38,326 nucleotides of DNA, from the IMG/VR virus record IMGVR_UViG_3300006120_000006, positions 1 to 38,326 of that record. One strand, 5' to 3'. A model generated the notes under the pieces. It saw only the letters and a list, made by a program, of their open reading frames with translations, had not been told where the DNA came from and searched no databases. The DNA comes from a virus. Its lineage: Duplodnaviria > Caudoviricetes. The position numbers and the translations under genes are program-made. Of the stretch, positions 1-38,326 are shown in pieces (the first letter of the stretch is position 1; the number at the start of each line of letters is the position of its first letter).

Positions 1-120
1 TCGAGTAGCCTATGATAGATTCGCAGAGAATGAGAGTCAGTTCGTTGGGGGTAGTGAAAGGAAATCAGTTATACCCGAAGCACCTTATCGATATCACAAC
101 AATACGACAGATGGGATACA
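1..120. repeat. Terminal direct repeat (copy 1), circular-assembly overlap
   Basis: 1-120 is identical to 38207-38326, and the terminase ORF reads through the junction. Confidence 0.97.
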
Positions 121-172
121 ATTAATAATGCCAGAAGTTTCTCCAAAGGAATCGGACTGGCGCTATACATAA
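2..172 (+). CDS. terL: C-terminal end of the terminase large subunit (continuation across the junction)
   Basis: Frame continues RVAYDRFAENESQF...SDWRYT* to TAA 170-172. Confidence 0.88.
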   Translation, partial: RVAYDRFAENESQFVGGSERKSVIPEAPYRYHNNTTDGIQLIMPEVSPKESDWRYT

Positions 173-175
173 TTT

Positions 176-382
176 ATGACAGCGATTATCACACTTTCAA
201 ATCAAGATGCAGAAGCATTTAAGCTCTTTATGCAGTATTACGATAAAATAACCTTTTTAATAAGCTCTGGTGCATTGGACATCAAGCGTGGTTCTTCAAC
301 GATTAACTTCTCCAAAGAGGGGGATATACTATCTGTGGACAGGCACTTATACACATATTCACCTAAGTCAAATAAGTTTTAG
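176..382 (+). CDS. Small hypothetical protein, candidate RNA-binding late regulator
   Basis: 68-aa ORF directly after terL and upstream of the structured leader; function is inference. Confidence 0.6.
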   Translation: MTAIITLSNQDAEAFKLFMQYYDKITFLISSGALDIKRGSSTINFSKEGDILSVDRHLYTYSPKSNKF

Positions 383-384
383 TG

Positions 385-393
385 TGGTATAAT
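385..393 (+). promoter_or_regulatory. Extended -10 promoter TGGTATAAT
   Basis: Same 9-mer recurs intergenically at 20366, 22039 and 22329; TGATATAAT at 22644. Confidence 0.6.
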
Positions 394-504
394 TTAGGTA
401 GATGTTCTTTACAAAATTCATGGGAATATGATCAAAGCTAATAATCGCAATCATTCCCCTCTCTGGGAATTTTTGCGTTATAGTTATACACACCCTTGAC
501 TTGT

Positions 505-533
505 TTGACACTCTAGGATAGTAGGAATATAAT
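505..533 (+). promoter_or_regulatory. Consensus sigma70 promoter of the structural operon
   Basis: TTGACA(505-510)-N17-TATAAT(528-533), perfect consensus; DnaA-type box TTATACACA at 484-492. Confidence 0.85.
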
Positions 534-544
534 TACATCGTAAA

Positions 545-595
545 CGCTTAACCAACGCAATGGGAGCGCATCAGATTTTTTCTGGGCGCTCTTTT
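545..595 (+). terminator. Leader terminator with an overlapping alternative hairpin (attenuator candidate)
   Basis: GAGCGC(564-569)/GCGCTC(586-591)+TTTT competes with CGCTT(545-549)/GAGCG(564-568). Confidence 0.6.
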
Positions 596-621
596 AGTAT
601 TTAAATAAACAAAATATAAAA

Positions 622-2466
622 ATGGCAGGCATACTCACAAGTGGATTTTACTCACTATTCGCAAACTATAATAAAGCGAAGGGTAAAAATGCTGACGGAG
701 AAAAACAGGAAGGATTAGTTGAGAGTCTCGGTGAATTAACTTTGGACATGGATGATAGGGATTTGATTGAACTTGAAAAATCATGGAGATTACTTTATGA
801 CGGATCAACTACCAAGAAACAAATACATGAAGCTGGAGACATCAATCAGCGTTATTGGATTGGCAAGCAATTTCCTGATAGTGAATACGAGAATGGCAAA
901 CGACCTCTCACAGATAACATAATCTTTGAAGCGGTTGAGACAATGATTCCACAAGCCACTCAACAGAACCCTGAACCTATTGTTGGCTGTGACAATTCTC
1001 CTGAAATGAAAGAGGTTGCTGACAAGATTCACATGGCTCTTGAATATCTTGCACAGTACAATCATCTAAAAACTAAGTTGAAGAAAGGTGTTCGTCATTG
1101 GAGTCTACGCTTCTTAGGTGTATGGCAGATTGGTTACAACGGCGAGGATAATGAAATCATTGTTAAAGCTATCAATCCTAAAGACCTAGAGCTTGACCCT
1201 AACGGTTACATTGAAGACGGAGAATATGTTGGTGAGTTCTTGAATCTTAAACTCTACGATACTGCTCGTAATCTTATTACTCGTTTCCCTGAACATAAAG
1301 ATAAGATTGAAAAGGAAGCACAAGGCAAGCTCGGCTCACTCATGGGCTATAAGCAATGCTGGACTGACGAGTATGTATTCTACAAGCTAGGCGATATCAT
1401 TTTACATAAGTCAAAGAACCCTAACTTTAATTATCCAAAGCAACAGCGGACGGTAGACGCTATGGGTCAGCCTACGATGCAGGAAGTACCGGGACATAAC
1501 CACTTCCCACGCCCTAAGATTCCATTTGTATTCCTTACAGTTTTTGATTTAGGAACTCAGCCATGCGATGAGACAGGTCTCGTATCTCAGGGACTTGTCA
1601 CTCAGGACAACATCAACAAAGGACTGAAACAGTACGATAGGAATGTCGATAACATCAATGGCGGTGTCGTTGTAAATGGATTGATGTTCAACAAAGAACA
1701 GGCGGCACAGGTTGCAGAGGCTCGTCGTCAAGGTCGTACAATCGTTACTCCCGGCGAACCTTCTAAGGCTCTTATGTTCCCAGAGAACCATGATATACCA
1801 GAAGTCGTCTATGAACGCATACAAGACGATAGGACACGCTTTATGGCACGTTTTGGTGTCAGTGGCTCAACAGCAGAATCTACTTCGCAAGAGGAGACTG
1901 TACGAGGAAAGATTATTGTCGGTCAGCAAGATACTTCTCGCACAGGTGGTGGTGTTACCGAAATGCTTGAATTGGCGGCTGGCAGAATCTTTAATCACTT
2001 CTTACAAATGATTTATGTGTACTGGGATACTCCTCACATGATTTCTGTTATTGGGCCAGAAAACACTCAGCAAATGGCAATGTTACAAGCTAGTGAAATA
2101 CCACAAGGAAGAAAGTTTACCGTGAATGTTCAGAACGGCTCGCTCGTTCCACAGGATGAGTTGAGTATTTATAACGAAGCAATGGGAGAGTTTGAAGCTG
2201 GCATACTTGATCCGCTCAGTTACTTTGAAAAGACAAAAGACCCTAATCCAGTAGAGCGTGCAACTAAGCTGATGATTTACAAGACAAATCCTCAACTTTA
2301 CATGCAACAATTCTTACAGGTACAACCTCAACCTGTAGCACCAACTCCTAATGCTCCTGTTTCGACAAGTGGCGCTCCACCGAATAGCGTTACTCCGTCA
2401 GCACCGAACCCTAGTCCAGTTCAGGCGCAAGAGAAACAGATTATTAGCCAAGTTCCTATTAAATAA
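622..2466 (+). CDS. Portal protein (P22-like)
   Basis: 614 aa, first gene after terL; DNIIFEAVET, ETVRG..QQD..R motifs; Pro/Gln-rich tail. Confidence 0.85.
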   Translation: MAGILTSGFYSLFANYNKAKGKNADGEKQEGLVESLGELTLDMDDRDLIELEKSWRLLYDGSTTKKQIHEAGDINQRYWIGKQFPDSEYENGKRPLTDNIIFEAVETMIPQATQQNPEPIVGCDNSPEMKEVADKIHMALEYLAQYNHLKTKLKKGVRHWSLRFLGVWQIGYNGEDNEIIVKAINPKDLELDPNGYIEDGEYVGEFLNLKLYDTARNLITRFPEHKDKIEKEAQGKLGSLMGYKQCWTDEYVFYKLGDIILHKSKNPNFNYPKQQRTVDAMGQPTMQEVPGHNHFPRPKIPFVFLTVFDLGTQPCDETGLVSQGLVTQDNINKGLKQYDRNVDNINGGVVVNGLMFNKEQAAQVAEARRQGRTIVTPGEPSKALMFPENHDIPEVVYERIQDDRTRFMARFGVSGSTAESTSQEETVRGKIIVGQQDTSRTGGGVTEMLELAAGRIFNHFLQMIYVYWDTPHMISVIGPENTQQMAMLQASEIPQGRKFTVNVQNGSLVPQDELSIYNEAMGEFEAGILDPLSYFEKTKDPNPVERATKLMIYKTNPQLYMQQFLQVQPQPVAPTPNAPVSTSGAPPNSVTPSAPNPSPVQAQEKQIISQVPIK

Positions 2467-2467
2467 C

Positions 2468-2635
2468 ATGCCACTCACTAAAAAAGGTTCGGACATAATG
2501 AGTAACATGAAAAAGGAGTACGGAGAAGACAAAGGCGAGCAGGTCTTCTACGCATTGAAAAACGCAGGGAAGATAAAAAGAGTTGAAGGTCGGTCAGCTC
2601 ATCAGTTGAAAGCAATTAAAGATAAAATCAAATGA
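2468..2635 (+). CDS. Small basic phage protein (MPLTKKG...VFYA), 55 aa
   Basis: ATG 2468 right after the portal stop; ATGA-coupled to the next gene. Confidence 0.7.
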   Translation: MPLTKKGSDIMSNMKKEYGEDKGEQVFYALKNAGKIKRVEGRSAHQLKAIKDKIK

Positions 2636-2850
2636 ATAATAAATACCAAGAACAAGCAATAAAGTTATCGGGTAGCCAGAAAGCAGGTGAAAAGTCTTGT
2701 GGTACATGCGGTGCAAAGTGTATGGCTTGTGCTTCAAAGGATGAGAGTAACAATCCTGACGAGCGTTTCAACGAAGTAGAAACACGAAGTACAAGTGAGC
2801 TTATGGAGAAAGGTGCAATGAAGAAGGGTAATCGTTTTGAAGAGCGCTAA
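2632..2850 (+). CDS. Hypothetical protein (Cys cluster CGTCGAKCMAC)
   Basis: ORF track; ATGA overlap. Confidence 0.6.
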   Translation: MNNKYQEQAIKLSGSQKAGEKSCGTCGAKCMACASKDESNNPDERFNEVETRSTSELMEKGAMKKGNRFEER

Positions 2851-2913
2851 TTATAATTAACTAAAGGTCTTCTCCTGAGTTCAAGACCTTATAAAGATGA
2901 GCCTGCTAACAAT

Positions 2914-3738
2914 ATGCCAACAAACATTTTTGACGAAGTCCCAAGCGAAGGTAATCAGCTCGATATAGATAAGTCATTCGAGCGCCTTGAAACGAAGGAC
3001 AAGGGAGACAAAACTCCTTCAGAATCGTCACCTGAAAAAAAAGAAGCGGTTAAAGAGCCATCGCAGAAGGGCGAACAGAAAGTAGATGATAAATCTAACC
3101 CTGATAATACTTCTGCTGAACAATTACCGTTCCACAAGCATCCTCGTTGGATCAAAACGCAAGAGACTCTTAAGGAATATGAAAAGAGAGTTGCGGAATA
3201 TGATAAAAGGATTGCTGAGCTAGAAAAAGGCAATAAGAGCGAAACAGTATTGCCTGAATGGTGGAAGACTCGTTATGGAGACACACCAGAAGCAAAGAAG
3301 TCGTACGAAAATTATGTCGCCGCTACGCAAGCTGAACGTGAACGTATCAAGGAGGAGATTGCTAAAGACCTTGAAAATAAGACCCAGACCGAAGCTAAAA
3401 ATCAACAGGAAGCACAGGAGTATGTAGATACTCAACTTGCTGAGATGAAAGACGAAGGTTTGACTTTTGAAAGGAACGAACTCTTGAAGTTCATGGTGGA
3501 TTTCCAAAATGAGTATGGCGCAGGAAGTTTGCTCGATGCAGAAGGTAACTACGATTTCAGAAAGTCTTTGACACTTATGCAAAAGTTACAGCCAAAGCAA
3601 CCAGATACTACGAAAGAGACTCAAAAGAAGATAGGTGCGGATATCATGCGTTCAAAGGTTAAAGCACCATCGAACAATAATATCCCTACTCTCTCCCGAA
3701 AAGCTCTCCGAGGTAACTGGCGTGATGCAGGTATCTAA
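2914..3738 (+). CDS. Capsid scaffolding protein
   Basis: Acidic N-terminus, PFHKHPRW motif, coiled coil; immediately upstream of the capsid gene. Confidence 0.75.
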   Translation: MPTNIFDEVPSEGNQLDIDKSFERLETKDKGDKTPSESSPEKKEAVKEPSQKGEQKVDDKSNPDNTSAEQLPFHKHPRWIKTQETLKEYEKRVAEYDKRIAELEKGNKSETVLPEWWKTRYGDTPEAKKSYENYVAATQAERERIKEEIAKDLENKTQTEAKNQQEAQEYVDTQLAEMKDEGLTFERNELLKFMVDFQNEYGAGSLLDAEGNYDFRKSLTLMQKLQPKQPDTTKETQKKIGADIMRSKVKAPSNNNIPTLSRKALRGNWRDAGI

Positions 3739-3769
3739 TTATTAAAATTATCAATAACATTACAAGAAT

Positions 3770-4810
3770 ATGTCAAGATTAAACACACTCACAAACACGT
3801 ATCTCCTCCCAAAGGTGGTTGATTCAGTGCTTCGTGAAAATCCATTGACTGAAAAAATCCTTACGTCTCCTGAGAAATGGAGAGGTGAGCAGATTAAGAA
3901 ATCAGTCAAGGTTGTAAAGAATACCAACGGAACATCATTCGCTGGATTCCAAACACTTCCTTCACAGGCAGTCAATACACGTCAGTATTTGCTCTTCCCT
4001 GCGAAGTTTTATCAGATTGACGTTACCATTCCTCTAACGGATATGGCAGTCAACATGACCGATGACGAACGTGTCCTCGACCTCGCTGAAGCCGAAATGA
4101 CTTCATCAGCAGAAGACATGGCCGACTCTATCGGTAACATCTTCTATCTCGATGGTCAGGGAAATGGTGGTCTCGATTTCAACGGTCTTGCAAACATCGT
4201 AGATGACGGAACGAACTACGCTACTTATGGTGGCTTGTCTCGTACAACCTTCCCTACATTGGATGCAACACGCACGAACTGGTCTCCAAACATCAGTTTG
4301 CAGAAGATGGCTACGCTCTACAACGCTATCACTGACGGTACAATCATGCCTTCTATGGGCCTTGCAGATCGTAACACTTACTCATACTACGAGCAGTTGA
4401 TTGAACCTAAGAATCGTCTATACACGACAGTTCCAGAAATCCGCAAGGATAACAAGCAAGGTCTTGCTGGTACTGCTGGCTTCACTACTTTGACTTATAA
4501 AGGTCTTGGTATTGTCCCAGATCGTAAAGTTCCTATCGCTACTGGTGGTGGTCAGCTCTTCTTAATCCGTGAGGAAGATATAGAATTCCGTTCTATCGAG
4601 AAGTTCCCAGAGTCAGAGCCTGTCAAGTTCGTCGAAAAGGACTTTGAAGACAACGATTATGAGAACGTCAAGGGTCTCGGATTCCACTGGACTGGTTGGG
4701 TCAAGCCTGTTAATCAGCTTGCCTATGTCGGTCGTGTTATCCTCGCAGGTGAGTTCTGGTCTAAGAACCCACGCCGTCATGGTGTTGGTTATAACATCAC
4801 AGGTATTTAA
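3770..4810 (+). CDS. Major capsid protein (HK97 fold)
   Basis: 346 aa; position; FNGLANIVD, YGGLSR, GFTTLTYKGLGIVPD, NPRRHG motifs. Confidence 0.88.
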   Translation: MSRLNTLTNTYLLPKVVDSVLRENPLTEKILTSPEKWRGEQIKKSVKVVKNTNGTSFAGFQTLPSQAVNTRQYLLFPAKFYQIDVTIPLTDMAVNMTDDERVLDLAEAEMTSSAEDMADSIGNIFYLDGQGNGGLDFNGLANIVDDGTNYATYGGLSRTTFPTLDATRTNWSPNISLQKMATLYNAITDGTIMPSMGLADRNTYSYYEQLIEPKNRLYTTVPEIRKDNKQGLAGTAGFTTLTYKGLGIVPDRKVPIATGGGQLFLIREEDIEFRSIEKFPESEPVKFVEKDFEDNDYENVKGLGFHWTGWVKPVNQLAYVGRVILAGEFWSKNPRRHGVGYNITGI

Positions 4811-4861
4811 TAGATTCGCTCTTGACCCTATAAGAACGGGGAGAGTTAAATTACAAAAATC

Positions 4862-5116
4862 ATGTCATACTCACTAGCAAACGATATTCCAGGAATGAGA
4901 TACAAGAAAATAGCTACTACCACATGGGGTGCAGGTGGAGCTACTACTACTATCACAGACGGAAATATCAGTCCTAATAGTCAAATAGAAATATGGGTTA
5001 CAGGGTCTACACCACAAGCAGGAAACTGGTCTTACACTTACAATGAAGGAAATGTCGTAATTACTTCATCTTCTTCTGAGAGTTCAACATTACCATTAAG
5101 CTATTACATCAACTAA
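4862..5116 (+). CDS. Small beta-rich virion protein
   Basis: ORF track; Thr/Ser-rich, in the structural operon. Confidence 0.6.
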   Translation: MSYSLANDIPGMRYKKIATTTWGAGGATTTITDGNISPNSQIEIWVTGSTPQAGNWSYTYNEGNVVITSSSSESSTLPLSYYIN

Positions 5117-5117
5117 T

Positions 5118-5591
5118 ATGAAAAACTATATCCTCACAGGTGTCGTTGCTCTTATAGTCGGTGTAGTTCTTGGTTATACAACTCATGGACAGCCAGTATC
5201 GGTTGGATCAGCTAGTCCTTCAGGAACTCAACAGTCTTCACCACAAATTGCGCAAGTAACATTCTCTGCTGTTTCAACAACAACATATGCTACTTTCTAC
5301 AATAATGGTCAAGATAGAGTAGTCAAAGATATTTATTACTTTGTTCCAACACTTGGAGCTTCGGTAACAATTCAAATGGCTACTAGTGCAGATCCAGTAA
5401 CATTAAACTCAAACACAAACTATTTAATCAACGGAACAATGGTTAGTACAACTCCTTACTATACAGGAACAAGTACATCCATTTCTAACGGACTTTATAG
5501 ATTGTGGCCAGCAGGTAGTTATCTAAACGCTGTTTCATCAGCTACAACTACAGGTGGTGGAGTTATTGGTCTTAGTTATATTGTCGAATAG
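5118..5591 (+). CDS. Structural-operon protein with N-terminal signal/TM helix
   Basis: MKNYILTGVVALIVGVVLGY hydrophobic N-terminus followed by a beta-rich domain. Confidence 0.7.
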   Translation: MKNYILTGVVALIVGVVLGYTTHGQPVSVGSASPSGTQQSSPQIAQVTFSAVSTTTYATFYNNGQDRVVKDIYYFVPTLGASVTIQMATSADPVTLNSNTNYLINGTMVSTTPYYTGTSTSISNGLYRLWPAGSYLNAVSSATTTGGGVIGLSYIVE

Positions 5592-5617
5592 TATTATCAA
5601 CTTAATCATTAAAAATC

Positions 5618-6355
5618 ATGCTTTCAGGATTCATTCAGCTCTCACCATTCGATGTCTTGCAGACCTATGTGCCTGCTAATATCGAAGATACACCTTCTAC
5701 AATAGGAGGCTTGGGTATCACTTCAGACGGTCGAAGATTCCGTCTTGGATTCAATAACACGGTTTCAACTACTCTTGCTACAAACAAGAATACACAAGGC
5801 CCTGTTCAGTCATCTTCATATTCACTTGGTACAGTTTCTGCTCAGAACATAGGTGATACTTCAATCACTTATACCTTCAATGGTGGTGCAGCAACAGTCG
5901 CAGCTAACTACTTCTCACAAGGTTTTATCTCGATTGTCACTGGTACTGGCTCGGTTCAGCAGCTTCAGATCAAGGGAAATGCAGCCGTTACTTCTTCAAC
6001 AACTATCGTTTTGCAATTGCAAGACCCAATAGTTATTGCTACAGCAAGTTCAGCTACAGCTAACCTATGGGCAAACCCATACTCAGCAGTCATAATCGCT
6101 CCTACAACAATTACAGGAACAATAACTGGTGTAAACCAAGTTGCTATTCCTGCTCAAACATGGGGTTGGTTCTTGACAGGTGGTATTGGTACATGTCTCG
6201 GTCAGGGTACAACAACACAAGGACTTGATATGGCTCCATCAGGAACCACAGCAGGTGCTTTGCAGGTTGCAGCCGCAACTACACAACGTATTGCTTCAGC
6301 AGATCAGGCTGGTTCAGACGGTTTGTACACATTCGTCAACATGAGAATCGACTAG
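5618..6355 (+). CDS. Capsid decoration/cement-like protein
   Basis: TSDGRRFR and WGWFLTGG motifs typical of genes downstream of the capsid gene; 245 aa. Confidence 0.6.
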   Translation: MLSGFIQLSPFDVLQTYVPANIEDTPSTIGGLGITSDGRRFRLGFNNTVSTTLATNKNTQGPVQSSSYSLGTVSAQNIGDTSITYTFNGGAATVAANYFSQGFISIVTGTGSVQQLQIKGNAAVTSSTTIVLQLQDPIVIATASSATANLWANPYSAVIIAPTTITGTITGVNQVAIPAQTWGWFLTGGIGTCLGQGTTTQGLDMAPSGTTAGALQVAAATTQRIASADQAGSDGLYTFVNMRID

Positions 6356-6363
6356 TTACTAGT

Positions 6364-6425
6364 TTTCTTCTCTAACTTTATCCCTTATAATATCGGTAGG
6401 TAAGGGGTAGAGATTAGAGAGGAAA
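6364..6425 (+). other. Long (~24-bp) imperfect intergenic RNA hairpin
   Basis: TTTCTTCTCTAACTTTATCCCTTA pairs with TAAGGGGTAGAG(A)TTAGAGAGGAAA using several G-U pairs, so it is + strand specific. Confidence 0.65.
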
Positions 6426-6487
6426 TAATTAAAAATTAAACGTCTTTTGCTGAGAGTTAGACATTAAACAAACCCCTGCTAACAAAT

Positions 6488-7027
6488 ATGTCAAACATTC
6501 AATTCGTTCGAGAAGTTCCTTTCAAAAATTGGACAAGTACAGATTTTACTCATAACTACGCTGGTACACCTTACACATTCGTAGCTGGTGCAACCTATAG
6601 TATTCCTTCAGATATTGCAGTTCATTTCGCTAAGCACCTTGCAACTCGTGAGCTTCACCAAATGGCGGAAGCCGCAAAGAAGCAAGCAAAGGCAGATAAA
6701 CTAAGTTCTGATGAAGTAGTACAGGCAGCCGCTAAGTATGAAGCATTACCAGACAATCTTATGAATGAGTTTCAAGCAAAGTGTTTTCCTGAGAAGTCAA
6801 AACAGCCAGGTGTCGCTGGTTCATTCGAGAGAATAGATATCAAAGACACAGACGCTGTAGAAGCTAAACCTGCTCCTGAGAATAAGACAGAAGCTGTCGC
6901 TCAAAAGGAAACATCAGAAGATGATGACGCAGATGCTTCAGACGACAAAAACAATGCCGGCGCTCCACTCATAAAAGGCTTAGGTAAAGGGGGTAGAAAA
7001 TCTAAAGATTCACAGTATGTAAAATAA
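6488..7027 (+). CDS. Hypothetical virion-assembly protein
   Basis: ORF track; FKNWT..F and HFAKHLA motifs, acidic/basic tail. Confidence 0.7.
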   Translation: MSNIQFVREVPFKNWTSTDFTHNYAGTPYTFVAGATYSIPSDIAVHFAKHLATRELHQMAEAAKKQAKADKLSSDEVVQAAAKYEALPDNLMNEFQAKCFPEKSKQPGVAGSFERIDIKDTDAVEAKPAPENKTEAVAQKETSEDDDADASDDKNNAGAPLIKGLGKGGRKSKDSQYVK

Positions 7028-7711
7028 ATGTCCACAAAAATATTCAAAAGACCTATCGTAGACCGCACACAACTCGATAAAGAGCTTGAAAAAGCGATAT
7101 TCGAGAAGACTGCTGACTTGGAAAGGTTAGAGAATATCTTTAAGGACAAAATGGTACAACTGGAATCTGAGTACAATGCTTCAAAAGAGCAAAAGTCTAA
7201 AGATATAGCCGATCTGGAGAATGTCCTTATCTTTAAAAGACAGGAGCGTACTCAACTTGAAAGTCCTTTAATCCAAAGAGAGAAGGATATACAAAAAAGA
7301 GAGGAAGGTGTCTCTAAGCGAGAACAGGAAATATCTGCTAAAGAGCAATCTGCATTTGAGCGAGAGCTTAAAGCTGACAGATTGATATCTGATACAGAAG
7401 ATTTCCAAGATGTACTCGGAGACACTAAACTTGACCTTGATAAGCGTGAGCAACAAGTCCTTTACAAAGAAAAAGTCCTTAAAGAGCGAGAGAATGAATA
7501 TTTATTCAAAATAGATTCACTTCATTCGGAATATGCTAAAAGGGACATAGAAATAGCCTCAAAACTGGATTATCTCCGTGAGAGAGGTTACGAACTTGAT
7601 GATAAGGAAGCTCAACTCAAAGTCAAAGAAAAGGAATTGAACGATAAGGATAGACAGATTGCAGACAAATACGCAACATTAGAAATCACACTTAATCACT
7701 TAAAAAAATGA
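7028..7711 (+). CDS. Coiled-coil protein
   Basis: Heptad-rich, E/K-rich, 227 aa. Confidence 0.7.
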   Translation: MSTKIFKRPIVDRTQLDKELEKAIFEKTADLERLENIFKDKMVQLESEYNASKEQKSKDIADLENVLIFKRQERTQLESPLIQREKDIQKREEGVSKREQEISAKEQSAFERELKADRLISDTEDFQDVLGDTKLDLDKREQQVLYKEKVLKERENEYLFKIDSLHSEYAKRDIEIASKLDYLRERGYELDDKEAQLKVKEKELNDKDRQIADKYATLEITLNHLKK

Positions 7712-8004
7712 TACAAAGACAATCAATCAATACGAGAACAAATGGTGCTTCAAATAGCACTACAGCTCTCGCAGCGTTTGTTGATCGTAGATTCTTCTCG
7801 ATTCAGAATCTTGACACAGGCGCACTATATGTGAAGTTCGGGTCAGGCGCTACAACATCGAGCTACGACATCATTTTAAAAGGTGGTGCTGGTGCTGCTG
7901 ATGGTTCAGGTGGTGCAATCGTAGAAGCAGGAGAATGTGTTTATGGAGGTATTATAACGGTGGCTTCGTCGGGTACACCTAGTTATGTAGCATATGATAT
8001 GTAA
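7708..8004 (+). CDS. Small beta-sandwich structural protein
   Basis: RRFFSIQN..LYVKFG motif; ATGA-coupled. Confidence 0.65.
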   Translation: MIQRQSINTRTNGASNSTTALAAFVDRRFFSIQNLDTGALYVKFGSGATTSSYDIILKGGAGAADGSGGAIVEAGECVYGGIITVASSGTPSYVAYDM

Positions 8005-8009
8005 AAAAT

Positions 8010-8441
8010 ATGAAAACCGAAGAAGACGTACTAAAATATAATATTGCTCAACTCAAAGCAGAGGAACGAAACCTTACTATCGTTCTTCGTGGAATACAAT
8101 CAGAGATTCTTAATTTAACTGCTGATAAGAAAAAGGTCATTGACAGCACAGAAGCTCTGATAGCTGATAAACAGGCAGCCAGCGAGGAATATAACTCACT
8201 CGTAAAAAGAAATGAAGACATTAAAACACAAGTCGCAGAAGCGAACAAAGAGCTTGATTCAGTCAAGGTGGAATCTAATCGTATTCGTTCAGAAATTTCT
8301 GCTGAGCGTTCTAAACTTGATGTTGAAAGAAGTCAGTTGGAAAACGAAAAAGAAACACACCAAGTAGCAGTAGCAAATCTAGTAGAAGATAAAAGAGATT
8401 TTCAAACAAAGGTCGATAGACTTACTAAAGCCCTTGAATAA
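8010..8441 (+). CDS. Coiled-coil protein
   Basis: Heptad pattern, 143 aa. Confidence 0.7.
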   Translation: MKTEEDVLKYNIAQLKAEERNLTIVLRGIQSEILNLTADKKKVIDSTEALIADKQAASEEYNSLVKRNEDIKTQVAEANKELDSVKVESNRIRSEISAERSKLDVERSQLENEKETHQVAVANLVEDKRDFQTKVDRLTKALE

Positions 8442-8443
8442 AC

Positions 8444-8716
8444 ATGAGTACCGCTGCCAAAGATGTAAATAGCGTATCAACACTCATCTGTCCTTTGAAT
8501 ACAGACGGTGTAACTATACAGAGAGTGTATGTAGTTCCAACTACTCACGCACTTTGCATTTCTAATGGCACTACTGGAACTGATTATGGCTTCACTCGTG
8601 CTATCAAAGACGATAATGGTGTATCTGTTCTTGTGGGAGTATCTTCGGCAGATTTCACTACTCCTGTAGATATATATGCGGATAACAATGGGAATATCCT
8701 TACGAAAAGTACATAA
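8444..8716 (+). CDS. Small protein with two KDxNxV repeats
   Basis: AKDVNSVSTL and AIKDDNGVSVL; the same module begins the next gene. Confidence 0.65.
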   Translation: MSTAAKDVNSVSTLICPLNTDGVTIQRVYVVPTTHALCISNGTTGTDYGFTRAIKDDNGVSVLVGVSSADFTTPVDIYADNNGNILTKST

Positions 8717-8725
8717 ACAATCAAC

Positions 8726-9769
8726 ATGACAGCAAATCAAGCAATCAAAGATGTAAATAGCGTCGCAACACTCGTAGGAGTTTCAAATGTAGATTACGTT
8801 ACTCCTGTCACTGTTGCCGTAGACCCTGTTACTCATCGTGTTCTCACAAATACAGTCATAAGCGGTATTACTTCAATTAACGGAGACACGACCGCCGCAC
8901 AAATTATTGCTGGTGGAACAGGTATTTCAGTTGCCACAGTCGCTGGAACTACAACTATCACAAATACAGGTGGTGTAGGAACAGTGACTACCGTCTCAGT
9001 TGTTTCTGCGAATGGATTAGCAGGTACGGTTGCAAACGCTACGACAACTCCTGCGATAACATTAACGACAAGTATCACTGGCATCCTCAAAGGAAATGGT
9101 ACAGCTATTTCTGCCGCCACTGCAGATACCGATTACTCTACTCCAACAGGTATGGAGACATTTACCAATAAGACGTATGATACTGCTGGTACAGGAAATG
9201 TGCTTAAAATAAATGGAACACAGGTATCAGCCGTCACTGGTACTGGTTCGGTTGTGCTTGCAACTTCTCCTACTTTGACCACACCTACTCTTGGTGTCGC
9301 AACTGCTACAAGTGTGAACAAGGTTACAATTACTGCACCAGCTACGGGTTCAACTTTAACTATTCCTGATGGCGTTACTCTTACAGGCCCAGCTTCTTCG
9401 GGTACTGCAATGACACTTGGAAATGCCGAAACGGTTACAGGTGCAAAAACATTTCAAAAGATTATCAATACTGTTACAGCTATGGCGGCACAAGCTCTTG
9501 ACGGATCGACTGCAAATATATTTACTCGTACTTTGGCTGCTTCGGAAACATTCACACAATCAAACTTTACGACAGGTCAATGTTTCATGGTCGAGGTAAA
9601 ACAGGGTTCAGGTACAACGTATACAGTTACATGGTTCTCAGGAATTACATGGATTACGTCTGGTGGAACTGCACCTGTTCAGACAACTACATCAAATGGA
9701 TATACCTCTTACGGATTCCGTTGTACAGGTTCTAACACTTTTGAAGGATATTTAGTAGGAACAAACTAA
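8726..9769 (+). CDS. Tail/head fibre-like protein
   Basis: Thr/Gly-rich shaft motifs (GITSING, TFTNKT, TGTGSVVLATSPTL, ETVTGAKTF) plus C-terminal beta domain. Confidence 0.7.
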   Translation: MTANQAIKDVNSVATLVGVSNVDYVTPVTVAVDPVTHRVLTNTVISGITSINGDTTAAQIIAGGTGISVATVAGTTTITNTGGVGTVTTVSVVSANGLAGTVANATTTPAITLTTSITGILKGNGTAISAATADTDYSTPTGMETFTNKTYDTAGTGNVLKINGTQVSAVTGTGSVVLATSPTLTTPTLGVATATSVNKVTITAPATGSTLTIPDGVTLTGPASSGTAMTLGNAETVTGAKTFQKIINTVTAMAAQALDGSTANIFTRTLAASETFTQSNFTTGQCFMVEVKQGSGTTYTVTWFSGITWITSGGTAPVQTTTSNGYTSYGFRCTGSNTFEGYLVGTN

Positions 9770-9770
9770 T

Positions 9771-10466
9771 ATGTCTATCGCATACGACACATCAAATAAA
9801 ATAAGAGCAACAACTGGTTCAACCGTGACTTTAGCGCACACCGTTACTGGCACTAATACAGTTTTAGTTGTTGGAGTAGTATGTAGTGACTTAAGTTATG
9901 CTAACCTATATCCAACAGGTGTCACATATAATTCTGTATCAATGACAAATATAGGTAGTGTAATTGTCCCAAACTCCTTTAATACAATAAGAGTATATCT
10001 ATATGGTCTTGTTGCACCATCTACGGGAGCAAATAATTGCGTTGTTACATTGAATAAATCTACAGGTGGATTACAAACTGATGTATTTTCTGCTTCATAT
10101 ACTGGGTGTAGTCAAACGGGTCTACCTGATGCAAGAAATTCGTTTACAGCTACAGCAACAAGCATAACTGCAAATTTAACTACAGTAGCAAATAATTGTT
10201 GGTTGATTGGCGTTACTGGTACGAATGGAGGAGTAAACACATTTAGTGCTGGAACTAATGCCACGATGAGGCAGTCACTAGGCGTTGGATCATACGGTGG
10301 CGCTTCTGCCTTTTTCGATACAAACGGGCCACAAACTCCCGCTGGCTCAAATTCATTTACAGCTAATATAAGTGGAAGTGTCGATTTAGCCATGTATGCA
10401 ATATCTGTTGCCCCTTTCGTTATTCCGCCAGTTGCTAACGCAGGATTCTTTACTAATTTTATATAA
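9771..10466 (+). CDS. Fibre-tip/receptor-binding-like beta-sandwich protein
   Basis: MSIAYD start, VTYNSVSMT, C-terminal AGFFTNFI; follows the fibre gene. Confidence 0.6.
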   Translation: MSIAYDTSNKIRATTGSTVTLAHTVTGTNTVLVVGVVCSDLSYANLYPTGVTYNSVSMTNIGSVIVPNSFNTIRVYLYGLVAPSTGANNCVVTLNKSTGGLQTDVFSASYTGCSQTGLPDARNSFTATATSITANLTTVANNCWLIGVTGTNGGVNTFSAGTNATMRQSLGVGSYGGASAFFDTNGPQTPAGSNSFTANISGSVDLAMYAISVAPFVIPPVANAGFFTNFI

Positions 10467-10471
10467 AAAAT

Positions 10472-11632
10472 ATGTACACATACACAGGCTCTCTACAACT
10501 CGCAAAGCAACTAACAAATAATACAAATACAACATCGTATGACGCATTTTTTGCAACACAACTTCAACAGTATGACAATGAAACTGTGCATCGTATACCC
10601 TCAATTTATACTGAAAAGACAAACAGTACATCAATGGTAACGTATCCAGGACAACAGTTTTATGAAATGCCACAGAATGTTAGACGTATAATTACGCTTT
10701 CAATTCTAGTAAATAATAACAGTGGTACTATTCCAGCAGTCGCAGGTTTCAACTGGCAACCAGAGGAATGTCCTAGCATGGAGCGTTGGATCACTTTGAA
10801 CATGAACCAGAATATTCAGTCCGATATTCCTCAATATTACTTCTTCTACGATGGACAAGTTGGACTCTATCCAAAACCTGCGGTCGGATACAATCAGGCA
10901 ACAATTCGCTATCAAGAAGAGTCAAAAAACTTCTCACAACCAGATTATACGACTGGTACGATAACAGCAGTACCATTTACCACTACATTGACCACTACGC
11001 TCGCTGTGGGGGCATTATCCGCTACTTTATCGTCTAGTTGGACATTACCTACTGATACATACGAAATGGTGTTCAGTACAGGCGAAAAGAGGCTTGTGAC
11101 ACTAACAAACGGTGCAACTACCGTTACATGGACATTTGGACTTGTTTCAGTAGAGACTACCGCCGTTACTATTAACACTTCAAATGGTGGTTCAATTATC
11201 ACAGGAAGTGGAACTACATGGACAACAGCTATGCAAGGTTGGTATTTACAGATTGCACCAATTACAGGTGACGGAATATTTTACAAAGTACAAACTGTTT
11301 ACAACACGACTACACTTGCACTGAAAAAACAATATCAAGGTATTGCAATTTCATCAGGTTCAGCTACTTATCTGATTGGTGAAACTTCTCAAATACCAGA
11401 GGCATATCAAGTCATTCCTATCTATCATGCCGTTGAACAGTATTATCGTACTATATCAGTCGATGAAGTTCGTGCAGAGGGTTACAAGAAAAAAGCGGAT
11501 GAGAGTTTTGCACAAATGATGGTTGATTTTGGTAATAAGTCTACTGATCCGACTGTACATGATGATTTTGGTAAGTCACTTGTGAACCCAAATGTGGCAG
11601 TTAATATTACAGGTTCTAGTACTTGGCAATAG
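10472..11632 (+). CDS. Head-tail adaptor (podovirus type) with inserted beta domains
   Basis: T..GQQFYEMP, IPQYYFFYDGQVGLYPKP, IPEAY..I motifs; internal ITGSGTTWT domain. Confidence 0.7.
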   Translation: MYTYTGSLQLAKQLTNNTNTTSYDAFFATQLQQYDNETVHRIPSIYTEKTNSTSMVTYPGQQFYEMPQNVRRIITLSILVNNNSGTIPAVAGFNWQPEECPSMERWITLNMNQNIQSDIPQYYFFYDGQVGLYPKPAVGYNQATIRYQEESKNFSQPDYTTGTITAVPFTTTLTTTLAVGALSATLSSSWTLPTDTYEMVFSTGEKRLVTLTNGATTVTWTFGLVSVETTAVTINTSNGGSIITGSGTTWTTAMQGWYLQIAPITGDGIFYKVQTVYNTTTLALKKQYQGIAISSGSATYLIGETSQIPEAYQVIPIYHAVEQYYRTISVDEVRAEGYKKKADESFAQMMVDFGNKSTDPTVHDDFGKSLVNPNVAVNITGSSTWQ

Positions 11633-11675
11633 GTTATAATATATATATGGCACTAAAAGGAATAAAACTAAAATT

Positions 11676-12218
11676 ATGAATGATCAAATCAAACAGCTAA
11701 ATAAAATCATACAAAACCTTTCAGACAGGGTGGCTCAATTGGAGCGTGAAAAAATAAATTACACCATGCCTGATTATATTCGTAAAAATGTACAAAGAGC
11801 TGTTGTGGCAGGTACGCAGTATCTTGGTAATTTGTCAGGTGCTACCAATCCTGTAAATGAGTCAGTCCCTAGTTATCTGCAATTGAGTTACGAAGGTGCG
11901 TTATGGAATGTTTCATGTAACGCTTTTGTTGCGTCAGGAAAAGGTGCACCTACGTTCAATGCTCCACAAGGTGCGATGTATTTAAGGACTGATTGGGTAA
12001 TACAAAATACACCGTGGATTTATGTTAACCAAAATGGTGGTACTTCATGGTATGGCTATATCCTCAATGCAAATATTATTGCTGGTGGTGGCATACCAGG
12101 AATTTCTGCACCAAAAGGCACTATATTTACCAATACAAATGCGACAACAGCTACGACAAGATTATATGTTAATACAGACGGAGGAAATACTTGGGCCAAC
12201 TTCACTGCTTCGGCATAA
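11676..12218 (+). CDS. Structural protein with N-terminal coiled coil and two GxPxxxAPxG..lYvN.G..W repeats
   Basis: SGKGAPTFNAPQGAMY...YVNQNGGTSW and GGGIPGISAPKGTIF...YVNTDGGNTW. Confidence 0.7.
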   Translation: MNDQIKQLNKIIQNLSDRVAQLEREKINYTMPDYIRKNVQRAVVAGTQYLGNLSGATNPVNESVPSYLQLSYEGALWNVSCNAFVASGKGAPTFNAPQGAMYLRTDWVIQNTPWIYVNQNGGTSWYGYILNANIIAGGGIPGISAPKGTIFTNTNATTATTRLYVNTDGGNTWANFTASA

Positions 12219-12223
12219 ATATC

Positions 12224-14026
12224 ATGACTATAATAATACCTTCATCATATAAGAATTTCGGGGTTGGGGAAGAAAATGTTGATATTCTTCAATTAAATAC
12301 ATCTACAGTGTTAGGTGATTTTGTCGGTACTTTTAATTGCGATTTATATTCTAACAAAGGAAAGATACGAGTATCACCACGAGGCATGTTGAACACTGCG
12401 ACAACTGATATTCCACCTGCAATAAAGGTGTTTCAAGTTGGAGGTACTGCATGTTGGGCTGCGATTGCTGGTTCATACTTATACCTTAGTTCTACTCTTA
12501 ATCCATCGTCAACATTTACGAAAGATGCTACAAGCGGAACACCGGCTACTGGTGCTCTTGGAACCTCGGACTTGGAGGTGTTCAATAAAAATCTGTATTT
12601 TACTGGCGGTAGTTCAAATGTGTATTTCTTTACTGGTAGTTCATGGGGAAGTTTTACTCCATCATTTACAAATGGATCACCTCACATGCTTTGTGTATAC
12701 AACAACAGGATGTATTGTACTGATAACTATGTGAACATAATTTCATGGGATTTATCTAATACAGTGGCAACAATAGGTACACAGAATACTATAACAGTCA
12801 ATACTGCAAATAATAGTATCGGGTCTAGTATCACATTTATGCGAGTCGCTCAAAATAGAATATTTATAGGCACTACTAATTCAAACGGTGGTAAGGGTTA
12901 TGTTTATGTCTGGGATGGTACTAGTCCATCGATTTTTGATAAGCAAATTGAATTGAAGTCTATCGGTGCTCTGTCGTGTGTTGTTATGGATGATATTCCT
13001 TACATTATGGATGCACGAGGATTTTTGATGCATTACAACGGTACTACTTTTGAAGAAATTGCACGCTTGCCACTCTATAACAGAAATATGTTGTACTCTT
13101 CTGACACACTAACAAATCTAAGATGGATTCATCCAAATGGAATGACAGTATCATGGGGTCGTATAAACATTTCAATAAATAACCAACTACGATACGGTGT
13201 GCCTATCGAACCTTATTGCCCATCAGGAATATGGGAGTATGACCCAGCCGTTGGCCTATATCATAAAACTTCATCGTCAAATACATCAGTGGGTACAACC
13301 ACGATAACGGATTATGGTCAAGTGTATGTGTCACCAACCACAGTAGGATCAGCAGGGGCTTTGGTTGACGCAAATGTTTATTCTGATACCAATTCACCTG
13401 CATGGTCAGGTACTTTGTTGTGGGGTGGTTCTGCAATATCAACCAAAGGAATATATACAAACGACTCATTGAATACGACACAAAAATGGGGTTATATAAT
13501 AACTCCAGAAATGTACTCACAAACCATAGAAAGTATGTGGGGACTGGTATATGCACGATACGGAAAATTGCTGGATAGTTCTGATGAGATTGTATTGAAA
13601 TACCGATCGATCATAGATATACCGACAGAGAAATCAATCACATGGATAAATACATCTTCTTTTACAGCATCTACTTCTGTAATAACCGCAGGTTATGCAG
13701 TTGGTGATGAGGTCGAAATTGTACAAGGATATGGGGGCGGAAAGTCGGCACATATAACAGCGATAACAAATAGTGGTCTTACAATTACGTTAGACGACAC
13801 ATTCACAGGGGTGGGGACAGGTACAGCGACAGCTCGTTTTACACATTGGATTAAACTTGGTACAATAACACCAACTACAACTCTCAAACCACAGTTTTCC
13901 AAGTTTTCTTTTCCTATAAATAATAATGACACTAAGATACAGATGAAAGTCTGTATGCAATTCCTCGGAAACGATGAATTAGAACAGGTACAAATAGTCG
14001 AAAAACCTGAAGTAGTAGCTTCTTAA
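12224..14026 (+). CDS. Tail nozzle/tubular protein (beta-propeller)
   Basis: Blade-like motifs (LEVFNKNLYF, CVYNNRMYC, VYVWDG); ATG 12224 preferred over TTG 12191; ~600 aa. Confidence 0.7.
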   Translation: MTIIIPSSYKNFGVGEENVDILQLNTSTVLGDFVGTFNCDLYSNKGKIRVSPRGMLNTATTDIPPAIKVFQVGGTACWAAIAGSYLYLSSTLNPSSTFTKDATSGTPATGALGTSDLEVFNKNLYFTGGSSNVYFFTGSSWGSFTPSFTNGSPHMLCVYNNRMYCTDNYVNIISWDLSNTVATIGTQNTITVNTANNSIGSSITFMRVAQNRIFIGTTNSNGGKGYVYVWDGTSPSIFDKQIELKSIGALSCVVMDDIPYIMDARGFLMHYNGTTFEEIARLPLYNRNMLYSSDTLTNLRWIHPNGMTVSWGRINISINNQLRYGVPIEPYCPSGIWEYDPAVGLYHKTSSSNTSVGTTTITDYGQVYVSPTTVGSAGALVDANVYSDTNSPAWSGTLLWGGSAISTKGIYTNDSLNTTQKWGYIITPEMYSQTIESMWGLVYARYGKLLDSSDEIVLKYRSIIDIPTEKSITWINTSSFTASTSVITAGYAVGDEVEIVQGYGGGKSAHITAITNSGLTITLDDTFTGVGTGTATARFTHWIKLGTITPTTTLKPQFSKFSFPINNNDTKIQMKVCMQFLGNDELEQVQIVEKPEVVAS

Positions 14027-14040
14027 TAATAAATAATAAC

Positions 14041-15588
14041 ATGGCAATACCAAACATAAATGCAGGACTAAACCAAATAAATCAACCTTTTAATCTTTCC
14101 AGTATGCTTTCTTTTGGACAAGGAAATACCAGTAGTCCAGTAAATACACCTACTCCAGTCGGACAAACTGATCCGTCTAAAGTGGCTGGCTCAACTTCTG
14201 TCAAAAATCCTGCAAATACTTCTGCACAATCAAACGTCATTTCTTCTGGTGCAAAAAGTAATGATTTAGTTAGCCAACTTTACGGACAGGTAAAACCTAC
14301 TGATTATAATACGAATATTTCTACTAATGGTTTATATGCTCCAAAAGTAGCTAATTCTCCTCAACCAACAGGGAGTGGAACACCTAATACTGGTGCAGGT
14401 TCTTTAGGCTATGGAATTGGTACAACTACTCCAACAACACCTGTTGTAACTCCACCTGTAACTACTCCTACGAATCCTGCAAATACTGGTAACGCCATGT
14501 TAAATGACCCTGAACTTTCAGCAATAAACGCAAACATAGAAAATGTGGCTGGTCAAGAAGCTAATATACAAGGCAACCAAAATAAGTTTATTATAGACGA
14601 ATACGGAAATGCTATAGCTAGTCCTACAACTGGAGACTTCTTCAATAATCAAACTGGCGCAGGAAGTTTCAATGCTATGAAGACTGCACAGGAAGAAGGA
14701 AATCTCGGTCTTGAAATGTCAGCTTTGCAATCAGGTTTTGGCAATAGAGAGAGTCAATTAGAGAAAGGATATACTCAGACTCCTGTATCTCCTGGTGGAG
14801 TTAATGTCAATCCATACACAGGACAGCCAGTAGCTTCTGCTCCTGAAGTAGTTGGATTCGGTCAAGGTGTTTATACCCCTCCTGTAGTTACTCCTGAAAA
14901 TCCTACCGGTGGTGCTGGTGCGGCTTCGACAGGTTCAGGTATATCTCCTAGTGATCCGTTCTATGCAACTCTACAATCATATGCACAAATGGCAGCTAAT
15001 GGACAAATATCGCAAGTCCCTTCTTCAATAACTGGAAATGCTGTACTAAACGCTCAAATGAATGAAATGGCTAAGTCTATAAATCCAAATTATAACCCAG
15101 TCGTTTCTGCTGCTCAAAGTGCCTCAACTGCTTCTAATGTAGAGACACAAGGAACAGCTAAGACTAATGCCGCTAATACTGGTTATACTGCCGCTAATCA
15201 AGAATATAACGACAATGTAGCTAAATATACAGCTCTCACAGGTATTTCAGGTCAGGTAGAAAGTACCTTATCTAATTACGCAAATACTGGCGCATTAACT
15301 GACGCAAACGCAGCTATAAATACACTTCAAGGACATTTATCAAATCCTGACTATCAGAAATTCATTACGGCAATAGGAAACGCACAGGCTTCGTATCAAG
15401 ATATATTAGGTTCTGCTGGTGTAACACCAAGTAAAGCAGATCAAGACGCTCTAGCAGCTCTAAATCCTAATTCTTCAGCAAGTACAATAATTGCCGCCTT
15501 GAATCAGTTGTCGGCAGATGCACACGCTTTAATAGTCGCTCCAACATATCAAAAGGTTCAAACTTATAAACAACAGTTAGGAATTTAA
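14041..15588 (+). CDS. Putative DNA ejection/internal virion protein
   Basis: N/Q/T/P-rich, follows the nozzle. Confidence 0.6.
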   Translation: MAIPNINAGLNQINQPFNLSSMLSFGQGNTSSPVNTPTPVGQTDPSKVAGSTSVKNPANTSAQSNVISSGAKSNDLVSQLYGQVKPTDYNTNISTNGLYAPKVANSPQPTGSGTPNTGAGSLGYGIGTTTPTTPVVTPPVTTPTNPANTGNAMLNDPELSAINANIENVAGQEANIQGNQNKFIIDEYGNAIASPTTGDFFNNQTGAGSFNAMKTAQEEGNLGLEMSALQSGFGNRESQLEKGYTQTPVSPGGVNVNPYTGQPVASAPEVVGFGQGVYTPPVVTPENPTGGAGAASTGSGISPSDPFYATLQSYAQMAANGQISQVPSSITGNAVLNAQMNEMAKSINPNYNPVVSAAQSASTASNVETQGTAKTNAANTGYTAANQEYNDNVAKYTALTGISGQVESTLSNYANTGALTDANAAINTLQGHLSNPDYQKFITAIGNAQASYQDILGSAGVTPSKADQDALAALNPNSSASTIIAALNQLSADAHALIVAPTYQKVQTYKQQLGI

Positions 15589-15601
15589 TAATATAAATAA
15601 T

Positions 15602-17293
15602 ATGCCTCCAGTTGCACAATTCAGTCTACCGAATACGAAACAACAAGGGCAATCGTCTCCAGTAGATACAACTTCTAAAAATGATACAGGTATGCCACCT
15701 GTTGCGACTTTCAGTTTAGCAAATTCTAAACAGGGACAAGGTGGTGGTAGTTCCGAGAACTATGATAACGGAATGGGAATAATTAAAGGTGTAGGTAACT
15801 TCCTATTTCCTATCGTTGGAGACATAGCAGATGATATTTCAGGTAAAAGTAAAAAAACAGTATTGCAACAGGTTGGTGATACAGCTCTTTCTGCCCTACC
15901 ATTCATTCCAGGACTAGGAGAAGCAGGAGAGGCACTAAGAGGTGGTAAAGCTCTTGTAGAAGGCGCAGGCGCACTTTCTAAGGTCTCTGAAGGCACAGAT
16001 TTAGCTTCTAAGCTATATCAAGGAATAAAGACTGCTAACCCTATCGTAAAAGGTGCTGGAGTTGGTTATGGTGCTGGAGTAGCTTCTAACCTTTCACAAG
16101 GTAAAGATTTAGGTGAATCACTTACACCAAATACCAATACCATATTGGGTTCATTCTTAGGCGGAGCTGCGCCTGCTGTTACAGGTCTTATAAGTAAGGG
16201 TGTAAAAAGTCTGACTGACATAAGTCCCCAGATAGAAAATGAACTGACTAAGTTAGGAACTAAAGGTGATCCAAAAGATGTCGCATTATATGACCAATAT
16301 ATAAACGCAGCTAAAACTCATGCAGGGGATTTGCGTGCGCCTTCTCCATTAACTACTGCAGCAGATCATGTAGACAAGGCAGCACAAGTAGTTCAAAAGA
16401 AAACTGACTTAGCTGGTCAAGCTGTAGGTGCAGCTAAAGAAGCTTCTGCAAATGTGCCACTAAAACCATTAACTACAGTCGGTAATTCTCTATGGAAAGA
16501 TGCACAGGACAAGTATGGAATCAATTTATATACTGGTAAAAATGGAAAAATAATTGCTAAAAAAGTTGCTGGAAGTATGATAGACACTTCTCCTGCTGAC
16601 GTTTCTCGTATAACTAAAATAGCTCAACAGTTAAGTGATTTACACACATCAGGTGGTACTACAAAAAATGCTACTGAAGTTATGAGTAATCTAAATAATT
16701 TGGTAGACCATTCAAAATCTGATATCTATGGACATACAAATGATCCACTTGAAGGCTTGATAAAACATACTGCTGGAAACTTGAATGATATTATTCGTGA
16801 TAGTTCTCCTGAACTTGCAAAAGCTAACGATAAGTTTAGTGCCTTAAAGGATTTGCAAAATGAAATAAGCAATATGGCAGGTAAAAATCTTCAAAAGGGA
16901 GAATTGTTAATGCGTAGAGTATTTTCTGGTGATAAGAGTGGAGATGTTCAGGATTTCTTTAATAAGCTAAAAAGTGCTACTGGTATAGATTTAGTTAAAC
17001 ATGCTGTTATCGCTAAACATGCTATTCAAAGTGTGGGAAGTGATGCTGATAAAACATTACTTGAAAAAATGCTTGAAGAAGCACAAGGACATGGGGGTGG
17101 AAGTGCTACTATGCAGGCTCTTGGTGCAGGAAAAAATATAGCCAAAAAGTATATAGCTAATCCTGTAAAAGCAGGAAGAAATATGATTCAAGGGAAACAA
17201 GGTGTTATAAACGCTCTTGGAAAATCCGCTTATGGAATACCTGCAAAAGTCGGTGCAGAGGCTTCGAGATTAACTTCATTCTTAAATTTATGA
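15602..17293 (+). CDS. Putative DNA ejection protein
   Basis: Gly/Ala-rich hydrophobic segments, helical; duplicated N-terminal MPPVAxFSL. Confidence 0.6.
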   Translation: MPPVAQFSLPNTKQQGQSSPVDTTSKNDTGMPPVATFSLANSKQGQGGGSSENYDNGMGIIKGVGNFLFPIVGDIADDISGKSKKTVLQQVGDTALSALPFIPGLGEAGEALRGGKALVEGAGALSKVSEGTDLASKLYQGIKTANPIVKGAGVGYGAGVASNLSQGKDLGESLTPNTNTILGSFLGGAAPAVTGLISKGVKSLTDISPQIENELTKLGTKGDPKDVALYDQYINAAKTHAGDLRAPSPLTTAADHVDKAAQVVQKKTDLAGQAVGAAKEASANVPLKPLTTVGNSLWKDAQDKYGINLYTGKNGKIIAKKVAGSMIDTSPADVSRITKIAQQLSDLHTSGGTTKNATEVMSNLNNLVDHSKSDIYGHTNDPLEGLIKHTAGNLNDIIRDSSPELAKANDKFSALKDLQNEISNMAGKNLQKGELLMRRVFSGDKSGDVQDFFNKLKSATGIDLVKHAVIAKHAIQSVGSDADKTLLEKMLEEAQGHGGGSATMQALGAGKNIAKKYIANPVKAGRNMIQGKQGVINALGKSAYGIPAKVGAEASRLTSFLNL

Positions 17294-17538
17294 TAGAACC
17301 TGGTGTATCACAAGGTGGAGTACCCACCAAAATAGAAAATGCAAACGGCACGATAATAAATCCTGCTACTGGTTTTGCTATACCACCATACGATACTATC
17401 GTTCCTGATTATTCGGGTTCTACTGCTGATGTATATGTATATAAAATAGGAGGAATAAGCGGAACAACAGTTGGAACAATAACGATCTCATATACTGACT
17501 CGACTAAATCAGTAATGACATCGATTGTAAAAACATAA
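17290..17538 (+). CDS. Small tail-associated protein
   Basis: YVYKIGG.SGT.V.TITISY motif; ATGA-coupled. Confidence 0.65.
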   Translation: MIEPGVSQGGVPTKIENANGTIINPATGFAIPPYDTIVPDYSGSTADVYVYKIGGISGTTVGTITISYTDSTKSVMTSIVKT

Positions 17539-17541
17539 ACT

Positions 17542-20328
17542 ATGTCTATAAAATACATCTTCAATCCATTTACAGGAAACTTTGATGCCATTAATACTGG
17601 TGGAGGTTCCGACACCCCTTGGACAGTAGACCATAACGCCAATGGACATAACCTATACGACTCTACAGGCGACCTTAAACTAGACCAGAACGTAGGTACA
17701 CCTGGATTAAATGGTAGAGGTTATTCAATGAAAGCCCAAGACGTTACCTCTACTGCTGCCGACGCAACTGGTGGTCAATTCGTCTTGAAAGCTGGTGACT
17801 CACATAACTTTTCAGGTAGTGGACTTTCTAAAGGCGCAAAGATTACTTTGTATGGAGGCGGATATCAAGGTGCAGGTTATATGTTATTTGAGACTGGTGC
17901 TGGATACTCATCTGTCTTTCATGGATTCAATTTCAATAATAACTTCACTATTGACCACCAAGGTACACTCTCTAATCCTAATGGAGACCTTAACATTGAC
18001 CAAGGTTCAGGCGCAGGAAATAATCATAATATAGTCATTAAAGGAGGTACAAATACAACTGCCTATGGTGCTGGTGGAAGTCTGACTTTAAGCGGTGGAT
18101 ACAGTAACAATGGGGAAGGGTACACTTTTACCCCTGCTTCTATTTTCATGGCAGGTGGTTCATCTTATGGTGGTGATTTCATTCTTACTCCAGCGGCAGG
18201 AAATAACGGTTCAGGAAGTTTTATATTCGTTAATAGCAACATTTTTAGTATAGGTGGAAACACTGGTAATGTAACCTCTGGTCATAATGTTCTTGATAAT
18301 GGAGGTCAAACTCTTATCAATACAAAGACTCCAGTTCAAGTCGTTATAGGTACTTATACAGTCGGTAGCACATCTCCTAGTGGTACTACAGGAACAACTA
18401 TTACAAGACATCAAACCGATACTCCAAGTTCTTCATACTACAACACTTCTCTCTACCCAGTAGACATTGGAGCGATTACAGGTGTAGACGGATTTGGTGC
18501 AAATTTTACTGATGATGGTTCAGGGCACTTAATTGTTGCTGCACAAGACAAAACTGACAGCCCTACATCACTTAATTTCAGCACTTCACAATCTCCTGTT
18601 ATACCGGGAACAATTATTGGTTATGATGCTTATAATGTAAGTATTTCCGAGAATAGTTCTACTGGTGAAATAAGTTCAGATTTTCAGACGACTGGTAGTA
18701 CAGAGTATCCTTCAACATTAGATTTTAATACTTCACAATACCCTGTTGCACCGAGTTCTATTGGTGGCACAGATTATTATGGTGCGACAATTTCTGATGA
18801 CGGAAGTGGAAACATCGGAGTATCCACCGCACAGTCAACTTCATACTATCCAAGTTCGGCTGATTTTGACTTACCTAATACTCCAATTATTCCAGGCTCA
18901 ATAGGGGGTAATGATTCTTTTGGTGGTAGTGTTACTGATGATGGAGTCGGAAATTTAAACACGACACAGACCACCAATTCTCCGACTGAATATCCTTATT
19001 CTTCAAGCTATACTCTTTCTCACGGAAACATAACACCAGGTACAGTTTCAGGTACAGATAATTTTTGAAATTATTTTTATGATGATGGTAGTGGAAATCT
19101 TGTTGACTCTAATACTTATTATGGTGTAGGTGAAAGTCCATCTACTTACAGTTTCAATACATACTATTATCCTATTGCAACTTACTCCATCTCTGGAAGT
19201 GCAGATAATGGTGCTAACATTTATGATGATGGTGCAGGAAATGTTTATGAAGATATTGGAAGTACAGTAATAGGAACGATAGATTACGCTACTGGTGCAT
19301 ATACAGACGTATCAGGTGGAACGATACAGGTTCTTGGAATTGGTTATCATTATACATTTCCTAATCCTATTGCTTACATCGACTACACAACTGGTGCGGT
19401 TACCGACAACTCTGGAGGATTTATTTCAACAACCGCAATCGGTTATACCTTTTCAATCTCAAACCCTATTGCTTATATTGATTACTCTACAGGACACGTT
19501 TCTGATAATACAGGTGGAGTAGACCCTATCACATATATAGGTTATTCTTACGGCTATGTAGGAACGATTGCAACGATTGATTATTCAACTGGTGCGGTGA
19601 CTCATAGTATCTCCGACCAGATTTCTTCTATAACCTATTATTATGGCTACACAGGTGTTATTGGAACGATAAACTACAGCACAGGTTTTTTCTCAAGCTC
19701 ACAGAACGACCAGATAAGCTCAATCAGCTATCATTACGGGATTAACGGCATAATGGCGACGATCGATTATTCAACTGGTGCAGTCACAGATGCCACAAGT
19801 GGAGTGGATTACACACAATCAATCACTTATAACTCAACAATTACTCCTGGCGTATTTAACAACCAAGATGTCGGTTATACAATTTGGTCATACCGAGACA
19901 TATCAGGTTCAAGATTCTACGATTCTTCTGCTGGAACAAGTACAACTGTTAGTGATTACAGTGGCAGTAACTTCTATGTAGACCTTACTTGGTCAACAGG
20001 CACAGATGCTACAGGCTACGTCATTCAGAATACAACAAATGGTTATTATAAAGATGTCGGTGATGTCCTTACAGCAAATGATTTTGGAGATGGTGTAGGT
20101 TGGACAAGTGGAACATTCTCACCAGACCACATAAGCCCTTACGCAGTAACTACCGATTCAACAGATAAAGCCCAAGTAAATGGTGCAATGACAATCTTGA
20201 CATCATTTACTTTAGTCCCAAGTCCAACACCAACTAATCCAAGAGAGGGGATGGCATATGTCGATAATAGCTCATCACCTAGTCATTTTAAGATGTATCT
20301 TAATGGTGCATGGAACACAATTATTTAA
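17542..20328 (+). CDS. Large tail fibre/adhesin, 928 aa if the single in-frame TGA (19066-19068) is read through
   Basis: ORFs 17542..19068 and 19597..20328 share a frame; 19069-19596 has no stop and continues the repeats; N-terminal FNPFTGNFD motif. Confidence 0.8.
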
Positions 20329-20394
20329 TTATCAACAGACTCCCTACCGAAAGAGTATAAACTTGTGGTATAATTTAATCATAATAAAAAAACT

Positions 20395-20604
20395 ATGAAC
20401 AACACACAATTACAACTCGCAGTTACCAACGCTACTAATGCAGTCACAGTAGCTACAGCTCGTATCGCACAGTTAGATTCAACCCAAGCTTTCGCCACTG
20501 CACAGTACAATGCGAACCACGCTATCGCTACACAACAGTTAGCTACAGCACAGGCGACATTGGCTACAGCACAGGAAGCATTATCAAACGCACCAACAAA
20601 ATAA
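20395..20604 (+). CDS. Ala/Thr/Gln-rich coiled-coil protein
   Basis: ORF track; TGGTATAAT at 20366-20374 upstream. Confidence 0.65.
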   Translation: MNNTQLQLAVTNATNAVTVATARIAQLDSTQAFATAQYNANHAIATQQLATAQATLATAQEALSNAPTK

Positions 20605-20605
20605 C

Positions 20606-20749
20606 ATGACTCCACAACAAGCCCTCATAAACCTCTATAACGCATCACGTCTCGCCCCTTTAACAGCCGAGCAACACGAAGCCATGAAGGAGTGTGCAAA
20701 GATTATTGATGGTATTATTAATCCTAAGCCAGCTGAAGAAGCGAAATAG
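20606..20749 (+). CDS. Small hypothetical protein (47 aa, MTPQQALINLYNASR...)
   Basis: Hand-translated; fills the gap exactly. Confidence 0.6.
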   Translation: MTPQQALINLYNASRLAPLTAEQHEAMKECAKIIDGIINPKPAEEAK

Positions 20750-20751
20750 CC

Positions 20752-21066
20752 ATGCAATCCGACCCTTACTCCAGAGAATTGATTGACGAAAAATTAAAAG
20801 TAATTCTAGCCGCCATTCATGAAGTGAGGGAAATTGCTATCGAAACTAGAGAACAAGCAAAGAAGACTAATGGCCGTGTTACAGCCTTAGAAGGAAAGTG
20901 TATTGTTAGGGATGAATTTGACCCTATTGCTGACTGGACTAAAATTGCCAAAGGAGCAGTAGCAGTTCTATTAGCAATAGTTCTTCCTATTCTTGGATTC
21001 CTCTCATATCAAGTTATTGAAACACAGCAAGTATTATCAACTCATATTGGCTCAACATCAAAATGA
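20752..21066 (+). CDS. Holin-like/lysis membrane protein
   Basis: KKTNGRV coiled coil plus one C-terminal TM helix; coupled to the peptidase. Confidence 0.55.
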   Translation: MQSDPYSRELIDEKLKVILAAIHEVREIAIETREQAKKTNGRVTALEGKCIVRDEFDPIADWTKIAKGAVAVLLAIVLPILGFLSYQVIETQQVLSTHIGSTSK

Positions 21067-22034
21067 ATTTACCTTTTCTAAAGTTCAAAGCTAAGGTTAA
21101 AGGGTTATTACAGTCAGATATACCTTATAACCCACTAATTGAATCTGGTGACAGTTCTCCTTACTTCGGAACTTTTGAAGGGCAAAGATTTGGTAATTAT
21201 GATACAGATTGTTGTTGGGATTTCTCTGCTACGGAATTAGCTGAAACAAGACTCTGTATGTTAGAGAAACTAGGTCTTATACCTCAAGATACTCTAAACT
21301 GGTTGAACACTAACGGTTTCAAGGATTCAACTGGAGACTATTATCTTTCTCGTGAATGGGTTGCTATTCTAAGTGGTGTTACAAATAAAGGTAACTATCA
21401 ACAGAACTTTTGGGATATCTGTGGTAGTGCTGGTGCTGGATTAATACCTAACTCTTTATTGGATTATAATGCTCAAGATGCCTATAAGTGGATTACTCAA
21501 GATCAATTCGATAACGACTATTTCAATATAAACAAGATAACTCTTCCAATGGAAACATTGGGACAACAGTTCGCTAAAAGATTTAACATTCAAGCTGAAA
21601 CTGTTAATGGTGGATATATCAAAGATATAAGTGTTTATCTTCAAACCTATCTCAAAGAAGGTTCTGTGCAGATTGGTATTCCTGTACCCCAAGATGGTTC
21701 ATGGAATCAACAGTACGTTAAATATCCAGTAGGTAACACTACTCCTCAACACTCTGTAGAATTGTATAAGTTTGACCCCACTTCAGCTTTTCCGTTCTAT
21801 ATTTACGATAGTTACCAGCCTTCACTTAAGCAACTTTCAGCTGATTACTTCATACCTTTAATTACTCGTGTTTCAATCCAGCCAGTAACTACTACTCAAT
21901 CTGATATAACTCCTATACCATTACTAAATAATACATCTAATTGGCAGATGTTCTGGAATAATGTTGCCGCTTGGCTTACTGGTAAACCACTTCCATATCC
22001 TAATACTCCTATAGGTAGTACACTTGCAAAATAA
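21063..22034 (+). CDS. Papain-like (C1) cysteine peptidase, putative lysin
   Basis: Q..DCCWDFS (catalytic Cys), LSREW, PQHSV (His), IYDSY; flanked by membrane-protein genes. Confidence 0.65.
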   Translation: MNLPFLKFKAKVKGLLQSDIPYNPLIESGDSSPYFGTFEGQRFGNYDTDCCWDFSATELAETRLCMLEKLGLIPQDTLNWLNTNGFKDSTGDYYLSREWVAILSGVTNKGNYQQNFWDICGSAGAGLIPNSLLDYNAQDAYKWITQDQFDNDYFNINKITLPMETLGQQFAKRFNIQAETVNGGYIKDISVYLQTYLKEGSVQIGIPVPQDGSWNQQYVKYPVGNTTPQHSVELYKFDPTSAFPFYIYDSYQPSLKQLSADYFIPLITRVSIQPVTTTQSDITPIPLLNNTSNWQMFWNNVAAWLTGKPLPYPNTPIGSTLAK

Positions 22035-22364
22035 ATAATGGTATAATATATTCGTACCTTTATAATCAATCCCTTACAACGGCACCTTGGTAACTAGGAT
22101 TTATCAGTCGGGGGCGTGCCCCTCGCACGAAACGTACTAGACAAACTCTGGGATGCACGTTAAACCTTTTTTATGGCAGTACTCTGGTCGAACACTTTTT
22201 ATATTGTATCGTCTTCAGAGTCGACTATATACGATTATGCTGGTATCTCAAACTTCTTGTAATGTTAACAATAATTACATTACAAACCTTTTAAGGACTA
22301 TGCTGGGTTTCCCAGTCTTTTCCTTAAGTGGTATAATATATACATATCAGCTTAATCAAATTAT

Positions 22365-22586
22365 ATGTCAACAATCGTATCTTTTCTAAAGAGTCCACGT
22401 TTCCTATCTATCGTCTACCACGCTCTTTGTATTGGTGCCGTAGCCATCCTTAACTACTTCCTCCAAAGTGTTAGTACTTTGGGGTTAAATGATAGTGAGG
22501 TTGTTATAGTAGGTCTAGTTCTTAAACAGGTTATTGGTGCGATTAACGACTTCAGTAACGGACTTCCAACTGGTTTCGTTAAGTAG
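22365..22586 (+). CDS. Holin-like two-TM protein
   Basis: Two hydrophobic helices, 73 aa; TGGTATAAT at 22329. Confidence 0.6.
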   Translation: MSTIVSFLKSPRFLSIVYHALCIGAVAILNYFLQSVSTLGLNDSEVVIVGLVLKQVIGAINDFSNGLPTGFVK

Positions 22587-22616
22587 TATACTAAGAAAGT
22601 TAGAGCAGTATAAAAG

Positions 22617-22640
22617 ACTCCTTCAATTGGGGAGTTTTTT
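22617..22640 (+). terminator. Intrinsic terminator
   Basis: ACTCCTT-loop-GGGGAGT followed by a T-run. Confidence 0.65.
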
Positions 22641-22667
22641 ATATGATATAATATATATGGAGGTACC

Positions 22668-22853
22668 ATGAAATCTATATGCTCAAATTGTATTCAACGT
22701 TACTGTTGTCAGACTAGTTGCAGTTTATTGCGCCAAAAGTGCGATGAACAATTGGACAAGGACTTAGATGCCCTTGTGGAACATGACTACCCTTTAACTT
22801 TTATTTTTGAAGGAGGACTAGATGAAATTCAAGCACCACTTCGTGTGCCATGA
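22668..22853 (+). CDS. Small Cys-rich protein
   Basis: GGAGG SD upstream; CxxC..CC..C. Confidence 0.55.
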   Translation: MKSICSNCIQRYCCQTSCSLLRQKCDEQLDKDLDALVEHDYPLTFIFEGGLDEIQAPLRVP

Positions 22854-23004
22854 GTGTGGGGAACACTTCTACGCAATTCCTATCGTCAACGAGCACGGCC
22901 ACTATTGCTCTGAAGAATGTGTATCGCTTGCTTTTGTGAAGCGACTACAAGAACAGGAGATGAGTCAAAATCATTTCCAAAACCCTCAACCAGAAAGGGA
23001 TTAG
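22822..23004 (+). CDS. Small zinc-finger protein (CxxC...YCSxxC)
   Basis: AAGGAGG SD; treble-clef-like motif. Confidence 0.6.
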   Translation: MKFKHHFVCHECGEHFYAIPIVNEHGHYCSEECVSLAFVKRLQEQEMSQNHFQNPQPERD

Positions 23005-23005
23005 T

Positions 23006-23266
23006 ATGCGCCATCGTAACCATTGTCCGAAATGTCGGCGTTCTTACGATGAGGTTCAGTTTACAAGACACCATATTTGCCCCAAAAGGCTGTTTCGTGG
23101 TTCACGAGCTACGATTGACCTTTGTAGAGAGTGTCATAACAAAATTGAGAAACGAATCCCTTACAGATTAAAGTTGCCTATTGCGACCTACTATCTGATT
23201 GTGAATAACTTTCTCGGCTTTCAGGCGGTAACGCCACCCAATCAAAAACACCCGACCCATTTATGA
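23006..23266 (+). CDS. HNH endonuclease-like protein
   Basis: CPKC...TRHHICPK...LCRECHNKI. Confidence 0.7.
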   Translation: MRHRNHCPKCRRSYDEVQFTRHHICPKRLFRGSRATIDLCRECHNKIEKRIPYRLKLPIATYYLIVNNFLGFQAVTPPNQKHPTHL

Positions 23267-23329
23267 GCCGAGTGTTTTCTTTACTCCGTCATAGACAAGA
23301 AACCTACAGGGAGCAATTCTACTATTTTA

Positions 23330-23400
23330 CAGCACTGAGGGAATCGAACACCTCATACTCGTCTCTAAAAGTCGAGATTCTACCATTAAATTAAATGCTG
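23330..23400 (-). tRNA. Degenerate tRNA-like gene, anticodon TTA (ochre-suppressor-like)
   Basis: CAGCATT/AGTGCTG acceptor stem; ATTT-AATGGTA-GAAT D arm; TCGAC-TTTTAGA-GACGA anticodon arm (one A-A mismatch); TTCGATT T loop with a bulged T stem; no CCA. Confidence 0.6.
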
Positions 23401-23454
23401 TTTCACACGTCTGCGACCGTATCCACGGGCAGTACCAAAGTCGTTGGCACTCTC

Positions 23455-23463
23455 ATTCTACCA
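23455..23463 (-). promoter_or_regulatory. Extended -10 (TGGTAGAAT) upstream of the tRNA-like gene
   Basis: Minus-strand TGnTAGAAT about 55 nt before the tRNA 5' end, with two small hairpins in between. Confidence 0.45.
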
Positions 23464-23467
23464 TATC

Positions 23468-23803
23468 TTACTCTTTGGGTGTAGGGGATTGTTCATACTT
23501 GTTCTTTCCACACACTGAGCAAACATAGTATCTGGTACATCTTCCGCCATAGTGTCGCTGATTTATTCCAAGTCTCATCAATTTATCATCAAGAACTTCA
23601 TTCATCATTTTTCGTTCATCTTCAATAGCATAATACTCCTCAACTTGGTCTTTGCTAAACGGTAAATGTTGCCTGTTTATATACTGGGGAATAAGTAACA
23701 CGAAGTCATGAGGTTTTTTACCTTTACATGTTTCAGGTTTCTTAAGTGAGCCATTCTTATCTGGTTCTTCCCATCTCTTTGTTGTACGATTGTATTCTTT
23801 CAT
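23468..23803 (-). CDS. Hypothetical Zn-binding protein
   Basis: ATG 23803 (MKEYNR); C..H and CSVC motifs. Confidence 0.6.
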   Translation of the reverse strand: MKEYNRTTKRWEEPDKNGSLKKPETCKGKKPHDFVLLIPQYINRQHLPFSKDQVEEYYAIEDERKMMNEVLDDKLMRLGINQRHYGGRCTRYYVCSVCGKNKYEQSPTPKE

Positions 23804-23825
23804 TTGTTTATAGGGGTGAGGGGGA

Positions 23826-24386
23826 TTAAAGAAAATCCTTAGTCTTAATTTTATACATATCTCCATTAGGACAATGCCATACAATCCCTTCGATACCACA
23901 GTCATTTCCGTACTTACTTTTTTGTTTTGGCAACCATTCTTTTAATTCATCAAAAGTAATCGGTACATTTTCAAATATAGGTGCTTGATTGAGGGTGAAG
24001 AATACTACAACATTTTTATCCAACTTTAATGGATTTCCTTGGATATTTAATCCAAGTGCTTCGCCACTCCATTCGCCATCAGGAATATCTGAAAAATCAG
24101 TACCTTTAACGCACGCCATAATATATTTGTCTTCACTTGATTCACTTGCATCAATATACCATGGTTCAATGATACCTTTTGCTTTTTCGAGACGAGACGG
24201 ATTGCGTCTTTTCTCTACTCGTACAACAATATGATTTCGTACAGTTACTCTGATATTTGTACCGTCTAATTTCTCTGTGGCAATAGCCTCTTTCAAAGTA
24301 TCCGCACGAAAACCTACACATGGTTCATTTTTAATTTTACCGTCACTATCCCAGTTTCTTTCAAAAATTGTTTTTATTTTTTTCAT
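23826..24386 (-). CDS. RNA ligase-like nucleotidyltransferase (Rnl family, minimal adenylation domain)
   Basis: Motif I ATEKLDGTN, motif III GEALG, motif IV EGIVW, motif V KIK. Confidence 0.8.
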   Translation of the reverse strand: MKKIKTIFERNWDSDGKIKNEPCVGFRADTLKEAIATEKLDGTNIRVTVRNHIVVRVEKRRNPSRLEKAKGIIEPWYIDASESSEDKYIMACVKGTDFSDIPDGEWSGEALGLNIQGNPLKLDKNVVVFFTLNQAPIFENVPITFDELKEWLPKQKSKYGNDCGIEGIVWHCPNGDMYKIKTKDFL

Positions 24387-24399
24387 ATATATTTACGAG

Positions 24400-24585
24400 T
24401 TAGTTGGGGAGGACTTCTTTAGTAATCAAAACAGATACAACTTTCCAGCCTTTACCGACCTCCTTACAGAAATTATCCGCTGATTTTTTTGTTGAATGTA
24501 TCTGGTAAACATCTTTCATTATTCCGTTTGAAAAATCAGGAATAAAACCATCATCTGTAACCACTGCATATGCTTTAATTTTCAT
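24400..24585 (-). CDS. Hypothetical protein
   Basis: ORF track. Confidence 0.55.
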   Translation of the reverse strand: MKIKAYAVVTDDGFIPDFSNGIMKDVYQIHSTKKSADNFCKEVGKGWKVVSVLITKEVLPN

Positions 24586-24619
24586 ACATCTTTTTATTTA
24601 ATTTATAATGTTAGTAGCG

Positions 24620-24780
24620 GAGAGGGGTGCTGTGGGCAAGGATTTGACGAGCACCGTGTGAACAGACTTTCACTGTATGACGGATTACTCGTATAGTCAC
24701 CTTGCATGTAATGCTTGAAGTTACATAGTCCATTGTCATAGTCTATGCGTCTACCTATTCCGCCACCACAGCCCTCTCTC
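24620..24780 (-). ncRNA. tRNA-Leu-derived structured RNA A, with a 51-nt hairpin inserted in the T loop
   Basis: GCTGTGG/CCACAGC acceptor; TGGCGGAATAGGTAGACGC D arm; CAAGGTG[51 nt]CAAATCCTTG. Confidence 0.7.
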
Positions 24781-24797
24781 AACTACATTTTAATGTT

Positions 24798-24995
24798 CTA
24801 CTCACTCTTAATAATCGAACACCTATCACACATATTGCTATCTCTGGCATGTTCACAATCTTCTCTCATATCCTGATTACACACCTTACATACTCCGTTA
24901 TACGCTCGCACACACGTTCCTCTGGGACATCGGTGAGGTGGAGAGCAAGAATCTCCGTAGAAGTGTGTAGTGCCTTCAGGTAAATCTTTGAACAT
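24798..24995 (-). CDS. Small Cys-rich protein
   Basis: ORF track; multiple CxxC. Confidence 0.55.
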   Translation of the reverse strand: MFKDLPEGTTHFYGDSCSPPHRCPRGTCVRAYNGVCKVCNQDMREDCEHARDSNMCDRCSIIKSE

Positions 24996-24996
24996 A

Positions 24997-25437
24997 TTAT
25001 TGTAATGTTTTTATCTCTTTAATGGCTTCTTCACAGAGGGCGATTTCGGATTTGATAGCTTGATTTTCTCTGAAAGGAAATGGTGCTTTTTGACTTTTTA
25101 TATGGTCATTAAATCCACTATGACACCAGCAGACGACATCAGTACAACCTAAAGCAGAACAACACTTTTTACAGCAATACCAAGTATTTTCATCTTTTTC
25201 TTTATTCCTCAACCTCTTAACCTCTTCTTCAAGCTGGTAGAGGTAGGAGGAACGAATAAAAGACTTCATTCTCTCAATGTGGAGATTCGCCCTTTTTGTC
25301 TGGCTATCTTGCCATTGGATAAACTCAAGTTCAGTCGGGTTAGAAAAACAATTTTCTGTTGCCCAAAAGTCTAAAGGAAATCCCTTATCAAACTCCTTCA
25401 TCATCTCCTGATATGCTATTGTTTTTGGGTTGGGCAT
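24997..25437 (-). CDS. Hypothetical protein
   Basis: ORF track; Cys cluster. Confidence 0.55.
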   Translation of the reverse strand: MPNPKTIAYQEMMKEFDKGFPLDFWATENCFSNPTELEFIQWQDSQTKRANLHIERMKSFIRSSYLYQLEEEVKRLRNKEKDENTWYCCKKCCSALGCTDVVCWCHSGFNDHIKSQKAPFPFRENQAIKSEIALCEEAIKEIKTLQ

Positions 25438-25438
25438 G

Positions 25439-25615
25439 TTATTTCTTTAATTTAATAAACTCGGCGATTGAGGAGAGGGCGTAGTTCCATTTAATTCCAC
25501 ACACCTTACAGACCTTTTCAATTCGCCATTCACCGTCAGAGAAAGACTTGGTACTGGGTTTGCCTTTCTTATAGAAGTTACTGACGAGGATTAGTTTGTG
25601 GGAGATGCCGGGCAT
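25439..25615 (-). CDS. Possible small Zn-ribbon protein (58 aa)
   Basis: Hand-translated MPGISHKL...CKVCG...; fills the gap. Confidence 0.35.
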   Translation of the reverse strand: MPGISHKLILVSNFYKKGKPSTKSFSDGEWRIEKVCKVCGIKWNYALSSIAEFIKLKK

Positions 25616-26139
25616 GGCGAGTTAATTATAATTTTAGCTTTCATTTTTGAGTAAGCACGCTTTTGAGATTCTTTTAGATCATTATACTCCTCCTGTGTGA
25701 GAGCTTTCAAGAATGGGTCGGTTTTAGGACATGGTATTTCTGTCGCTTCTTCTATCTGGCAAAGAAACTCACAGAACTCACCAATTCTTAGATCAACTGA
25801 ACTATCTACAATACGTGTCTTTTCTCCATATATTTCTTTAATACCTTGTGATAGAAACTTACCTTTTGCCCATGCACGTAATTCTTTTGGTGTATAACCA
25901 CTAGCCGTTGAAATTAGCGATAGATACAACGCATAGTAATTATTTTGTAACAAACTTCTTTTTGGTCTTTTACTTGTAATATACATAGCTACTTCATCTC
26001 CGACTTTAGTCTGTTCGTTTAAGAAATGTTGGTATAGTTTTGGTGCATTTAAAGCTACTTTTTTTGTAACTCCATCTAAACCGACTTTGCCGAGAAAGAC
26101 TTGTGAGGTATATGAAGGATTGTATTTATTGGTTTTCAT
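25591..26139 (-). CDS. NinB/YbcN-like recombination protein
   Basis: KRSLLQNNYY...SSVDLRIGEFCEFLCQIE pattern. Confidence 0.65.
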   Translation of the reverse strand: MKTNKYNPSYTSQVFLGKVGLDGVTKKVALNAPKLYQHFLNEQTKVGDEVAMYITSKRPKRSLLQNNYYALYLSLISTASGYTPKELRAWAKGKFLSQGIKEIYGEKTRIVDSSVDLRIGEFCEFLCQIEEATEIPCPKTDPFLKALTQEEYNDLKESQKRAYSKMKAKIIINSPCPASPTN

Positions 26140-26577
26140 CTTCAAGTAATTTAGAAACCCTGTTTATTTGCGATTTAAGCTGTTGTAAGGCATATATGGT
26201 ATTCCTATCGTACTGGTGTGTTTCTGCTCGGTTATCCTCAATTTTAGGCTTTTGACGAGCAGTTTTTTCTAGTTCTACCCAATCGTTTGAGTGTAATCCT
26301 ATAATCCACTCATTTTCAGGCATACCATCTAGGTGAATTGCAAGTAATGGTGAATTATGAGCTATAGAAGAATCTCGTGTAACCTGTCTCCAACATTCTT
26401 TTAGGTTCAATTTTTTAACAGTCTTAACTTCCATTGAGTAATCCAAACCATTAACGATATCTGATTTATGTGTTGATCCGCCACTAGCACTATCTCTGAA
26501 AGCCTTGAATCCATGTGAACGCAAGAAAGTGGCAAATTGATTTTCTCCTGCATTACCCTTTTTTTTGCGTTCACCAT
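26126..26577 (-). CDS. Hjc-like Holliday junction resolvase (PD-(D/E)XK), frameshifted in an A8 run
   Basis: Adding one A gives MVNAKKKGNAGENQFATFLRSHG...SDI...MEVK; 150 aa. Confidence 0.75.
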
Positions 26578-26578
26578 T

Positions 26579-26917
26579 TTATTCTTTATAAGGCTTAGCT
26601 ATGTCTTTGATAATTTTATCCTCCTTAATTTTAGGTTGATAGCCTAATTGTAACATTTTATCTTCTTCCAACGACTGCTTATCCGAATAATCCGAGCCAC
26701 GAAGTTCAGGACATTCCTGTAAAACCTGTCTAAAGTTTCTATCGTAACTTGCACCAGTAACTATAATATCCTCCATGAGCTTTTCATCTATTCCAGTTTG
26801 TAAGCGAGATGAAAACTTATTTAGAAGTAATCGAGCAATAAAGACGTTTTTATTTTTGCGTTCTCTTGCAAGAGGATATTGCTGTAGCTTGGATTTTATT
26901 TCGTCAAAGTGAGACAT
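26579..26917 (-). CDS. Hypothetical protein
   Basis: ORF track. Confidence 0.65.
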   Translation of the reverse strand: MSHFDEIKSKLQQYPLARERKNKNVFIARLLLNKFSSRLQTGIDEKLMEDIIVTGASYDRNFRQVLQECPELRGSDYSDKQSLEEDKMLQLGYQPKIKEDKIIKDIAKPYKE

Positions 26918-26926
26918 GGTTTTAAA

Positions 26927-27253
26927 TTAAAACGGAATTTCGTCTGCTGGAATATCTGCTGATAATTCTCCTTGTGGAGCTTGTTTGTCCTTAAACATTA
27001 TTCCATCACCAAGAATTACCGATTTAACTTTGTTTTCTCTATCTTCTTTTGTCTGGGGGATAGTTAAAAAATGAGTTTTCCATAATTGGTATGTATCGCC
27101 TTCTTTAAGTAACTTTGCTTCTTTGACTGGCACTATATCAAGTGCAATTTCTCTAACTGTGATTTCTTTTCCATCTTTTGTAGTAAAAGTACGAGAAGTT
27201 ATCTTTGACTTGTCTATTTTTGAAACATCAATTTTTATTGAGATTTTGTCCAT
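26927..27253 (-). CDS. Single-stranded DNA-binding protein
   Basis: C-terminal DEIPF tail; recombination module context. Confidence 0.7.
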   Translation of the reverse strand: MDKISIKIDVSKIDKSKITSRTFTTKDGKEITVREIALDIVPVKEAKLLKEGDTYQLWKTHFLTIPQTKEDRENKVKSVILGDGIMFKDKQAPQGELSADIPADEIPF

Positions 27254-27255
27254 GT

Positions 27256-28044
27256 TTATTTCTTAAATGTTGCTACTAATCTATAGATACTTGTTTCTAC
27301 AATTATATCAGTTTTTTGATTATAATTGTTGTCTGCAAGAAACTTCTGATATTTTTTGCTAGCTTCTAATTTTGCTTGTGCCTCTGCCTCTTTCTTTTCT
27401 GCTAACTCCTTGTCACGCTTTTCTTTTTCGACCTTTTCTTGTGCCTCACGCTTTACCTTTGCTATGGCATCAACCTTGTCTTTTTCAGCCTTAGCCAAAG
27501 CCTGTTTCTTTTCTATTTCTGCCTTTTCAACCATTTCTTTCTTGATTCGTTCCTCTCTTACCTTTTGGTCAGCCTCACGTTTCTTTTCAGCTTCTTTCTT
27601 TGCAATATTAGAAGTGTTTTCAGCAATCTTTTCTTGGAAGAAAGCAACCCATTGTGTGTCATCAAGTGTCAAAATGAAATCATCTGACACTGGTGAAATA
27701 TCTAGTGAAGCAAGTGACTGTTTTTTACCTGCCAAAAGTGATCTACGGATTTCCATAGTATTTTTGAATTCCTCTGCATCAAGAATATCCTTAAACTTCT
27801 TCTCGACTGGTTCAGTTATTGCGAGATATTCGTTACGTTTATCGAATACTTTACTACGAAAGTCATTTGCACCGTCTACCATTTCTTTTTCTTGTTTCTT
27901 GATTGTTGTGCGTATCTTCACAAACTTCTTATGCTCTTCTTTGACGGCTTCGATGTCTGATAGGTCTACGTGTTCCGATTCCTTTGCAATGGCTTGCAAA
28001 GCTTCTAGTGTATAGTCAAATTTAATTACAAATTCTGTAGTCAT
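27256..28044 (-). CDS. Coiled-coil protein of the recombination module
   Basis: E/K/A-rich helix; lies between exonuclease and SSB. Confidence 0.65.
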   Translation of the reverse strand: MTTEFVIKFDYTLEALQAIAKESEHVDLSDIEAVKEEHKKFVKIRTTIKKQEKEMVDGANDFRSKVFDKRNEYLAITEPVEKKFKDILDAEEFKNTMEIRRSLLAGKKQSLASLDISPVSDDFILTLDDTQWVAFFQEKIAENTSNIAKKEAEKKREADQKVREERIKKEMVEKAEIEKKQALAKAEKDKVDAIAKVKREAQEKVEKEKRDKELAEKKEAEAQAKLEASKKYQKFLADNNYNQKTDIIVETSIYRLVATFKK

Positions 28045-28646
28045 TTTATTTTTGATTCAATTTCGTTAATAAGTTTCTCTCCTATTACTAGACCTGTCTT
28101 TATCTTCTCTCGCATTACCAAATCAACTCCGATACGCTTGATAAGTAAATATTTCTTGTAGTTAGGGTTATAGGCTACAAAGTCGCACCAAGCCGTATTA
28201 CATATAAGCATTTGCATTTGCATTTGCCACATGTATTTACTCTCAATCTTAAAGTCTTCTTCGAGTGTCATTTCAAAATGTTTAGTATCATCGAAGCACT
28301 TTATTTCAACTAGTCCGTCAGTTTGTACTACACCATCAGGACTACAACCTGCTACATTCGATACTTTAGGATTAGTAACAAATCCTACGACTTCAACAGT
28401 ATTACCAGTTTCAAGCTCATAGAGGCTTCTAGCTTGTGGTTCAAGCTCAATACCACGCTCTAAGTCTTTGTTGGTATATTGCTCACGATCTGCGCTACTG
28501 TACTTTTGAGCCATTTTCTCCATTACAAGAGTTTCAAGACCTTTTCCTTGATTTCCTATAGCCTGTGCCTCAGAAGCGGTTAGAGGGTACTGTAGGCGTA
28601 ATGCGTGCCATTCAGGAGTATTCTGTTCGACTTGATGAATCTTCAT
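28041..28646 (-). CDS. YqaJ/lambda-exonuclease family protein
   Basis: EQNTPEW..LR, TASE, RGIELEPQAR, CSPDG, EIKC, QMQMQM; ATG 28646. Confidence 0.9.
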   Translation of the reverse strand: MKIHQVEQNTPEWHALRLQYPLTASEAQAIGNQGKGLETLVMEKMAQKYSSADREQYTNKDLERGIELEPQARSLYELETGNTVEVVGFVTNPKVSNVAGCSPDGVVQTDGLVEIKCFDDTKHFEMTLEEDFKIESKYMWQMQMQMLICNTAWCDFVAYNPNYKKYLLIKRIGVDLVMREKIKTGLVIGEKLINEIESKIK

Positions 28647-28647
28647 A

Positions 28648-29346
28648 CTATTCTTTGTTAGCCTCGATGATAAACTTCTTTTGGGCTGTAATAAGACTTG
28701 CAAACTCATTTCCTAGACCTTTGTGTTCTTCGTAGAGCTTTTTAAGGTCTTCAAGATTAGTTATTTCTTCAATCTTTGGTTTGAGTGCCTCAATCTTTTC
28801 GTTTGATTTCTTGTCCTCTGTGGCATCTGAATCTTCGTCACCAGTCAAAATACCGAGGGCATTACAAAAGGCATAACGCTTTGCAAAAGTAATTCTCGCA
28901 CCATGTTTCTGCGGATCAGACATATACTCCTCTGCACCGATAGGAATTTGGAATGAACTAATTTCTGAATGTCCGAGCTTGTGGGTAATCTTACAGATAG
29001 CTGTGATACTCTTATCATCTTTCTTTTCATCGAAAGAGTATGACAACCCTGCCTCTGCAAGTGGTTTCTGAACCTGCGAAACGATTGAATCAAGCGGAGC
29101 ATACTTGTAACGAATAGACTTGCCGTCTTTATTCATAACTTTCTTCTCCTTTTTAATTACTGGACATTCTGACTGGAATGTAGCAATCGCATCTGTAAAA
29201 GCCTCACGAGCCTGTTCTGCTTTCAACTCCTTACGCATTGCAAGGAGCTTTTCAAGTGTCTCGATAGAAGCACCTTTTGAGATTGCTTGACCTATTAGAC
29301 TTTCTACTTCTTGTGTTTCTTTGTTTACTGCAATTTCTTTTGTCAT
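28648..29346 (-). CDS. erf: ERF-family ssDNA annealing protein
   Basis: YKYAPLDSI, PQKHGARITFAKRY...GI.TGDEDSD. Confidence 0.88.
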   Translation of the reverse strand: MTKEIAVNKETQEVESLIGQAISKGASIETLEKLLAMRKELKAEQAREAFTDAIATFQSECPVIKKEKKVMNKDGKSIRYKYAPLDSIVSQVQKPLAEAGLSYSFDEKKDDKSITAICKITHKLGHSEISSFQIPIGAEEYMSDPQKHGARITFAKRYAFCNALGILTGDEDSDATEDKKSNEKIEALKPKIEEITNLEDLKKLYEEHKGLGNEFASLITAQKKFIIEANKE

Positions 29347-29349
29347 AAA

Positions 29350-29523
29350 TTATAAATTAAACTTTAATGATGCGACTACTCCCTTTGCTAATAATAATCT
29401 CTTGTGTGCTTTGATTCTGCGGAGTTTAGCGTTTTCCTCTGCCTTTTGAGCTTCAACACTTTCAGTCATAGCTTCTCCAAGCTCTTTGATTGCTTCGTTT
29501 ACTTGTTATTGTGTGATTGGCAT
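29350..29523 (-). pseudogene. 57-codon ORF with an in-frame TAA at codon 6 (or a 39-aa gene from ATG 29469)
   Basis: ATG CCA ATC ACA CAA TAA CAA GTA... open to TAA 29352-29350; the ATG overlaps the upstream stop (TAATG). Confidence 0.5.
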
Positions 29524-30074
29524 TATTTTATTTTTTTAATTGCTTGTATCATCACGTTAAGATTTAAGCGAGTTGAGCAGTTGATCCAATCAGTTGCCAT
29601 ATTTTTGCTTTGAAACATGATTGCTTGTGCTAATTCACCAGACTGCTGGTAATCTAAGGCTATCAAAATCGCTTCTTTACCTGTTACTACTTTATTAAAT
29701 AAAGTCTTTTCGTAATAGATAACTGTTGCTTTCTTAAACTGTAATGTGCCGTAACTCATAGCTTTATCATCATTCTTTCCGCCTAACTTTGGATCATATG
29801 TTACTAGTCCGTCTGATTCTTTAAAACCCTCACTTTCACATGAACGAACTTGCTCGACTAGATTCTTTTCAAGACTATCAATTTTCTGTGCATACATTTC
29901 TGGTGAAATGTCTTTTTCTATTGTGTTAGTAATAATGTTTGGGTGCTGGTGCTGATAATACATCGCTAAACCAACTCCGACTATTACGAACAACACTGGC
30001 AATCCTAGAAACTTTGTAACGAACCACTTTGAACTTGTAAACTTTCCCTCACTATCACGATTTATATTTGTCAT
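29523..30074 (-). CDS. Membrane-anchored lysozyme-like/Rpf-like transglycosylase
   Basis: RDSEGKF, TM helix, then SCESEG...SYGTLQFKKAT...W.NC. Confidence 0.6.
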   Translation of the reverse strand: MTNINRDSEGKFTSSKWFVTKFLGLPVLFVIVGVGLAMYYQHQHPNIITNTIEKDISPEMYAQKIDSLEKNLVEQVRSCESEGFKESDGLVTYDPKLGGKNDDKAMSYGTLQFKKATVIYYEKTLFNKVVTGKEAILIALDYQQSGELAQAIMFQSKNMATDWINCSTRLNLNVMIQAIKKIK

Positions 30075-30123
30075 AATTTTTAGTTAATAGATTTTTAATT
30101 ATCTAGTAACTGGGTAGGTTTCG

Positions 30124-30370
30124 AAAGTTGATAGGACACTGGGGACAAGGATTTGCACCTTGCATGTGAGCCTTCAGTAAAGTAATAAACAGCTCATCCC
30201 CGATTGGACACTGGGTACACCGTTATGGGTGAACATTTAATCAACGGCAGGTTCAATTTTTTCATGTATCAGATGTTAGGGATTTCCTAATAACTGATAT
30301 TTAGAATACTTTTGGTAATTACTTTTTGGGAGGTTTACCTATTCCACCACCCCAGTGTCCTATCAACTTT
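30124..30370 (-). ncRNA. tRNA-Leu-derived structured RNA B, with a 21-bp closing stem and a ~165-nt insert replacing the anticodon arm
   Basis: Perfect inverted repeat 30124-30144/30350-30370; TGGTGGAATAGGTAAACC D-like arm; CAAGG-TGCAAAT-CCTTG T arm. Confidence 0.7.
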
Positions 30371-30380
30371 TCAATGAACT

Positions 30381-30554
30381 CTATGCGTATGCGACTTTCT
30401 TCTTACTAATCCACTCCATAAACTTTTTTAATCTTTCTTCTTTTTCAATTCTAGTTTCTTCTTCTTGTATCTCTCGCATATCTAGGAATGGTTGCTCTGG
30501 AATATCCTCCGAGAGGAACACTTCCTCGATCATTTTTACTTGCTTTTTTGACAT
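30381..30554 (-). CDS. Small acidic protein (57 aa, MSKKQVKMIEE...)
   Basis: Hand-translated; first ORF after the promoter at 30683-30711. Confidence 0.55.
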   Translation of the reverse strand: MSKKQVKMIEEVFLSEDIPEQPFLDMREIQEEETRIEKEERLKKFMEWISKKKVAYA

Positions 30555-30682
30555 AATTACTTTGGCTCTATTCTATCCCCAAGCCCACCGATATTTAGGC
30601 TTTGTACAGTATTCAAAGAATCGGAGTAAGGGATAGAATAGAACGGGCTTGTTATGTTTGTAATGTATCGACCTATGTAGAT

Positions 30683-30727
30683 ATCTTAGCAAAAGGATAT
30701 ACGCCTGTCAAACGCCACTTATCCACA
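30683..30727 (-). promoter_or_regulatory. Early promoter with upstream DnaA box
   Basis: TGTGGATAA-N7-TTGACA-N17-TAAGAT with extended TG. Confidence 0.75.
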
Positions 30728-30734
30728 GGGTATA

Positions 30735-30911
30735 TTATTTCCTACCAACACGCATTTTTCTTAGACGATCTGCCTTTTGTTCAATGGTTAATTTAGCCCA
30801 TGAAGCCCTACCAGCTTTTGAAGCACTCTTTACACGCTCTTCTGGTGTAAGTGAGTTATTGTGTTTGATAATATTCTTTTTTACTTTCTCTATCCATTTT
30901 GGTTTTGTCAT
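30735..30911 (-). CDS. Small basic putative DNA-binding protein, leaderless (58 aa)
   Basis: LTPEERVKSASKAGRASWAKL motif; ATG 7 nt after the -10. Confidence 0.65.
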   Translation of the reverse strand: MTKPKWIEKVKKNIIKHNNSLTPEERVKSASKAGRASWAKLTIEQKADRLRKMRVGRK

Positions 30912-30918
30912 ATAGGCT

Positions 30919-30947
30919 AGTTTAACGCTGAATTTGTAAAATGTCAA
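30919..30947 (-). promoter_or_regulatory. Sigma70 promoter for a leaderless transcript
   Basis: TTGACA-N17-TAAACT-N7-ATG. Confidence 0.7.
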
Positions 30948-31413
30948 TTACTTATTTATCAACTCTATCTCAAATGTATCTTGCAACTTCATTACCACAC
31001 TTCCGAAAGCAGGGGATTTTCCTGTTTTACCTAGACCACTTTCAAAGTTAATTCTTCCGTTTGGAACATAGACTCTGCCCCCCCCCAACAGCGTTATGGA
31101 ATCTGGCAGTAGTCATAAACTCAATAGGAAATAAAATATAGATTTCATTCTTTGCTTTAAGATAAGTAAACCACGCTTTAGCTAGAAACTCGTGTTTTCG
31201 TGTGAATGGAGGATTTATCCATATCCGTTTATATTGCGACCAATCTTTTGAAAGTCCGTCAGTTTCAATCGTGTCAAAGTTAGGTACACCAAACTCCTCT
31301 GCCTTTTCTCTCGTAGTTGCAGGATCGTAATCAAACTTACCGAACCTATCCACAAAGGATTTAGGTGTGTAGTATTCGTTATCTTTCGTGAATTGTACTT
31401 GTGATTTTGCCAT
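30948..31413 (-). CDS. Phage Dam-type N6-adenine DNA methyltransferase, frameshifted in a G9 tract
   Basis: NEYYTP, FDYDPA, WINPPF; with G8 it continues GRVYVPNGRINF...SPAFGSVV to TAA 30948 (154 aa). Confidence 0.8.
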
Positions 31414-31416
31414 ATA

Positions 31417-31662
31417 TTATAAATCTATTTCAGGTAATTCTTTTAATGTTTTAACTGCAAACTCCTCAAGTGATAAGGTTTTTCTACAACGCCATGATCT
31501 CTTAAATATCTTCCGATTATTAGCACTATCTTTTTCTCCTATTTCCTTTAACCACTTTTTATAATCAATTCTATTCATGGCGATTCTAAGAGCTTTTTGC
31601 TTTCTACTGCAATGTAGTTTATATGCGGATAGTATTAACATGGAAGTTTCTCTTTTGGTCAT
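31417..31662 (-). CDS. Hypothetical basic protein
   Basis: ORF track. Confidence 0.55.
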   Translation of the reverse strand: MTKRETSMLILSAYKLHCSRKQKALRIAMNRIDYKKWLKEIGEKDSANNRKIFKRSWRCRKTLSLEEFAVKTLKELPEIDL

Positions 31663-32120
31663 TTAATTCTCAATCTTTTACTTACTTCTGATAATGCTTT
31701 GTCTTTTCCAACACCATCAAGTAATCGTGTATTTGATTCTGAACCGTCTCGTAACTTTAATATCTCACTTTCTTCAATAGGAACTCCGCCAGATTCAAGC
31801 AATTTTACTTGTCCGCTTCTCATCAATTCAAACACTTTATTTTTATGGGCTTCAATAACACAATCGTAGTTAGGACAATCTCGTTTGATTTGGTTAAAGT
31901 CTTCTCCGTCTTTTGGTTCATAAAATTCATTCCAGCCAGTATGTTTATGCCAGTGTGGAGTAATGCTGATTATGTTTCTACCGTTAATGTAGGCATTTTT
32001 GAGTTGAACAGGAACACCAGCAACCTGTGCATAAATAGCTTTTTGTAAATCTTTTTCCTCGATTGAAACTTGGTCGGCTATTGAAAAGCCATATTTAACT
32101 TTGAAATATCTTTTGCTCAT
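31659..32120 (-). CDS. Hypothetical protein (follows the initiator)
   Basis: ORF track; ATGA-coupled. Confidence 0.65.
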   Translation of the reverse strand: MSKRYFKVKYGFSIADQVSIEEKDLQKAIYAQVAGVPVQLKNAYINGRNIISITPHWHKHTGWNEFYEPKDGEDFNQIKRDCPNYDCVIEAHKNKVFELMRSGQVKLLESGGVPIEESEILKLRDGSESNTRLLDGVGKDKALSEVSKRLRIK

Positions 32121-32863
32121 ATTAGTAATAGTTGATTATTTTTAATTTTTTGTAATTGTGTTGCTAATTTTCCCCATTTCTCTTTCAATTCATACGGACT
32201 TGTAATTATAGGGCAGAAATCTAGGTTATTTGATTTTGGAAGTAATTTTATGACTTTTAATACTTTTTCTAGACCATATTCATTTACAAGAAAATCGGCA
32301 CTAGCTCTTTGAGTCTTGTTTGCATAATAGGTCTTATTTTTTGGATCAACTTCTTCTAAGGCTTTTATTACTTCTGCTCCTTCTGGAGTAAATTGAGGTT
32401 TTTTATCGTCTTGCGAGGTTTCCTCGCCTGTGTTTATTGTATTCTTATCATTCTTTACCTTCTTATCATTCTTGTTTGTGTATCGTCTGCTGTCTTTCTG
32501 CTGTCTTTCTGCTGTATGGTCTGTTGTCTTGTCTGATTGATATATATCGTAATTTACTATGGTAATTATGGTTGTTAGTGATGTTTTCTGTTGTCTTATA
32601 TTTGACTCATTCTCCAACCACTTTAGAAACCGTCTCACTTTATCCCTAGACCAACCCCACCGTTGAGCCATTGTAAGCTCCGACCAGCCTAATTGACCAC
32701 GCAAAATGTTAACTTCATTACCCCTAACCCAGAAGCTACCTGCGGTGTGGTTTGCATTAGCAAATAGATCAACCCAAGCTTGTGCTTTGGTGAAAGGTTC
32801 AGAAAGCCATAACTTATTACTGAACATCTGCCTGTGAAGTTTTACCCAGTTGCCGTTATTCAT
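32117..32863 (-). CDS. Replication initiator (lambda-O-like/replisome organizer)
   Basis: GNWVKLHR...ANH...RGQ...RWGWS..VRRFL winged-helix N-terminus; internal iterons; ATG 32863. Confidence 0.8.
   Translation of the reverse strand: MNNGNWVKLHRQMFSNKLWLSEPFTKAQAWVDLFANANHTAGSFWVRGNEVNILRGQLGWSELTMAQRWGWSRDKVRRFLKWLENESNIRQQKTSLTTIITIVNYDIYQSDKTTDHTAERQQKDSRRYTNKNDKKVKNDKNTINTGEETSQDDKKPQFTPEGAEVIKALEEVDPKNKTYYANKTQRASADFLVNEYGLEKVLKVIKLLPKSNNLDFCPIITSPYELKEKWGKLATQLQKIKNNQLLLI
32441..32535. repeat. Iteron-like repeats, probable origin of replication
   Basis: TCTG(C/T)TGT(CTT) x4 at 11-12-bp period (32486-32531), next to 2x TTCTTATCATTCTT. Confidence 0.65.
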
Positions 32864-32967
32864 ATTTATAAGCAAACAAAGCCACTCCAAATGTAGACGG
32901 CAAAGAAAACATTTGAAATGGCGTTATTCGATTATAAAAATATACTATGCCGTCTTTCATAGAGAGT

Positions 32968-32995
32968 ATTATATACCTTCTTTTTTCATACGCAA
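32968..32995 (-). promoter_or_regulatory. Leftward promoter of the replication operon
   Basis: TTGCGT-N16-TATAAT. Confidence 0.55.
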
Positions 32996-33015
32996 GTTTC
33001 AAAAGTCTAATAACT

Positions 33016-33060
33016 TGTGGATAAAGTCATCTTGCTTTTAATCGTACGCCTAAGTATAAT
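33016..33060 (+). promoter_or_regulatory. Rightward promoter with upstream DnaA box
   Basis: TGTGGATAA-N7-TTGCTT-N17-TATAAT. Confidence 0.75.
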
Positions 33061-33073
33061 GGATTTACTACAT

Positions 33074-33169
33074 ATGATACTCATTGCAATATTACTACTA
33101 TGCTATGGATTCTTTGACGCTTCTACGCCAGCTTTTATATTTGGACTTATCCTACTTTTACTTTCATAA
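33074..33169 (+). CDS. Small hydrophobic peptide (31 aa)
   Basis: MILIAILLLCYGFFDASTPAFIFGLILLLLS*, just after the promoter. Confidence 0.45.
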   Translation: MILIAILLLCYGFFDASTPAFIFGLILLLLS

Positions 33170-33170
33170 A

Positions 33171-33419
33171 ATGATTTTTCTATTTTCAATAATTGCTTTT
33201 GCTCTTGGAGTTATAATTGGATTACTTATCGCTATTGTCATGCTTGGTGTTGCTGATAGATACAAGGAAAACATCGGCACAGTAGTTGATAAAGTATCTT
33301 CAAAAGTCGTGAGCCACCTTCCTCATGGTGAAGGGTACATTATAGGATTATCAGAAGAAGAACAGTCGTTTAAGGATAGTTTAAAAGAGAAAGAGAAAAC
33401 AGGAGAGCCATTAGAATAA
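33171..33419 (+). CDS. Single-TM membrane protein
   Basis: ATG 33171; hydrophobic N-terminus. Confidence 0.6.
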   Translation: MIFLFSIIAFALGVIIGLLIAIVMLGVADRYKENIGTVVDKVSSKVVSHLPHGEGYIIGLSEEEQSFKDSLKEKEKTGEPLE

Positions 33420-33442
33420 TTTTATAGAATAATTTTAATACA

Positions 33443-33652
33443 ATGTCAGAAACAAAAATAAAACCAGCAGAATTATCAATCGAAGAGCAAGAGAAAAAAG
33501 AAGTCGCCGCCTTTTTTGAAGATTACAAGAAACTTACAGTAAAACATGGTTATGATATCGGTGCAGTCTTGGATTACGGAAAGAACGGAATACAGGCTCG
33601 CCCACAGATTATTAAATTAGAAACTGAAAAAGTTAATAAATCTAAAAAATAA
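33443..33652 (+). CDS. Hypothetical protein
   Basis: ORF track; coupled to groES. Confidence 0.6.
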   Translation: MSETKIKPAELSIEEQEKKEVAAFFEDYKKLTVKHGYDIGAVLDYGKNGIQARPQIIKLETEKVNKSKK

Positions 33653-33891
33653 TGAAAGCCACAGGAGAATTTGTACAAGTACAACTACCAAAAGAAAAGC
33701 CGAAAGGTTTTGTTTCTACGGAAACTGTTATGCGTGAGGGACAGATTTTATCAATAGGAAAGGAAGCAAGCGAAAAGAATCCTGATCTAAAAGTCGGACT
33801 CAAAGCATTGTTTTCAAAAGAGTCTCACGTTATAGAACATGCCAATTTTTTCTTCGTAAATTATAAGTCAATAGTTGCAATATCAAAATGA
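33652..33891 (+). CDS. groES: GroES-like co-chaperonin (divergent, short mobile loop)
   Basis: GQILSIG, LKVG..ALF, IVAI pattern; ATGA-coupled to groEL. Confidence 0.7.
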   Translation: MKATGEFVQVQLPKEKPKGFVSTETVMREGQILSIGKEASEKNPDLKVGLKALFSKESHVIEHANFFFVNYKSIVAISK

Positions 33892-35414
33892 AAATACTCT
33901 CTAACGGAATAGAAGATCGCCAGAAAATCATACGAGTTATGGACTTGGTCGAGGAGTACGTCTGCTGTACTCTCGGCCCGGGCGGTGGAGCAGTAACACT
34001 AGACCGAGCTTTTTCAGTCCCTCGTGTTACTACTGATGGAGTTAGTGTTGCTAAAGCACTTGAAGTTAATGACGATACTGAACGTCAAACACTTAACCTT
34101 ATGTGCGAGGCGGCGGCTAAAACTAATGAAGAAGCAGGAGATGCTACTACTACAACAATTTGCCTATGCCATGCTATCCCAACAGAAGCATTTAAGTATT
34201 CCGAAAACCCTAAGAAGATAAACAAATCTATCGAAAAGGCTAAGGTTAAAATCATTGACGAATTGCGAAAGATAGCTAAGCCTATCCGAACATCAAAAGA
34301 AATATATCAAGTCGCCTTAGTCTCATCTGAATCAGAAGAGATTGCTAACATTATTACCGATACATTTGAAGCAGTCGGCAAAGACGGAAAGATTACTGTT
34401 GAAGAATCTAAACTACCTAGTACCGAAGTTAAACTCGTTGAAGGCTATGAAGTAGAAAAAGGCTATGTTCACCCTTTCATGTGCAATAAGGGTAATAAGG
34501 CAGAATTCAAAGGGGTTCGTACACTGGTGATCGGCGAGAAACTATCTACAATCGCTGAACTTATGCCATTCCTAGAAAAAGCCTCAGCTACTATCAAAGA
34601 GCTTGTTATTTTCTGTACTGAAATAGACCCAGCCGTACTTAATACTTTTGCCTATAACAAGCAAGTCGGTATGTTTAATACCCTCGTAATTAAGTGTGCT
34701 TCACAGAAAAATGAAGTCCTTGAAGACGTAGCTTTAGTTACTGGTGCTACTTTCATTTCAAAAGATGCAGGTTATAAACTAGAAGAAATTACACTTGAAA
34801 ATCTCGGTAAAGCTGAAAAGATTATTGCTACAAGTGGTAAGACTATCATTCTTAATGGCGCAGGAAACGTAAAATCAACCGTAAAGCAACTAAAACAGCA
34901 ATTAGGCTCAATCACCAATGATAACGATTATGACATGGTAGAGAAGCGTATAGCTCGTTTGCAGGGTAATGTGGCCGTCATTTCAGTCGGTTCAAAGACT
35001 GAAGGAGAGACACAAGGACTCTATGACAAGGTTGAAGACGCTGTAAATGCCGTTAAATCCGCTTTAGAGGAAGGGATTGTTGAAGGTGGTGGCATGGCTT
35101 TCTATCGTGTATCACAGAAATTATCTAGTACGGATATCGGTGAAAGAATTATGAAAAAAGCTATCCTATCTCCGTTCAAGAGAATCATTGATAACATTGG
35201 ACTTGATTACGCAGACATTCTAGTCAATATGCCAAAAGGAAAAGGCTTTGATGCAGAAAATGAAACCTATGTTGATATGATAAAATCTGGTATAATTGAT
35301 CCAGTAAAAGCTACACGTTGTTCGATTGAAAATGCAGTCTCATTCGCTAAAGGTCGTTTGATAAACAAGGGAACTATTGCAGTTGTAAAAGTCCCACCAA
35401 AATCAGATGAGTAA
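33888..35414 (+). CDS. groEL: GroEL-like chaperonin
   Basis: TLGPGG, TTDGVSVA, AGDATTT, VGKDG.ITVEES, KVEDAVNA, EGIVEGGG, GIIDP. Confidence 0.93.
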   Translation: MKILSNGIEDRQKIIRVMDLVEEYVCCTLGPGGGAVTLDRAFSVPRVTTDGVSVAKALEVNDDTERQTLNLMCEAAAKTNEEAGDATTTTICLCHAIPTEAFKYSENPKKINKSIEKAKVKIIDELRKIAKPIRTSKEIYQVALVSSESEEIANIITDTFEAVGKDGKITVEESKLPSTEVKLVEGYEVEKGYVHPFMCNKGNKAEFKGVRTLVIGEKLSTIAELMPFLEKASATIKELVIFCTEIDPAVLNTFAYNKQVGMFNTLVIKCASQKNEVLEDVALVTGATFISKDAGYKLEEITLENLGKAEKIIATSGKTIILNGAGNVKSTVKQLKQQLGSITNDNDYDMVEKRIARLQGNVAVISVGSKTEGETQGLYDKVEDAVNAVKSALEEGIVEGGGMAFYRVSQKLSSTDIGERIMKKAILSPFKRIIDNIGLDYADILVNMPKGKGFDAENETYVDMIKSGIIDPVKATRCSIENAVSFAKGRLINKGTIAVVKVPPKSDE

Positions 35415-35667
35415 TTATAAAACAAATATTAGGAGAAGCGGTACGAGAACAGATAGATTTTATTCAGGAAGTCATGCTCTTGTGCGCAAAGAAATAAAAT
35501 GCCATTGCGGAAGAACCTATATCGTATCAGTCGGTCAAATCCGTAAATGCTGGCATGGTCAGGAGAATAGTCGTTACTCCGCAAGACGTAAGAGAGATAA
35601 ATACCCTAACCTTCATGCGAAAACTAAAGTGTCAATGCGGAAAACAAGTAACAGTCCTACGGTATAA
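35407..35667 (+). CDS. Hypothetical basic protein
   Basis: ORF track; overlaps the next ORF substantially. Confidence 0.35.
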   Translation: MSNYKTNIRRSGTRTDRFYSGSHALVRKEIKCHCGRTYIVSVGQIRKCWHGQENSRYSARRKRDKYPNLHAKTKVSMRKTSNSPTV

Positions 35668-35881
35668 AGACGGAAAGCGAGTATGTGATAATTGTGAGAT
35701 GAGAAATCTATCAGGTACATTCTTAAGAAGGCTAGAGTTAGAAGCAAAGTATTACGAAGCCGATATCCAGCAACCATTCAACAAAGACGGCACACCAAAC
35801 AAAAACTACGAAGAACTCTATGGCAAATACGAACCAAACAAAAAAAAGAAGAAAGACAAAGAATCAGAAGATGATGAATGA
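35555..35881 (+). CDS. Zn-ribbon hypothetical protein
   Basis: CQCG..CDNC; DIQQPF.KDGTPN motif. Confidence 0.6.
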   Translation: MVRRIVVTPQDVREINTLTFMRKLKCQCGKQVTVLRYKDGKRVCDNCEMRNLSGTFLRRLELEAKYYEADIQQPFNKDGTPNKNYEELYGKYEPNKKKKKDKESEDDE

Positions 35882-36007
35882 TCTAGCTTCTATCGTAGAT
35901 GATTCCACGACAACAGTTTACATTCCCACTCCTAAAGGTTGGAAATGCTCTAAAACAGGTTGTGATACAAAATACAAGCACATACATTCAACATTCTTTA
36001 CAACAAA

Positions 36008-36193
36008 ATGACCTACATACGACAATCTGAATTAGCCTTTATCGAATTGATCCACAGAATGACTGATGAAGCATTGTTATTTGTACTTAGTCTAAAACAA
36101 GAAATGATTACTTATGGTGAAATGCTTGATAGACTAGATAAGCAGTTTCCTAATGGGTGGACAATTAAAAACAATGACCAAACTAAAGCCTAA
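36008..36193 (+). CDS. Hypothetical protein
   Basis: ORF track. Confidence 0.5.
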   Translation: MTYIRQSELAFIELIHRMTDEALLFVLSLKQEMITYGEMLDRLDKQFPNGWTIKNNDQTKA

Positions 36194-36632
36194 AGACAAA
36201 GCATTTGCTAAAGAGTATGTACTCAATGGTGGTAATGCTACTCAGGCTGTTAAAAAGGTTTTGAAAAAGAAAGACGATAATGTATCTGCTGTTACGGGAC
36301 ATAACCTATTAAGAAAAATTAAGATTCAACAGGAAATTGCTAATGTGTCAAAGTCGTTGGCTGATATGATACCTGACGAACTGATCACCAAAAGGCATAT
36401 AGAGCTTTTGAATAAGAGGGATAACATCGTTGTCGAGGGTGAAGTGATTGATAACGGAATAGAGACGCAAGCAGTATCTAAAGGACTTGAAATGGCTTAT
36501 AAATTGAAAGGTGCGTATGCTCCTGAAAAGTCTTTGAATGTAAATGTAGAAGTAAACACTGAAAACCGAGAGAAGATGACTATACTCGCCAAAGAGATAG
36601 CTTCTAAGTTAATTGCTGATGAAATAAAATGA
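36174..36632 (+). CDS. terS: Terminase small subunit
   Basis: KLKPKDKAFAKEY..GNATQA HTH; KGLEMAYKLKGAYAPEK. Confidence 0.85.
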   Translation: MTKLKPKDKAFAKEYVLNGGNATQAVKKVLKKKDDNVSAVTGHNLLRKIKIQQEIANVSKSLADMIPDELITKRHIELLNKRDNIVVEGEVIDNGIETQAVSKGLEMAYKLKGAYAPEKSLNVNVEVNTENREKMTILAKEIASKLIADEIK

Positions 36633-36775
36633 TTAAAGTACCTTGTCAACATTGTGGAGATATCGTTGAACGAAAGAATAAAGTTCCAGCTTGTTGCTTT
36701 CCTTGTAAGAAAGAGAGAAATATCAAAAGAACACGAGCTAACAAGATAAAACATGCTAAAGCAAAAACCTCTTGA
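36629..36775 (+). CDS. Small Zn-finger protein (48 aa) between terS and terL
   Basis: MIKVPCQHCG...CFPCK; ATGA-coupled to terS. Confidence 0.5.
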   Translation: MIKVPCQHCGDIVERKNKVPACCFPCKKERNIKRTRANKIKHAKAKTS

Positions 36776-38326
36776 TATAAAACCAGAAGAGCTTGAAGCG
36801 GTAAATCCGTATCTTTTTATTAAGGGACAGGATATCAAAAGTGAGCGTGGTTTGTCTTTATCATTTCGTGATAGACCGTTTCTGAAAGATATTCTAGAGG
36901 ACATGAGTCCATATCAAGCTATCCTGAAAGCTCCCCAGATAGGCGCTACGGTTATGTTTACTATCAAGATTCTATGGGTAGCTCGCTTCTTGAAGAAGGA
37001 CATCATCTACACATTGCCTACTATGTCCGATGTCTTTGATATGGTGGGCGATAAGATTAACCGTATTATTGCTCAAAACAAAGTATTCCAAAATTGGACT
37101 AAAGACCATGACACAATTGAACAGAAGAAGATAGGCGATAGTATGATTCGTTGGCGTGGTACATTCACAACCAAGTCTGCTACCATGTTCTCCTCACAGT
37201 TAAACGTGCATGACGAAATAGACGCTTCTAATCCAGAGGTTATTATCCAATACGAAACACGCCAGCAAGCAGAAGCAGGTGGTTGGCGTTGGTACTTCTC
37301 TCATCCTAGTGTGGTTGGAAACGGTATAGACCAATATTGGGCTAAATCCGATATGAAAGAATGGTTTATTTTATGTTCAGCTTGTAAAGAATGGCAGTTC
37401 ATGGAGTGGCCATACTCAGTTGATCAGCAAAGACAATGTTATCAATGCAAATTTTGTCAGAATGAGATTACTGACCAAGATAGACGTGAGGGACATTGGA
37501 GAAAGAAGAACCCAGAAGCGGAGTTTAGTGGCTATCATATTCCACAGCTTATCTGTGCATGGATTCCTGCTAGTAAAATCATTAAAGACTTTAAAGAGAA
37601 GGAAGCTCAATACTTCCATAACTTCGTACTCGCTTTGCCTTATGCTGATAACAAGTCAAAGGTTACGCTTGAAACAATTAAAGGTATTTTGACAGAGGAG
37701 AAACAACGTAAGGGTCGTGTATTATTTGGAGTTGATACAGGTATAAAGATTCGTTGGTGTTATGGTGATATGAACGGGCTCATAGATATGGGCGAATGTG
37801 ATACTTATGAGGAGCTACAGCGTGAATGTGATAAGCATAACGACTGGATAATGGTTATTGACCAAGGCGGAGATATCATTGGAGTCCGTAAGTTCGCAGA
37901 TGATAACAAAGGTAAAGTATTTTTATGTTCATTCGTGCAAGATAAAAAGTCCATGAATCTTATCAAGTGGGGAGACGGCGAAGAATACGGCAGAGTGCTT
38001 GTAGACCGTAATCGTATTATTCAGCAGACAGTAGACGAGATGAACGACAAGCGTATTCTCCTTATGGGTAACTTAGAGAAATGGTGGAATATGTGGCTTC
38101 ATTGGTCTCATATGTATCGTATTGTTGATGAGGACAGAATGGGCAATCTTGTCTATGTCTGGGAGCGTTCAGACCGCAATGACTGGGCTATTGCTATGGT
38201 ATACTATCGAGTAGCCTATGATAGATTCGCAGAGAATGAGAGTCAGTTCGTTGGGGGTAGTGAAAGGAAATCAGTTATACCCGAAGCACCTTATCGATAT
38301 CACAACAATACGACAGATGGGATACA
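36753..38326 (+). CDS. terL: Terminase large subunit, lambda GpA-like; wraps the junction and stops at TAA 170-172 (~541 aa)
   Basis: Not in the ORF track; hand-translated from ATG 36753. Motifs: LKAPQIGAT (Walker A-like), VHDEID (Walker B), FSHPS, CSAC/CQFC Zn motifs, GYHIPQL, FGVDTG nuclease. Follows terS and precedes the portal. Confidence 0.9.
   Translation, partial: MLKQKPLDIKPEELEAVNPYLFIKGQDIKSERGLSLSFRDRPFLKDILEDMSPYQAILKAPQIGATVMFTIKILWVARFLKKDIIYTLPTMSDVFDMVGDKINRIIAQNKVFQNWTKDHDTIEQKKIGDSMIRWRGTFTTKSATMFSSQLNVHDEIDASNPEVIIQYETRQQAEAGGWRWYFSHPSVVGNGIDQYWAKSDMKEWFILCSACKEWQFMEWPYSVDQQRQCYQCKFCQNEITDQDRREGHWRKKNPEAEFSGYHIPQLICAWIPASKIIKDFKEKEAQYFHNFVLALPYADNKSKVTLETIKGILTEEKQRKGRVLFGVDTGIKIRWCYGDMNGLIDMGECDTYEELQRECDKHNDWIMVIDQGGDIIGVRKFADDNKGKVFLCSFVQDKKSMNLIKWGDGEEYGRVLVDRNRIIQQTVDEMNDKRILLMGNLEKWWNMWLHWSHMYRIVDEDRMGNLVYVWERSDRNDWAIAMVYYRVAYDRFAENESQFVGGSERKSVIPEAPYRYHNNTTDGI
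38207..38326. repeat. Terminal direct repeat (copy 2)
   Basis: Exact 120-nt match to 1-120. Confidence 0.97.

Follow-up and report, generated by a model that had tools for sequence, protein, structure and literature searches.

A beta module probably nested six deep within itself in a fibre-like protein of a freshwater phage

Six first halves precede six second halves in one gene

One gene of the virus genome analysed here (the whole stretch of 38,326 nucleotides is referred to as the window) raises the question of how its product folds. The gene, at 17542..20328 on the plus strand, encodes a fibre-like protein of 928 residues (P0001). It carries in a single frame six copies of an element A (18406-19257), and then six copies of an element B (19264-19845), with every A placed before any B. 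A reading made from the sequence only had proposed that A and B are halves of one domain, copies of which are inserted one inside another. Profiles of A and B built solely from 41 stretches of other proteins matched P0001 exactly six times each, at 27-57 bits for A and 15-28 bits for B. In 500 shuffles of the protein the best matches reached 12.5 bits for A and 8.6 bits for B, and matches of at least 10 bits appeared in 1/500 shuffles for A and 0/500 for B. Clearly, the succession of six tandem A and six tandem B halves is recovered by independent profiles and not by shuffled sequence.

We numbered the B halves B1-B6 in sequence order, so that nested partners would be A6-B1, A5-B2 and so on to A1-B6. 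On the plus strand, the first halves are A1, the outermost (18406..18543), A2 (18544..18687), A3 (18691..18828), A4 (18832..18969) and A5 (18979..19113). A6 and B1 together occupy 19120..19365 and are the only A-B pair that is contiguous in the chain, as had been noticed earlier; they would form the tip of the arm described below. The remaining second halves are B2 (19366..19464), B3 (19465..19560), B4 (19561..19653), B5 (19654..19746) and B6, the outermost (19747..19845). Identity among the halves is 24-48% for A and 33-61% for B at the protein level and 47-65% at the DNA level, and with such DNA identity the copies must be old. Adjacent halves are alike (B2-B3 56%, B4-B5 58%, A2-A3 41%). The most divergent halves are A2, which carries ENSSTG, and the fifth B, which carries YSTGFFSS.

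The two halves form one domain in other proteins

P0002, the homologue that came up first, contains two joined A-B pairs, both within a fibre-like chain. A profile search of 1.84 billion representatives yielded 135 proteins, and word searches added more. In most of these relatives A+B is a contiguous beta module of ~80 residues: in 153 proteins, 257/270 distances between neighbouring DDGxG and IDYxxG motifs are 11-24 residues, and in A6-B1 the distance is 18. A6+B1 is about 40% identical to the contiguous modules of P0002 and P0006, and its model aligns as one domain. The earlier idea that A+B makes up one contiguous domain elsewhere is thus borne out. The module occurs in fibres, sheath proteins, baseplate-type proteins, a major head protein and the flagellar hook protein FlgE.

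A PDB sequence search with the module profile gave one chance match (E 0.74), and a Foldseek search of the model against the PDB gave no match at E 0.001 or better. Against BFVD, Foldseek gave 11 matches at E ≤0.001, all with TM-scores below 0.1 and driven by unfolded parts, and these were not used. The best structural match of the A6-B1 model is residues 197-300 of the P1 capsid chain 9ukm_A (Z 6.3, rmsd 3.4 Å over 79 residues), and others with Z 4.8-5.7 are the DT57C neck (8hqo_R), the phage 812 neck (8q01_b) and T4 gp6 (3h2t_A). These are beta insertion domains in capsid, neck and baseplate proteins of phages, which the modelled fold resembles; none of them is self-nested in the aligned range. 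With all Z values below 8 and identities of 8-15%, the likeness possibly reflects only a common arrangement.

Structure models of the inner and outer levels

Single-sequence AlphaFold2 prediction of the whole protein was unusable (pLDDT 33). A second AlphaFold2 run used an alignment of 42 rows, which had depth only over the inner two levels and the host domain. In this run residues about 490-640 (A5, A6, B1 and B2) were modelled at pLDDT 88-98, with strand spacing alike in both levels; pLDDT was about 88-97 over most of A5, 96-98 in A6+B1 and 88-96 in B2. The outer four levels, where the alignment had no depth, stayed below 50.

For three of the outer levels, a two-chain complex prediction of A1-A3 with B4-B6 scored 0.58, which is weak support, versus 0.01 for the best of 3 controls. 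Both chains reached pLDDT 89-92 in 2/3 runs and the third run scored 0.00, with contact agreement of at least 8% and partner pLDDT of at least 29 among the runs. Beside an unrelated protein, either half-chain reached only 34-41. The mark set for this score was reached by 116/157 solved complexes and 2/215 mismatches; among those reaching it, only 18 of the 157 solved complexes, and both mismatches, scored 0.60 or less, and by likeness the two halves of a split domain are apt to pass such a test. A4 and its partner B3 are recognised by their profile matches, and their level is in neither confident model. Structure prediction, to which the sequence-only reading had looked for nested contacts, thus favours the inner two levels and, in 2/3 runs, the joint folding of the outer three.

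The same models bear on whether the halves pair within one chain. In a trimer, the A halves of one subunit could instead pair with the B halves of its neighbour, resulting in one thick braided stalk. The modelled A and B blocks folded as separate chains, so pairing in trans may be possible, and the domains of Si3, a part of the cyanobacterial RNA polymerase beta' subunit, exchange elements according to the accessible text of one report (PMC11515920). Against this, two levels are modelled with high confidence within one chain, and the presence of single modules and two-level nests in hosts as different as a capsid protein and sheaths suggests a self-contained unit. We therefore regard swapping between subunits as quite improbable.

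The order of pairing

The pairing of A6 with B1 is fixed by contiguity, and that of A5 with B2 by the model together with the two-level relatives. For the outer pairs, the identity matrix of the A halves was compared with that of the B halves, and all 720 possible mappings were ranked. The nested mapping ranked 5/720 (rho 0.74) and the parallel mapping 308. In 12 settings of the comparison the nested mapping ranked 6-137 and the parallel one 43-275; the nested mapping was ahead in 10/12 and within the top 5% in 9/12. A corresponding test at the DNA level gave no signal (nested rank 493 of 720). The signal in the protein comparison comes mostly from A3-B4, both central, and from A2-B5, both outliers, as if the two most divergent halves were partners, which is what nesting predicts and what had been pointed out from the sequence.

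Topology also matters. The B halves adjoin without linkers; therefore, parallel pairing could not span a domain, and only the reverse order would reach. From this topology, the balanced counts in homologues presented below and the similarity test, we infer the reverse order for the outer pairs. The proposed nested order, from A1 around all the others to its partner at the end, thus stands on a confident model for A5-A6-B1-B2 (pLDDT 88-98) and, farther out, on topology, counts and similarity.

Counts of the halves in relatives

If A and B are halves of one domain, their numbers should agree in other proteins. Before the gaps between B halves were counted, 16 entries were dropped (nine repetitive and unrelated, the truncated self-copy P0003, the unrelated P0162 and five of the P0002 cluster). 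The 148 proteins with a B match contain 287 gaps, 262 of which exceed 60 residues and correspond to tandem whole modules. Gaps of 45 residues or less (16/287) occur in 11 proteins, and reading these sequences by eye revealed matching unpaired A halves upstream in 10/11 of them. The counts are 6:6 in P0001 and 2:2 in P0026, P0027, P0028, P0036, P0046, P0057, P0067 and P0161, and in the sheath protein P0091 one split copy of the module surrounds three whole copies. The exception is P0106, which has three B halves versus one whole A and one hairpin, and whose gene call starts inside that hairpin. The expectation that the counts are always n:n therefore holds in 10/11 proteins, and the apparent imbalance of P0106 may stem from where its gene call starts.

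The gaps of 46-60 residues (9/287, in 8 clusters) could all be read as balanced nests that use a second loop, the one joining the PGS strand to the hairpin. At the loop used in P0001, foreign or multiple domains are inserted in P0091 and P0101. The depths seen among the relatives are 1, 2 and 6, and none with 3-5 levels was found. These counts rest on B-to-B spacing and reading by eye, adopted instead of an automatic count with three short piece-profiles, in which hairpin and B numbers agreed in only 42/149 proteins and the hairpin profile missed many clear copies.

Further searches brought no close relatives: none by locus search of viral contigs with P0001 or P0028, none by capsid-protein locus search in GTDB genomes, and none in GenBank phages with the part of P0001 that follows the stop. 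A locus search with the two-level profile gave 13 loci, in 9 of which, read individually, no nest lay near the match. A DNA pattern for back-to-back B halves had 0 matches in viral contigs and 21 in metagenomes, two of which were the present phage and none a new nest of the module; the pattern for back-to-back A halves matched 5 viral loci, none related.

These counts also speak to the reading in which the A repeats make up a solenoid and the B repeats a separate beta-hairpin shaft, their equal numbers being a coincidence. Tandem IDYxTG hairpins devoid of A halves do exist in an unrelated fibre (L007, L017), and the unbalanced P0106 and an archaeal protein in which a look-alike module has two first halves but four second ones (L003, L004) would fit such arrays. 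However, A+B is a single domain elsewhere, the proteins with back-to-back B halves are balanced with the one exception, two levels fold together with confidence, and the half-chains that are poorly modelled alone become well modelled together in 2/3 runs. Independence of the two series is thus very improbable.

A host domain and a probable split shaft repeat around the nest

The nest had been placed inside a domain resembling fibronectin type III (Fn3). The main part of this host beta-sandwich occupies residues 772-862 (19855..20127, plus strand). In P0028 its homologue follows a two-level nest (E 1.4e-6), and in P0041/P0154 it is a domain without interruption (E 3e-6 to 5e-6). Copies of one host domain thus exist with 0, 2 and 6 levels of nesting. 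The N-terminal piece of the host domain (residues 265-288, 18334..18405, plus strand), which has no confident model, was recognised by eye from a Y-[TA]-V-[GA]-[SD] strand ahead of the nest or host domain in P0001, P0028 and P0154. The host domain was modelled at pLDDT 42-64 with Z 3.2-3.6 to Ig/Fn3-type chains, and it has no match to Pfam fn3. Insertion into a host domain is thus seen in the homologues; with Z values of just 3.2-3.6 the Fn3 label is weak, and we call the domain Ig/Fn3-like.

The host domain in turn appears to split a fibre-shaft repeat, as had been suggested. Residues 255-264 (18304..18333, plus strand) resemble the start of the repeat VGIGTxxPxxxLxVxG, and residues 870-881 (20149..20184, plus strand) resemble its second half. 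Both matches were made by eye, and the repeat is contiguous in 6 fetched proteins, which agrees with the proposal. At its C-terminus (20221..20328, plus strand) the protein ends in a motif common to P0028 (E 3.4e-5).

The intact gene and its genome

The in-frame TGA (19066..19068, plus strand) is codon 509 and lies within A5. Translation through it had been assumed in the sequence-only reading, and this assumption turned out not to be needed. Among seven public runs compared, base 19066 is G in 4/4 that cover it (X1, X3, X4 and X5), so that the codon is GGA (Gly); in X2 a contig breaks at this base, and in X6 and X7 it is uncovered. The sample behind X1 may be the one from which the present DNA came. 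The repeat column at this position is Gly in the remaining A halves, A2 excepted. The intact 928-residue sequence with Gly is recorded in the protein collection on 2 contigs, alongside two broken pieces from a 38,353-base record that carries the TGA. Elsewhere in this phage TGA is an ordinary stop that closes other genes, in ATGA overlaps. The G in the covering runs, the recorded intact protein and the usual role of TGA as a stop show that in nature the gene is intact, without recoding; it is interrupted only in the present assembly, by a minor allele or an assembly error. Recoding of TGA to Gly or programmed read-through can be ruled out, given that the TGA is not fixed in the population. That the gene is a pseudogene or depends on recoding, so that the nest is not made or made at a low level, is hardly credible against the G in all covering runs, the recorded intact protein and the normal use of TGA, even though the TGA stands in both the window and the 38,353-base record and the break in X2 may mean that the T allele exists at some frequency.

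The record has terminal repeats and represents a complete, podophage-like virus genome. Family searches identified a P22-like portal, a major head protein, an SU10-type adaptor, terminase subunits and a chaperonin, along with genes for an ERF annealing protein and a YqaJ exonuclease; the same searches of the 38-kb genome gave no sheath or tail-tube family. All 11 metagenome runs that hold the fibre gene are from freshwater. The best of 6 GenBank matches of the head protein is that of a TM7 (Saccharibacteria) phage (29% identity over 99%), which is similar in genome size and likewise has a chaperonin gene. This head-protein match is a weak hint that the host may be one of the Patescibacteria.

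Upstream of the fibre gene lie the adaptor gene, a nozzle-like gene and two large genes; downstream are lysis-like genes, which we take from their motifs to be holin- and peptidase-like. Podophage fibres usually sit between tail genes and lysis genes, and by this position 17542..20328 is likely a tail-fibre gene. P0001 itself has no match in Pfam, PHROGs or NCBIfam, and no homology to annotated fibres was found for it. In its relative P0026, a region outside the module matches phrog_28766, tail fiber protein (E 8e-10). Directly upstream, an 82-residue gene (17290..17538, plus strand) matches phrog_26903, of unknown function (E 1.8e-9); by its position it is possibly a partner of the fibre.

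A probable side arm and its possible origin

We consider it highly probable that the module nested six deep in itself is real and intact, and that it forms a rod of six domains, likely projecting sideways from the fibre shaft. Each copy would be inserted in the preceding one, at the loop that connects the DDGxG hairpin with the IDYxTG strand. From the shaft the chain would pass into the host sandwich and outward through the six A halves, make its turn in the tip domain and come back through the six B halves. Both of its ends would thus lie at the base of the arm, leaving the shaft undisturbed, and the rod would sit in an Ig/Fn3-like domain that itself interrupts the shaft repeat. If the fibre is trimeric, as we presume from the shaft motif, it would bear three arms of roughly 15 nm each, a guess taken from the length reported for Si3 (see below). 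The arm contains 2 Lys/Arg in 478 residues and 9-12% Tyr, and is acidic; the protein is free of cysteines. The composition fits a binding or spacer surface outside the cell, and the arm would most likely serve in adhesion to the host surface or in reaching through it. Nothing suggests the telescoping motion that had been imagined for it.

How might such a nest arise? In the route that we favour, at roughly an even chance, one non-homologous insertion would have placed a whole copy of the module into its own loop. Later growth would have proceeded by off-register double crossovers, one in A and one in B, so that both halves would be gained in one step and the counts would stay equal. The ERF annealing protein and YqaJ exonuclease of the phage could carry out such crossovers. 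Alternatively, the A block and the B block would have been duplicated separately in tandem, with selection retaining the balanced products. The likeness of adjacent halves and the lack of a correlated history in the DNA speak for this, the protein-level correlation of A with B could stem from co-evolution of contacts, and P0106 could be an unbalanced state. On the other hand, separate duplication needs unfolded intermediates at every step, and insertions of whole modules are seen at two loops, while the loop used in P0001 also takes up foreign or multiple domains in P0091 and P0101. Separate duplication appears to us unlikely, though far from negligible.

More tentatively, the module may be a self-inserting extender used across virion surfaces (fibres, capsid, sheath and baseplate) and in a flagellar hook, with two permissive loops, and lengthened by phages through one-step off-register recombination into rods that have both ends at their base. 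If so, it would provide a length-tunable arm for host contact and a general route to deep nesting.

Comparison with known nested domains

Recursive self-nesting is best known from Si3. The accessible text on Si3 describes eight SBHM domains, four continuous and four discontinuous, and a length of 150 Å for seven of them (PMC10895346), and HABAS domains inserted into each other (PMC11515920). Cyanobacterial RNA polymerase, with six levels, serves as the showcase of deep nesting in the accessible part of a survey from 2026 that covers 2.7 million classified domains (PMC13114784). As far as these texts describe Si3, the likeness to the fibre nest is that copies of one small beta domain are inserted in each other, with the chain running out and back along an elongated arm. 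The differences are that Si3 branches and mixes continuous with discontinuous domains, whereas the fibre nest would be one unbranched series at one loop, and that Si3 is part of an enzyme with a solved structure, whereas the nest is predicted, belongs to a virion fibre and, by the sequence searches, is of a different, non-HABAS family. The module had no match in Pfam or by PDB sequence search beyond the chance one, and no SBHM/HABAS chain was among the best 50 structural matches listed in either of two VIA runs; we describe the architecture as Si3-like and do not assign the module to that family. By this reading, the fibre would match the six-level depth described for Si3, with one module at one loop.

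In contractile tail sheath proteins, the accessible texts describe Russian-doll nesting of unlike domains, two to four deep (PMC6088184, PMC9230969). They, too, are structural proteins of phages in which one domain interrupts another and the chain comes back; in contrast, the fibre would have one module in itself six deep, in a phage in which no sheath gene was found. The module itself is present, even nested, in the fetched sheath proteins P0016, P0023 and P0091. In ferlin DysF, one domain is nested in a copy of itself (PMC3898210, as far as accessible), but in a eukaryotic membrane protein of unrelated sequence, and two deep versus six. A self-nested domain in a phage fibre was not found in a search of mostly open-access literature. 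What appears to be new here is the module, unnamed so far, and its probable six-deep nesting in a fibre gene.

The host alone, one module, two levels and six levels make up a natural series, to which the second nesting site is added. With it, one could test how a chain folds domains with halves separated by up to 450 residues, and how a nest grows without unbalanced intermediates. A rod with both termini at its base could be added to a fibre, a capsid or a hook without breaking the host, a property that may be useful in protein design. Such proteins escape profile searches because the module is split and has no curated model in Pfam or NCBIfam. PHROG 6128, of unknown function, with a profile of 1200 positions, is a whole-protein family rather than a domain model, and P0001 has no match to it or any other PHROG; it holds tandem copies of the module, and 11/20 module-bearing proteins match it over the module.

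Strain variation near the tip of the predicted arm

A related strain represented in metagenome run X5 differed from the window in a short patch of the fibre gene. One contig, at a depth of 4, carried 16 substitutions within 84 bases (19066-19149), at the junction of the fifth and sixth first halves (A5-A6) of the module, about seven of which change residues, and none across the 270 bases flanking the patch. The patch looks like a recombined segment close to the tip of the predicted arm.

The module in other proteins

Two 1,367-aa proteins, P0004 and P0005, carry about 11 copies of the module in tandem, and these arrays are the un-nested counterpart of the predicted six-level fibre arm. In the proteins P0016, P0019, P0023, P0030, P0041/P0154, P0065, P0101 and P0110, the module nests in itself at another loop, the second, which connects the PGS strand to the DDGxG hairpin. 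In P0101, the inner copy additionally holds a foreign domain in its first loop, between the DDGxG hairpin and the IDYxTG strand. A single copy is inserted into a major head protein (phrog_138) encoded at L024, L027 and L035 (near 6000), and two tandem copies of the phage-type module occupy residues 341-529 of P0008, a flagellar hook FlgE-type protein. A look-alike module with two first and four second halves was found in an archaeal-type surface protein (L003, 1685-3100, oriented; L004), whose second halves resemble two copies of one pair, arising either from a real duplication or from misassembly.

Other genes of the phage

The fibre gene is directly followed by a 69-aa, Ala/Thr/Gln-rich, coiled-coil-like gene (20395-20604), which might conceivably encode a fibre chaperone. 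The phage also encodes a GroEL-type chaperonin (33888-35414) that might serve as a folding aid for the long fibre; a chaperonin is likewise present in the TM7 phage whose head protein was the best of 6 GenBank matches. Between the head and adaptor genes (7708-10466) lie small and middle-sized genes with fibre- or minor-tail-like sequence; those at 8444-8716 and 8726-9769 have similar N-termini, and 9771-10466 matched phrog_553 and phrog_2106 in a PHROG profile search. On the minus strand, this small DNA phage carries an RNA ligase-like gene (23826-24386; Pfam RLIG1, E 3e-11).
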